Position numbers and translations under genes: made by a program. The notes beneath the pieces are model-generated. The model was not told the origin of the DNA. It was given only the letters and a program-made list of their open reading frames with translations, and made no database searches. A stretch of 64,000 bases of DNA from Octopus vulgaris (lineage: Eukaryota): the NCBI GenBank assembly GCA_951406725.2, contig OX597840.1:18538001-18602000 (forward strand), in the 5' to 3' direction. Within the stretch, counting starts at the first letter, position 1. The number at the start of each line of letters is the position of its first letter. This document shows, piece by piece, positions 1-64,000 of this stretch.

Positions 1-479
1 CGGTGTTGGTTTGTTTGCGTCCTTGTAACTTAGCAGCTTGGCAAAACAAGACCGATAAAATAACCAGAAGACTTTACAGAAATAAGTACTGGGGTCGATT
101 TGTTTGACCAAACCTTTCATGTTGGTGCTGCAGCATGGTCATAGTATAACGAGTGAAACAAAAGACAGGTAGGTAGGTAGGTAGGTAGATAGACAGATAG
201 ATAGATGGACAGATAGATAGATAGGTAGGTAGGTAGGTAGATAGATGGATAGATGGAGAGATAGATAGAAGCACAATCTCCCCCATCAAAGTCTGGGGAG
301 CAGAATTGAACGAGAGATGATCAAGATATATATATATATATGTGTGAGGGTGTGTGTGTAAGAGAGAGGAAAGAAAGAAAGGGTCAAGAGGAGGTAACTG
401 CGTGTGGTGTGTTGCATGTGTGTGTGTGTGTGTGTGTCTTCGTGTTCGACCATTGACGGAGGTTGACGAAGTCGTGATG

Positions 480-865
480 TCTCTTCCTCTCACTTTACAT
501 CTTGGAAGAGCGATTGCGCTCGCTCGCTCTCTGGCTGTTGCGGCGCCGCCGCCGCCTCCAACCACCTCAACCGTCCACTCCGCCGCCCGCCGCCGCCGTC
601 GCCGCACTAGTGTCTCTATCACTACGACTACCGCAGCCACCGCTACCGCCTTTCATTTAAACTCCGGCTACTACCACCGCCGCCGCCACCACCACCACCA
701 CCACCTCTATCACTGCTATCGCTACCAGTAGTATTATCACCGCCGCCTCCACCACCACCGCCACCACCACTGTTACTACTACTAGCAGCCGCACATTGTA
801 CACCATCAGCTTCCTTAATGACACTGTTACGAATTGGCCGAGGTTTGCGGTGATGACCTGTAAAG
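480..865. promoter_or_regulatory. CpG-rich (CCG/ACC)n island: promoter/first exon on + or Gly/Ser-rich terminal exon on -
   Basis: The most CpG-dense non-TE stretch in the window. Possible + donor AAG|gtttga at 865/866, or - acceptor tttacag| with an open frame 857..643 (HHRKPRPIRNSVIKEADG...poly-G...NERR*). Confidence 0.35.
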
Positions 866-1011
866 GTTTGAAATCCCTTACAATTTTCATTTTCACTTTA
901 TTTCTTAAACCTCTTCATACATACATTCATATTTATGCCTCTATACGCTTCTATTTCCATATATACATTACATATAGGTAATGCGTGTATATTGCGAGTG
1001 TATGTACATGT

Positions 1012-1042
<31 letters not shown>

Positions 1043-2599
1043 CACACTCATGTATATTTATGCATATAAGTGTGCGTGTGTATATACATGAATCTAAATA
1101 TATTGATGTGGTATGTAATATGTTTTGTCATTTATATTTGGTCATCTGATTCTTTGTTTTTCCTACTTTCTCTCATTTTCTTCTCCTTTTCGTCGGTCCC
1201 TTCACTTTCTTTTTCTCTCATACTCTCTGTCTCTCTTTTTCTTTCTCTTTCTTTCATACAGTATGTCTCTCTCTCTTTCTCTCTCATACTACACGCGCGC
1301 GTGTGTGTATGTATGTATGTATATATATGTGTGTGTGTGTGTTTGTGTCACGTTGTTCTTTCTTCCTTTCTCTCTTATAACACTGCGTGTCTCCTCTCTC
1401 TTTCTGTATTTCTGTCTCCCTCTCATACTATCTGTCTGTCTCTCTCTCTCTCTCTTCCTTTCTGTCTTACTGCATATATCTTTCTTTTTATTCTCTCTCT
1501 CTCTCTCCCTTTCTGTCTTACTGTATATGTCTTTCTTTTCCTTTTATTCTCTCTCTCTCTCTCTCTCACCCTATGTGTGCATCTGTCCCCTACTTACTCC
1601 CTCTCTCTTTCTTATTCTGTCACACAGTCACACACCTTCTCCTCCCCCCTTCTCTCTCTCTCTCTCTCACGCGCACATTTCTCTTGTCCCTTTCTGTCAT
1701 TTTCCCAGTCTTATCCTCGATTCTTACTCTTTCATTTTTCACTTTCTTTCCTTGATACTTTCTCCCCTTCTCCCCCCTCTCTCTGAATTTCTCTCTCTTT
1801 GTATCTCTCTCTCTCTCTCTCTCCCTCCCTCAATATTGCAACCCTTTTCTGCCCACATACCCCCCCCCAACACCAGTTCCTTCCATTATAAACCTATTTC
1901 TTTCTCCTTCGTCCTCACTTATCATCTCTCTCTCACTTTGTTCTCCCATTTTTTCTTCTTCAATGTATCTTAATTTCTCTTTTCTCTCTCAACAGATGCG
2001 CACTTGTCCCCCCTCCCTTTCTCCCCTCCCCCATATATATACATATATACACACACGTATATTTATATACATATATATATATATATATATAACACCTTAC
2101 TGCTGCAACCGTTTCCCCACCAACCCTCTATTCTAGTCGGTGTATATATCGTATGTCGTTCACTGTATGTTGAAGGAAGACATCGTACAACAGCTTTCCC
2201 CACCAGAACTCTTGTATGCATGCATCCATGCATGCATGTTGGCATACATGTAATGCATGCATGTGTGCATACATGCATGCATGCATGTTAATCAATGTAT
2301 ATAAATATATGTATACTTTGAGGTCTCTTATTTTGTGCGTGTGCGTGTGTATATATATATACATATATAATGCATGTACGTACATGTCTATGTTTGTACA
2401 TACGTAGGTTATACATTTATATGTGTGCACGTATGTCTGTACCTTACTGTATGTATGTATGTATCACATACATGTATGTATATATCTGTGTTCATCAATA
2501 TATGCATGTTTGTCAGTGGCGTGTGTGTCTGTGTGTTTATAATGTATGCGTCCATGCATGCACGTACGTACGTACCTCTGAATGTGTGTACGTGCATAA

Positions 2600-2737
2600 T
2601 GCCTCTATCTGTCTGTCTGTCTATCTATATCATCTGTCTGTCTATCTATCTAGCTAGTATTCTATATCTATCTATCTATCTATCTAGCTATCTATATCTA
2701 TCTGTCTGTCTATCTATCTATCTATACCATCTGTCTG

Positions 2738-2789
<52 letters not shown>

Positions 2790-3040
2790 GCTATCTATCT
2801 ATCTATATCTATATGTCTGTCTATCTATCTATCTATCTATATCTATATGTCTGTCTATCTATCTATCTATCTATCTATATCTAGCTATCTATCTATCTAT
2901 ATCTATATGTCTGTCTATCTATCTATCTATCTATATCTATCTATCTATCTATATCTATCTATCTATCTATCTAGCTATCTATATCTGTCTATCTAGCTAT
3001 CTATATCTATCTAGATCTGTCTATCTATCTATCTACCTAC
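2600..3040. repeat. (CTAT)n/(CTGT)n microsatellite; similar tract 13640-14215; CT-rich tract 1150-2030
   Basis: Direct reading. Confidence 0.95.
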
Positions 3041-3298
3041 CGTTCAATCTAACTGTGTATGTGTGTGTGTGAATATATATATTGTCACTGTATATAGCTA
3101 TATGTAAATATGTGTTTCTTTATATGCATGAATGTGTGTATATATGTATGTACGTGTTTCTATGTAAATTTGGAATAGAATTGACTTCGTGTGTATGTAT
3201 GTATTAGCTTTTTTGCCTGTGATTATGGTATGTGTGTCTCTTAGATTGTCAGCATCTGTTCTGTATGTTTGCCTGTAAAATATACACAGTTGTCAGCT

Positions 3299-3346
<48 letters not shown>

Positions 3347-4585
3347 CATGTTTACACATGTAAATGTGTGTGGGTGGGTGCAAGTATATTCATTTGCGTC
3401 TAACGTGTGTCGGTCTGTTTATGCTTGTATGTACATGGATTAAAATATGCTTATACCTGTGTGAGTATGTGTGTGTCTGTCGGTGGTAAGTAGCTTGCTA
3501 ACCAACCACATGGTTCCGGGTTCAGTTCCACTGCGTGGCATCTTGGGCAAGTGTCTTCTGCTATAGCCCCGGGCCGACCAATGCCTTGTGAGTGGATTTG
3601 GTAGACGGAAACTGAAAGAAGCCTGTCGTATATATGTATATATATGTATATATGTGTATGTGTATGTCTGTGTTTGTCCCCGTAGCATTGCTTGACAACC
3701 GATGCTGGTGTGTTTACGTCCCCGTCACTTAGCGGTTCGGCAAAGAGACCGATAGAATAAGTACTGGGCTTACAAAGAATAAGTCCCGGGGTCGATTTGC
3801 TCGACTAAAAAGGCGGTGCTCCAGCATGGCCGCAGTCAAATGACTGAAACAAGTAAAAGAGTAAAGAGTAAAAAGAGTATATGTATAAGTATGCATAGAT
3901 CTGTGCGCTTGTGTATATATGTGAATGTTTGTATGACAGTTTATGGACATATTCATATGTGTGTGTATGTATATAATTGTGAGATAGTGTGTGTGTAAAT
4001 ATATTTATGTATGCATATATGTATGTGTAAGTCTCTATTTGCATATGTGTGTGCACATGTAGGTGCATGAATGGCAGTGTGGTAAGAAGCTTGTTTACCA
4101 ACAACATGGTTCCGGGTTCAGTCCTACAGCATGTCACTGTGGTCAAGTGTCTTTTACTATAGCCTTGGGCTGACCAAAGCTTTGTTATTGGATTTGGTAG
4201 ACAGAAACTGGAAAAAAGCTTGTCATGTGTGTATATGTGTGTGTGTCTTTGTGTCTCTGTCCCCCACCACCCCTTGACAACCGGTGTTGGTGTGTTTACA
4301 TCCGTGTAACTTAGCATTTAGCAAAAGAGACCAATGGAATAAATACCAGGCTTAAAAAAACAGTCAGTACTGGAGTTGATTCATTTGACTGAAAGTTCTT
4401 CAATGTGGTGCCCCAGCATGGCCACCAACTTATGAGTTCAACAAGTAAAATGTAAGAGATTAAAACAAGAAAAAGAAAGTTTGTTTAAACATATAATTGG
4501 GTGTGTGTGTGTGTGTGTGTGTGTGTATTTATATGTGTGTGTGTGTGTATATATATATGTGTGAGTGTGTGTATATATATATATT

Positions 4586-4626
<41 letters not shown>

Positions 4627-4806
4627 TCGCGGAGTGGTTGGCGTTAGGAAGGGCATCCAGCTGTAGAAACTCTGCCAGATCAGATTGGAGCCTGGTGCAG
4701 CCTCCTGGCTTCCCAGACCCCGGTCGAACCGTCCAATCCGTGCTAGCGTGGAAAACGGACGTTAAACGATGATGATGATGTATGTGTGTATATATATATA
4801 TAATAG

Positions 4807-4874
<68 letters not shown>

Positions 4875-7029
4875 TTATATAATATGTGTGTGTATATATG
4901 CATATATATGTGTGTATGTATAATTGTATTTGTATGTTTGTGCATACTTGCAGATGTATACCATATATATTATAGAAGTACATGCATGTAAGTGTATATT
5001 ATGGATGTATATGTCCATGTGTAAGTCCAAGAATATACATACACACACACACGTATGTATGTATGTTTACATATGCACAATGTCAAAACAGACAGCAAGG
5101 CATTGTGCAGTCTTCTGTTTGGCCAGCACCTGACAAACCGTCCAACTCATGCCAGCATGGAAAGCAGACGTTAAATGATGATTGTGTGTGTGTGCATACA
5201 TGTGGATGTATACTGCTATGCATGTTAATGTATGCAAGTGTGAGTCAGTCCAAGAATGTGTATATGTGTGTGTATACGTGTATATCTCTCTCACTATATA
5301 TAATATGTATATAGATAGATATGTATATATGTGCACACACTATTAATGTTATTCTATACATGTGCTGCTATGCATGTCCCTATGTACAGATTATTTTTAC
5401 TGAAAGTATTCCAGTCATTGACATTAATATTAATAATGATATTAAATTGAATAATTATCATAAAAATTATATTGCAAAGATTATGAGTAAGAGAGAGCGA
5501 GAGAGGGAGAGATGGGTGGACTGCTGGACGGAAGAGTGAGTGGGTGGGTCGGTGGACGAATGGAGACTGTTAGCTTACAGACAATTTTTATCAATGACGC
5601 GATACACACACACACACACACACATGTATATACACAGCTCAGAGCATCCATCTCTGTAGCTGTGCATGTGTGTATATTACATCATCATCATCATTTTAAT
5701 TTCCTCTTTTCCATGCTTGTTCGATTCCGGTGCAGGCGTGTCTGCCGTTCAGCAGTTTGCGTCTCAACCTCGTGGTTTCAAGTTCAGTTCCACTAAATGA
5801 CACCTTGAGGAAGTGCATTCTACTTTAGCGCCAAACTGACCAAAGCCTTCTGGTTGGGGAAACTCAAAGATGCATCTTTTGTGTGTGTGTGTGTGTGTGT
5901 GTGTAACTCCTCATCTTCACATTGGGATAATTACCTATTTCTTTACTACCCACAAGGGGCTAAGCACAGAGGGGACAAACAAGGACAGACAAAGGTATTA
6001 AGTCGATTATATCGACCCCAGTACATAACTGGTACTTATTTAATCGACCCTGAAAGGATGAAAGGCAAAGTTGACCTCAGCGGAATTTGAACTCAGAATG
6101 TAGTGGCAGACGAAATACCTATTTCTTTACTACCTACAAGGGGCTAAACACAGAGGGGACAAATAAGTATAGACAAAGGGATTAAGTCAATTACGTCGAC
6201 CCCAGTGAGTAACTGGTACTTATTTAATCGACCCCTGAAAGGATGAAAGGCAAAGTTGACCTCGGTGGAATTTGAACTCAGAACGTAGCGGCAGACGAAA
6301 TACGGTTACGCATTTCGCCTGGCGTGCTAACATTTCTGCCAGGTCGCCATCATGCCATCAGTGTCCATTGTGTAAACTTGGTTGGCCATGGGAAAATATT
6401 ACTTTACTTAGAAACAAGTGCAGGTTGTTGATAGGAAGAGCATCTGGCTACAGGAAATCTGCTTCAATGAATTCCTCTGACTCATGCAGGCATGGAAAAA
6501 TGGATGTTAGAATTATACATACATACTTATATATTCAAGGTGGTGTTCCAGTATGGCCATAGTCTAATGACTGAAACAAGTAAAAAATAGAAGATATATA
6601 AAAGAAGATTTGCTTCTCAACCACATGGTTCCGGGTTCAATTCCACTGCATGGCACCTTAGGCAAATGTCTTATATTATAGCCTTGTGTCAACCAAAGCC
6701 TTGTGAGTGGATTTGGTAGACGGAAACTGAAAGAAGCCCACCATATATGTGTATGTGTGTCTTTGTTTTTGTTTGTCCTCACTTATTGCTTGACAACTGG
6801 TGTTGGTGTTTCTATGTCCCCCATAACTTAGCAGTTCAGCAAAAGAAACTGATAGAATAAGTAGCAGGCTTTAAGGAAATACGTACTGGAGTCAATTCGT
6901 TTGATTAAAATCCTTCAAGGCAATGCCCCAGCATGGCCGCAGTCTGATGACTGAAACAAAGAAAAGATAAAAAATATAATTATTCAACATCTGCTTTTCT
7001 TGCTGGCATGGATTAGAAGGGTCATTAGG

Positions 7030-8211
7030 GTCCAAGTCATGGAATCTGACCAAATGAGGTTTATTTTCCAACATGGTCTCCCTTGCAGTCCACACACTTC
7101 TTCCATCAGTGTTGCAGTTCTTGGATTCCATTGGTGAAGAAGCTTTCATCCTGTTACACGAAAGAGTCATCAACAGCAGACATGCTGTCATCATCACTGC
7201 AACACTGGTTTCCAATCAAGTGATTTTTATAAGGTTGGGAAACAAATGATAGTCAGATGGGGCCAAGTTAGGGGAATAGGGAGGATGATCAGCACAGCAG
7301 TCATTGAGAGCAAGGGCTTGTGTACTGGAGCATTGTTCTGATAAAACAAGACCCATTTTGTGAGTTTTCCTCTGTATTTGTTCTTTATAACCTTTCATAA
7401 CTGCCCCTGCAAATTGGCATAGTACCCTCCATGATGGTGTGGCCCTTTTGAACATAGTCAATAAACAATGCTTTTTACATCTAAAAATACTGAGGCCATC
7501 ACCTTCCCTATAGATGAGACGACCTTGGTCTTCTTTGGAGCAGGTGAGGAGGGGTGTTTATCACAATATGGATTGTCTCTTGGTCTCTGGTTCAAAGAGA
7601 TGAAGGCAGCATTCGTCCTGGCTTTGGAAATGTTCACGGAAATCAGCTGGATCTGCCTCAAACATTGTCAGATTTTCCCGTGATGTGATCAGCCTGGTGA
7701 ACCTTTGTTCAGGCGTCAGAAGACAGGACACCCACCAAGCAGAAACCTTTATCGTGCAAGTCCATTGTGCAGAATATTCTTAGATCTTTCACACCATATG
7801 CTAATAGCATTGACTATTTGATTTAGAGTCAATTGCCTTGTCCCTCACCATATTGTGAATGCAATATTTTCCTTGGTTGTGGCAGTTACAGGACATTTAG
7901 ACCTTGTATCTTCTTCAAGACTCACCTTTTGCCTCCTAAATTCATTTGCTCACATTTGCACCATCAATAAAACCATGTTACCCTGACTGTTTTCTGTAGG
8001 TACTTGTTAATACCATGATGCCAAATTTTGTCCATTTTCAAGGAAAGTCAATACTAGTTACTTTTGAAATCTTCTTTGAACAGTCAGAAGTCAGTTTACC
8101 TGGACAGAAACAATGCATTTATTAATAAGAAGAGGTAAAATTAACGCATGCAAGATTTCACAACTCTAGCATCACTCCTTCATAGTCAGCCTTTGAATTT
8201 TTCAGCCCAAA

Positions 8212-8212
<1 letters not shown>
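7030..8212 (-). mobile_element. Degenerate mariner transposon
   Basis: HPSSPAPKK..SIGKVMASVF.D and HPPYSPNLAPSDYHLFPNL motifs in broken frames. Confidence 0.88.
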
Positions 8213-8266
<54 letters not shown>

Positions 8267-8631
8267 CACATATATATAATAATAATAATAGGGAATATAA
8301 TTCCAAACTTACAGGGAAAAATTCAATTTAGTATTAAATCAAATTTTACAGTATAAATATATATAAAATATAAATTAGAGATAAAACCACTATTATGCAA
8401 CTCAAACAGTCATAGAAATAGACCAAAACATAAATAACAAATAAAATATATATTTTTATAAAACATATAACTTATAACTATTATACTTATTATATTATAT
8501 ATTGATCATTCATTTTTATACCTTTTGAGATCTAGTTATATGCTTTATAAAAATATATATTATTTGTTATTTATGTTTTGGTTTATGTCTATCACTGTTT
8601 GAGTTGCATAATAGCGGTTTTATCTCTAATT

Positions 8632-8684
<53 letters not shown>

Positions 8685-9635
8685 TATATATATATATGCA
8701 TATGCAGGCAGGCATGGCTATGTGGTAAGAAGCTTGCTTACCAACCACATGGTTCCTGGTTCAGTCCCACTGCGTGGCATCTTGGGCAAGTGCCTTCTAC
8801 TATGGCCTTGGGCCGACCAAAGCCTTGTGAGTGGATTTGGTAAAGAGAAACTGAAAGAAGCCCTTCATATATATGTATGTATATGTTTGTGTGTCTGTGT
8901 TTGTCCCCACCCCATCGCTTGACAACCAATGTTGGTGCGTTTATGTCCCTATAGCTTAGCAGTTTCGGCAAAAGATACCGATACAATAAGTACTAGGCTT
9001 ACAAAGAATAAGTACTGGGGTCGATTCGTTTGACTAAAGACACTGCTTCAACATGGCCACAGTCAAATGACTGAAACAAGTAAAAGAATACAAACATACA
9101 TACATACATATATACATACATACATACATATGTTTTGAATTAATCATACAATATTTGTTAGCTTCAAAATTTTTGATGATGTGGTTCTATATTTTTAGAA
9201 TGACATTGTAGGGTAGGTGTGAGAGGTCCGATCTGGTTAGTTTGAGTATAAAGGATGACCCCCTTCGGTCATGAATGACCATAGGATTGCACCTAGAAAG
9301 TTACCCTCTGAAGTACAAATCCAGGCAAGGTTGTTTACAGAAAACCAGCAGTCGCTCATGCATATACAAGCCTGCCCTCTTGACCCCACCGATGTTATCC
9401 AAGGGAAAGGCAAAGGCTGATACAGCTTGGCGCCTGTAATGAAACAACTCATTTCTACAGTTGAGTGAACTGGAGCAACGTGAAATAAAGTGTCTTGCTT
9501 AAGAACACAACATGCAGCCGGTCTAAGAGTCAAACTCACAACCTCACGATCGTAATCTCAACACTCTAACCACTGAGTCATGTGCCTTCAGTTGAGTATA
9601 AAACTGGTAGAATATTTGAACTAGATTTGAACTAA

Positions 9636-9860
9636 AGGCAGTGAGCTGGCAGAAACGTTAGCACGCCGGGCGAAATTCTTAGCGGTATTTCATCTGCCAT
9701 TACGTGCTGAGTTCAAATTCCTCCTAGGTCGACTTTGCCTTTCATCCTTTCGGGGCTGATAAATTAAGTACCAGTTACGCACTGAGGTCGATGTAATCGA
9801 CTTAATCCCTTTGTCTGTCCCCTCTATGTTTAGCCCCTTGTGGGCAATAAAGAAATAAGA
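9636..9860 (+). mobile_element. SINE family B (tRNA-like head + gcctttcatcctttcggggtcgataaa..agtaccag domain, Meta/MESC-like); more than 20 copies
   Basis: Copies at about 5935-6350 -, 28395-28830 +, 29180-29510 +, 31450-31670 +, 32030-32430 +, 36985-37320 +, 45320-45540 +, 50300-50905 -, 54680-55005 -, 56560-57422 -, 57830-58045 -. Domain name is recalled, not searched. Confidence 0.85.
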
Positions 9861-10839
9861 ATATTTGGACTAAATCTGGCCAGTTTAAATACCAAAGGGT
9901 TAACTATCTATCTGGGTGCTGGCATAGCCACATGGCTAAGATAGTCATTTTGCAATCAAAAGATTACCAGTTTAATCCCAATGCATGGTGTTTGGGGCAA
10001 ATGTCATTCTTTGCCACAGGTGAGTCAAAGACTTGTGAACAATATTGGATAAAATGGAAACCAACCAGATGGATTGTAGTTGTAATCATTCAAAGGAGTA
10101 GCCATGTGCCACATGGTTTGCACTAGTCTCTCCTCAGGATTATCTTGTGAAGGAACATGGCTTTTATTGGTTTGAGTTGTTGGCTCACAATTGTTAGGTC
10201 ATGCATTGTGTCCTTGAGCAAGACACTTGATTCCATGTTGTTCCAGTCCACTCAGGTGGCAAAAATGAATCTTACCTGTAATTCAAAGAGCCAGGTGTGT
10301 CACATTTGGTGTGTCATGCACTGAATCCCCTTCAGAACTACATTAAGGGTATGCATGCATGTCTGTGGAGTGCTCAGCCACTTACACTCCCTTTTTTTTT
10401 TTTTTTTACTTGTTTCAGTCATGTGACTGTGACCATGCTGGAGCACCACCTTTAGTCGAGCAAATCAACCCCAGGACTTATTCTTTGTAAGCCTAGTACT
10501 TATTCTATCGGTCTCTTTTGCCGAACCGCTAAGTGACGGGGACGTAAACACACCAGCTTGATGTTGTCAAGCGATGTTGGGGGGACAAACAGACACAAAC
10601 ATATACAGACACATATATATATACATATATGCTTCTTTCAGTTTCTGTCTGCCAATTCCACTCACAAGAATTTGGTTGGCCAGAGGCTATAGTAGAAGAC
10701 ACACAGTGGCACTGAACCCAGAACCATGCGGTTCGTAAACAAGCTACTTACTACACAGCCACTCCTAACTTACCTTTTTTTTTTCCCTCTCTAACATGTA
10801 ACATTTTTATATGCACCTATATATATATATATATCACGA

Positions 10840-11168
10840 ATTGAACCAGCCAGGATCCCTGGTCTGGTGGTACGTGGAAAGCACTATCCGACTCGTGGCC
10901 GATGCCAGCACCGCCTCGACTGGCTTCCGTGCCGGTGGCACATAAAATACACCAATCTGACCGTGGCCGTTGCCAGCCCCGCCTGGCACCTGTGCAGGTG
11001 GCACGTAAAAAGCACCCACTACACTCACGGAGTGGTTGGCGTTAGGAAGGGCATCCAGCTGTAGAAACATTGCCAGATTAGACTGGAGCCTGGTGCAGCC
11101 TTCTGGCTTCCCAGAACTCCGGTCGAACCGTCCAACCCATGCTAGCATGGAGAACGGACGTTAAACGA

Positions 11169-11171
<3 letters not shown>
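10840..11171 (+). mobile_element. RTE 3' UTR fragment (others near 4625-4780 +, 14790-15000 +, 15235-15590 -, 28880-29180 +, 29527-29745 +, 50090-50270 -)
   Basis: Shares gcacccactacactcacggagtggttggcgttaggaagggcatccagc...ggacgttaaacga with the LINE at 27480-27675. Confidence 0.85.
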
Positions 11172-11222
<51 letters not shown>

Positions 11223-11311
11223 AGAGTTTCCAAAAAAAACAAAAGACGAAGAGACAGGTGGTGTACAAAACTAACAGATGTATTAGTATAGTGCTCAAGA
11301 ATAGAAAAAGT

Positions 11312-11347
11312 CTTTTACGTTTCGAGCGTACGCTCTTCTACAGAAAG
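11312..11347 (-). ncRNA. Minimal hammerhead-like motif (Penelope-type)
   Basis: Minus strand: CUUU-CUGUAGA-A-GAGC-guac-GCUC-GAAA-cg-UA-AAAG. A6 is replaced by U; stem III is reduced to one pair with a CG loop. Confidence 0.6.
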
Positions 11348-11839
11348 GAACACAGAAAAAAACAAGGAGAAAAAAAATGTGTGTAGTAGCTAACGATCTA
11401 TCATGGCATCTGTATATATGTATGTATATACGGTGGGTTTTTCTTCATTTTCCGTCTACCAAATCCACTCACAAGGTTTTGGTTGGCCCAAGGCTATGGT
11501 AGAAAACACATGCCCAAGGTGCCACACAGAGTGGACCGGGTGCTGTCTACCACGGCACCAGCAGAACTATACAATTGGGAAGCAAGCTTCTTACCAATCA
11601 ACCACACTTACACACACACACCATCATCATCATCAGCAGCAGTATTTAACATCCATATTTGTATGTTTGTATCCTCTTCCACCATTTGACGGCCAGTGTT
11701 GGTTTGTTTGCACTCCCATAACTTGGCAGTTTGGCAGGGGAGATTGAGAAATTGATAGAATAAGTTCCAAACTTTAAAAAAAAAAAAAGCATAACCAGGA
11801 TCCAATGTTTGAAAGAAGTAAAGGATGGATATGCACATG

Positions 11840-12680
11840 TGTGCTTATCCCTCCACCCGTGCCAATCTACCCCATTCAACTGGCTACTCATCTATGTATT
11901 TATTGATTCATCTACCCATCCATTCAACTATGTCTATTTGTCTGTCCTGTGGGTACGTCATCTACCCCCATCCCCCATTGTCTATTCAATGATCCAACTG
12001 TCTACCCACCTATCTACCCATCTATTTGTCAATCCACCCAACCAGTGAACTCTTCATCTATTTTGTTTATATGTCTATCCATTCTTTCTATCTTGCTATC
12101 CATCCACCCTTTTCAAATATCAACTGTCTCATTTATTTATCTGTCTGTTGAGTCAGTACTTTCATTTATGTATCTTTCTGTCTGGCTATCTACCCAACCA
12201 TCTATCTATCCACCCTTTTCAAATAGCAATTTACCCTATTCAACTATCTATTCATCTATGTGTCTAGCAATCCACCCAGCCAATTGTTCGTCTATTTGTT
12301 TGTCTGTCTGTTGATTCTGTTCTCTCAGACATCCATCTATCTATCCACCCTTTTCATATATCAATCTACCCCATTCAACTATCTATGTATCTGTCAGTCC
12401 ACCCAGCCAACTGTTCGTCTGTTTATCTGTCTGTCAATTCAGTACTCTCATCTATCCATCTATCTGTTTGGGTGTCCATTCATCCACCCATGTCATATCC
12501 CAATCTACCCCATTCAACTATCTACCCATATATATGTCCTTCCATTTATTTAAGTTACCACCAGTTGTCTTTCTATCTATCCATCCCTCTAGCTATCCAT
12601 CCATCCATCGAGTTGTCTATATGCATCTACCCTTTCCATCTGTCACTCTACCCCATTCCCACCCTTATATCTATTTGTGT
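11840..12680. repeat. Degenerate TCTA/TCCA-based tandem repeat
   Basis: Recurring variants of tctaccccattcaactatcta and ccacccagccaa.tgttcgtct with roughly 130-bp spacing in 12230-12530. Confidence 0.65.
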
Positions 12681-12923
12681 CTTCTTACTAAAGTCTTTCT
12701 GATTTTAACTGGAAATTTAGAAATGTGTGTGTGTGTATATGCACACACACACACACACACACACACATAGGTGTAAGCATGGCTGTGTGGTAAGAAGTTT
12801 CTTTCCCAACCACAAGGTTTTGGGTTCAATACCAGTGTGTGGTACCTTGAACAAGTGTTTTCTACTATAGATTTGGGTCAACCAAAGCCTTGTGAGTGGT
12901 GGACAGAAACTGAAAGAAACCTG

Positions 12924-12956
<33 letters not shown>

Positions 12957-13799
12957 TCCCCACTACTGCATGACAACCGGTGTTGGTGTGTTTACATCCC
13001 CGTAACTTAGCAGTTTGGCAAAAGGGGCCGATACAATAAATGCCATCCCAGGTTTAAGAGATAAAAAAATTTGTACTGGAGCTGATTCATTCAACTAAAA
13101 ATTCCTCAAGGCAGTGCTCCAGCATGGCCGCGGTCTAATGACTGGAACAAGTAAAAGATGAGAGAGAGAGAGAGAGAGAGAGATAGCAGTGTGTGTGCAT
13201 GCTTATGTATTAGTGTGTGTATGTATTGTGTTTGTGTGTGTGGTGTTTGTTTTCTTTTTGTGTTTATTGTTGTTGTTGTTGTTGTTGATGTGTCATGAGA
13301 TGAAGAGGCTGACACTGTTCGGGGTGGGGGAATGGGGTGGGTCTTGTGTTGCACAGAAGAGAATGAGGAACAGCTCTTTCCCCAGCTCTGTCTTTTCAGT
13401 TAACCGCCTGTCGTCTACGAAGCTCCGTGCAGCAGAAACAAGGAATCTATTTACTTATCTCTCTTCGTCTCTATCTCTCTCCATCCTATGCAGAATGTGC
13501 AATAAGCTAGCAAAGACGTAATCGTCTGTCTGTTTGTCTATCTGCCCGCCCGCCTGCCTGCCTGCCCGCCCGCCTGCCTGTCTGTTTATCTGTACAGAAT
13601 GTGGAATAGCTACCAAGCTCTGTCTTTTAGCATAATTGTCTGTCTCTTTGTCTCTCTATCTCTTTGTCTGTCAGTCTGTCTATTTATATATCTGTCTGTG
13701 TGTCTATTTGTATGTCTGTCTATATATATAGATAGGTGGATGGATGGATATACTTATATACATAACTGTTTGTATATCTATCCATCCACCTTCTATCTA

Positions 13800-13830
<31 letters not shown>

Positions 13831-13839
13831 GTCTATCTA

Positions 13840-13873
<34 letters not shown>

Positions 13874-15602
13874 CATCTGTCTGTCTATCTATCTATGTCT
13901 GTCTATCCATCTGTCTGTCTATCTATCTATCTATCTGTCTGTCTATCCATCTGTCTGTCTATCTATCTATCTATCTATCTGTCTGTCTATCCATCTATCT
14001 GTCTATACATCTATCTATCTCTTTATCTCTCTCTCTATGTGTCTATTTCTCTCTCTCTATCTATCTCTTTCTCTGTCTCTCTCTCTCTCTCTCTTTCTCT
14101 GTCACTCTGTCTCTCTGTTGCTCTCTCTCTCTCTGTTGATCTATCTCTCTGTCTATCTATCCATCTGCATCTGTCTGTCTATCTTTCTATATCATCTCTC
14201 AGTCTATCTGTCTCTAGAATGAAGACTTAGCTATCAAACTCTCTCTTTCATCACGGCAGTTTCCCTTATCTACAGAGCTATCTAAGTTAATCTTCTTAAA
14301 TCATCCCGACAAGATTACCTGCATACGGTTGCATGACTTGCTAGTAATAACAGTCAAATTTTCATTAGGACCCTCCATCATCATCATCATCGTTATTTGA
14401 TGTCTGCTTTCCATGCTGTCATGGGTTGGACAAAAAAACCTAAATCAAATAAAAAGTGGGGATACATTAGACAATGTGATGCAGGGTTAGAATGTCTTTT
14501 GATTGTAAATTTGGTCAGTTAGGTCATTTGACCTAGGGTCAAACATCAACTGACTGAGTAGACCTACAGTCAAAGGCATTCCAACTGTGATCATCTCCCT
14601 TTTTTATCTTCTCAAGCAAGCACTAAGGTTGATATAATCAACTTTCCTCCACCCCTGAAATTACTGGCCTTGTGCCAAAATTTGAAACTATTATTATTAT
14701 TATTATTATTATTATTATGGCAGGTAGCTGGCAGAATCATTAGCACACTGGGCGAAATGCTTAGCGGCATTTCATCTTACTTTTTGTTCTGGCACCGTCT
14801 GGCACCTGTTAGGGTGGCACGTAAAAAGCACCCACTACACTCACGGAGTGGTTGGCGTTAGGAAGGGCATCCAGCTGTAGAAACACTGCCAGATCAGACT
14901 GGAGCCTGATGCAGCCTTCTGGCTTCACAGACCCCAGTTGAACCGTCCAACCTATGCTAGCATGGAAAGCGGACGCTAAATGATGATGATGATGATGATG
15001 ATATGTGTGTGTGTCTGGGTTTATCCCTCCCGTCACCACTTGACAACCGGTGTTGGTGTGTTTGCATCCCTTTAACTTAACAATTCAGTGAAAGAGGATG
15101 ATAGAATAAGTACCAGGCTTAAAAAAAAAATTAGTCTGGGGGTCGATTCATTTGACTAAAAATTCAAGGTGTTGTCCCAGCATGGTCGCAGTCTAATGAC
15201 TGAAACAAGTAAAAGATAAAAGATGTGTATTTGTAATCATCATCATCATCATTTAACATCTGTTGTCCTGCCTGGGGCAGGCTGGACTGTCACTAGAGAT
15301 GGCAAGCCAGGGAGCTGCACCAAGCTCCACCCTGATATGGCTTGGTTTCTATGGCCGGATGCCCTTCCTAACACCAACCACTTTACAGAGGGTGCTGGGT
15401 GCTTTTATCTGGCACCACATGGGGGCTTTTTACATGACACTGGTACAGGACTCCTACAGCCCAATCCTTTTCACCAGGGAAAGTGGCTTTCACACTTTTG
15501 CTGTTCAGTACAGGTCTTCTTGAGTACAGGTGGGTGCCAAGTATCTCAGCCCTTTCTCATCTTGTCTGAAAGGTTCAGCATCCTGATATGTGTATATATA
15601 TA

Positions 15603-15975
15603 GGCGCAGGAGTGGCTGTGTGTTAAGCAGCTTGCTTATGAACCACATGGTTCCGGGTTCAGTCCCACTGCGTGGCACCTTTGGCAAGTTTCTTCTACTA
15701 TAGCCTCGGGCCGACCAAAGCCTTGTGAGTGGATTTGGTAGACGGAAACTGAAAGAAGCCCGTCGTATAAATGTATATAAATGTGTGTTTGTCTGTCTCT
15801 GTTTGTTCCCCCAACATCACTTGACAACCAATGCTGGTGTGTTTACGTCCCTGTAACTTAGCGGTTCGGCAAAAGAGACCGAGAGGCTTACAAAAATAAG
15901 TTCTGGGGTCGATTTGCTAAACTAAAGGCGATGCTCCAGCATGGTCACAGTCAAATGACTGAAACAAGTAAAAAG
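15603..15975 (+). mobile_element. SINE family A (tRNA head, V/CORE-like box, internal (TA/TG)n, cagtc-aaat-gactg tail); about 20 copies
   Basis: Near-identical copies at about 3481-3875 +, 4060-4450 +, 6610-6970 +, 8705-9090 +, 10405-10770 -, 12770-13160 +, 16601-17010 +, 18988-19405 +, 25150-25425 -, 45171-45760 +, 62260-62651 -. Confidence 0.9.
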
Positions 15976-16027
15976 GTAAAATATATAAGGTATATATATA
16001 TATATATATATTTGAAGAAATGAGGTA

Positions 16028-16071
<44 letters not shown>

Positions 16072-17427
16072 CCCAAAGTACCACACTGGGACTGAACCCA
16101 GAGCCATGCAGTTAGGAAGCAAACTTCTTGCCTGTGCGATTTATAATCATATTTATGTCTGTCATGGTTAATCAACCTCTCTGTTTGATTGGTACTTTAT
16201 TTTATCAATCATTCATTGGAGTGGAGTTTACCTCAGTTGGATTTGAACTCTCAATTCCATGGTACATAACTAAATACTGCAAGGCACTTTATTCACCGTT
16301 CTACGCTGATTCTACTATGTAGTAGTAGTGATGAGAGTGAAATAAAGAAGAGCAATGGTTAGTGGTGGCAGCAGTGATAAATTCATTATCTTATTAATCG
16401 AATAATAGTCTTGGTGGTGGTGGTCATGATGATAATTACTGCTGATTAACCATTTTTCTTTTTTAATCTTTTTATTAATCTGTTGGATTAATAATAATTT
16501 GTTTACTTGCGACGTAGTAGTCATAATAATATTAATAATGATATTAATAATATTAATAACAATTAATAATAATAACAATGGTGATTACCAAAATGTACAA
16601 GTGCGCAGGAGTGGCTGTGTGGTAAGTAGCTTGCTTACGAACCACATGGTTCTGGGTTCAGTCCCACTGCATGGTACCTTGGGCAAGTGTCTTCTACAAT
16701 AGCCTCGGGCCAACCAAAGCCTTGTGAGTGGATTTGGTAGACGCAAACTGAAAGAAGCCCGTCGTATATATGTATATATATATATGTGTGTATATGTTTG
16801 TGTGTCTGTGTTTGTCCCCACAATATTGCTTGAAAACTGATGCTGGTGTGTTTACATCCCCCATAACTTAGCGGTTCGGCAAAAGAGTCTGATACAATAA
16901 GTACTTGGTTTACAAAGAATAAGTCCTGGGGTCGATTTGCTCGACTAAAGGCGGTGCTCCAGCACGGCTGCAGTCAAATGACTGAAACAAGTAAAAAAAA
17001 AAGAAGAGTAAAGTGCTAGTCACACATTTGAATAGATGTACAGATTGGTAGATAGGTAGATAGATGGACAGGTTTGATATTGCAGACAGGAAATAATAAA
17101 ACTAAAAAAACATAGATATATATATGTTTTGGGTGGTTTTTTTTTTTTCATTTTTTTCAGCAGAAGTTAAAGAATGATTCCAAGAACCGAAAGTTTCATG
17201 CCCTGACACTTTACAAGGCATGAAAATTTCGGTCCTTGAGTCACTCTATAAGTTTTGCCAGGCTGTGTGGTAAGTAGCTTGCTCACAAACCACATGGTTC
17301 CGAGTTCAGTCTCACTGTCTGGCACCTTGGGCAAGTGTATTCTACTAATAGCCTTGGGTTGACCAAAGCCTTGTGAGTGGATTTGGTTGTCGGAAACTGA
17401 AAGAAGCCCGTCGTATATATGTATATA

Positions 17428-17460
<33 letters not shown>

Positions 17461-17766
17461 GTGGAGACGCAATGGCCCAGTGGTTAGGGCAGTGGACTCG
17501 CGGTTGTAGGATCGCGATTTCGATTCCCAGACCAGGCGTTGTGTGTGTTTATTGAGCGAAACCACCTAAAACCTCTACGACGCTTCGGCAGGGGGTGGTG
17601 ATCCCTGCTGTACTCTTTCACCACTCTTTCTCTCACTCTTTCTTCTGTTGGCCTGCTCACTTAGTCAGCGTGGTGGCGTCATTCGAAGGCTAAAACAATG
17701 TGAAGGCATTTTGACCAGCGATGTGTAGCAACATCTGATGGTCTGGTCGGTCACATGATCACGTGA
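17461..17766 (+). mobile_element. SINE family D (tRNA-derived); second copy 59396-59702 -
   Basis: A box tggcccagtggttag and B box gtttcgattcc. Both copies share the body and tail and are flanked by (TA)n. Confidence 0.85.
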
Positions 17767-18146
17767 TATATATATACACAAACATATATATACATATATA
17801 TATGACAGGCTTCTTTCAGTGTTTGAATCAAACTGTTTTTATCCATACTTGTAACTCCCAATAAATTTGTTGAGTGCCCTTTCATTTATCTACTCACTCA
17901 TGTGAATTTGTACTCTTCCAAAGTATAGAGTAACCCATCAGATTAATGTAAGATACAGTAACACTCACCCTTTGTGGTTAGCCATATTGAGATGGCTATT
18001 ATACTTTACATTGTCGAGCGGTTACTGTTTACATCTCATTCAGAGATTTATTATTGCTTGCAGACAGTTTTTCAAAATCAGTGACAGATGTTACTAGAAA
18101 AACCCTTAAGTATTTGCATACAAGTTCTTCCTTTTCATCGTAAACC

Positions 18147-18207
18147 GGTGATTACCGCCCGTTGACAAGAGGCAAATACCTCGAAACTGCGGTCCATGCG
18201 TATCACT
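18147..18207 (+). ncRNA. Type I hammerhead ribozyme, U3-A8 variant, in a 356-bp direct-repeat unit
   Basis: UUGACAA core, stem II GAGG-caaaua-CCUC, GAAAC-ugcg-GUC (cleavage after C18194). Stem I cgcccg/caugcg has 2 mismatches and extends as gguga/ucacu. Confidence 0.7.
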
Positions 18208-19412
18208 TAGGTTGACGAGAAAGGGATGACTACACTTTGCAAATACCAATAAGGCACAGAAAGTGTGCCTAAAGCCAGCTGGAGACGATGATCTCCTGGG
18301 GCTAAAAGCTACAGTAACACCCACCCTTTGTAGTTAACCATATTGAGATGGCTATTATACTTTGCATTAATGTAAAATAGTTTCTATTATAACAGAACAT
18401 AAAAGCAAGCATTCACATATATGCACACACACAAACACACACACACACAAACACACACACATTACTCATATTGTACTTAAAATCAAAACCAGCGACTGCA
18501 TTATGTTTGAATTCTGTGTTCAAATCTGCTGGTGGCATTTCGTTGTTTTGTGTTCTTTGGGACAATGGTACATATCACTCCGCCATTCTACCTCAGTTTC
18601 ATCAAACTTTCCAAAAGAACTGCCAAAATTTTCTGGTGAAAGGTCACGCAAGCTGATCAAACTGTTGTTGTTCTATAGACCCCGATCATGAAATGTCAAC
18701 CAATCTGTCCTTTCGTGCCAAAGAGATATTCCAAGTCTTTTTAATACATGGGCCACAAAGGAAGCATGTATATGGTTACTTGACTGGCTAGAAATAACAG
18801 CCAAATTTCCCTCAGATGATACCATTACTGTCTTACAAGTTAGGTCCCCAACTTTTTGGCTTCACAAACTGGTTTTACACAAGACAATTTGCCCACAAAC
18901 TGGGGGTGATCACCTGCATAACAAAAAAATAAAAGTGCATAATATATAATTTAATTATTATATTTATATGTATAATTATTAAATATAGGTGCAAGCATGA
19001 TTTTGTAGTAAAAAACTTTCTTCCCAACCACATGGCTCTGGGTTCAATCCTACTATGTGGCACCTTGAACAACCAAAACCTTAGGCCAACCAAAACCTTG
19101 TGAGTGGATTTGGTAGACAAAAACTGAAAGAAGCCCGTCGTGTGTGTGTATATATATTTATATATATACATACATACATACATATGTATTTATGTGTGTG
19201 ACTGTGTTTGTCCCCCTGCCATCACTCGACAACATATGCTGGTGTGTTTATGTCCCTGTAACTTAGCAGTTCGGCAAAAGAGACCTATAGAACAAATACT
19301 AGGCTTATAAAGAATAAGTCCTGGGGTCAATTTGTTCAACTAAAACCCTTCAAGGTGTAGCTCCAGCATGCCCACTATCAAATAGCTGAAACATGTAAAA
19401 GAATATATATAT

Positions 19413-19514
<102 letters not shown>

Positions 19515-19981
19515 CCCAGGATCAATAAAATAAATCACAAGCTGAGTTATTGCCAATACTCAACCCCAAAAGTTAGGACTTTGTGCCACTGAGAGAAATC
19601 CCTATTTTGTGAAGATACATGGCTCAGTGGTTAGAGCGTCAGGCTCATGATCATGAAGTAGTGGGTTCAGTTCCCAGACTAAGCTGTGTTGTGTTCTTGT
19701 GCAAGACACTGCTACAATTCACTCAGCTGTAGAAATGAGTTGTGACGTCACTGGTGTCAAGCTGTGTCGGCCCCTTTTGCCCTTCTCTTGGATAACATTA
19801 GTGGTTGATAAATTAGATTCCAGCTTTTCACTGGTTTTTAATTTATTGACCCCGGAAAGAATGAAAGGAAAATGCTAATCAGTGGTATTGGAACGCAGAA
19901 CATCAAGGTGGACAGAATGGGGTTAAGCATTTTGTCCAGCTTGCTAACAATTCTGCCTGCTCAATCATAAAAAGCCACATG

Positions 19982-21609
19982 TTAACCCTTTCGTTACCGT
20001 ATTTATTTTGAGATGTTCTGTGTTACTTTCAATTAATTTTTAAAATAACAAAGAATTTAGTAAAATAACTTGGTTATCATTCAGCTAGTGTTAGGAACAT
20101 AAATTGTGACTAAGGTTTGGTGGAAGATCTTAATTCAAAACTTATGAAATCAAAACATTGGTACTATAGAGCCAGAGGCTGTTTCAGCCAGGTTGATATC
20201 AAAAGGATTAAGAATTGTTTCTCTATTATATATTTTAACCCTTTTGTTACCATATTTTTCTTGAGATGCTCTGTGTTTCTTTCAATTAATTTTAAATATG
20301 ACAAAGAATTTAGTAAAATAACTTAGTCATCATTGAGCTAGTGTTAGGAACATAAATTGTGACTAAGGTTTGGTGGAGGATTTTAATTCAGAACTTACAA
20401 AAACAGGATATTTGTACATAGAGCCAGTTTCAGCCGGGTTGGTAATGAAAGGGTTAAACCTTAATAGAAATACCACATGCAAGACCTTAACAGAAGCACC
20501 TCATGTTAAACCTGAATAATGATGCCACATATTAGACCTTGGAAACATCATCTGATGTAGACTTTAAAAAAAAAACCCAAATTTGAAAATATTTTTATGG
20601 CATAGCCATGAAGCATAATATCCAAGGCATTCATTCATATAGTTACTGTGAGGACTGAGACGTGAGCCCAACTACTATATTTGATGGCTTATAAAATGCA
20701 GAAATCAACCCAGGTCCTTCTATACATGACATGTTTAGCCTTTATTACATGATTTAATGCCCTAAAACATTTTGTTCCTCAATATGCACTGCAAGAATTG
20801 GGGTGTCTTTTGTATGCCTGTGTATGCCATCAGGTATGAATGACTATGTAGAGATGCCCCCCCCCCCCACCTTCTATTCTATAATTAACCCTTTTGATAC
20901 CAACCTGGCTGAAACTACCTCTGGCTCTGAAGTACAAATGTTTTTTTTTCATAAGTTCTGAATTAAAATCTTCCACCAAACCTTAGTCACAATTTATGTT
21001 CCTAATACTAGCTCAATGATGACTAAGTTATTTTACTAAATTATTTGTTATATTTAAAATAACTGAAAGAAACACAGAGCATCTCAACAGAAATATGGTA
21101 ACAAAAGGGTTAAAATATATAATAGAGAAGCAATTCTTAACCCTTTTGATACCAACCCAGCTGAAACTGCCTCGGACTCTGTAGAATAAATGTCTTGTTT
21201 CCATAATTTCTGAATTAAAATCTTCCACCAAACCTTAGTCACAATTTATGTTCCTTACACCAGTTTAATGATAACTAAGTTATTTTACTAAATTCTTTGG
21301 TATATTTAAAATTAATTGAAAGAAACTCAACAGAAATATGGTAACAAAAGGGTTAAAATATATAATAGAGAAGCAATTCTTAACCCTTTCGTTACCAACC
21401 CAGCTGAAACAGCCTCTGGCTCTGTTGTACAAATGTCTTGTTTTCATAAGTTTTGAATTAAAGTCTTCTACCAAACCTCAGTCACAATTTATGTTCCTGA
21501 CACTAGCTTAATGATAACTAAGTTATTTTACTAAATTCTTTGTTATATTTCAAATTAATTGAAAGAAACACAGAACATCTCAACAGAAATATGGTAATGA
21601 ACGGGTTAA
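19982..21609. mobile_element. Array of five piggyBac-type MITEs (two +, three -)
   Basis: Each about 225 bp, TTAA-CCC...GGG-TTAA (first copy ends GGA): 19982-20211, 20235-20457, 20885-21113, 21137-21356, 21380-21609. Confidence 0.9.
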
Positions 21610-22575
21610 TAGATAAATTTTATCAACAATGTTTTTCATTAGAAATTCAGTTACAAAAACGATCAATATCTCTTCAACATCTTCCCTACTCTCCACATGA
21701 AAATATGTGTGTGTGTGTATATATGTATGTATATGTGTGTGTTATGTATATATCAGAGACAGCTTGTAGATAAAATTAATGGGGAGGCTACTTCAAAAAT
21801 TTTTTAGCTGTTTTAATATTGTTTAAATGGAAACAAACATAAAAAGAAAATTTTATACATAAACTTGATTGGTTCGTGTTTTAACCACTGCCAGGTAGTG
21901 TGTTTAATTTGTTCACTGAACACCACCACAAATTCCCCCTTGTTTTTCAAAAGTCCCCCCTAAATCACAAAATAAGGTGGGGATAATCTGCCTATTTTCA
22001 AATCCTGGTAACAACACTGAAGCTGGAAGCAGAATAATAATCTAATTCTACACTTTATCACATTCAAGAGTATAAACACGTTTTTAAGCACAACACACGC
22101 AGAGTCAAAAAGAAACATTACCTTTCACCCAGCACTGTCGTTCACGCAGTGCTCTCTCTCTCCTTAGTGTGAAGCTTCCTATCTCGGACATGTGAGCATG
22201 CGCACAACAGCCAAACACTGTGTCACTGGAACTGTTAAAGCACACAGTTCTGTACAAAGGTTTTTGTATTTTTTCATAAACTGGGGGGGGGGGGCTACTG
22301 ACACTAAGCTTAAGGATTGTATAATGTACAAGTATAAAGAAAAAATTAAATAAAAAAAAAGGACTCATTATATTGAATGTTATTGGTAAGATCGAGTGGA
22401 AATAGGGGGTGTTGCAGTTCTGCAGTACCTATATATGAGCCACCACTGGTATATATATGTATGTATATGTGTGTGTATGTATGTATGTGTGTGTGTGTGT
22501 GTATATATTTGATTTTGATTTTTTTGATTTTTTCCAGTTTCAGCTAATGAGCTGTGGCCATGCTGGGGCACCGCC

Positions 22576-22630
<55 letters not shown>

Positions 22631-22804
22631 AGATGTGTGTGTGTGTGTGTAGATGTGTGTGTGTGTGTGTAGATGTGTGTGTGTGTGTAGATGTGTGTGT
22701 GTGTGTGTAGATATATGTGCTTGTATGTACATATGTATACACAGTATGTATGTATATATAGATATATGCATGTAAGTACATATGTATATATGCTTGTGTG
22801 TGTG

Positions 22805-22835
<31 letters not shown>

Positions 22836-23126
22836 GCATTTGTAAACCCTCTTGTATGCATATATGTGTGTGTGTCTATATATATATATATATAGATATT
22901 GTTGCTATTATGCAAAAGTGTTGTAAGTCCAAAATGTTGCCTTTTGAGAAATTGAAAAAAATAGTTTCACCATTCCATAGCAAAACCTTTGACAATTTTT
23001 GATATCTTGGCATGTGAAGCAGCTGGAGATACGATAGTTTGACCAAAAGAATTGGCTATTGCAAGCAAAAAAATAAATATTGAACAAAACACATTTGGAC
23101 ATACGACAGTTTAACATAATAGCAAT

Positions 23127-23162
<36 letters not shown>

Positions 23163-23865
23163 ATTTCCTTGTTCTGGTGCCAAACTGGGACATTGTAAGA
23201 CTTGCTGTTGCTTCATCTGTTGCTGTTGTTTTTACTTCTAAAAATTCTGTCTAACAAATACCTGTAGCCAACTGCTTATTTTCGTAACCATGGCGATCGG
23301 CTGTTGCCCAAATATGTCCCCAGTGTTGTGTCGCTTTTCTCCACGTGGGGGGGGGTAGGGGAGATTGGTGTTGGCAGTGGTGGAGTAATAGACATCTGGG
23401 GGGGAAGGGGTATGAGGATGCACGGGAGATATTGGAAGTGGTAGGATTATGAGGAGTGGAATCAGAATGGTAGAATGTATTGGGGAAGGGGGGGGTAATA
23501 GACGGTGGTGGTGGTGGGTCTTTGGAATTGGTAAGGAGGAGTGGAATCGGAATAATTGGTAAAGTAATTTTGCTTGTTTTCAGTCATTGAACTGTGGTCA
23601 TGCTGGAGCACTGCCTAGAAGGGTTTTAGTCAACCTCCCCACCCTGTCTGCCAACTCCAAATCTTTATATGTTTTTTTTAATTTGGAACTTATTCTATCA
23701 GTCTCTTTTCCTGAACTGCTAAGTTTCAGGGACATAAACACACCAACACCAGTTGTCAAGCAGAGATGATGGGATGCATACAACACAAAGACACATACAC
23801 AGACATGTGTGTGTATATATGTGTGTATGTATATGTATGCATGTATATATATAAGCATATATGTT

Positions 23866-23923
<58 letters not shown>

Positions 23924-24194
23924 TGCATGTATATATATATATGCATGTATGTATATATATATATGCATGTATATATATATATGCATGTATATATATATAT
24001 ATATATGCATGTATATATATATATGCATATATATATATGCATGCACGTTTATGTGTGTACATATATGTATATGTATACATGTATGTGTGCACATGTTTGT
24101 GTGTGTGAGCATATATATATGTATATATATATGTATGTTTGTGTGTGTGTGCATATATATATGTGTATATATATGTATGTATGCGTGTGTGTGC

Positions 24195-24228
<34 letters not shown>

Positions 24229-24239
24229 GTATGTACATA

Positions 24240-24715
24240 TTGGGTCATCCCATAAATAATGACGTTTTTTTTATCAATTGCATAAACGTTGGAGTGGGAT
24301 GGGATAAGCTACCTCCATTGACCTGCTATAAAAGCAGGTAGTAATTTTACCTTGTATCCTTATTCTTAGTGCAAGTTTTGAAGAGTGCAGTTCGATTTTA
24401 AAACTTATTTTTTCAAAGCTATAATGGAAATGACAAAGGAGTATATTTGGCATATTTTGCTTTATGAGTTCAATGAAGGCAACCACACAAGGGAAAGTGA
24501 GAGGAATATTAATGCAGTATATGGGGATCGGACAATAAGTGTAGGCCAGTGTCAATGGTGGTTTCAGAAATTCCGAGCTGGAATCTACAGCCTAGAAGAC
24601 GAACCTTGTCCTGAAAGGAGGAGCCTTGCAAGTCTATCAGACAGATGGAAGAGCATTGTAGAAAATGAAGGAGAATATATTTTAGATTAAAAAAGAACTT
24701 TAGATTAAAACAGAA
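24240..24715 (+). mobile_element. Internally deleted mariner
   Basis: TA-flanked left end. MEMTKEYIWHILLYEF...WFQKFRAG..SLEDEP is fused directly to the C-terminal RWKSIVENEGEYILD*. Confidence 0.85.
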
Positions 24716-24966
24716 AAGAGACTGGGTGTTAGTTCTAGGCAGAAGGATGAAGGATGGTAAATAAGGTGAGGGTACAGCAGTGAACAAGGAAGAGGGGGAG
24801 GGATTAATTACAGAGGAATATTGAAAAGGGGGTGGGGCCGAGTTGAAAAGTGACTGGATGGGTGTTGTAATTTTTTTTTTACCAATTTGTTTTATTTTAT
24901 TTCTTTCTGTTTTTGGAACTTTGTGACTTGTTTGTCTTTACCTTTGTAACCATTTCTGTCTTTCAG

Positions 24967-25133
24967 ATTGTACCGAACTGATCAACATTACGTGGCTAGT
25001 TGTTGGAATTATCGGTGGAATTCTCTTCATAGGCCTTCTGGTGTTGATCATCTGGAAAGGTTTCACGACCTATTACGATAGAAGAGAAATGGCCCGATTT
25101 GAAAGTGAACAGAAAAAGGCCCAGTGGCATCCA
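24967..25133 (+). CDS. ITGB: Integrin beta subunit, transmembrane + membrane-proximal cytoplasmic exon
   Basis: Acceptor ttctgtctttcag|AT, donor CCA|gtaagt. Phase-1 start translates (x)CTELINITWLVVGIIGGILFIGLLVLIIWKGFTTYYDRREMARFESEQKKAQWHP: TM helix, LIIWK, DRRE-x-A-x-FE and the conserved W of integrin beta tails. Symbol is family-level only. Confidence 0.95.
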
Positions 25134-26047
25134 GTAAGTAATTAGGGACTTTTACTCTTTATTCTTTTGCTTGTTTCAGTCTAGTACTTATTCTATCAGT
25201 CTCTTATTCTATCGGTTGTCAAACGATGTTGGGTGGACAAACACACACACACAAACATATACGCACACATATACACACATATACATATATATAATGGGCT
25301 TCTTTCAGTTTCAGTCTACCAGATCCACTCACAAGGCACTTGCCCAAGGTGCCACGCAGAGGGACTGAACCCGGAACCATGTGATTCGTAAGCAAGCTAC
25401 TTACCACACAGCCACTCCTACACCTATATACTTCTAATATACTTTTTTTTCTAATTGTTGTTGTTTAGACTCATGTCAGTACTGATTAGTCAAATACACT
25501 TATGATCAAAGGAGTTCCTGACATGACCATCCCATCTAGGCATGGCTGTATTGTTAAGAAGCTTGCTTTTCAACCATGTGGTTTTGGGTTCATTGTCATT
25601 GTGTAGCACCTTGAACAAAAGTCTTTGATTATAGCCCTAGGCCATATGAGTGAACTCAATAGACAGAAACTAAAAGAAGCCTGTTGTGTGTATACATGTG
25701 TCTGTGTACTGTTGTCCTAATATCACAATTGCTGTAAATGAGCATCACCATCATACAAATGTATATATATAAATACACACACACAGTATAAAGCTCTACA
25801 CACACATGTACACAATCACTGACTGACATATACACATAGACAAATACATACACCTATATGTACCAGCATTTATATATGTGTGTGTGTGTTTATATATATA
25901 TATAAATTAGAAAAAACTACCTTTTATCAATTCAAAATGAAAAATTGAATGGCACCATCTAGAAAATTACATATAATAGAAATATTAAATATAAGATAAA
26001 AACTAATATACCAATGATTAAGTAATGTGCAAAATAATAATAAATAA

Positions 26048-27642
26048 AACTCTATAAGATGCACCAAGTGTAAGCTATGGACACATAAGAGGTGCAGCAA
26101 TATCAAAGGAAGGCTAACTAGGAAGATGGTTTTTGTATGTGGCAGATGCTCAGGAACAATTAACACTGAAAATGCTCTGAGACCAACTTCCGTCACTTTC
26201 CAGGGAGAAAAGCTAGAAGTAGTTGATAGTTTCCGTTACCTAGGTGACCAAGTCAGTAGCGGGGGCGGGTGCGCTGAGAGTATAACTGCTAGAGTAAGAA
26301 TAGCCTGGGCAAAGTTTAGAGAGCTCTTACCTCTGCTGGTGACAAAAGGCCTCTCGCTCAAAGTAAAAGGCAGACTGTATGATGCATGTGTACGTGCAGC
26401 CATGCTACATGGTAGTGAAACTTGGGCTGTGACTGCTGAGGATTTGCGTAAGCTCGCAAGAAATGAAGCTAGTATGCTCCGATGGATGTGTAACGTCAGT
26501 GTTCATAATCGACAGAGTGTAAGTACCTTGAGAGAAAAGTTGAACCTAAGAAGCATCAGTTGTTGTGTGCAAGAGAGACGTATGCGCTGGTATGGTCATG
26601 TGATGAGAATGGCTGAAGATAGTTGTGTGCGAAAGTGCCACACCCTGGCAGTTGAGGGGACCTGTGGAAGAGGTAGACCCAGGAAAACCTGGGTCGAGGC
26701 GGTGAAGCATGACCTTCGAACTTTAGGTCTCACCAAGGAAATGACCAGTGACCGAGACCTTTGGAGGTATGCTGTGCGTGAGAAAACCGGGCAAGACCAG
26801 TGAGAACAGTCAAAATCAAGATCAAACCAAATTGAGGTCGATCAACATCAGGGCACCCGTGCAGGTGACACGTAAAAGTACCATCCGTTCGTAGCCATTC
26901 GCCAGCCCTGTCTGGCCCCCGTGTAGGTGGCACGTAAAAGCACCATCCGTTCGTGTTCGTTGCCAGCCTGGCCTGGCCCCCGTGCCGGTGACACGTAAAA
27001 GCACCATCCGTTTGTGGCCGTTTGCCAGCTCTGTCTGGCCCCCGTGCCGGTGACACGTAAAAGCACCATCCATTCGTGGCTGTTTGCCAGCCCTGTCTGG
27101 CCCCCATGTTGGTGACATGTAAAGCACCATCCGTTCGTGGCCGTTTGCCAGCCCTGTCTGGCCCCCATCGGTGACATGTAAAAGCACCATCCGTTCGTGT
27201 CCGTTTGCCAGCCCTGTCTGGCCCCCATGTCGGTGACATGTAAAAGCACCATCCGTTCGTGGCAGTTGCCAGCCTCGCCTGGCCCCCGTGCCGGTGACAC
27301 ATAAAAGCACCATCTGTTCGTGGCCGTTTGCCAGCCCTGTCTGGCCCCCGTGTCGGTGGCACGTAAAAGCACCATCCGTTCGTGTCCGTTGCCAGCCTCG
27401 CCTGGCCCCGTGCCGGTGACACGTAAAAGCACCATCCGTTCGTGGCCGTTTGCCAGCTCTGTCTGGCACCTGTGCAGGTGGCACGTAAAAAGCACCCACT
27501 ACACTCACGGAGTGGTTGGCGTTAGGAAGGGCATCCAGCTGTAGAAACACTGCCAGATCTGACTGGGCCTGATGAAGCCTTCCAGCTTCACAGACCCCAG
27601 TTGAACCGTCCAACCCATGCTAGCATGGAGAACGGACGCTAA

Positions 27643-27675
<33 letters not shown>
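26048..27675 (+). mobile_element. 5'-truncated RTE-clade LINE (RT C-terminus, 3' UTR minisatellite, (GAT)n tail)
   Basis: Open frame 26048-26803 with EVVDSFRYLG, AMLHGSETW, RWYGHVMR and GRGRPRKTW. The 3' UTR ends ...ggacgctaaa(tga)n. Confidence 0.92.
26863..27498 (+). repeat. About 61-bp minisatellite, 10 full units plus a partial, in the LINE 3' UTR
   Basis: Unit approx. ggtgacacgtaaaagcaccatccgttcgtggccgtttgccagccctgtctggcccccgtgcc. Confidence 0.95.
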
Positions 27676-27677
<2 letters not shown>

Positions 27678-27696
27678 AACGTATATATTTGGTAGA

Positions 27697-27802
27697 ATAA
27701 CAACACGTGTTTCGTGGCTATATTTAAGAAATGATTATAGTAAAAATATTAGTAGTTGTAGTAAAATCACTTCAATATAAATATAGCCACTCATCAGGTC
27801 AT
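27697..27802 (-). ncRNA. Type I hammerhead ribozyme with long stem II
   Basis: Minus strand: AUGAC-CUGAUGA-GUGGCUAUAUUUA...UAAAUAUAGCCAC-GAAAC-acgu-GUU-GUUAU. Intact core, perfect 13-bp stem II base, palindromic ACGU loop III. Confidence 0.85.
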
Positions 27803-28133
27803 AACTACAATAATTTAATTAATAATCATATGTAATTAATATTTTAAAATATAAATATATTCTTTAATATATATATATATACAAGCACACACACACACAA
27901 TTGGACAGACAGACCTATGCATACAAGTATTCTCACAGATCTATATCATGTTTGTATATATATATATATATCATCATCATTGTTTAATGTCTGCTTTCCA
28001 TGCTGGTATATATATATATATGCATACACACCTACACCCTACCTGTTCCAATAAAAAATGAGAAATCTGAGCATCATCAGAAACTTCTTCTTTCTTCTCT
28101 ACCTTCTCTTTGTTCTTCTCCTCCTTTTCCTCC

Positions 28134-28171
<38 letters not shown>

Positions 28172-30241
28172 TTATTTCTTGTTGTTCTTTTCTTTATTTC
28201 TTCTTCTCCATCATCATCATCATCACCATCATCTTCATCATCCATCTGTAGTAGTGGTAGTCGTAGTACACATGTTCTAACACCAAATTAATATAGAACC
28301 AGATACTGACGGAGTCAAACATGTGTTCAGTACTGTCTCAGCAGGTAACAGTGGCTTTAAACCATTGCAGGGCATCATCATCATCATCATCATAGTGGTG
28401 GCGAATTGGCAGAATTGTTAGCACACTGGATGAAATGCTTAGTGATATTTTGCCCATCGCTTCGTTCTGAGTTCAAATTACGTCGAGGTCAGGTTTGCCT
28501 TTCATCCTTTTGCGGGGTTAATAAAATAAGTGTCATTTGAGCACTAGGGTCGATATAATCGACTCTTCCCTACCCTTGAAATCGCTGGCCTTATGCCAGA
28601 ACTTGAAACCATTATTAGAGCAGTGAGGTAACAGGTTTGTTAGCATGCTGGGCAAAATGCCTCTAAACGTTTTGTCCATCTTTATATTCCAGGTTCAAAT
28701 TTCACCAAGGTTGATGTTTGCCTTCCATCATTTCAGGGTCAATAAATTAAATACCAGTGAAACACTGGGGTTGATATGTAATCGACTTACCCCTCCCCAA
28801 GAATTTCAGGCCTTGTGCCTATAATAAAAAGAATTATTGTTATTATACATTTCACATATTCGACAAAAGAATTGAGTTCATGGCTCGCAGGATGGCCTGC
28901 TGTGCTTACCTTAGATCGTAGGGTGACCTGCTGTGCTTGAGGAGACCTTATTGAGTCAAGTACATCACCATCAACATCAAAATAAAAATCAAATGGAAAT
29001 TGTAGTTGTGATACCCATGCCGGTGGCACGTAAAAAGCATCATCTGAACGTGGCCAATGCCAGCGCCACCTTGACTGGCGTCCGTGTCGGTGACACGTAA
29101 AAAGCACCAACCGATTGTGGCTGTTTGCCAGCCTCCACTGGCCCCTGTGCCGGTGACACATAAAAAGCACCCACTACATTCATCCTTTCAGGGTCAATAA
29201 ACTAAGTACCAGTGAAATGCTGGGGGTCAGTGTGATTGACTAGTCCCCTCCTACAAAATTTCAGGCCTTGTGCCTTTAGCAGAAAGGATTATTATTATTA
29301 AGGTGGTGGGGCTGGTATAATTATTAACATGCCGGATGAAATGCTTAGCGGTATTTTTGCCCATCGCTTCGTTCTGAGTTCAAATTCCACTGAGGTCAAC
29401 TTTGCCTGTCATCCTTTCAGGGTCGATAAACTAAAACACTGGGGTCGATGTTATCGACTAGTCTCCTCTCCCAAAATTTCAGGCCTTGTACCTTTAGTAG
29501 AAAGGATTATAATTATTATTATTATTTGGCACGTAAGAAGCACCATCCGATCGTGGCCATTGCCAGCCCCGCCTGGCACGTAAAAAGCACCCACTACACT
29601 CACGGAGTGGTTGGCGTAAGGAATGACATCTAACGTAGAAACATTGCCAGATCAGACTGGGCCTGGTGCAGCCTTCTGGCTTCCCAGACCCCAGTTGAAC
29701 CGTCCAACCCATGCTAGCATGGAGGGCGGACGCTAAATGATGATTATTATTATTATTATTATCATCATTATTATTATTCAAGGCGTTGAGCTGGCCACAC
29801 TGTTAGCATGTCCAACGAAATGCTTTGTGGAATTAGTTCTGGATTAAAATTCCGCTGGGGTCGAACTTACCTTTCGTTCCTCTGAGCTTGGTAAAGTAGC
29901 CATCGTGTATTGTAGTTGATGATATCAGCTACTCCTCCCCCATCCCCTCGAAATGGTTGGCAGCATCACCATCATCATTGTCATCTTACTCATTACCACC
30001 CGGTCATAATCAGCATTATAATTAGTTACTTAGCTTGACACTGTTTGACAAAAATAGGAATAAACAACATTTACTTCATGACCTCCCCCTCTCTTTCTCT
30101 CTCTCTCATATATATACATATATATATATACACACACATACATATATATATATATATACACACACATACATACATATATATATATATATACACACACACA
30201 TACATATATATATATACACACACACATACATATATATATAT

Positions 30242-30336
<95 letters not shown>

Positions 30337-30407
30337 TATACATTTATACATATATACACATACATACACACACGTTCAATGTGAAATCTATATCTATGTG
30401 TGCATAA

Positions 30408-30438
<31 letters not shown>

Positions 30439-30450
30439 CATATATACATA

Positions 30451-30548
<98 letters not shown>

Positions 30549-30972
30549 TACACTCGTCTATGGTATATATCTGGATCTTCATGTAAGCTGCTTGCAAGTT
30601 AACCACATGTGTTAGTATAAAAATAGCATAAGATGACAGGACACATGTTATTGTTGATAACTTGCCATCATCACCACCACCATCACCATCATCATCATCA
30701 TCCTACATTTACCTGGGTAACACCCTTATAAATAGATGCTGGGTGGTGAGAGGTTTTTATCTTCTAGGTTGCCTAACAGAAGCTTAAAGCTTGTAAAACA
30801 TCATCTTTTTTCTGTGAGGGTGCCATGGTAAAATGCACTTGGTGCACTTTGAAATGGTTGGCATTACGAAGGGCATCCCGCTGTAGGAACCATGCCGAAG
30901 TAGTCATGGAGCCTGTCACATTCTTCCAGCTCCTGCCAAACCACTCAGTCCATGCGAACATGGAAGATGGAC

Positions 30973-31202
30973 GTTAACCCTGTAGTGTTTAAAGTGGCCA
31001 AATCCGGCCCAATATATTCTACATATTTTATATTCAAACTGGCGATATCCAGCCTCTCACACCTAACCTACATTGACATTCTAAAAATAAACAATCACAT
31101 CGTTGAAACCTCAAAGCTATGAGATAATACATGACTAATTCAAAACAATTTGAGTGAAAAAGCATTACATTTAACAGTGTAATCTGAACACTAAAGGGTT
31201 AA
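30973..31202 (+). mobile_element. Second piggyBac-type MITE family (also about 37693-37904, 38145-38378 and a fragmented - copy at 9130-9903)
   Basis: TTAA-CCCT...AAGGG-TTAA with shared internal sequence ctctcacacctaaccta...aaacaatcacatc. Confidence 0.8.
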
Positions 31203-31685
31203 AGGATGATGATTATTATTATTATGATGACAGGGAGCTTCATCATTTTACATTTGCATTTCCATGCCGGCATGGGTCAGAGGGGTTTTTGAAAGCAGTG
31301 TTTCTAGCCAGGTGTCATTTCAAACACCAATCCTTTTAGTTAATTTAATCAATTTTGACAGCAATCAAAGACACAGTGAACCTATTTTAAAGCAATTAGT
31401 CAAAGATTATTATTGTTGTTGTTGTAATTATTATTATTATTATTATTATTAAGGTGGTGAGCTGGTAGAATTGTTTGCACACCAGGTGAAATGCTTAGGG
31501 ATATTTTGTCTGCCATTACATTTTGAGTTCAAATTCCTCTGAGGTCCACCTTACCTTTCATCCTTTCAGGGTCACCAAACTAAGTACCAGTGAAACATTG
31601 GGCTCGATATGATTGACTAGTCCCCTCCCCCAAAATTTCAGGCCTTGTGCCTTTAGTAGAAAGGATTGTTGTTGTTATTATTATG

Positions 31686-32015
31686 TGAAGGTGCATGGCT
31701 CAGTGGTTAGAGTGTTGAGCATACAATCGTGAGGTTGTGAGTTTGAAACCTAGACCGGGCTGCGTGTTGCGTTCTTGAGCAAGACACTTTATTTCACCTT
31801 GTGCCAGTTCACTCAGTTGTAGAAATGAGTTGCGACATCACTGGTGCCAAGCTGTATCAGCCTTTGCCTTTCCCTTGGATAACATCGGTGGCATGGAGAG
31901 GGGAAGTCGGTATGCAAGGGTGACTGCTGGTCTTCCATAAACAACCTTGCCCAGACTTGTGCCTTGGAGGGGAACTTTCTAGGTGCAATCCCATGGTCAG
32001 TCTTGACCAAAGAGG
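31686..32015 (+). mobile_element. SINE family E (tRNA head + gtgttcttgagcaagacactt V/CORE-like box); also 9258-9590 -, 19609-19810 +
   Basis: A and B boxes plus shared body. The 9258-9590 copy has a TSD ttgagtataaa. Confidence 0.85.
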
Positions 32016-33113
32016 TTTTCTCATTATGTCAAGTAAAATCTTCAACAGAATTTCTTCTGGCTCTTTATATTTGGAGTTCAAATTCTGCTGAGGTTGCCTT
32101 TGCATTTCATCCTCCCAGGATTGCTGAAATAAGGACCAGTCAAGTACTGGCGTCAATGTTATTAACTGTTCCCCTCCCCTCAAAATTTCAGGCCTGGTGC
32201 CTACAGCAGAGAGAATTAATATTATTATTTATAGGTCAGCGAGCCGACAGAATTGTTAGCATGCTGGGCGAAATGCTCAGCTGTATTTATGTTCAAATTC
32301 TGCCAAGGTCAACTTTGCCTTTCATCCTTTCAGGGTCAACTAAATAAGTACCAGTTACGCACTGGGGTCAATGTAATCGACTTAATCCCTTTGTCTGTCC
32401 TTGTTTAGCCCCCTGTTGGCAATAAAGAAATAAATATCATTGAGTGAGAGAGCAGCATATGCCATCAAAGTGACATTAGGGTACAAATGTAAAAGTCCAA
32501 TATACCCATCATGACTACACATCTGATAAGGGTACACCAGGCACATATATCACAGTGATATGTGGACAACATGGTGACGTTAAGACAAATAGTGCATGAC
32601 CTTGCAAGTGGGGCCCAGTTAGAATTTTCTTTGGGTTGAGTAGACCATCCCACTTAGAAGGTCCTTGAATAGGGGTTAAGGATGATGAACAAAACACCCA
32701 TGATTCCAGGGGTGAATTATTCAAACCCCAAAGAATTCTTCTCAACACATGGCTATGATGCTTCCTACCCTAATTCCTGCCCATGATCAGAGATGCATAT
32801 ATCATCAGCCACTAAGGGACATGCTCATCTAGTTAAGGTCAAGTAACTGACAAGAAAATTTGTGGTATTGAGCAAAATATTTGCTCCAAGACAAGACATG
32901 TTAACACATCTAATCAGTGAAGTCTATCTATCTGACCATCTGTCTATCTATGCATCTGTTGGTCTCTGTCTATCTACCTGTCTATGCATTTATTTATCTG
33001 TCTATCTATTTCTCCGTCTGTCCATCTATTTGTCTATCTGTCTATCTATTTATCCATCTGTCCATCTATCTATCAAATTTATTAACGTATATTTATATTT
33101 ATTTAATTTTCAG

Positions 33114-33182
33114 CAAGGCAATCCTATATATCACCCAGCATCAACGACATTTGAGAATCCTGTCTGGGGGCGCGAGAAATAA
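33114..33182 (+). CDS. ITGB: Integrin beta subunit, last coding exon (NPxY tail)
   Basis: Acceptor atttaattttcag|CAA, phase 0 matching the previous donor. Translates QGNPIYHPASTTFENPVWGREK* with NPIY, STT and NPVW, the usual integrin beta tail layout. Intron about 8.0 kb. Confidence 0.93.
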   Translation, partial: QGNPIYHPASTTFENPVWGREK

Positions 33183-33450
33183 GAACAAGGATGGCCTGGA
33201 GGCACACACAAGGCAACACTGCATCATTCTCACGAGAGAATCACAAAGAAAAAATATCCAAAAACAACAAAAAGAAGAGAAAAAAATAATATCGCTCTAT
33301 GGTTCATCCCATTATCAATATCAATGTTGTTATAATTATTTATATTGTCGGAAAGAAAAATACAAAAGAGAAAAAATGATAAAAGAAAGTATTTATTTCC
33401 ATACATATATATATATTTTATATAGTATGAAATATACATAATTATATATT

Positions 33451-33481
<31 letters not shown>

Positions 33482-33658
33482 AGATACACATCCACACACA
33501 CACATATATACATATACATAAATATATATATATGTATGTGTGTACATATATACACACACGTAAGCACATAGGTGCAAAACAATGTGGAGAAAATAGTACT
33601 CAATTACCAAAGGCAGAGTAAAGATCACTGTTTCATTGAAGCTGAAAAGTTCTTGCAA

Positions 33659-33699
33659 ACTGTTACTCAGAGTTTCATGTCAACTGATCATCAGACAAT
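33659..33699 (-). ncRNA. Hammerhead motif, left arm of inverted element
   Basis: Minus strand: AUUGU-CUGAUGA-ucaguugacau-GAAACUC-u-GAGUA-ACAGU. Stem II is degenerate; a mirror copy lies at 33766-33803 on +. Confidence 0.65.
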
Positions 33700-33859
33700 T
33701 GTGCATATTTAGAACTATGTGATAGTTTGTAAGTATTTATAAGTATTATTGTATTGTTCTAGATACTCTGATGGCCAGTGATGTGATACTCAGAGTAACA
33801 GTTAGGGAAGTCTTCACAGCTTCAATAAAACACTACATATGCATGTCTATATATATATA

Positions 33860-33915
<56 letters not shown>

Positions 33916-34200
33916 TGTATGTGGAGTGGATTTGGTATTCTGGAGGAGTTTGTATACTGCGGAGAAAAGCAGAAATCTTCATGGTTTAAAACTCATGCTT
34001 CATTTAAGATGAAGGAAACATCTCTGGTTCGGATGAATTGCCAACCCAGAAACATTAGTTTCCGCTTCCTCTTGCATGCAGCATCCAATTCTATCCAGAT
34101 TCACCAATTTCACTCTATAATTTCTGCCTGTTCTCTTGGATCCTAGATATTCCTTTTCCTTTTTTTCAAAACCATGTATGTTCATCCATATACATATACC

Positions 34201-34239
<39 letters not shown>

Positions 34240-34253
34240 GTATGATGTATGTA

Positions 34254-34304
<51 letters not shown>

Positions 34305-34462
34305 TATGATGTACGTATATAGTTAAACAGCATGGTTAATTGGTGCTTTATTTTTTGTTGTTTTATTTTTGCATTTGCAGCTACTGCTGATTAATATTGG
34401 TATGTCCAAATTCTTGGATATTAGCATGACAGAAACCATGGTCCAGAAGTAACTATAGGCAC

Positions 34463-34499
<37 letters not shown>

Positions 34500-34863
34500 T
34501 TGTGTGTCGGTGTGTGTGTGCATACCTCTTTGAGTATGAGTTTATGTCTATGCATGTGTGAATGTACGTACATGCATGCATACATACACACACACACATC
34601 CAAGCAAACCCACAAATAAAAAAAAAATGTCACCCATTGTATTTGGTATTATATGCACTCACGCATCCATATATAATACCGTTTATATATATATACACAC
34701 ATATATATATATACACACATATATATATACTTATACATACATACACACACACACATCAATGAAGATAAAGGTTTTTCTGGTTGTCCGTGGTTAGCCATTC
34801 ATGTAAATATCATTGCTTAACATTAACCAACAGGCCACAGTGACAATCACTGCATGTGTGTGC

Positions 34864-34903
<40 letters not shown>

Positions 34904-36549
34904 CATACACGCACACATACATACATATGTGTATATTTAGCTTTTCTCTAAACGAAACAGCTTCTAGCAGATGGCATATCTTTCCCCACTTCAAGCCCCA
35001 TGCCCTCCTCATCCTTCTGCGAAACAGCCGACAGTCAAGTACAGATGCACAGACAGAAACTGCCCCACTCCTTCTCTTTCTCTCTCAGTTTCCGTCGCTG
35101 TATTATCGCATCTATGAAAACGCTTGATGCTTTTGACTCACAGATACCATCCTGAATGAATCTGTGAGGGAAAGATGCAGTCTTTGTCTTATACGCAAAC
35201 ATGCACACCTACATACAGAAAAATGCATTCAGACATCCATAAAGATGTATGCACACATACACACACATGTGCATCTGCAAATAGATGTAGAGATAAACAT
35301 ACATCTACACATAGAGTATGTGCATACACACCGTTTCACATATGCATGCTTTCATATGCATATACGCAAAAAGACACACATACTCTTGCATGCAGATGTG
35401 CATAGATATCTGCACATACATATGCATATAGTCTTGTGCACATAGACAAATGCATACATTTTCACATAGATATATGTGCAAATACACTATGTGCATACAC
35501 ATGCAAACATGCATATGTGCACATGCTCTGTTCTACGCATTTGTCATAGATATATGTATGCGTACATAAACATGTGCACATACTCAAACATACATGCATA
35601 CACATGGACTCATGCATATAACAAACACATTTGTGCATAGATATATGTACACGCATGCATAAATGTATGCATATACAAATGCAAGCATGCATGTGTGCAC
35701 ATGCTCTCAACTATGCATTTCTGCATAGATATGCACATATACATGTGCATGCGACAAACACTTTTATTTTTCTGTCTCAAATCTTGATAAAAACATAAAC
35801 CCCTATTTATGCAACCCTGGGTATTTTGGGGTTGAATGAAAACCAAAGAACAATGTAAAGTTGAAGAATTTCGGTCTATGGCAGTAGATTGCCAGAATCA
35901 TCAGAGAGTTTGACAAATTGCCTTGCAGTTTATTTAGTTTTGAATCTTTATGTTCTGATTTCAAATCCTACCAAGGTCAGTCAACTTCACCTTCCATCCT
36001 ACTGAGGGTTCATAAAATAAATTACCACAAAGTACCCTTACTTCAATTTTCAGGCTTTGTGCCCAAATAAGAAAATACTATCACAGCTTCAGTTTTGAAC
36101 AGTGGATAAAAAAAATATATGCCCTGCTGGGTATTTAGGTATGGCTCTTTATGTTCTGAGTTCAAAGCCTGTAGTGGTTGATTTTATCTTTCATCCTTCT
36201 GAAGGTTGATAAAATAAAGTACCAGTCATGTAATGGAGTCAATTTAATTGACTCTACTTCTCTTCCACGCTAAAATATGAGGCCTTGCGCCTATGTTAGA
36301 AACCAATATCTCAGTCGCATTTCATATATACATATATATATATATATATACATATGTATACATATATATATATGCATATACATATATATACCTATATGCA
36401 TACATATACATTTATGCATATATATATACATATATGCATACATATATATATATATATATACATATATGCATACATATATATACATATATATACATATATG
36501 CATATATATACATATGCATATATGATGATGATATGCATATATATACATA

Positions 36550-36592
<43 letters not shown>

Positions 36593-39500
36593 GCATATAT
36601 TTATATACATACATATATATACACATACATATTTTTTTTGTCTCAACATAGGCAATATACCAGGGTTTAGAAGAACATTTAATTTTTTTTTGTTTTTTTT
36701 TCCGGGCGGGACAAATGGTAACTGTGTAGAGTTTGTATAGATATACAATTATATATCAGCATCCCTATCACATGACCATGTATGCCACGCACACACACTT
36801 CATTCCTTTCTTAACTTATTGTTATTGAAGTGCAAAGTACTTGAGTTATATTAATCCTCTATCCTGCCCCCAACACGACCACCTCCCCCAAATTCCTGGC
36901 CTTCAGCTTAATATAATCAGCTAATCTTCTCCACATATAATTTCAGGCCTTGTACCATTTTTGAAAGAATTATTTTTATTAAGACACCGAGCTGGCAGAA
37001 TCTTTACCATCCTGGACAAAATAAATGTTCAACATTTTTTCCATCTTTATGCTCTAAGTTCAAATGCCACCAAGGTCAACTTTGCCTTTCATCCTTTCAG
37101 GGTCGATAAATTAAGTACCAGAATCGTTAGCACACCAGACAAAATACTTAGCAGTATTTCGTCTGTCTTTAGGTTCTGAGTTCAAACCCTGCCGAGGTCG
37201 ACTTTACTTTTCATTCTTTCTGGGGTCAATAAAATAAGTACCAGTTGAACACTGGGGTTGATGTAATCGACTTAAGCCCTCCTCCCCAAGATTGCTGGCC
37301 TTGTGCCAAAATTTGAAACGATTATCATCATCATCTTGATAGCAAATGTAGCAAAGAATGGTTCCAAACATTCATTTTTGATTTTTTCTTTTTTTTTTTG
37401 ATGGATGTATTTTTTCTTCCTAAACCTGAAGAACTAAACAAATTCTTGCATCATAGGCATCACCAGAATCTATCTACATGGCACACCATCAAATTTTCTG
37501 AGTTTTTTTTATTATTTTATATTTTTTTACATGGGGTGGGGTGCTTAAATATTTGTGATGATAATTCCTTTGACTCAGAATATTAATTAGCAATATTTTT
37601 AGGTTCCCCGCTCCCCACCCATATTTCTTTAAAACGAAAGATTTATCACATTTCTTTTGCCGTGCCTGCAACGAGACCGCCATGGCACCACTTTAACCCT
37701 TCAGCATTCAAACCGGCTGCATCCAGCCCAAATATTCTACCTGTTTTATGTTTAAGATGGCCAGGTCTGATCTCTCACACATTCTAAAAACATACAATCA
37801 CATCATCAAAATCCCAAAACTACAAAATAACACCTGATTAATCCAAAACACAGTGAATAAAAAAGCGTTACACTCGAGAGATAAATTTGAATGCTAAAGG
37901 GTTGAGCAGTTTTTTTTAAATTATAGTTTTAAAATTTTTTTTCCATGCTTAAATAATTAACTTAACCAATTATAAATGGTAAATATGACAAATTTCTTGG
38001 ATTCTCAGACATGAGCAACATTTTAAATGAATGTTTTATTTCAGTTGCCATTTTTTTCCCCTTGTAAGTCAGATTTGTCTATAATGTAAACATCCAAATA
38101 TCGTTATCTTTCCAAATCCTGCTGCATTTCCCATGAAATTTTTGATCCTTTAATGCTTTGACATTTAAACCGGTCATATCTGGCCAAAATATTCAATCTG
38201 TCTTGTCTTCAAACTGGTCAAATCTGGCCTTTCGCACTTACCCTACAATGTCACTTTAAAAATGAACAATCACATCATCGAAATCTCAAAACTATGAATT
38301 AATGCATGATTAATTTAAAACGATGTGAATACATACACATTACATCTGACAGAGTGATCTGAATCCTTAAAGGGTTAAAACCATTTTCCTGAATCAGTTG
38401 ATCCCCCTCCTCCTTTTTCCCCTTTTCCCTCCTTCTTTTGGCTGTAAATTTTGGTCTGAAGAATTCAACATGGTAATTTTGTTTTTTAATTCCTAAAACC
38501 TGAGTATGGTTGAAGACCTTTTTACCTGATTGCCAAAATCGAACCTCATACGGCACCCTTCAGGTTTTTGTGTTTATTATTATTATTATTATTATTATTA
38601 TCATTGGTGCTTAAATAGCAAAGCTAACACTGTTGTGAAGATGACATTTTTATTTTCTTTATTTTTTATGTTGTTCCAAATTTTCATTAAAAACATTATG
38701 AATATTTTCAAGCAAAAATTCATCATAAATATGAAAATATTTCTCATGAAACTGTTGCAAAAGGATCTACATAGCATCCATCATTAATTTTATTTTTTTT
38801 ATGTTTTTGTTACTTAACCTAACCATTTGTACTTAAACTCTAACCAAAGTTAATTTATTTTTAATCACAGGAAGGTAACCTCAGCTTTTACTTTCCCTCT
38901 CTTTCTTACACTCACTCACTCTTAAGCTTTCTCTCTCTCTCTTTTATCGTTTCTTTCTGTCTCTTGGGTATGAGATGTTGTGGCACAGCCGTTTCCGCGC
39001 ATTGCTTATTTTGCGGCACTGATTCGACGCTGACTTATTTGACACGAGACATTTTAATGTTTCTCTATCTTCCTCTCTCTTTCTATGTGTGTGAGTATAT
39101 TTTTCTTTGTGCATCTGAGGAGAAGGTAAAGTGCTGATTAATCATGTTCAATCAAAAATCATAATCTCTCTCTCTCTCTCTCTCTTTCCCTCTATGTGTA
39201 TGAGCATCTAGTTATGTTTGGATATATGTGTAAGGTCTCTTTCTCTCAGCATATTTCTCTCTCTGAGTTTGAGGATAGGAAAAATGTTTATGTTAATCAC
39301 ATTAAGTTAATAAATTACTATGTCTCTCTTTTGCCCTTTTTTCCATCTGCATATTTCTTTGCATGCCTGCATGCATGTGCTTACCTCCAGCACCAAAACA
39401 GGTCAAATGTCCAGTCAGCTGTGTCGATTCATCAGCGGCCAACAGCTGCAGCCAATCTTCTCATTCCACACTCTCTTTCTCTTGAAGCTTGCACAGGGTT

Positions 39501-39974
39501 GTGATGATAAATTTCTAACTGTTGCAGTGAATATTTTAGTATTCAGTTGTGCAGCATACATGGCGTTGCATTTGCAGCAATGGATTGCATTCAATTGCAG
39601 CAGCAGAATGCAGTCGCCGATCCCATTTCTGTTGAACAGTGAAACTAAATCTGTGATAATATAAGTACTAATTAGCTACTTATTATCAGCTGACATATGG
39701 TTAGTGACGTAATTAATTACTGAATTGATTAATTACAATTGTGGTGCTGTAATGTGTCTTAAAGAACTTGTTTCTGACACTCCTCCCCATGCCCACCCCA
39801 ACTCATCTTCACTGTGTTGCTGCTGTTGTTGGCGGTATTGTTGTATATGTCCTGTCATGCTTTGCTTAAGCCAGTCCAAGACTCATAAAACAGGTAATGC
39901 ATCAAAACTGCAGTCCCCCACCACCACCACCACCACATATATATGCATACATGCATGGATTGGGTTAGATCCCC

Positions 39975-40022
39975 CATATTCAGTCCACTGCGGGACGAAG
40001 GCCTCGGCACGTTCTCTCCACT
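39975..40022 (-). mobile_element. Very short RTE-type LINE 3' end
   Basis: Minus strand [14 protein letters not shown] matches the W..xxEAFVQQW terminus of RTE-like ORFs. Confidence 0.5.
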
Positions 40023-40049
40023 AACATGCATAAGGAACATAGAATATAT

Positions 40050-40058
40050 GTGTATGTG

Positions 40059-40116
<58 letters not shown>

Positions 40117-40335
40117 AGAAACATTTGATAAGGAAGATAGAGTATATATATATGTATATATTATGTATATACATACATATATATATGTATGTATATACAT
40201 ACATATATATATGTATATACATATATATATGTATGTATATACATACATATATATATGTATATATACATACATACATATATATGTATGTATATACATATAT
40301 ATATATGTATGTATATACATATATATATATGTATG

Positions 40336-40369
<34 letters not shown>

Positions 40370-40401
40370 CATATATATGTATATACATATATATATGTAT
40401 G

Positions 40402-40432
<31 letters not shown>

Positions 40433-40602
40433 ATACATATATATATGTATGTATATACATATATATGTATATACATATATATATGTATGTATATACATAT
40501 ATATATGTATATACATATATATATGTATGTATATATATATATATATGTATATGTATGTATATATATATATATATATGTATGTATATATAGATAGATAGAT
40601 AG
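40050..40602. repeat. Compound (TA)n/(TATG)n microsatellite; similar at 22578-22900, 23805-24238, 30108-30545, 36323-36632
   Basis: Direct reading; source of the YIYI/MCVC ORFs. Confidence 0.95.
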
Positions 40603-41837
40603 GTGTATAATTTATATGAACGTATTTATAAACATGCTTTGTGTGTTCATATATATAATTTATATATGTTTATCTGTGGCAGAATGTGTTGGACAAAATA
40701 CTTTTGGTTATGGTCCTTGATCCCCCCTCCCATTTTTTTTTTTGTGTGATACGAGGAGTTTGTATCCCTCTCAGACTCTCTTTTCCCCCTCTGCCCTCCA
40801 ATATCAATAAAATTAAGTACTTATGGGTCATCCTAGTCAAGTTCATGCCATATCTTCCTAGAAAGTAACAGAGTTGCCCCAGCATGGCCTCCTCAGTATA
40901 GTAACTAAAACAAGTAAGATTAATAATAATAATAATGACAAAAAAATTAGATGCAAACAGGAAAATAGAACTCAAAACATGAGTATATGTCATATTTCTT
41001 TTATTGTTAGTCAGCAGGAGTCAGAGTGACTCAAGGGCCGAGAGTCTCATGCATTGGCACTTCTCACACTGGTTTGAAATCAAGAGGATTATGTCTATAT
41101 AATAAATGTAATTCCTATAAATTTTGTCCCTTAAGTCACTCTGTAATTTCTAGTTAATAATAATTATGTATGTGATGATATAAACTTGTGGTATAAGATA
41201 TAGATTCAGAGACTCGTGACCATCACAATAAGCTCCTCTGATGGACTCAGCTATCAGATCACTTAGTAATCCAATACAGAGAATTGTAAAGTGTCCATGC
41301 AGCTGAAATCTAGATCTAATCAAGTGGTTAAATATATTCACCTCTTGTATCTCCTAATTTTCATGGTTTATGTGATTATACATACATACATATATACACA
41401 CATATATTTCCATGTTGGGATGTGGTTAGACATCATACACTCACCCACCCTTAGTTTTTTGCATATGACAATGTTTCACTGATAGGACACATATCACTAT
41501 TATTTTTGCGTAGCCTCAACATCTTTGATTTTTAATTCTCGTAAATTCTGTGCGTAGCGTCTTTGTTCTACACTACATTTCTCAAACCTCCTAAAATATT
41601 AATAATATTTATATATATATGTTTATCATTCTTTTACAAGAAGGTTGACAGTGCAATGAAAGTTAACAGGCTGAAACTTCAAAGCCACTATCATAACTCT
41701 TCTTGTAAAAACATAATAAATTTATCTCTACAGAAAAAAGTACCAAATAATTCTTTAGTTTGATGTTTAATTGCTTTTATAACTTGATAAATACACACAC
41801 ACACACACACACATATACATACACACACATGCAAATA

Positions 41838-42011
41838 TACAGGGTGTCCACAAAGTAATTAAGCAAATAGAAAAATTTATGTTTCAGACCCACAGATAAT
41901 GTAATTTTAATAAACATGTAACATTAAAATGCAACAAAAATTTAGTTGCCATCTCTTCTAAATTTTTCGTGACTTTTTGAAATTATCTAAAGACTTTATG
42001 GACATCCTATA
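41838..42011. mobile_element. Tc1/mariner-type MITE
   Basis: TA-cagggtgtccacaaagt ... actttatggacatccta-TA. Confidence 0.7.
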
Positions 42012-45000
42012 TAAGCACATATATATGTGTGTGTGTGTGTGTGTGTATGCATAAATATGTATGTGTCTTCACAGATGATTATATATATATATATATATAT
42101 ATAACAAACTGGCAGAGTCATTGAAGCATTGGACAGGCTGTCCGATTCAGTACATCCTGAGATCAGTGTTTGCTCTGGACACTCTCTTGGGAAGTCCTTT
42201 TGCAGGTGCCCAAATATATTTTTAATAGGTTATTGTTCTCCATGTCAGCACACCAGCTGGCAGAAGGGAACAACAATCTAAGAACCAAAAACTAAGCTAC
42301 TCATGCATGTATGAATATGAGTGTATACACACATGTATATATATGTATGTGTGATTTTAGAACTTTCTCTAAAATATAAACAAAACTAAAAGTACCTTCT
42401 TTCCAAACATCTAAAAAAAACAACCAAAGACCCTTGGGTGCCTTTACTGAAGAAATGTCATCAATTATTGGGCACCACTGACTGAATACCTTATAATACA
42501 TTGCAGTGGAGTTTCCTGTTGCCTTTTTTTCCCCAGTGGCCCACGATGGGATTTCCTTCAGCTCAGCACTAAGCTCACAAAAACGTTCATCAATTTTATG
42601 CTCCCTGTGGTGGTAGACAGTGTATCCCTCCCCACTAAAATAATTATAATGACAGAACAAGGTAGACTCAAACCTGGAGGGTTATGTTTTTTGCTTTTGT
42701 CACTGCCAGCAACTAATATGCTGGTGAAAGTTACCCCCCTCCTCCAATTTATAGGGGTCCGCTGATACCCTATCAGATTCAATCACCTGGGAGATCTTTC
42801 TAGTATCTGGGGTAGATCTTTTTTTTTAATTTATCACAGTCCCCTTGATTAAACTTTGTGTTAAAGATCTCTTCATTCTATGACTAACTAGGGGATCAGA
42901 GTGGATAAAGAGTAGATAGGCTAACAAATCATTGGGTGCTGCTTTTTCTTCCAACTGGAGTGGGGGGGGAACAAAAAAATTAGGAAAAACGTGTAAAGAT
43001 GGAAGGGTGGGGATCAGGTAAGTTAATGACAATGTTTTCATAATTAAAGGGAGAGTAGAGAGTCTCAACTCAACCCGCCCATGTCTTTGCTTCTCTCTTT
43101 TTTATTCTCCGCTTTCACTTATATTCCAGGTTATCAGAAACTAAAACTCATGGAAATCTCATTAAAAAAAATAAATAAAAACTGCTGACTTGGCGGCCCT
43201 CATGGCTGCTCAACTCCTTCCTGTTTCTCCATGTAATATTCCAACCATATTTAGAGCTTACTGTAGTGTTATGTGTGTGTGTGTGAGTGTATGTAAATCT
43301 GAGCAAAAAATAATTCAATTTTTTTTCAGTGTGTTGTACACTCACTCCACGCCCCATTCACATCTCAAATTAGACACATCACCCCCACTACCACCCCCAA
43401 CTTATTTCCCCCGCCTCCTTCTACCATTAGTAATTATGACATGGAAACATTTGCCAAGTATGGCTGCAATTTTGAAGAGAGAGTGACTGCAAACAAGAGC
43501 AAGTCTTGACATTACATATACAAAATGTATGTATGTTCATTATCTTGTTTGCTGATACACACACACACACACACACAACTCATTTTTCTTTAAACAGCAA
43601 CAACAAGTCTTTGCTTAATAAATTGCAGTAGTCATATGTGCATGTGTGTGTATGTACATGTGTGTATATGTGTATATATATAATATATGCACACACACAC
43701 ACATGCATATATATATATATATATATATATCAGTCATAGATCTCACTGAAGTAAATTCCATGCATTCTATTTCATGTATGTGTGTCTCTGTGTACATGTT
43801 TAAAGCAGGGCAGATGTTACTAGCATATAAGCACACACACACAATGAAAGACAAGCATTTTAATTGTACCTGCCATTCAAAGAGACTTTGTTAGATGTTT
43901 TTTAATTTTCCATATTAATTACAAAAATTCACCTCATCCTTTTTTTTCCTCTTTTTTTTTCTTTTTGCTAAAGTGTAACCCCACCCTCCACTTTGACATA
44001 GGGAGACACTGTCTAATCCATACCTGCAGGGGACTGAAATAATAATAATAATAACAGACACGAAATGACACTAACACTTTGATCCGACCCTCATTAGTCC
44101 CTCGGATCGCTCTCAACAAAAAAAAAAAAAAACCGAAAAATAATGATAATAATAATAATGATAATAGATCTTCAACACAAACAATAGTAAAATTTTAATG
44201 ATGTGATGTGTTGTTTTATGTTGTGTGTGTGTGTGTGTCTGTATGTATGTGTTATTTACAATACCTAAAGTGATTAATATTAAATAAATGGTGATAATTT
44301 CTTTGATAAACTCTGTTCCGAGTCTGTCTGAATGTGGTTTGTACATTAACTATATCGTTTCACCAGTTACAAAGAAAGACCTGCACTTAATTCCAGTACA
44401 GTTTATAATAAATCCCACCCCATCATAAATATATTGTACATACATAATATATACATATATATATATATTCATGTACACTTTTATATACACATGTATATAT
44501 GTTTATATACACACACACAGACGCTCACATGTGTGTGTGTATACATATATATGTATATATAGTATGTATGTAGCTAGCTGAACCTCATCCCTAATTTCTA
44601 ATTGCCCACCAACCCGACCCTACCACTTGCAGACTCAAAAAATATAAAATGTATAAATATTTCTAGATATTTCTTTCTAAAACCTATATATATGTGTATG
44701 TGTCACTAAGTGGCACAGCCCCAAATTCCCTTTAACAACACTATCACCAATTCCATACCACACACCACCCCCCTTTCAGTCCTATCTGTAAAAACTGTGC
44801 TCCTGTACCTACAATGAAAAAAATATATAAATGAAAATTACACAAAAAAAAAAACCACCCCCGAAACTTCCCATTCAAAGTACATAACAAATGCAGTTAC
44901 TGTACAGTAATTTATTATTATTCTTTCTATTTAAACCCTCTCTCGCCCACCCATCCTTACAAACTGTAAAATTTCAATGATGTACAGTTATTAAATTTAA

Positions 45001-45041
45001 ACAAATATTAAAAAAAAATATTAAAAAAAATATATACAGTT

Positions 45042-45090
45042 ATTAAAGAATAAATTCAATTATCATATCTTTTGGTGTTTGTGTTTTTAA
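45042..45090 (+). terminator. Candidate polyadenylation site
   Basis: ATTAAA/AATAAA (45042-45054) followed by GU-rich ttttggtgtttgtgttttt, closing a TE-free, 3'-UTR-like stretch with several TGTA motifs. Confidence 0.4.
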
Positions 45091-46183
45091 TTATTGTTGT
45101 GAAAATTTTGCTATGTATATATCTTTTCTGTGTTTAATTCCTTTTTGTCTAAGTATATATGTATATATATGAGTGGCTGTGTAGTAAGTAGCTTGTTTAC
45201 CAGCCACATGGTTCTGGGTTCAGTCCCACTGCGTGGCACCTTGGGCAAGTGTCTTCTACTACAGCCTCCAGTCAACCAAAGCCTTGTGAGTGGATTCGAT
45301 AGATAGAAACTGAAGGAAAAGGCGGCAAGCTGGCAGAATCGTTAGCACGCCGGGCGAAATGCTTAGCAGTATTTCATCTGTCTTTACATTCTGTGTGCAA
45401 ATTCCGCTGAGGTCGATTTTTGCCTTTCATCCTTTCAGGGTCGATTAAATAAGTACCAGTTACGCACTGGGGTTAATATTATCGACTTAATCCATTTGTC
45501 TGTGCTTGTTTGTCCCCTTGTGGGTAGTAAAGAAATAAGAAACTGAAAGAAGCCCGTCGTATATGTATTTGTATTTGTCCACCCCCAACATCGCTTGACA
45601 ACCAATGCTGGTGCAGTTATGTTCCCGTAACTTAGCGGTTCAGCTAAAGCAACCAATAGAATAAGTACTAGGCTTACAAAGTATAAGTCCTGAGGTCGAT
45701 TTGCTCAACTAAAGGCGGTGTTCCAGCATGGCCACTGTCAAATGACAGAAGCAAGTAAAAGGATATATATATATATATATATCATCACCATCGTCGTTAT
45801 TGTTTATCGTTTCATTTGTGGCCATGCTGGAGCACTGCTTTGAGGGATTTTATTTTATAGTTAAATAATTCAACCCTATTATTTATGTGTGTCTAAGCCT
45901 GGTACTTATTCTTTCAGCTGCAGTCAAATGATTGAAGCATAAAAGAATATATATAAATGTAAGGGTCAAAGTGTAGGAAGTAAGTGAGTTTCAAGCAATC
46001 CAGAGGAAATATAAAAACAACTTTCAGGAACAACAGTAGTTTATTGGTGCGGAAGGTGGTGAATTTTTCCAATATTGAAGTATGATAAGCTGATAAGAAT
46101 TTCATATTTCAAGGTTGGCAGCCAGGTTCATCAGATATGCAAAAAAAAATCCACAAGTTAAGGAATGGAGCAGATAAAATCCA

Positions 46184-46267
46184 GACTACATATGTTTCAT
46201 AGTGAGCAGAACCTCAAAAGTAGTAAATATCGAAGTGAAGTGTATACAACAGGCTATTCTTTAGGCC
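46184..46267 (-). ncRNA. Degenerate hammerhead motif (G5->A)
   Basis: Minus strand: GGC-CUAAAGA-AUAG...CUAU-GAAAC-auau-GUA-GUC, with a palindromic AUAU loop III, inside a (TA)n-flanked segment at about 45958-46330. Confidence 0.5.
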
Positions 46268-46749
46268 AAGGGTATCTTGATTATTTTGCTTTGTCCATAC
46301 CAAAACATAGAGGATTTGACCAGAGTGCAATATATATATATATATATATAGTTCTATATTTAAGAGATGAGGAATTATTTACATTCGACGGATATTTGTC
46401 CTCATCTTGTTTGTTGTTAACACAACGTTTTGGCTGATATACCCTCTAGACTCCATCAGGTGTCTTGGGGAAATTTCGAACCTGGGTTCTCATTCCTAAG
46501 GTATTTTTCGATATTATTATTATTATTGTTGTTAGTATTCAGGTCACTGCTTGGAATCAAACTCGGAATCTTGGGGTTAGTAGCTTGCGCTCTTATATGT
46601 AGTTAAGATTATAGTAGTTAAGATTGCGGGCTACTAACCCCAAGATTCCAAGCAGTGACCTGAACACTAACAATAATAATAATAATAATAATAACAACAA
46701 CATCGAAAAATAACTTAGGAATGAGAACCCAGGTTCAAAATTTCCCCAA

Positions 46750-46795
46750 GACACCTGAAGAAGGCTGGAGGGTATATCAGCCAAAACATTGTGTT
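46750..46795 (+). ncRNA. Minimal hammerhead motif (G12->A), right arm of inverted element
   Basis: GACAC-CUGAAGA-A-GGCUG-gaggguauau-CAGCC-aAAAC-AUU-GUGUU. The mirror copy is at 46419-46464 on -. Confidence 0.6.
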
Positions 46796-47799
46796 AACAA
46801 CAAATAAGATGAGGACAAATATCCATCGAATGTAAATAATGTATATATATATATATGTGTAAATAATGTATGTATATGTGTGTGTGTATATGTTTATGTG
46901 TGTATGTGTTTATATATATATATAAATACTGAACTTAGCAGTTCAGCAAAAGAGACCGATAGAATAAGTACTAGGCTTACAAAGAATAAGTCCTGGAGTC
47001 ACTTTCTTTGACTAAAACCCTTTAAGGTGGTGCTCCAGCATGGCTGCAGTCAAGTAACTGAAACGAGCAAAAGAATAAGAGACTAATGCTAAAAACCTAT
47101 TCGCAAAGTAAACTCCTTCCCTCCTTGCCCTCCCACCCTATTTACAGCTAATGTGTTGCCTTGGAGAAGATAGAATGGTAAGACAAGAGCATTGCATCAT
47201 TCCATTTCTTGTTTCCCTTCATAAAGTCTTAGAAATTCCATCTGAAGCCATGTGTTCAATCAAAGGAAATCAATAATATTGTAAGGCTTCGCAATTTTAG
47301 AAAAAACAATAGAAGAAAAACAGCAACAAAAATAATAAAATGAAATCAGGAAAAAAATACTAAACAAAAATACTACAAAATGCATACAACTAACCTTTCA
47401 TTTAAATTTAAGAAAAAAAAATTTTTTTTTTCAAACTGACGATAATCAATAACTTTAATCAATTAACTCAAAATCAATAAAGTTGATCATGTGTGGAAAT
47501 TCAGAAATTGATATCAATACCTACTTTGTTTAAGAATCATAGTAAATATATAACACCCCCACCCACTCTGCTGTGCGTTCCATTCCACCACCACTCTCTT
47601 ATCATCATCATCATCGCTGTCCCTAGATACTCTTATATATACACACTCACATCTGGTGTATATATTCAGGAATAACAGTGCAGTCAAAGAAAGTGCCCTT
47701 TGTGTTTGTTATAATTCCATACACACACACAACACACGTATATATATATATATGTATATGTATGTATGTATATGCACATACATACATGAAAACACAGAT

Positions 47800-48700
47800 A
47801 TCATCATCATCATCGTTTAGCATCTGTTTTCCATGCTGCACCAGGCCCCAATCTGATCTGGCAATGTTTCTACAGCTGGATGCCCTTCCTAACGCCAACC
47901 ATTCCGAAAGTGTAATGGGTGCTTTTTACATGCCACCAGCACAGGGGGGCCAGTCAGGCAGGCCTGGCATCAATCATGTTCAGATAGTGCTTTTTACGAA
48001 CCACCAGCATGGGAACCAGTCAGTGGGTACTGGCATCAGCCAGGTTCAGATGGTGCTTTTTACATGTCACTGAAATGGGAGCCAGTCAGGGGCCACTGGC
48101 CAGCCAGGGCTGCAATTTTGATTTTACTTGACTCGACAGGCCTTCCCAAGCATATCATATCACCCGATGCATCAGGGGTACTTTTAAATGGGCCAGACAT
48201 GCAACACTGGCATCAGCCATGGCTACGATCTCACTTTAGTTACCAGGTCTTCTCGATCATAGTATATCTCCAAAGGTCTCGGTTTCCTATCATTGCCTCT
48301 GTAAGGCCCAACATTCAAAGGTCATGCTTCACCATCTCCTCCCATGTCTTCCTGGGTCTACTTTTTCCACAGGATCCTTCTAAAGTTAGGGAGTGGAACT
48401 TCCTCACACAGCTGTCCTCATCCATATGTAACACATGACCATACCAGAGCAGTTGTCTCTCTTGCACACCACATTTGACGCTTCTTATGTCCAATTTTTC
48501 TCTCAGGGTGCTTACATTCTGTTGTGTATGCACACTGACATTACACATCCAGTGGATCATACCAGCTTAATTTTTTTCAAACCTATGCAAGTCCTTAGCA
48601 GTCATGGCCCATGTTTCACTGCCGTGTAACACACATACATCATGCAGTCTACCTTTCACTCTGAGAGAGAGGCTCTTAGTTGCCAGCAGGGGTAGGAGCT
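47800..48700 (-). mobile_element. Degenerate copy of the same RTE family
   Basis: Frames give LLPLLATKSLSLRVKGRLHD, LHGSETW, WYGHVLHM and SRPRKTWEEMVKHDL, followed by the same 3' UTR and (GAT)n tail. Confidence 0.88.
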
Positions 48701-50947
48701 TTCTGGCATGGTTTCTATGGCTGGATGCCCTCCCTAATGCCAACCACCCCACAGAGTGCACTGAGAGCTTTTTATGTGGTATAAATTCTGGTGTGGTGGA
48801 TGGGTCTTCTTCATGACAGGCTTCTTTCAGTTTCCATTAACCATATCTACTTGTAAGTTCTTGTTTGTCCCACACCTCATTGCTTGATAACTGATGTTGG
48901 TGTGTTTACGTCTTCATAACTTACCAGTTCAGCAAAAGAGACCGATAGAATAAGTTCTGGGCTTACAAAGAATAAGTCCTGGGGTCGATTTCTTCAATAA
49001 AAACCCTTTAAGGCAGTGCTCCAGTATGGCTGCAGTTTAAGTGACTAAAAAAAGCAAAAGAATACATCAACCCCAGTGTCCATTTCCCTTTAAGCTTCCT
49101 ACTTGTTCTATCAGTTACTTTTGCTGAACTGCTAAGTTATGGGGGATGATGTAAACACCAGTCATCAAGCAGTAGAGAGGGACAAACATACACTCACAGA
49201 GGGCGCTAGTCTATACAAATATTTATAAAATTTTGAAAAAAAAGGGAAAAGACTTGTGCTGGATTGGATAATATAAGAGAATGTAGATACAGGTATGTTT
49301 GTGTGGCTGAGACTTCGCAATCATGTGGATTGGGGTTCAATCCCACAGTGTGGTACCCTGGACAAGTGTCTTTTATTATAGCCATTGGCTCAATAATGCT
49401 TTGTGAGTGAATTTGGCAGATGGAAACTGTATGGAAGCCCGTTGTATGTGTATATTCAAGTGTGTGTGTTTGTGTGTTTCTTCCTGCCCTTATCTCCACT
49501 TGATGACCGAAGTAGTTTGCTTACATCCCCGTAACTTAGCAGTTTGGTGTAAGAGACTGATAGAATAAGTAGCAGACCTAACAAAAAAATTTTTTTTAAA
49601 CTAAAAAAAAAGCAAAAACTGATGTCGATTTGCTCCAGCATGGCCACAGTTCAATTCAAAAGACAGAAAGAAGTCAAAGATAAAAGCCAGACTTATTAAA
49701 GATAATAAACCACTGCACAAAAGTTAGCTTCTCTTTGATCAAAGCAATCTGTTGGGGTATATTTATCTTGTTTTTGGGGGTGCAAGCTACACAGAAGGGA
49801 GAGGGGGTCTTTTGTGAAATGTCATTTGGTGAAAAAGGGTGCCAAGCTTCCAAAGGTTAAGGTATCATTGAACTAGTTTAACATTAACTATTATTATTAT
49901 TGTTGCTGTTGTTGTTGATGTTGTTATTACATTTTTTCTTAATTTCGGTCGGCTTTTAAATTATTTATTTTATTTTACGAGTTATAAAATGATACCCATT
50001 TTTAGACATTATAATCTCCAACCTCACACAGAAAACAGTCACAAAACCAGAGATATTGGTCTTCTTTCTGCCCCAGATTAATCATCGCCATCATCATCCT
50101 TGTTTGATGTCCCTTTTCCATGCTGGCTTGGGTTGGACGGTTTGACTGGGGACTGGCAAGCTAGGAGGCTGCACCAGGCTCCAATCTGATCTGGCAAGGT
50201 TTCTACAGCTGGATGCCCTTCCTAACATCAACCACTCCGAGAGTGTAGTGGATGCTTTTTAAGTGCCACTGATTTTGAAAATATGATACTGATAATAACC
50301 CTTTCAGGCACAAGGCCTGAAATTTTGGCTGAAGGGACTAGTTAATTACATCAACCTAAGTGTTTCAATGGTACTTAATTTATCAACCTCGAAAGGATGT
50401 AAGGCAAAGTTAACCTCAGCAGAATTCGAACTCAAAACATAAAAATGGACAAAATGCCTATTTTACCTAGCTTGTTAACAGTTCTGCCAGCTTGCCACCT
50501 TATCATAGTAATAATAATAATAATAATGATGATGATGATAACAATAATCCTTTCTATTAAAGGCACAAGGGAGAGGGGAATAATCGATTATGTCAACCCC
50601 AGTATTTCGAAAGGCAAAATGCTGCTAGACATTTTGCCCAGAGTGCTAACGACTCTGCCAACTCACCACCTTAATAATAATAACAATAATAATAATCATG
50701 GTTTCATACTTTGGTACAAGGCCAGCAATTTTGGAGGAGAGGGTAAGTGGATTACATCGACCCCAGGGTCAACTGGTGCTGATTTTATTGACCCTGAGAA
50801 AATGAAAGGCAAATCAACCCAGGCAAAAATTTGAACTAAGAACATGGGGATAGGCAGGATGCTGATTTTTCCTGGAATGCTAACGATTCTGCCAGCTTGC
50901 TAGCTTAATAACAATAACAACAACAACAACAATAATAATAATAATCT

Positions 50948-51415
50948 TGGTATAAAAGATGGGCTACAGCAAATATTCTGCTGAACACCACAGATTTGCT
51001 TGTCAGTTGTTTGACCTTAACCAGTTGAGCATGTCTCTTAGTGGCTGATGATATGGGCATCTTTGATCATGAGCAGAAGTAGTTGAGGAGCATCATAGCC
51101 ATGTGTTGAGAGGAATTCTTTGGGATTTGGATAATTCACCTCTGGAATCATGGGTTTTTCGTTCAACATCATTAATCCTTATTCATGGACCTTTTGAGCA
51201 GGATGGGCTACTCGACCAGAAGAAAATTCTCACTGGGCCCCACCTGCAAGGTCATGTGCTGCTTATCTTGATATGAGGTCACCATGTCTCGCACATATGG
51301 TTGTGATGCATGTGCCTGGTGTACCCTTATCAGACGGGTAGTCATGATGGGTATACTGGGCTTCGTATATTTTACCCCAGTGTCACTTTGATGGTATGCA
51401 CTGCTCTCTCAATCA
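50948..51415 (-). mobile_element. Unclassified interspersed repeat F, about 460 bp; also 32440-32885 +, 60410-60600 -
   Basis: Copies are mutually similar, non-coding, with no TIRs seen; the 50948 copy is flanked by (AAT)n on both sides. Confidence 0.75.
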
Positions 51416-51429
51416 ATAATAATAATAAT

Positions 51430-52115
51430 AAAGAAAGTAGGAAGGTCAGGCTTGTGTAGGATGAAAGATTGCAAAGATAAAGCACTGTACAAGAAATTGA
51501 AAATGAATAAAACTGAAAATATGTAGGTAAAGAAAAGAATACATGTACAATTTCATAGGGATGTTGAAGATAAGACAGACAGAGAAAAAAGATGGTTGTG
51601 GATGACTAAAAGTGATTTAAAACCGGAAACGGAGGCTCTAATCTGTGCTGCCCAAGATCAAGCACTAAGAACAAACTACATAAAATACAGAATAGACAAC
51701 ACAGCAGAAAGTGATAAGTGCAGAATTTGTGGACAAAACGGTGACCCGTGTGGCATATCACCAGCCAATGTATGCCACTAGCCCAGAAGGAATATAAGAG
51801 ATGCCACGACAATATAGCCAGGCTTGTCCATTGGACACTTTGCAACTAGTATGGACTTGACAGAGCAAATAATTGGTATGACCACAAACCTGAAGGCATC
51901 GTCGAAAATAGAAATGCAAAGATCCTATGGGATTTTATGATTCAGTGCGACCATGAGATAGAGAATAGGAAACCAGACATAGTCTTCATTGAGAAAGAAA
52001 ACAAACTATGCTGGATCATAGATATAGCATGCCCAGCTGACAACAAGGTATGCAATAAAGAAGAAAGGAATGTCGAAAGATAAGACAGGTTAGCTTGGGA
52101 AGTTAAGCAGTTGTG
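51430..52115 (+). mobile_element. R4/Dong-like non-LTR retrotransposon fragment (CCHC knuckle + RLE endonuclease)
   Basis: ETEALICAAQDQALRTN, CRICG...HITSQC...HDN, WYDHKP, KILWDF, RKPDIV...IIDIACP. Starts next to (AAT)n. Confidence 0.88.
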
Positions 52116-52460
52116 GCCACTTAAATCCCCAAACTGCAACCACCTTGATTATTATGCATGAGGAACAGTTGATTCAGAGACGAACAAAACTCTTTGTAAC
52201 ACCAAAGATGAATTGAAGGCAAGGATTATGGCAGCATTCACCAACTTAAACAAGGAGACTATCCAGAAAAGTTACAGGAGATTCTGAAGCCATCTGGATG
52301 CTGTGGTTGAAGCCAATGGTGATTTTATTGAATAAATTTACTCTTTAGTGTTTCAAAATATTTTAAAATAATTTTGGTAAATATATCAGTTAAAATGAGA
52401 TGTCAGTGTTATTTTCATTTTTGAGTAATTTAAACAACAGTTTATTCACCACACCCCGTA
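52113..52460 (+). mobile_element. Tc1/maT-like transposase C-terminus with right end
   Basis: WPLKSPNCNHLDYY...ELKARIMAAF...LDAVVEANGDFIE*, ending in caccccg-TA. Confidence 0.75.
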
Positions 52461-52559
52461 TATACATATATTCATACATATATATACATATATTCATATA
52501 CATGTATGTACATGTATAGGCATGCATGCATGCATGCATGCATGCATGCATACATACAT

Positions 52560-52596
<37 letters not shown>

Positions 52597-52600
52597 TATG

Positions 52601-53166
52601 TTGGGTTGTCAGGAAAGTTCATGTCGATTTTTAAAGGAAAGAAAAAGGTCAATAAATACTTGCCATTACATTTTTAATCAACCAAATATGAACCATTTTA
52701 TTGCACAATGCGTCCCCATCTTTCCTTTAACTTGAAAATACCCTCTTCCCAGAATTGAGGTGGTTTCATGGCAAAGAATTCATCCAGGTATCTTTTTACG
52801 TCATCCAAGGAATTGAAATTTTTACCATTAAGACTATTCTGCAGAGACCTGAATAAGTAGAAATCCGAAGGAGCAATATCTGGTGAATATGAAGGGTGGG
52901 GTAACACATCCCAGCCGAGCTGCAGCAATTTTTGTCTGGTTCCCAAAGCATCAAGTGCCGAAAATGAACTTTCTTATCCTCCATTTTAAAGGGTTACAGA
53001 ATTAACACAGGTTATAGGAACATAAACCTTCTTCCACGAAAAGATAGCTTAAACTGTGCTCTAAATGGAGGTGTAGTCAAATCCTATTTTATGGACTTAA
53101 CCATATTCTAAAATAAGTTGAAAGGTAAGCTACTATAAATCGGCATGAACTTTCCGGACAACCCTA
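52601..53166 (-). mobile_element. Internally deleted mariner with both TIRs
   Basis: TIRs ttgggttgtcaggaaagttcatgtcgattt / aaatcggcatgaactttccggacaacccta. MEDKKVHFRHLMLWE plus HPSYSPDIAPSDFYLFRSLQN. Confidence 0.92.
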
Positions 53167-54049
53167 TATATATAGGCACACACACACACACGTGTGTCTG
53201 TCCTTCACCACCGCTTGACAACAGTGTTTGTTTATTCTGCTATAACTTAGTGGTTCAATAAAAGAGACCAATAGAATAAGGACCAGGCTTGAAAATTAAG
53301 TACAGAAGTAATTTCATTCTACAAAGAATTCTTTAAGGCAGTGCCCCAGTATGACCACAGTCTAATGACTGAAACAAGTAGAAAGAAAATCTAATATATT
53401 CCAAAACATTTTTGAAACAAGAAATTTCTAGAACCTTCTTAGAATTAATCTTATAAATAAATATCCTTAATAGTTGCAGAAGAGAAAAAACAAAAACAAA
53501 AACAAAAAACAATCAGCAAAGAAAGGAAAAAAAAAACAGCAGTTGGATGTTGTTAATTAAATATTCAATATTTTCTATAAAATTCAATTATGAAGTGAAA
53601 GAACGAGACAACACATCGTTAATGAAATCAAAACTACAATTATTGCTGTCAATCATGAATGCTGGGGGGAAGACTTCACACTCCTCCGTTCCCTTCTCTA
53701 CATCACCACTACCACCACCATCACCATCAGTAAATAAATTAATAAATAATTGAATAAATTGGAAAGAATTGATTAGAGAAATTAGAAGATAGAAACAACG
53801 AACACAACAATGCTGAGATTTGTTAAAGCTGTCGAGAAGAAATGAAACGAACAAGAACAGAGGAGAAGAAGCAAAAAGACTTTCTGAAACAATTCAATAA
53901 TTAACAATAATAAGATCAATAATAATGATTTCAAATTTTGGCACAAGGCCAGCAGCTTATGGGGAAAGGGTAAGTTGATTACATTGACCCCTAGTATTCA
54001 AGTGGTACATATCTAATCAACTAAGAAGAATGGAAGGTAAACTCGATGT

Positions 54050-54680
54050 TAGCCGCAGTCTTGGTATTTCGTTCAAGCTTTTCTGTTTGGCTTTCGTTTT
54101 GTAGTGTGATGGAGGAAACGGACAACAGAAAAAGAAGCAAAAGGGAGAAAGAAATACAAAAGGCCTGACCTGTTGACCTCAGCGGTCACTCTCAAAAATT
54201 AAACACGTCTTGTCTCTGCGCCGTCTCTGCTCAAACTGACCACACGTGCTTCCTGCCCACGCATGCCCTCTGCCTGTCTCACCGGCCCCTGCAATCCTTA
54301 CTTCCGTCCACCTCATCTGCAATCCCCTCCACCAACACCTCATAGCTCCATCACAGCCCATAACACCACTAACACCACACGTTTTACACTTTTTTGCTGC
54401 CTTGGTGAGTGGTGTGTCCTTATAAACACCATAACCAGGGAGGGTAAGCTCTCATCTGTATTTATATGCTTCCTTTGAGATTGAAGCATAGTTTCTTATC
54501 CTGTTCATGTTGCCTAACCAGCTGTATCATCCGGTTGGTGTTACTTTGGATGTAAACTTGGAGTCCTATTATGGTCATTTTATAGGATGTTTCAAGCTAG
54601 ATTAGACCTCTACTGCCTTCCTTCCATGAGAGATAGAGCCTGTGGATGTCTGATTTTGGATGGTGCATCCTGTTTAGTGA
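54050..54680 (-). mobile_element. R4/Dong-like fragment interrupted by a solo LTR
   Basis: Minus strand MHHPKSDIHRLYLSWKEGSRGL. The flanks of the insertion match 55700-55780 in reverse complement. Confidence 0.8.
54100..54379 (+). mobile_element. Solo LTR, 280 bp
   Basis: TGTAGTG...CACCACA termini, 5-bp TSD CGTTT (54095-54099, 54380-54384), internal ATTAAA. Removing it restores the Dong-like sequence. Confidence 0.8.
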
Positions 54681-55689
54681 AAGGCAAAGTCGACCTTGGC
54701 AGATCTTGAGCCCAGAACATAAAGTTGGATGAAATATCACTAAGCATTTCACCCAGAGTGCTAACCATTCTGCCATCTCACTGCCTTAATAATAATAATT
54801 CTATTTTTGACACAAGAATTGTGTGAATAGGGTTCAGCTGTTTGCATCAATCCCAATTTCTCAACTGGTATTCATTTTATCAACTTTGAAAAGATAAAAG
54901 GCAAAGTTGACCTCAGGAGTATTTGAACCAAGAACATCAAGATTTGGGACAAATACTACAAGGTATTTTTTCTGCTGCTTAAACGGTTCTGCCAACTCAC
55001 TGCCTTAATATAATATTAATCTTTGGAACTCCGTCAGTTATGACAATGAGGGTTCTGGTTGATACAATCAACCTGCTCATGAAATTAACATGCAAGTGGC
55101 TGAGTACTCCACAGACACATGTACCCTTAACGTAGTTCTGAGGGTGGTTCAGTGTGTCACAGAATATGACAAGGCTGGCCCTTTGAAAAAGTGGGTACTA
55201 CTCATTTTTGCCAGATGACTGGACTGGAGCAAGTTGAAATAAAATATATTACTCGACGACACAGTAATATTCCTGGGAATTGAAATCATGACCTTATGAT
55301 TGTGAGCTGAATCTCAAAGGAAGCATATAAATACAGACAGGAGCTTAACCTCCCTGATTATCAAGGAGCAATTTTAATCTTTAAGCTGTTCTTCTTATAC
55401 CAAGACTGCATACTGATTTTTTTTTCAAGCAAACTCAGAAATAATAAGAATAATTTTGTTTTCAGAAATATAATATACAAAATAAAATCAGTAACAAAAT
55501 TTTTTAAAATGAACAATTTTAAGATTAATCAAAATAAAAAAAAATGATAGTGGTTTGAGGAGAGGTAAGAGGAATTTTTTTTTTTAAATCACAAAAATAA
55601 ATCAGTAGTTCTTCCAGCAAACAAAAAACAATTTTGGTGCACCTGAGCACTGTATAGAATAATTTCATTATTGTTATTTTTAAACACAT

Positions 55690-56495
55690 GATAAGGAGGA
55701 GACACTACTCACCAAAGCAGCAAAAAAGTGTAAAACAAAAGCCAAACAGGAAAGCTTGAAGGAAATATCAAGATTGTGAAAAGAAAAACCATTGTGTGGG
55801 CAATACACCAGATGAGCTAGGGAAGCTGATGTAGAGATGAGAAGAACCCATTAGTGGCTGCAGAGTGGTGGTTTGAAAGCCAAAGCAGAAGCTCTATCCT
55901 AGTGGTACAAGATCAAATTCTCCTTACCAGGAACTATCAAGCTAATGTCACGCATAATGAGTGGACACAAAGTGTAACCGCTGCAATGACAAACTTGAGA
56001 GTGTTGACCATATTGTTGCCAGTTGCTCAGTCCTTACCCCTACATAATATAAAACCAGGCATGACCAAGCTGACCAATACTTGCACTGGAGTATATGCCA
56101 TCCTTATGATATCCCACACACTAAGAACTGGTATGAACACCATCCAGAGCCAGTCACCGAGGGAAAGAATGTTCAAACAGGTAAATAAATGATAACAGAC
56201 CAGACATCATCATTGAAGACTTAAGAGAAAAACCATGCCAGTTGATTTATTTGACAGTACCTACAGATAGAAACATCTCAGCAAAGGAATTTTAAAAACT
56301 GTTGAAATATAAGGACCTTGAGATTGTGATATCTAGGACATACCCTTGTTTTTATAGGTGCCCTGGGAATGATCAAGAAAGGTACTGACAAATTTTTTGA
56401 CCAGATCCGTGGGAAAATCACAATCTATGAAACTCAAAAAATTGTGTTGACATCAGCGGCCCACATTCTCAGGAAGTTTTTTTTTTCCATCTGAT
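55690..56495 (+). mobile_element. Second R4/Dong-like family, 3' fragment
   Basis: QDQILLTRNY, CNRC..ESVDHIVASC, RHD, WYEHHPEPV, NRPDII, KYKDLEI, IGALG, QKIVLTSAAHILRK. (AAT)n follows. Confidence 0.85.
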
Positions 56496-56819
56496 ATATA
56501 TGGAAGATGAAATAAAATGCAAATCAATCAGAAAATAATAATAATAATTATTATCATTTCTACTATTGGTACTAGGGTCTGAAATTTTGAGGGGACAGGT
56601 AAGTCAGTTATAATGGCCCCCAGTACTTCATTGGTACTTTATTTTATTGATCCCACAAAGATGACAGGCAAAGCTGACCTCAGCAGAATTTGAACTCAGA
56701 ATGTAAAAATCTGGAGCAAATACTGTAAGGTGTTTTGCCTGACCCGCTGATGACTCTGCAAGTTCACTGCCTTTGTTTCAAATTTTGGCACTGGATAGGT
56801 GGAGTGTCTATTTAATACT

Positions 56820-57021
56820 TCTTTTTACGAGAATAGGTTATTAGCCTATTGCTCAACCCCCAACCTGAAGGGTCAATGGATTATTCTGTCTGACTTCTAC
56901 CTGTTGACCTTACTGCCTTGGGTGACCCTACCAGGAGTACAAAACTCCGGACAGCACAGCTCTTCAGGTCATTGAAACTTGCAAACTCCCCCACCACCAT
57001 TAAGGTGATAACCCATAGGGG
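56820..57021 (-). mobile_element. Isolated RTE/BovB-type 5' UTR
   Basis: Minus strand ...ggtggtgggggagtttgc...tcaatgacc..gagct.tgc...gtagggtcacccaagg...ggtc...cagac...gggggttgagc...gctaataacc..tcgtaaaaa resembles RTE 5' leaders; no ORF follows. Confidence 0.6.
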
Positions 57022-57420
57022 TGAACCCCAATATTCAGCTGATACTTATTTTATCAACCCTGGAAGAACAAAAGGCAAAGATGACATTGGCAGCATTTGA
57101 ACTCAAAATCCTGAGACATAAAAATGCCAATGAGCATTTTTGCCTGGCGTACTAATGATTCTGCCAGCTCACTGCCTTAATAATAATAGTAATAATAATA
57201 ATAATAATTCTTTCTGTTATAGGCACTAGGCCTAAAATTTTGCAGGAGAGGACTAGTCAAATACATTGACCCCAGTGTTTCGCTGGAACTTAATTTATTG
57301 ACCCCGAAAGAATGAAAGGCATAGTTGACCTTGCTGGAATTTGAACTCAGAATGTAAAGATCGTCAAAATGCCACTAAACATTTCACCCAGCATGCCAAC
57401 AATTCTGTCAGCTCACCACC

Positions 57421-57455
<35 letters not shown>

Positions 57456-57457
<2 letters not shown>

Positions 57458-57815
57458 GAGCACCCAGAGGGTACAAACCTCTGCCAAAGCAACACCAACG
57501 TCCTCTCAATGATTAGCCAGAGAGGATTTTTAAAATGAGAAAATCTGAAATAAACTCGACTGCTTTCACAAATGAGAATACTAAAAATGAACCCGACCTC
57601 ACTAAAAAATTAAGTAAAAAAAAAACAGGAAAAATAATCCAGTTTCCTTGTCCGGTACTGGATCGATCCCAAAATCTAATCAGTTTGCCAGTCACAAGAT
57701 CAAACATCTCTGAAAGTTTCATCTGAATCCATCCAGCGGTTCTCGAGATATCTTCTCCACAGACAAACAAACACGACTGAAAACAATACCTCTGCCTTCA
57801 CTAAGTCAGAGGTAA
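57456..57815. mobile_element. Helentron-associated non-autonomous element (HINE/DINE-like)
   Basis: Sub-terminal acctctgcc at both ends, terminal hairpin acctctg...cagaggt, internal aagtttcat..gaatcc..ccagcggttctcgagatat, inserted in (AAT)n. Confidence 0.65.
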
Positions 57816-58519
57816 TAATAATAATGGTTTCAAAATTTGCCACAAGGGCAACCATTTTGGGTATGGGGATGAGTCAATCACATCAGCTCCAGCGTTTCAT
57901 TGCTACTTAATTTATTGACCCCAAAGGGATGAAAGGCAAAGTCGATTGACCTCGGTGGAATTTGAACTGAGAATGTAAAGACACTCAAAATGCCACTAAG
58001 CATTTCACCCAGCTTGCTAACAATTCTGCCGGCTTCCCACCTTATCAATAATAATAATAATAACAATAATAATAACAATAATAACAATAATAATAATAAT
58101 AATAACAACAATAATAACAACAACTAGTTGGTCTATGGAAATTTCAGATTTTTATAAAATGTTCTTTATTCTCATTTGATGCATAAATTTTATAAAAGCT
58201 TCATTATGTTAACGACTTTGATTTTCCGGTATAATTAAGGTCGTTGAGAGCATAATGAGACTCAAATTTGTTTCTTTATATTAAAATTTTTGATTACATT
58301 TTCAGCTTTGTTCAATATTTAAGGGGTTTTGTTGTTTTAATTGTTACATTCTATAATTTATAGGCAAAGGAATAGTTTTGTGGTAAGAAGTCTCCTTCCC
58401 AATCACATGGTTCCAGGTTCAGTACCAGTGCATGGCATCCTGGGCCCGTAACTACTATAGCCTTGGGCTGATCAAAGCTTTGTAAATGGGTTTGGTGGAC
58501 GGAAACTGAAAGAAGCCTC

Positions 58520-58920
58520 TCTGTGTGTGTGGGGGCGGGGTGCATGTGTGTATATGTGTTTGTGTGTGTGCATGCATATATGTGTGTGTATTCATGTGTG
58601 TGTGTATGTGTGTGCATATATTTGTGTGGATTCATGTTGTGTGTGTGTGTATGTGTGCTCGTATGTGTGTATATGTGTGTGTGCATATATATGTGTGTGT
58701 ATTCCTGTGTGGGTGTGGGTGTTGGTGCATGTGTGTGTATGTGTACTTTTGTGTGTGTGCATATATTTGTGTGTATTCATGTTGTGTGTGTGTATGTGCT
58801 CGTGTGTATGTATATGTGTGCATATGTGTGGGTACGTGTATACGTGAGTGCTTGTGTGTGTGTGTGTGTGTGTACGCGCGCGCACATATATGTGTGTGTA
58901 TTCATGTGTGTGAGTTTGTG
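58520..58920. repeat. Degenerate (TG)n tract with an internal duplication of about 145 bp
   Basis: gcatatatttgtgt..attcatgttgtgtg...gctcgt occurs near 58614 and 58759. Confidence 0.8.
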
Positions 58921-59699
58921 TCTCCTTGTCTTGGACATCACTCAATAGTTGTACATGTGTCATTGTCATGTGACCAGTTTTGGTCATTTTCAATCTTCCA
59001 TGAAAAATAAATCTGGCCAGGGGAAAATATTACCTTGCTTGGAAACAGGTAAGGTTTGGTGACAGGAAGGGCATCCCAGCCATAGAAAATCAGCCCCAAA
59101 ATAATCCATCTAACCCATGCAAGCAAGGAAAAGTTGATGTTAAATTACATTAAGATAATGATGGGGATTTTCACTTGTTTCAGTCATTTGACTGTGGCCA
59201 TACTGGGGCACTGCCTTGAAGGGTTTTAGTCGAACAAATTGACCCCAAGACTTTTTTTATATTTTTTAATGTTTTTATCAGTCTCTTGCCATACCTTTAA
59301 GTTATGGGGACCTAACCACACTAACACTGGTTGTCAGGCAGTGGTGGGGGACAAACAGACACAAATACATGCACACATAGATACATACATTATATATCAC
59401 CACCATGACCGACCAGGCTATCAGATGTTGCTACACATCGCTGGTCACAATGCGCTTCACATTGTTTTAGGCTTCAAATGACGCCACCCTGCTGGCTAAG
59501 CGAGCAGGCCAACAGACGAAAGATTGAGAGAAAATTGTGGCGAAAGAGTACAGCAGGGATCGCCACCACTCCCTGCCAGAGCCTTGTGGAGCTTTAGGTG
59601 TTTTCGCTCAATAAACACTCACAATGCCCCGTCCGGGAATCGAAACCGCAATCCTACAACCACGAGTCCGCTGCTCTAACCACTGGGCCATTGTGCCTC

Positions 59700-59731
<32 letters not shown>

Positions 59732-61349
59732 AATGAGTAACAGAGGTACAGATGCTGATCCATTATGGCTGGTGCTTGTATACCAAGTTTGATATTTACA
59801 TAATATTGTTGTGTGTAGATATTATTCTGACCTAGCAAGGGGCCTCAATTTAAGTACCTAATTCAACTGAATCTTATTTATATTTTATATACACACACAC
59901 ACACGACGGGCTTCCTTCAGTTTCCATCATTAAATCCACACACAAGACATTGGTTGGCCCAAGGCCATTGTAGAAGACACTTGCCAAATGTGCTACGCAG
60001 TGGGACTGAACCCAGAACCATGTGGTTGGGAAGCAAGCTTCTTACTACATAGACACACGTGCACTTATGTTAAAAGATTTTACATCTTCAATTTTCATTG
60101 TATAATTAAAGATGCTGAAAACACATCAAACTGTTGTTTTAATATGTTAGATATCAAAGATCACATCTTTGATTTCATTCCAAATGTCCTCTCTTCAATT
60201 TGGCTTTTATGCCTATTACGCTGTGTAACAAAATTTTCATTATATATTTTTTTTTATCTTTGGTCAGTAAGTGTTATTTCTTATTTGCTTCTATTTAGAA
60301 ATCAAAGGAAATCACTACTATTCCCTTCAAACTTTGCTTTTGTCATCTGGACATCAATGTTTTCAAACTGACCTATTTTCCATTACATTTCAGACAGATT
60401 CAGCACCGAGTTGCTGAAGCAGAAATATCGTTATAGAAAATATTCTGTTCAATACAACAGATTTGCATGTCAATTGCTTGACCTTAACCACTTGAGCATG
60501 TCCTTTAATGGCTGACAATCTGTGCCTTTCTGATGATGAGCAGGAGTAGTGAGGGAGTATCATAGCCATGTATTGGGAGGGATTCTTTGGGGTTTGAATA
60601 AATGTAAGAAAAGTAAAGTTTGAAGGAAACAAACCATTTTTCAAACTTTCTAGGGGTAACAAATAGGAAATAACAGTTGGTAGGCAAGGACAAAAATCAT
60701 GTTACACAGTGTTATTATCTATGGTCATATATGTTTTGTAATGACTGAAAGATTATGATCTTGAATACAAGTGGAAGAAATAGGGTTCATCCAAAGGACC
60801 TCAGGAGTTATGTTGAGAAGGTGTGCAGTTTGGAGATCAGAGTCTCTCTCCAGGTTAAGCCACTACTCTGCATTGAGAGGCCACAGCTTCAGTATTATGC
60901 AGATGTGGTTAGAATACCACACAAAAAATTGCATGATAGATATTTCTAGCCAAGCCTCGACCTAGAAGTAGATTGCAAATGAACTGGTTGGAGAATATCT
61001 GTAGTCTCAGACGGTCAGGCTTGGGAACACAGATGGAAAGTGTGATGATATTCTGCACAAACCATGATCCCCTCCCTCTGTTCACCATTTTCTTTGTAGT
61101 CCAGAGATCTCTTCAAATCTTTCAGTGTCACAATGACTCTGCCCATCACCAGCAGCAGAATCCTGGAACATCTATGTAGTAGTTGATCACAGCAAATGGA
61201 CCTTCTGACCAGTAATATTGTCCCTATTACAAGAAGCAAAAAAGCCTGTGCACAAATGTGACCAGGTGTCTCCCAGGACAAAGCATGTTGGTCAGGTGAT
61301 AGTAAAACCACCAAAACAATTAGTTACTTCTGTTTGACCATTCAAGACC

Positions 61350-61842
61350 TGTATGTACTGTCCATTTTTTACTGGGAAAATAATTTGACTTTAATTCAAA
61401 GAAGCTGAATGTAATTGGACGTTTGGCACATTTGATAAAAACAGTTCTGCAAATATTTTCTAGCAGACATTGACAACTGCAAATTAGATTGAATCCAAAT
61501 TCTATAAACTGTAACACACATTGGAATGAATGAAAAACTAAAGAATTTGTAGAGCTATCATGTGATTCCGATCTTATACTTGAATTTTTCAAAAACCAGC
61601 TTCAGCATTAGTTCTTGACTGAACATGAAGAAGGAATTTCCAATAATTATTCAAGATAACAATAGCAGTTTTTTTACAAATTCTTGTTTGATTCTGTATT
61701 TTCAGCTTTAATGGTAATAAACACAAAATACCATTTGACTATGAAGAATGTAGACATTCCATTGAAGAAATCACAGACTAATATCAGAAATCTACAGTCT
61801 GATGAATTGTGCCAAAGCAAACAAGCACACCCATTCCTCTAA
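61350..61842 (+). mobile_element. hAT (Buster/Charlie-like) transposase C-terminal remnant
   Basis: Fragments EFVELSCDSDL..F, NMKKEFP and terminal DELCQSKQAHP resemble Buster-type C-termini. Confidence 0.6.
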
Positions 61843-62651
61843 AGGAATATGTGTGTGTGTGTGTGTGTGTGTTAAATGGATGTATGATGATGATGATGAT
61901 ATACATATGTGTGTGTGTGTATATATGGGTGTGTTTTAAAAGAATGACATTTCAAAAGCGTGACATAGCAAAAGAGTGACAAATCTAGATAAAAAAAAAC
62001 ATCATCTGCTGTTTAAGTAGTTTTCCTTTTTGGGGAGGGTTCAAACTTAAAACTCTTTCAATGGTAATTGACCTCATGGTTCTGTAATAGTATTATGCAT
62101 ACAATTATTGACTTAACCGTCACCGTTAAAATAAAAGTGTTAGAGTTTTTTTAGGAAAATAGTTCAGCTGATTCTGAAGCTTTTGGCCGTTTGTTCAATT
62201 TGTAAATAGCACAGTTTTATTTCTTATTATCATCTAACTCTTTACTTTTCTCTTTTACTTGTTTCAGTCATTTGACTGCGGCCATGCTGGAGCACCACCT
62301 TTAGTTGAGCAAATCGACCCCAGGACTTATTCTTTGTAAGCCTAGTACTTATTCTAATGGTCTCTTTTGCTGAACCGCTAAGTGACGGGGATGTAAACAC
62401 ACCACCATCGGTTGTCAAGCGATGTTGGAGGGACAAACACAGACACACAAACTTACACACACACACATATATATATATACATATATACGACAGGCTTTTT
62501 TCAGTTTCCGTCTACCAAATCCACTCACAAGGCTTTGGTGGACCCGAGGCTATAGTAGAAGACACTTGCCCAAGATGGCACACAGTGGGACTGAACCCGG
62601 ATCCATGTAGTTGGTTAGTAAGCTACTTACCACACAGCCACTCCTGCGCCC

Positions 62652-63852
62652 ATGATGGATGAATATGAATTTGTCAAATCCCAGAAAAGGCAAATTATCC
62701 TTTCGGGAGCACATCTACCATTACCAATGATCCCAAGACCAGAATCGTTACTTCAGGTGAGAGGACAAAAGTTGTTGTGGTTCCGTAACCCATTGTGGAG
62801 TTCCACTTTTTAATGCACATGGTAGTTGGATATCCAAAAGAAGGGCACAAAGTCACGCATCACTTGCAGGGAGAGAGGAAATAATACAAGCTCTTCATGA
62901 ACTGAAAGATAAGGCTCGAGCTACAAATTCTACACCAGCAGCAGCAGCCATCCAAGAATTTGGACCTGGAGATCTCCATTTCCAGTGACTTCGAGGGCCA
63001 CCTCCCAGTGGTGTCGGCTGTCAACGAAGAGCCCTCGACTACAACAAGACGACTAAAGTTTTTTTTTTTCAAGGTCTGGGGTCTCCCACCCCAAAGCCCT
63101 AGACCATCACCTAATTACCCTTACCCATCTTGTTGCTTAACAACAACAACAACAACACCAGCAGCAATTATGCAGGAAGCTTGGCAGAAACTAGATCTAA
63201 ACGAGGCCATTGAAATGCCAAGAGCATCAGCCATGAGGCACCTTATTCAGCGCATTCGTTAAAAAGAATTTCCAGTGGAATCAAATTCTTTGATAGATTT
63301 GGTAATCCCAGAGAAATTCAAGGTCACGCAAACTGGGGAAAGAAACTTCCTTTTGTTTGACACAAAACAGGGACACTTTGAATGAATTAATCGAAGAGGA
63401 TGAAGATGAGGAAGAGGATGAGCTCCAAGAGAGAATTACAGATTTCAGAAGTGAAGATAATTTACAAAGATTAGCTGACTCTGATATCTGGTTTTTAGAT
63501 GGGACTTTTAAAACTTGTCCACGACTCTTCTCTCGGTTATATAGTATCTCTTACAGATTCCAAGAACCAATTTTCCCAGCTGTTTATGTGTAGCTGACTG
63601 GAAAAACTAGGATCACCAAGCGTAGATTGGCATATTTTGGTCATATTATGTGAAGAAAATCCCTGGAGAAGGATATCATGCTCGGAATGGTCAGTGGCAA
63701 GAGAGGAAGAGGCCGACCAAGAACCTGCTGGCTTGACACCATCAAGAGTGATACCGGAATGGACATAGCCAATCTGAAAGAAGCGGCCCAGGATAGAACT
63801 AACTGGAGGACACTGATCCAACGAGTGACCGAGAGTCGACTTCGACTAAGCG

Positions 63853-63893
<41 letters not shown>

Positions 63894-64000
63894 GAAAAAC
63901 AACACAGATATATTCATCAATGCTAGAACACTTAATTTTGGCTGCAGAAACAAAAGGAATTCAGATAAACCCTACATTCATTGTAGTAGATTTTGAGTTG
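62652..64000 (+). mobile_element. Degenerate MULE (Mutator-like) transposase, runs off the window
   Basis: WFLDGTFKTCPRLFSRLYSI...PAVYV*LTG|KTTQIYSSMLEHL...FIVVDFEL across the RTE insertion. N-terminal EFVKSQK is FLYWCH-like. Stops and frameshifts present. Confidence 0.85.
63608..63892 (+). mobile_element. BovB-like RTE 3' fragment with (TAGA)n tail and 8-bp TSD
   Basis: Translates RRLAYFGHIM*RKSLEKDIMLGMVSGKRGRGRPRTCWLD...AAQDRTNWR...VTESRLRL. TSD GGAAAAAC at 63600-63607 and 63893-63900. Confidence 0.9.

Follow-up and report, generated by a model that had tools for sequence, protein, structure and literature searches.

A tRNA-like head in the pseudo-LTR of an abundant octopus Penelope-like retrotransposon, viewed from a probable decayed head-to-head insertion

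Within a stretch of 64,000 nucleotides of the Octopus vulgaris genome (assembly GCA_951406725.2, contig OX597840.1; hereafter the window, with positions counted from its first letter) lies a palindrome in which each arm combines a tRNA-like segment, a simple repeat and a hammerhead ribozyme motif. A preliminary description of this locus, made from the letters alone, interpreted it as a Pol III-driven, SINE-like element that had acquired a Penelope-type ribozyme tail, and hence as an unusual chimera duplicated back to back. The question that the locus raises is whether its parts do constitute such a chimera or belong together in a larger element, and what the tRNA-like part does there. Judging from comparisons of sequence, we think it probable that the palindrome is one decayed insertion, made of two 5'-truncated pseudo-LTR (pLTR) copies of an abundant Penelope-like retrotransposon that lie head to head.

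The palindrome in the window

An inverted-repeat search places the two outward-facing arms at 46374-46595 and 46619-46840, their inner pieces being separated by 23 nt, as originally reported. The arms are made up of three pairs of inverted pieces: 46374-46539/46675-46840 (166 nt, 91%), 46512-46558/46644-46690 (47 nt, 96%) and 46562-46595/46619-46652 (34 nt, 85%, 23 nt apart); a second comparison gives a single inverted match of 494 columns (81%, E 1e-140). The original limits stand for the repeat, and the element goes beyond them: the left arm extends to 46351, and in the right arm homology to the family begins at about 46612. The palindrome is the sole copy of this Penelope-like family within the window, and the order described for it, reading outward from a tRNA-like head through (AAT)n to a hammerhead, is seen in each arm. 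Its features are as follows.

46330-46350, no strand: (TA)n target, left flank, read from the sequence.
46351-46373, minus strand: Penelope "tail" extension, in the left arm only; it encodes ORF residues, and a second RT start site is inferred here.
46374-46493, minus strand: left arm, start codon at 46493 and first Penelope ORF codons with one internal stop; 49% identity to the N-terminus of homolog P0003 (tblastn); runs on into the ORF in L168 and L174.
46419-46464, minus strand: left minimal type I hammerhead, broken by A9>G, by G12>A at 46431 and by damage to stem II.
46512-46537, minus strand: (AAT)n run, left arm.
46541-46595, minus strand: left tRNA-like head from about its position 20; A box lost, B box at 46553-46564 with CpG decay.
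46596-46618, no strand: degenerate head-to-head junction; 12-nt direct repeat 46599-46610/46614-46625, with the usual palindromic centre of the family lost.
46612-46661, plus strand: right tRNA-like head from about its position 13; A box degenerate, B box gone via a 12-nt deletion between two GATTCC repeats.
46665-46702, plus strand: (AAT)n/(AAC)n run, right arm.
46721-46840, plus strand: right arm, start codon at 46721 and first Penelope ORF codons; 52% identity to the N-terminus of P0003 (tblastn); ends at the first RT start site without a tail (short end class).
46750-46795, plus strand: right minimal type I hammerhead, broken by G12>A at 46783 and by loss of the stem III palindrome at 46788.
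46842-46856, no strand: (TA)n target, right flank, read from the sequence.

The decay of this copy exceeds what had been described. The B box of the right arm is indeed absent, and to this must be added the absence of the A box from the left arm and its degeneration in the right; neither arm retains both promoter boxes. Both ribozyme cores are broken: the AAAAC that had been noted in place of GAAAC (the G12>A change) is present in both arms, and it is accompanied by A9>G on the left and by the loss of the stem III palindrome on the right. In both arms, moreover, the ORF frame is interrupted by a stop. Such a copy would be inactive as a promoter and as a ribozyme, and its transcription by Pol III is unlikely. 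Its target site duplication (TSD) is not delimitable because a 15-nt AT repeat is common to both flanks.

Some further features of the window deserve mention. A 27-nt tandem duplication (46831-46884, 85% identical) comprises the end of the right arm and the TA repeat, and is possibly due to slippage or to repeated priming at the RT start site. Copies of another, far commoner short repeat lie on both sides of the element (45629-45765, 45818-45921 and 46932-47077), and many more occur elsewhere in the window. At 24382-24687 there is a fragment of a Mariner/Mos1 transposase helix-turn-helix (PF17906, E 6e-17), and at 26048-27619 several long overlapping open frames of 216-265 aa, which have no Pfam match, occupy a GC-richer repeat.

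An autonomous element with paired, truncated ends

When the left arm was used as a query against the genome (2.8 Gb in 227 contigs), 2409 candidates were returned, 40 of which were scored. Exact matching revealed 2232 intact hammerhead cores, 4372 copies of a 20-mer in the tRNA-like head and 351 perfect palindromic head-to-head centres; each of the reversed patterns used as controls had 0 matches. Head and hammerhead are thus linked in thousands of genomic copies, and chance nesting of the two is excluded because both were present in 24 of the 30 loci selected through the head and in 19 of the 30 selected through the core. The median divergence from the family majority is 9.4% (102 pieces of at least 400 nt), with G>A and C>T dominating the changes, as CpG decay would lead one to expect. 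There is local structure in this divergence. Four adjoining ORF-bearing copies at 7.9-9.1 Mb (L062, L063, L064 and L065 on G000:C1) are 99% identical to each other, against the roughly 9% divergence of the family, which suggests a recent local duplication or conversion. On a 12-Mb contig (G000:C31), many near-identical truncated copies (L145, L149, L150 and L152-L154) have stops and a junction in common and are part of a larger repeated unit.

The ribozyme of the family is in better condition than that of the window. Among 70 arms that were not picked on the core, G12 is represented by 54 G, 15 A and 1 T, so that the majority reads GAAAC, and the attribution of the AAAAC cores to CpG decay is borne out; the core is kept in 40 of these 70 arms. 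The CUGANGA and GAAA core elements, a short stem I and a palindromic stem III are all present in the family majority, in which stems I and II fold, and the claim of a Penelope-type minimal hammerhead tail is supported. Searches of the window and of the copies tried against Rfam returned no hammerhead. By its sequence the family ribozyme is of the minimal type that would depend on dimer formation. In the accessible text of PMC4209133, the minimal hammerheads of metazoan Penelope-like elements (PLEs) are described on opposite strands 100-700 bp apart, with a 5-bp stem I, an extra unpaired base before stem II and a palindromic, loop-less stem III; the family ribozyme is no different, although both window copies are core mutants. 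Ribozymes are unmentioned in the accessible text of a recent octopus repeat annotation (PMC13282606). The schistosome repeats Sm-alpha and Sj-alpha, in the accounts available, likewise combine a tRNA-derived, Pol III-type promoter with a hammerhead that follows it in a short repeat (PMC6765202, PMC2770079); however, Sm-alpha does not code for protein, is often arranged in tandem and bears a canonical hammerhead, whereas the octopus head belongs to an autonomous element and its copies lie head to head.

That autonomous element becomes visible upstream of the head, where several copies carry decayed coding sequence for an RT thumb and an endonuclease. An ORF precedes the head in L003, L007, L059, L062-L065 and L068, and in most of the loci picked by RT protein. 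The best preserved, L156, has an open RT-EN frame of 569 aa whose stop lies about 40 nt before the head. This frame scores 27.7 bits against Pfam RVT_1, just below the cut-off of 29.6. Of 7990 candidates scored against it, 2735 are homologous at E<=1e-30; the homologs listed show 35-68% identity (the closest 55-68%) and include PF00078, PF28514, PF26215 and some PF01541 matches. A GIY-YIG-like motif was read in it by eye. In L168 and L174 the tail continues directly into the frame, and the window arms, translated from 46493 and 46721, are the ones that resemble the N-terminus of P0003, a homolog of 847 aa. Because of L156, L168, L174 and these arm translations, the order in other copies can be given as the RT/GIY-YIG frame and its stop, then, after about 40 nt, the tRNA-like head containing A and B boxes, followed by (AAT)n, the start codon, the hammerhead, the tail and the rest of the frame. 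The sequence after (AAT)n, hammerhead included, encodes the N-terminus of the protein; the hammerhead sits inside the first 90 coding nt, and of 22 full-length homologs one has the peptide that it encodes. Most of the elements extending as far as the ORF start (L206-L235) end 5' in the body or at (AAT)n, the full upstream head being found only in L209, L210 and L231. Pfam searches with three short ORF pieces yielded nothing useful, and a PDB search had 0 matches.

A single ORF with a PLE-type RT followed by a GIY-YIG endonuclease, and a pLTR at both ends that includes the first codons, identify an endonuclease-bearing (EN+) Penelope-like element, which to judge from its domain order may belong to the Penelope/Poseidon clade. 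The unit that had been considered a separate SINE-like chimera is thus the pLTR and first codons of this element. The same architecture is in print, as far as the accessible texts go (PMC3846280, PMC8557442, PMC4209133, PMC11167929), and the layout of the pLTR equals that of Adineta Pen2a (PMC3846280) and Anolis PAc (PMC11167929).

The paired arrangement of the window is a general habit of the family. Of the loci picked by the core, 15 of 30 have an inverted partner no more than 700 nt upstream, and of those picked by the head, 22 of 30. Among 57 head-to-head pairs, the tail is found on one arm in 46, on neither in nine and on both in two, and in a second count 35 of 45 pairs were discordant for the tail against 21.6 expected. 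The 3' ends of the family fall at two fixed sites inside the PLE coding sequence, and the loose ends of contigs from runs of organism A and three others gather at these two sites as well. Of 46 pair rows, in which one locus is counted twice and the window's own AT repeat is included, 25 are bordered by direct repeats of 8-15 bp, against 17 of 1000 mismatched controls. In 38 of 42 pairs the two arms agree in the core N7 variant, where shuffling gives 30.2; the two window arms differ at N7 and form a pair of the discordant kind. Which arm reaches further 5' is independent of the tail (20 long, 15 short, 11 equal). An inverted, 5'-truncated copy with a one-sided tail and a short TSD is therefore the rule in this family, and the suggestion that the inverted duplication is a product of Penelope-type integration is well founded.

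Inverted pLTRs with a one-sided tail, TSDs of 8-10 bp and junction palindromes are described in the accessible texts of PMC3846280 and PMC8557442, and two RT start sites that account for the tail, together with a hammerhead dispensable for insertion in vitro, in that of PMC11167929. We propose that the endonuclease of the element would cut AT-rich DNA on both strands at points offset by about 10-13 nt, and that each target end would then prime reverse transcription at either of two internal start sites separated by about 30 nt, both cDNAs usually being copied from one RNA or from the RNA of one master. Priming at the site closest to the 5' end of the RNA would give a short cDNA that runs off at the head; its end could fold back on a small GCCC/GGGC palindrome and be joined to the second cDNA. 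The product of such joining would be an outward-facing pair with the tail on one arm, and the hammerhead is probably unneeded for insertion.

The tRNA-like head and the likely start of the element's RNA

Among 30 genomic tRNA loci the head aligns best to tRNA-Arg (z about 8 over shuffles), and in the family majority the A and B boxes are intact and the cloverleaf is not. No tRNA was called in the window or in the copies tried, either by ARAGORN (down to a 75% threshold) or by Rfam; the miRNA matches that Rfam returned were dismissed as hairpin or microsatellite artefacts. The 5' boundary of the short copies lies at position -6, counted back from the head, at a G after T about 13 nt before the A box. 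In 68 of the 69 heads not scored as ORF-linked (of which at least 4 are ORF-linked copies mis-scored through indels), the match to the upstream flank of the autonomous element extends over no more than 7 nt, and those 5' ends that lie further upstream are scattered through the frame. A Pol III start would be expected at just such a G, about 13 nt upstream of the A box. The tRNA-like sequence is a built-in part of the pLTR; it likely marks the start of the element's RNA and likely also acts as the element's promoter.

A second property of the element concerns runs of four or more T (T4). On the sense strand of the 2684-nt majority unit, which contains two artefacts (one base in the frame near position 1850, and 9 nt of the alignment ahead of its last hammerhead), there are none, against 5.0 expected from base composition (P 0.0075) and 2.8 from synonymous shuffles (P 0.031); runs of TT and TTT are near expectation. 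Four other RT families of the genome have 1.7-5.3 T4 runs per kb, and all four have them in the longest frame, as do 23 of 24 PLE families from metagenome contigs (28/78 loci with a long enough frame). When a second Penelope family was sought in the genome to serve as a T4 control, the loci retrieved appear to be of the same family. Nevertheless, the argument from T4 absence is only weakly significant: runs of four or more G are missing as well (0 against 3.2 expected), a second-order Markov control gives P 0.22 and one PLE family, L237, lacks T4 in its frame as well. This single exception among the 24 is the closest of them by best-segment identity (48%) and has no tRNA head; it lacks T4 over about 2 kb of coding strand (L237:2700-4708) but has a T-rich pLTR. 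A pair of A and B boxes within 600 nt after the longest frame was found in 0 of these 24 families, many of whose contigs end early. A tRNA-like piece upstream in L252 was considered as a parallel and rejected, since T runs follow it and its surroundings are other repeat DNA.

Initiation by Pol III at the head is suggested because the RNA would start 13 nt before the A box and the unit has no T4 runs, and on this evidence we lean slightly towards it; Pol III transcription is plausible for the family. The more complete scenario, in which an autonomous Penelope had its promoter replaced by a tRNA-derived A/B box, would be transcribed by Pol III from end to end (about 2.7-3 kb) and translated uncapped, the short copies being run-off products, is as a whole unlikely. 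Family sequence is contained in contigs assembled from runs guessed to be RNA, contigs which show neither strand, start, level nor editing.

The strongest alternative has the identity of the pLTR in common with the explanation that we prefer and differs from it only in the promoter step. In it the tRNA-like piece would be a passenger, an old SINE head captured in the pLTR; transcription would be by Pol II or by read-through, and the 5' ends would pile up through hairpin-triggered self-priming of the cDNA. We regard this as possible, if somewhat on the unlikely side. A hairpin of -9.6 kcal/mol does span the boundary in a read-through RNA, but the ends are found beyond the inner hairpin (-6) and not on its near side. 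Uncapped Pol III RNA makes a poor message, and L237 shows that a PLE can lack T4 without a tRNA head; yet T4 runs are present in the remaining 23 PLE families and in all four of the other RT families. A passenger would not obviously retain both boxes, which are intact in the majority despite the lost cloverleaf, nor occupy half of the approximately 165 nt that separate stop from start codon. The passenger reading can also draw on precedent: self-priming palindromes are described without any tRNA (PMC3846280, accessible text), and the promoter of D. virilis Penelope is, in the account available, TATA-less, LINE-like and internal (PMC2377424).

Set beside other EN+ PLEs with pLTRs, as they appear in the accessible descriptions of Adineta Pen2/Pen2a (PMC3846280), Anolis Poseidon PAc (PMC11167929) and D. 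virilis Penelope, the octopus family has in common with them a single frame of RT and C-terminal GIY-YIG type, first codons within the pLTR and a hammerhead overlapping the ORF start. The inverted 5'-truncated pLTR, one-sided tail, short TSD, AT-rich targets, junction palindrome and two RT start sites are common to all as well. In rotifer Penelopes the palindromes at the 5' ends of the pLTR are accompanied by a TATA-like motif (PMC3846280). The octopus family differs in that its non-coding pLTR is a tRNA-derived A/B-box head with (AAT)n, instead of a TATA/Inr or LINE-like promoter, in that the whole unit is without T4 and in that no intron was seen in the element. Helenus, Ajax and Cassandra, as described in the accessible text of PMC10886601, also have a promoter derived from a small RNA gene in a terminal repeat, but these are non-autonomous LTR elements whereas the octopus family is a protein-coding PLE. 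What appears to be new here is the tRNA-derived pLTR in an autonomous Penelope element, the type of insertion being already known; no such A/B box in an autonomous Penelope pLTR was found in open-access main text, and Repbase, Dfam or Ohshima and Okada 1994 could already name the family.

Short copies and what they may mean

The preliminary reading corresponds to an independent SINE, a short tRNA-headed unit whose solo copies would be transcribed by Pol III and would spread from one another by means of Penelope proteins in trans. The head 20-mer has 4372 exact copies against 1080 for the 20-mer just upstream, but an excess of short copies is expected if priming takes place at the RT start site in its 5' copy. 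A and B boxes are present in the unit and a terminator is not, and an internal RT start would leave no flanking 3' sequence; yet the autonomous element carries the same head, and the body of the unit is ORF sequence. Short copies come to within 1.4% of the majority, against 4.5% for ORF-linked copies, and the medians are 5.7% and 7.0%; this shorter distance could reflect a later, SINE-like spread or an effect of picking. Three non-CpG variants are equal in both classes (20/42 and 19/49, 6/42 and 11/53, 9/35 and 10/45). When 44 ORF-linked copies were compared with 53 short ones (31 short copies from the best-hit set being left out against bias), 0 of 22 variable columns separated the two classes (lowest p 0.06; small sample).

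A tRNA-derived SINE would have a head with A and B boxes, as the family does (incompletely in the window copy), but it would also constitute a distinct non-autonomous lineage, of which this small sample gives no sign, and would have a LINE-derived 3' end with a poly(A) or simple-repeat tail, which is absent here. An independent SINE is, in our estimation, quite unlikely. The simplest reading is that the short copies come from the same masters, via priming at the RT start site closest to the 5' end of the RNA; some secondary spread from solo copies is possible. Short pLTR-derived, non-autonomous units that depend on PLE proteins are known from the accessible texts on non-LTR retrozymes (bioRxiv 10.64898/2026.07.22.740005) and on MRC1-type PLE derivatives (PMC8557442). 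Retrozymes are defined there as tandem arrays, and in the accessible text of the preprint tRNA is unmentioned; the octopus copies are in contrast dispersed inverted pairs with no separate lineage detected, the locus itself being an inverted pair and tandem units being rare in the sampled loci.

Cephalopods edit RNA heavily, and the two arms, if co-transcribed, are predicted to fold into a long hairpin (-317.6 kcal/mol), but the idea that the host retains the palindrome as double-stranded RNA, for instance as an ADAR substrate, is hardly credible: an inverted partner accompanies about half to three quarters of the sampled copies through the insertion mechanism, the arms have decayed independently and suffered a deletion, a scan covering 85 of the window's 136 frames revealed no host exon and re-inserted family copies show no excess of A>G (1.54 against 2.08 per 100 for T>C).

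The locus itself is ordinary decayed repeat DNA, and its interest lies in the family to which it leads. A repeat that would be annotated here as a SINE is the end of a Penelope element, which is a warning for annotation. The late steps of Penelope integration have left a record in thousands of short insertions; their one-sided tails, the variants common to both arms and the duplications of 10-13 bp fit a model of two start sites and two-ended priming, which is testable in the published in vitro system. Pol III is not known to serve mobile elements other than non-coding ones. If the promoter reading is true, the family would depart from this pattern as a retrotransposon that encodes a protein and is driven by a tRNA promoter, and one would have to ask by what means its RNA is translated; a Penelope transcribed by Pol III would also show how an autonomous element can give rise directly to a SINE.
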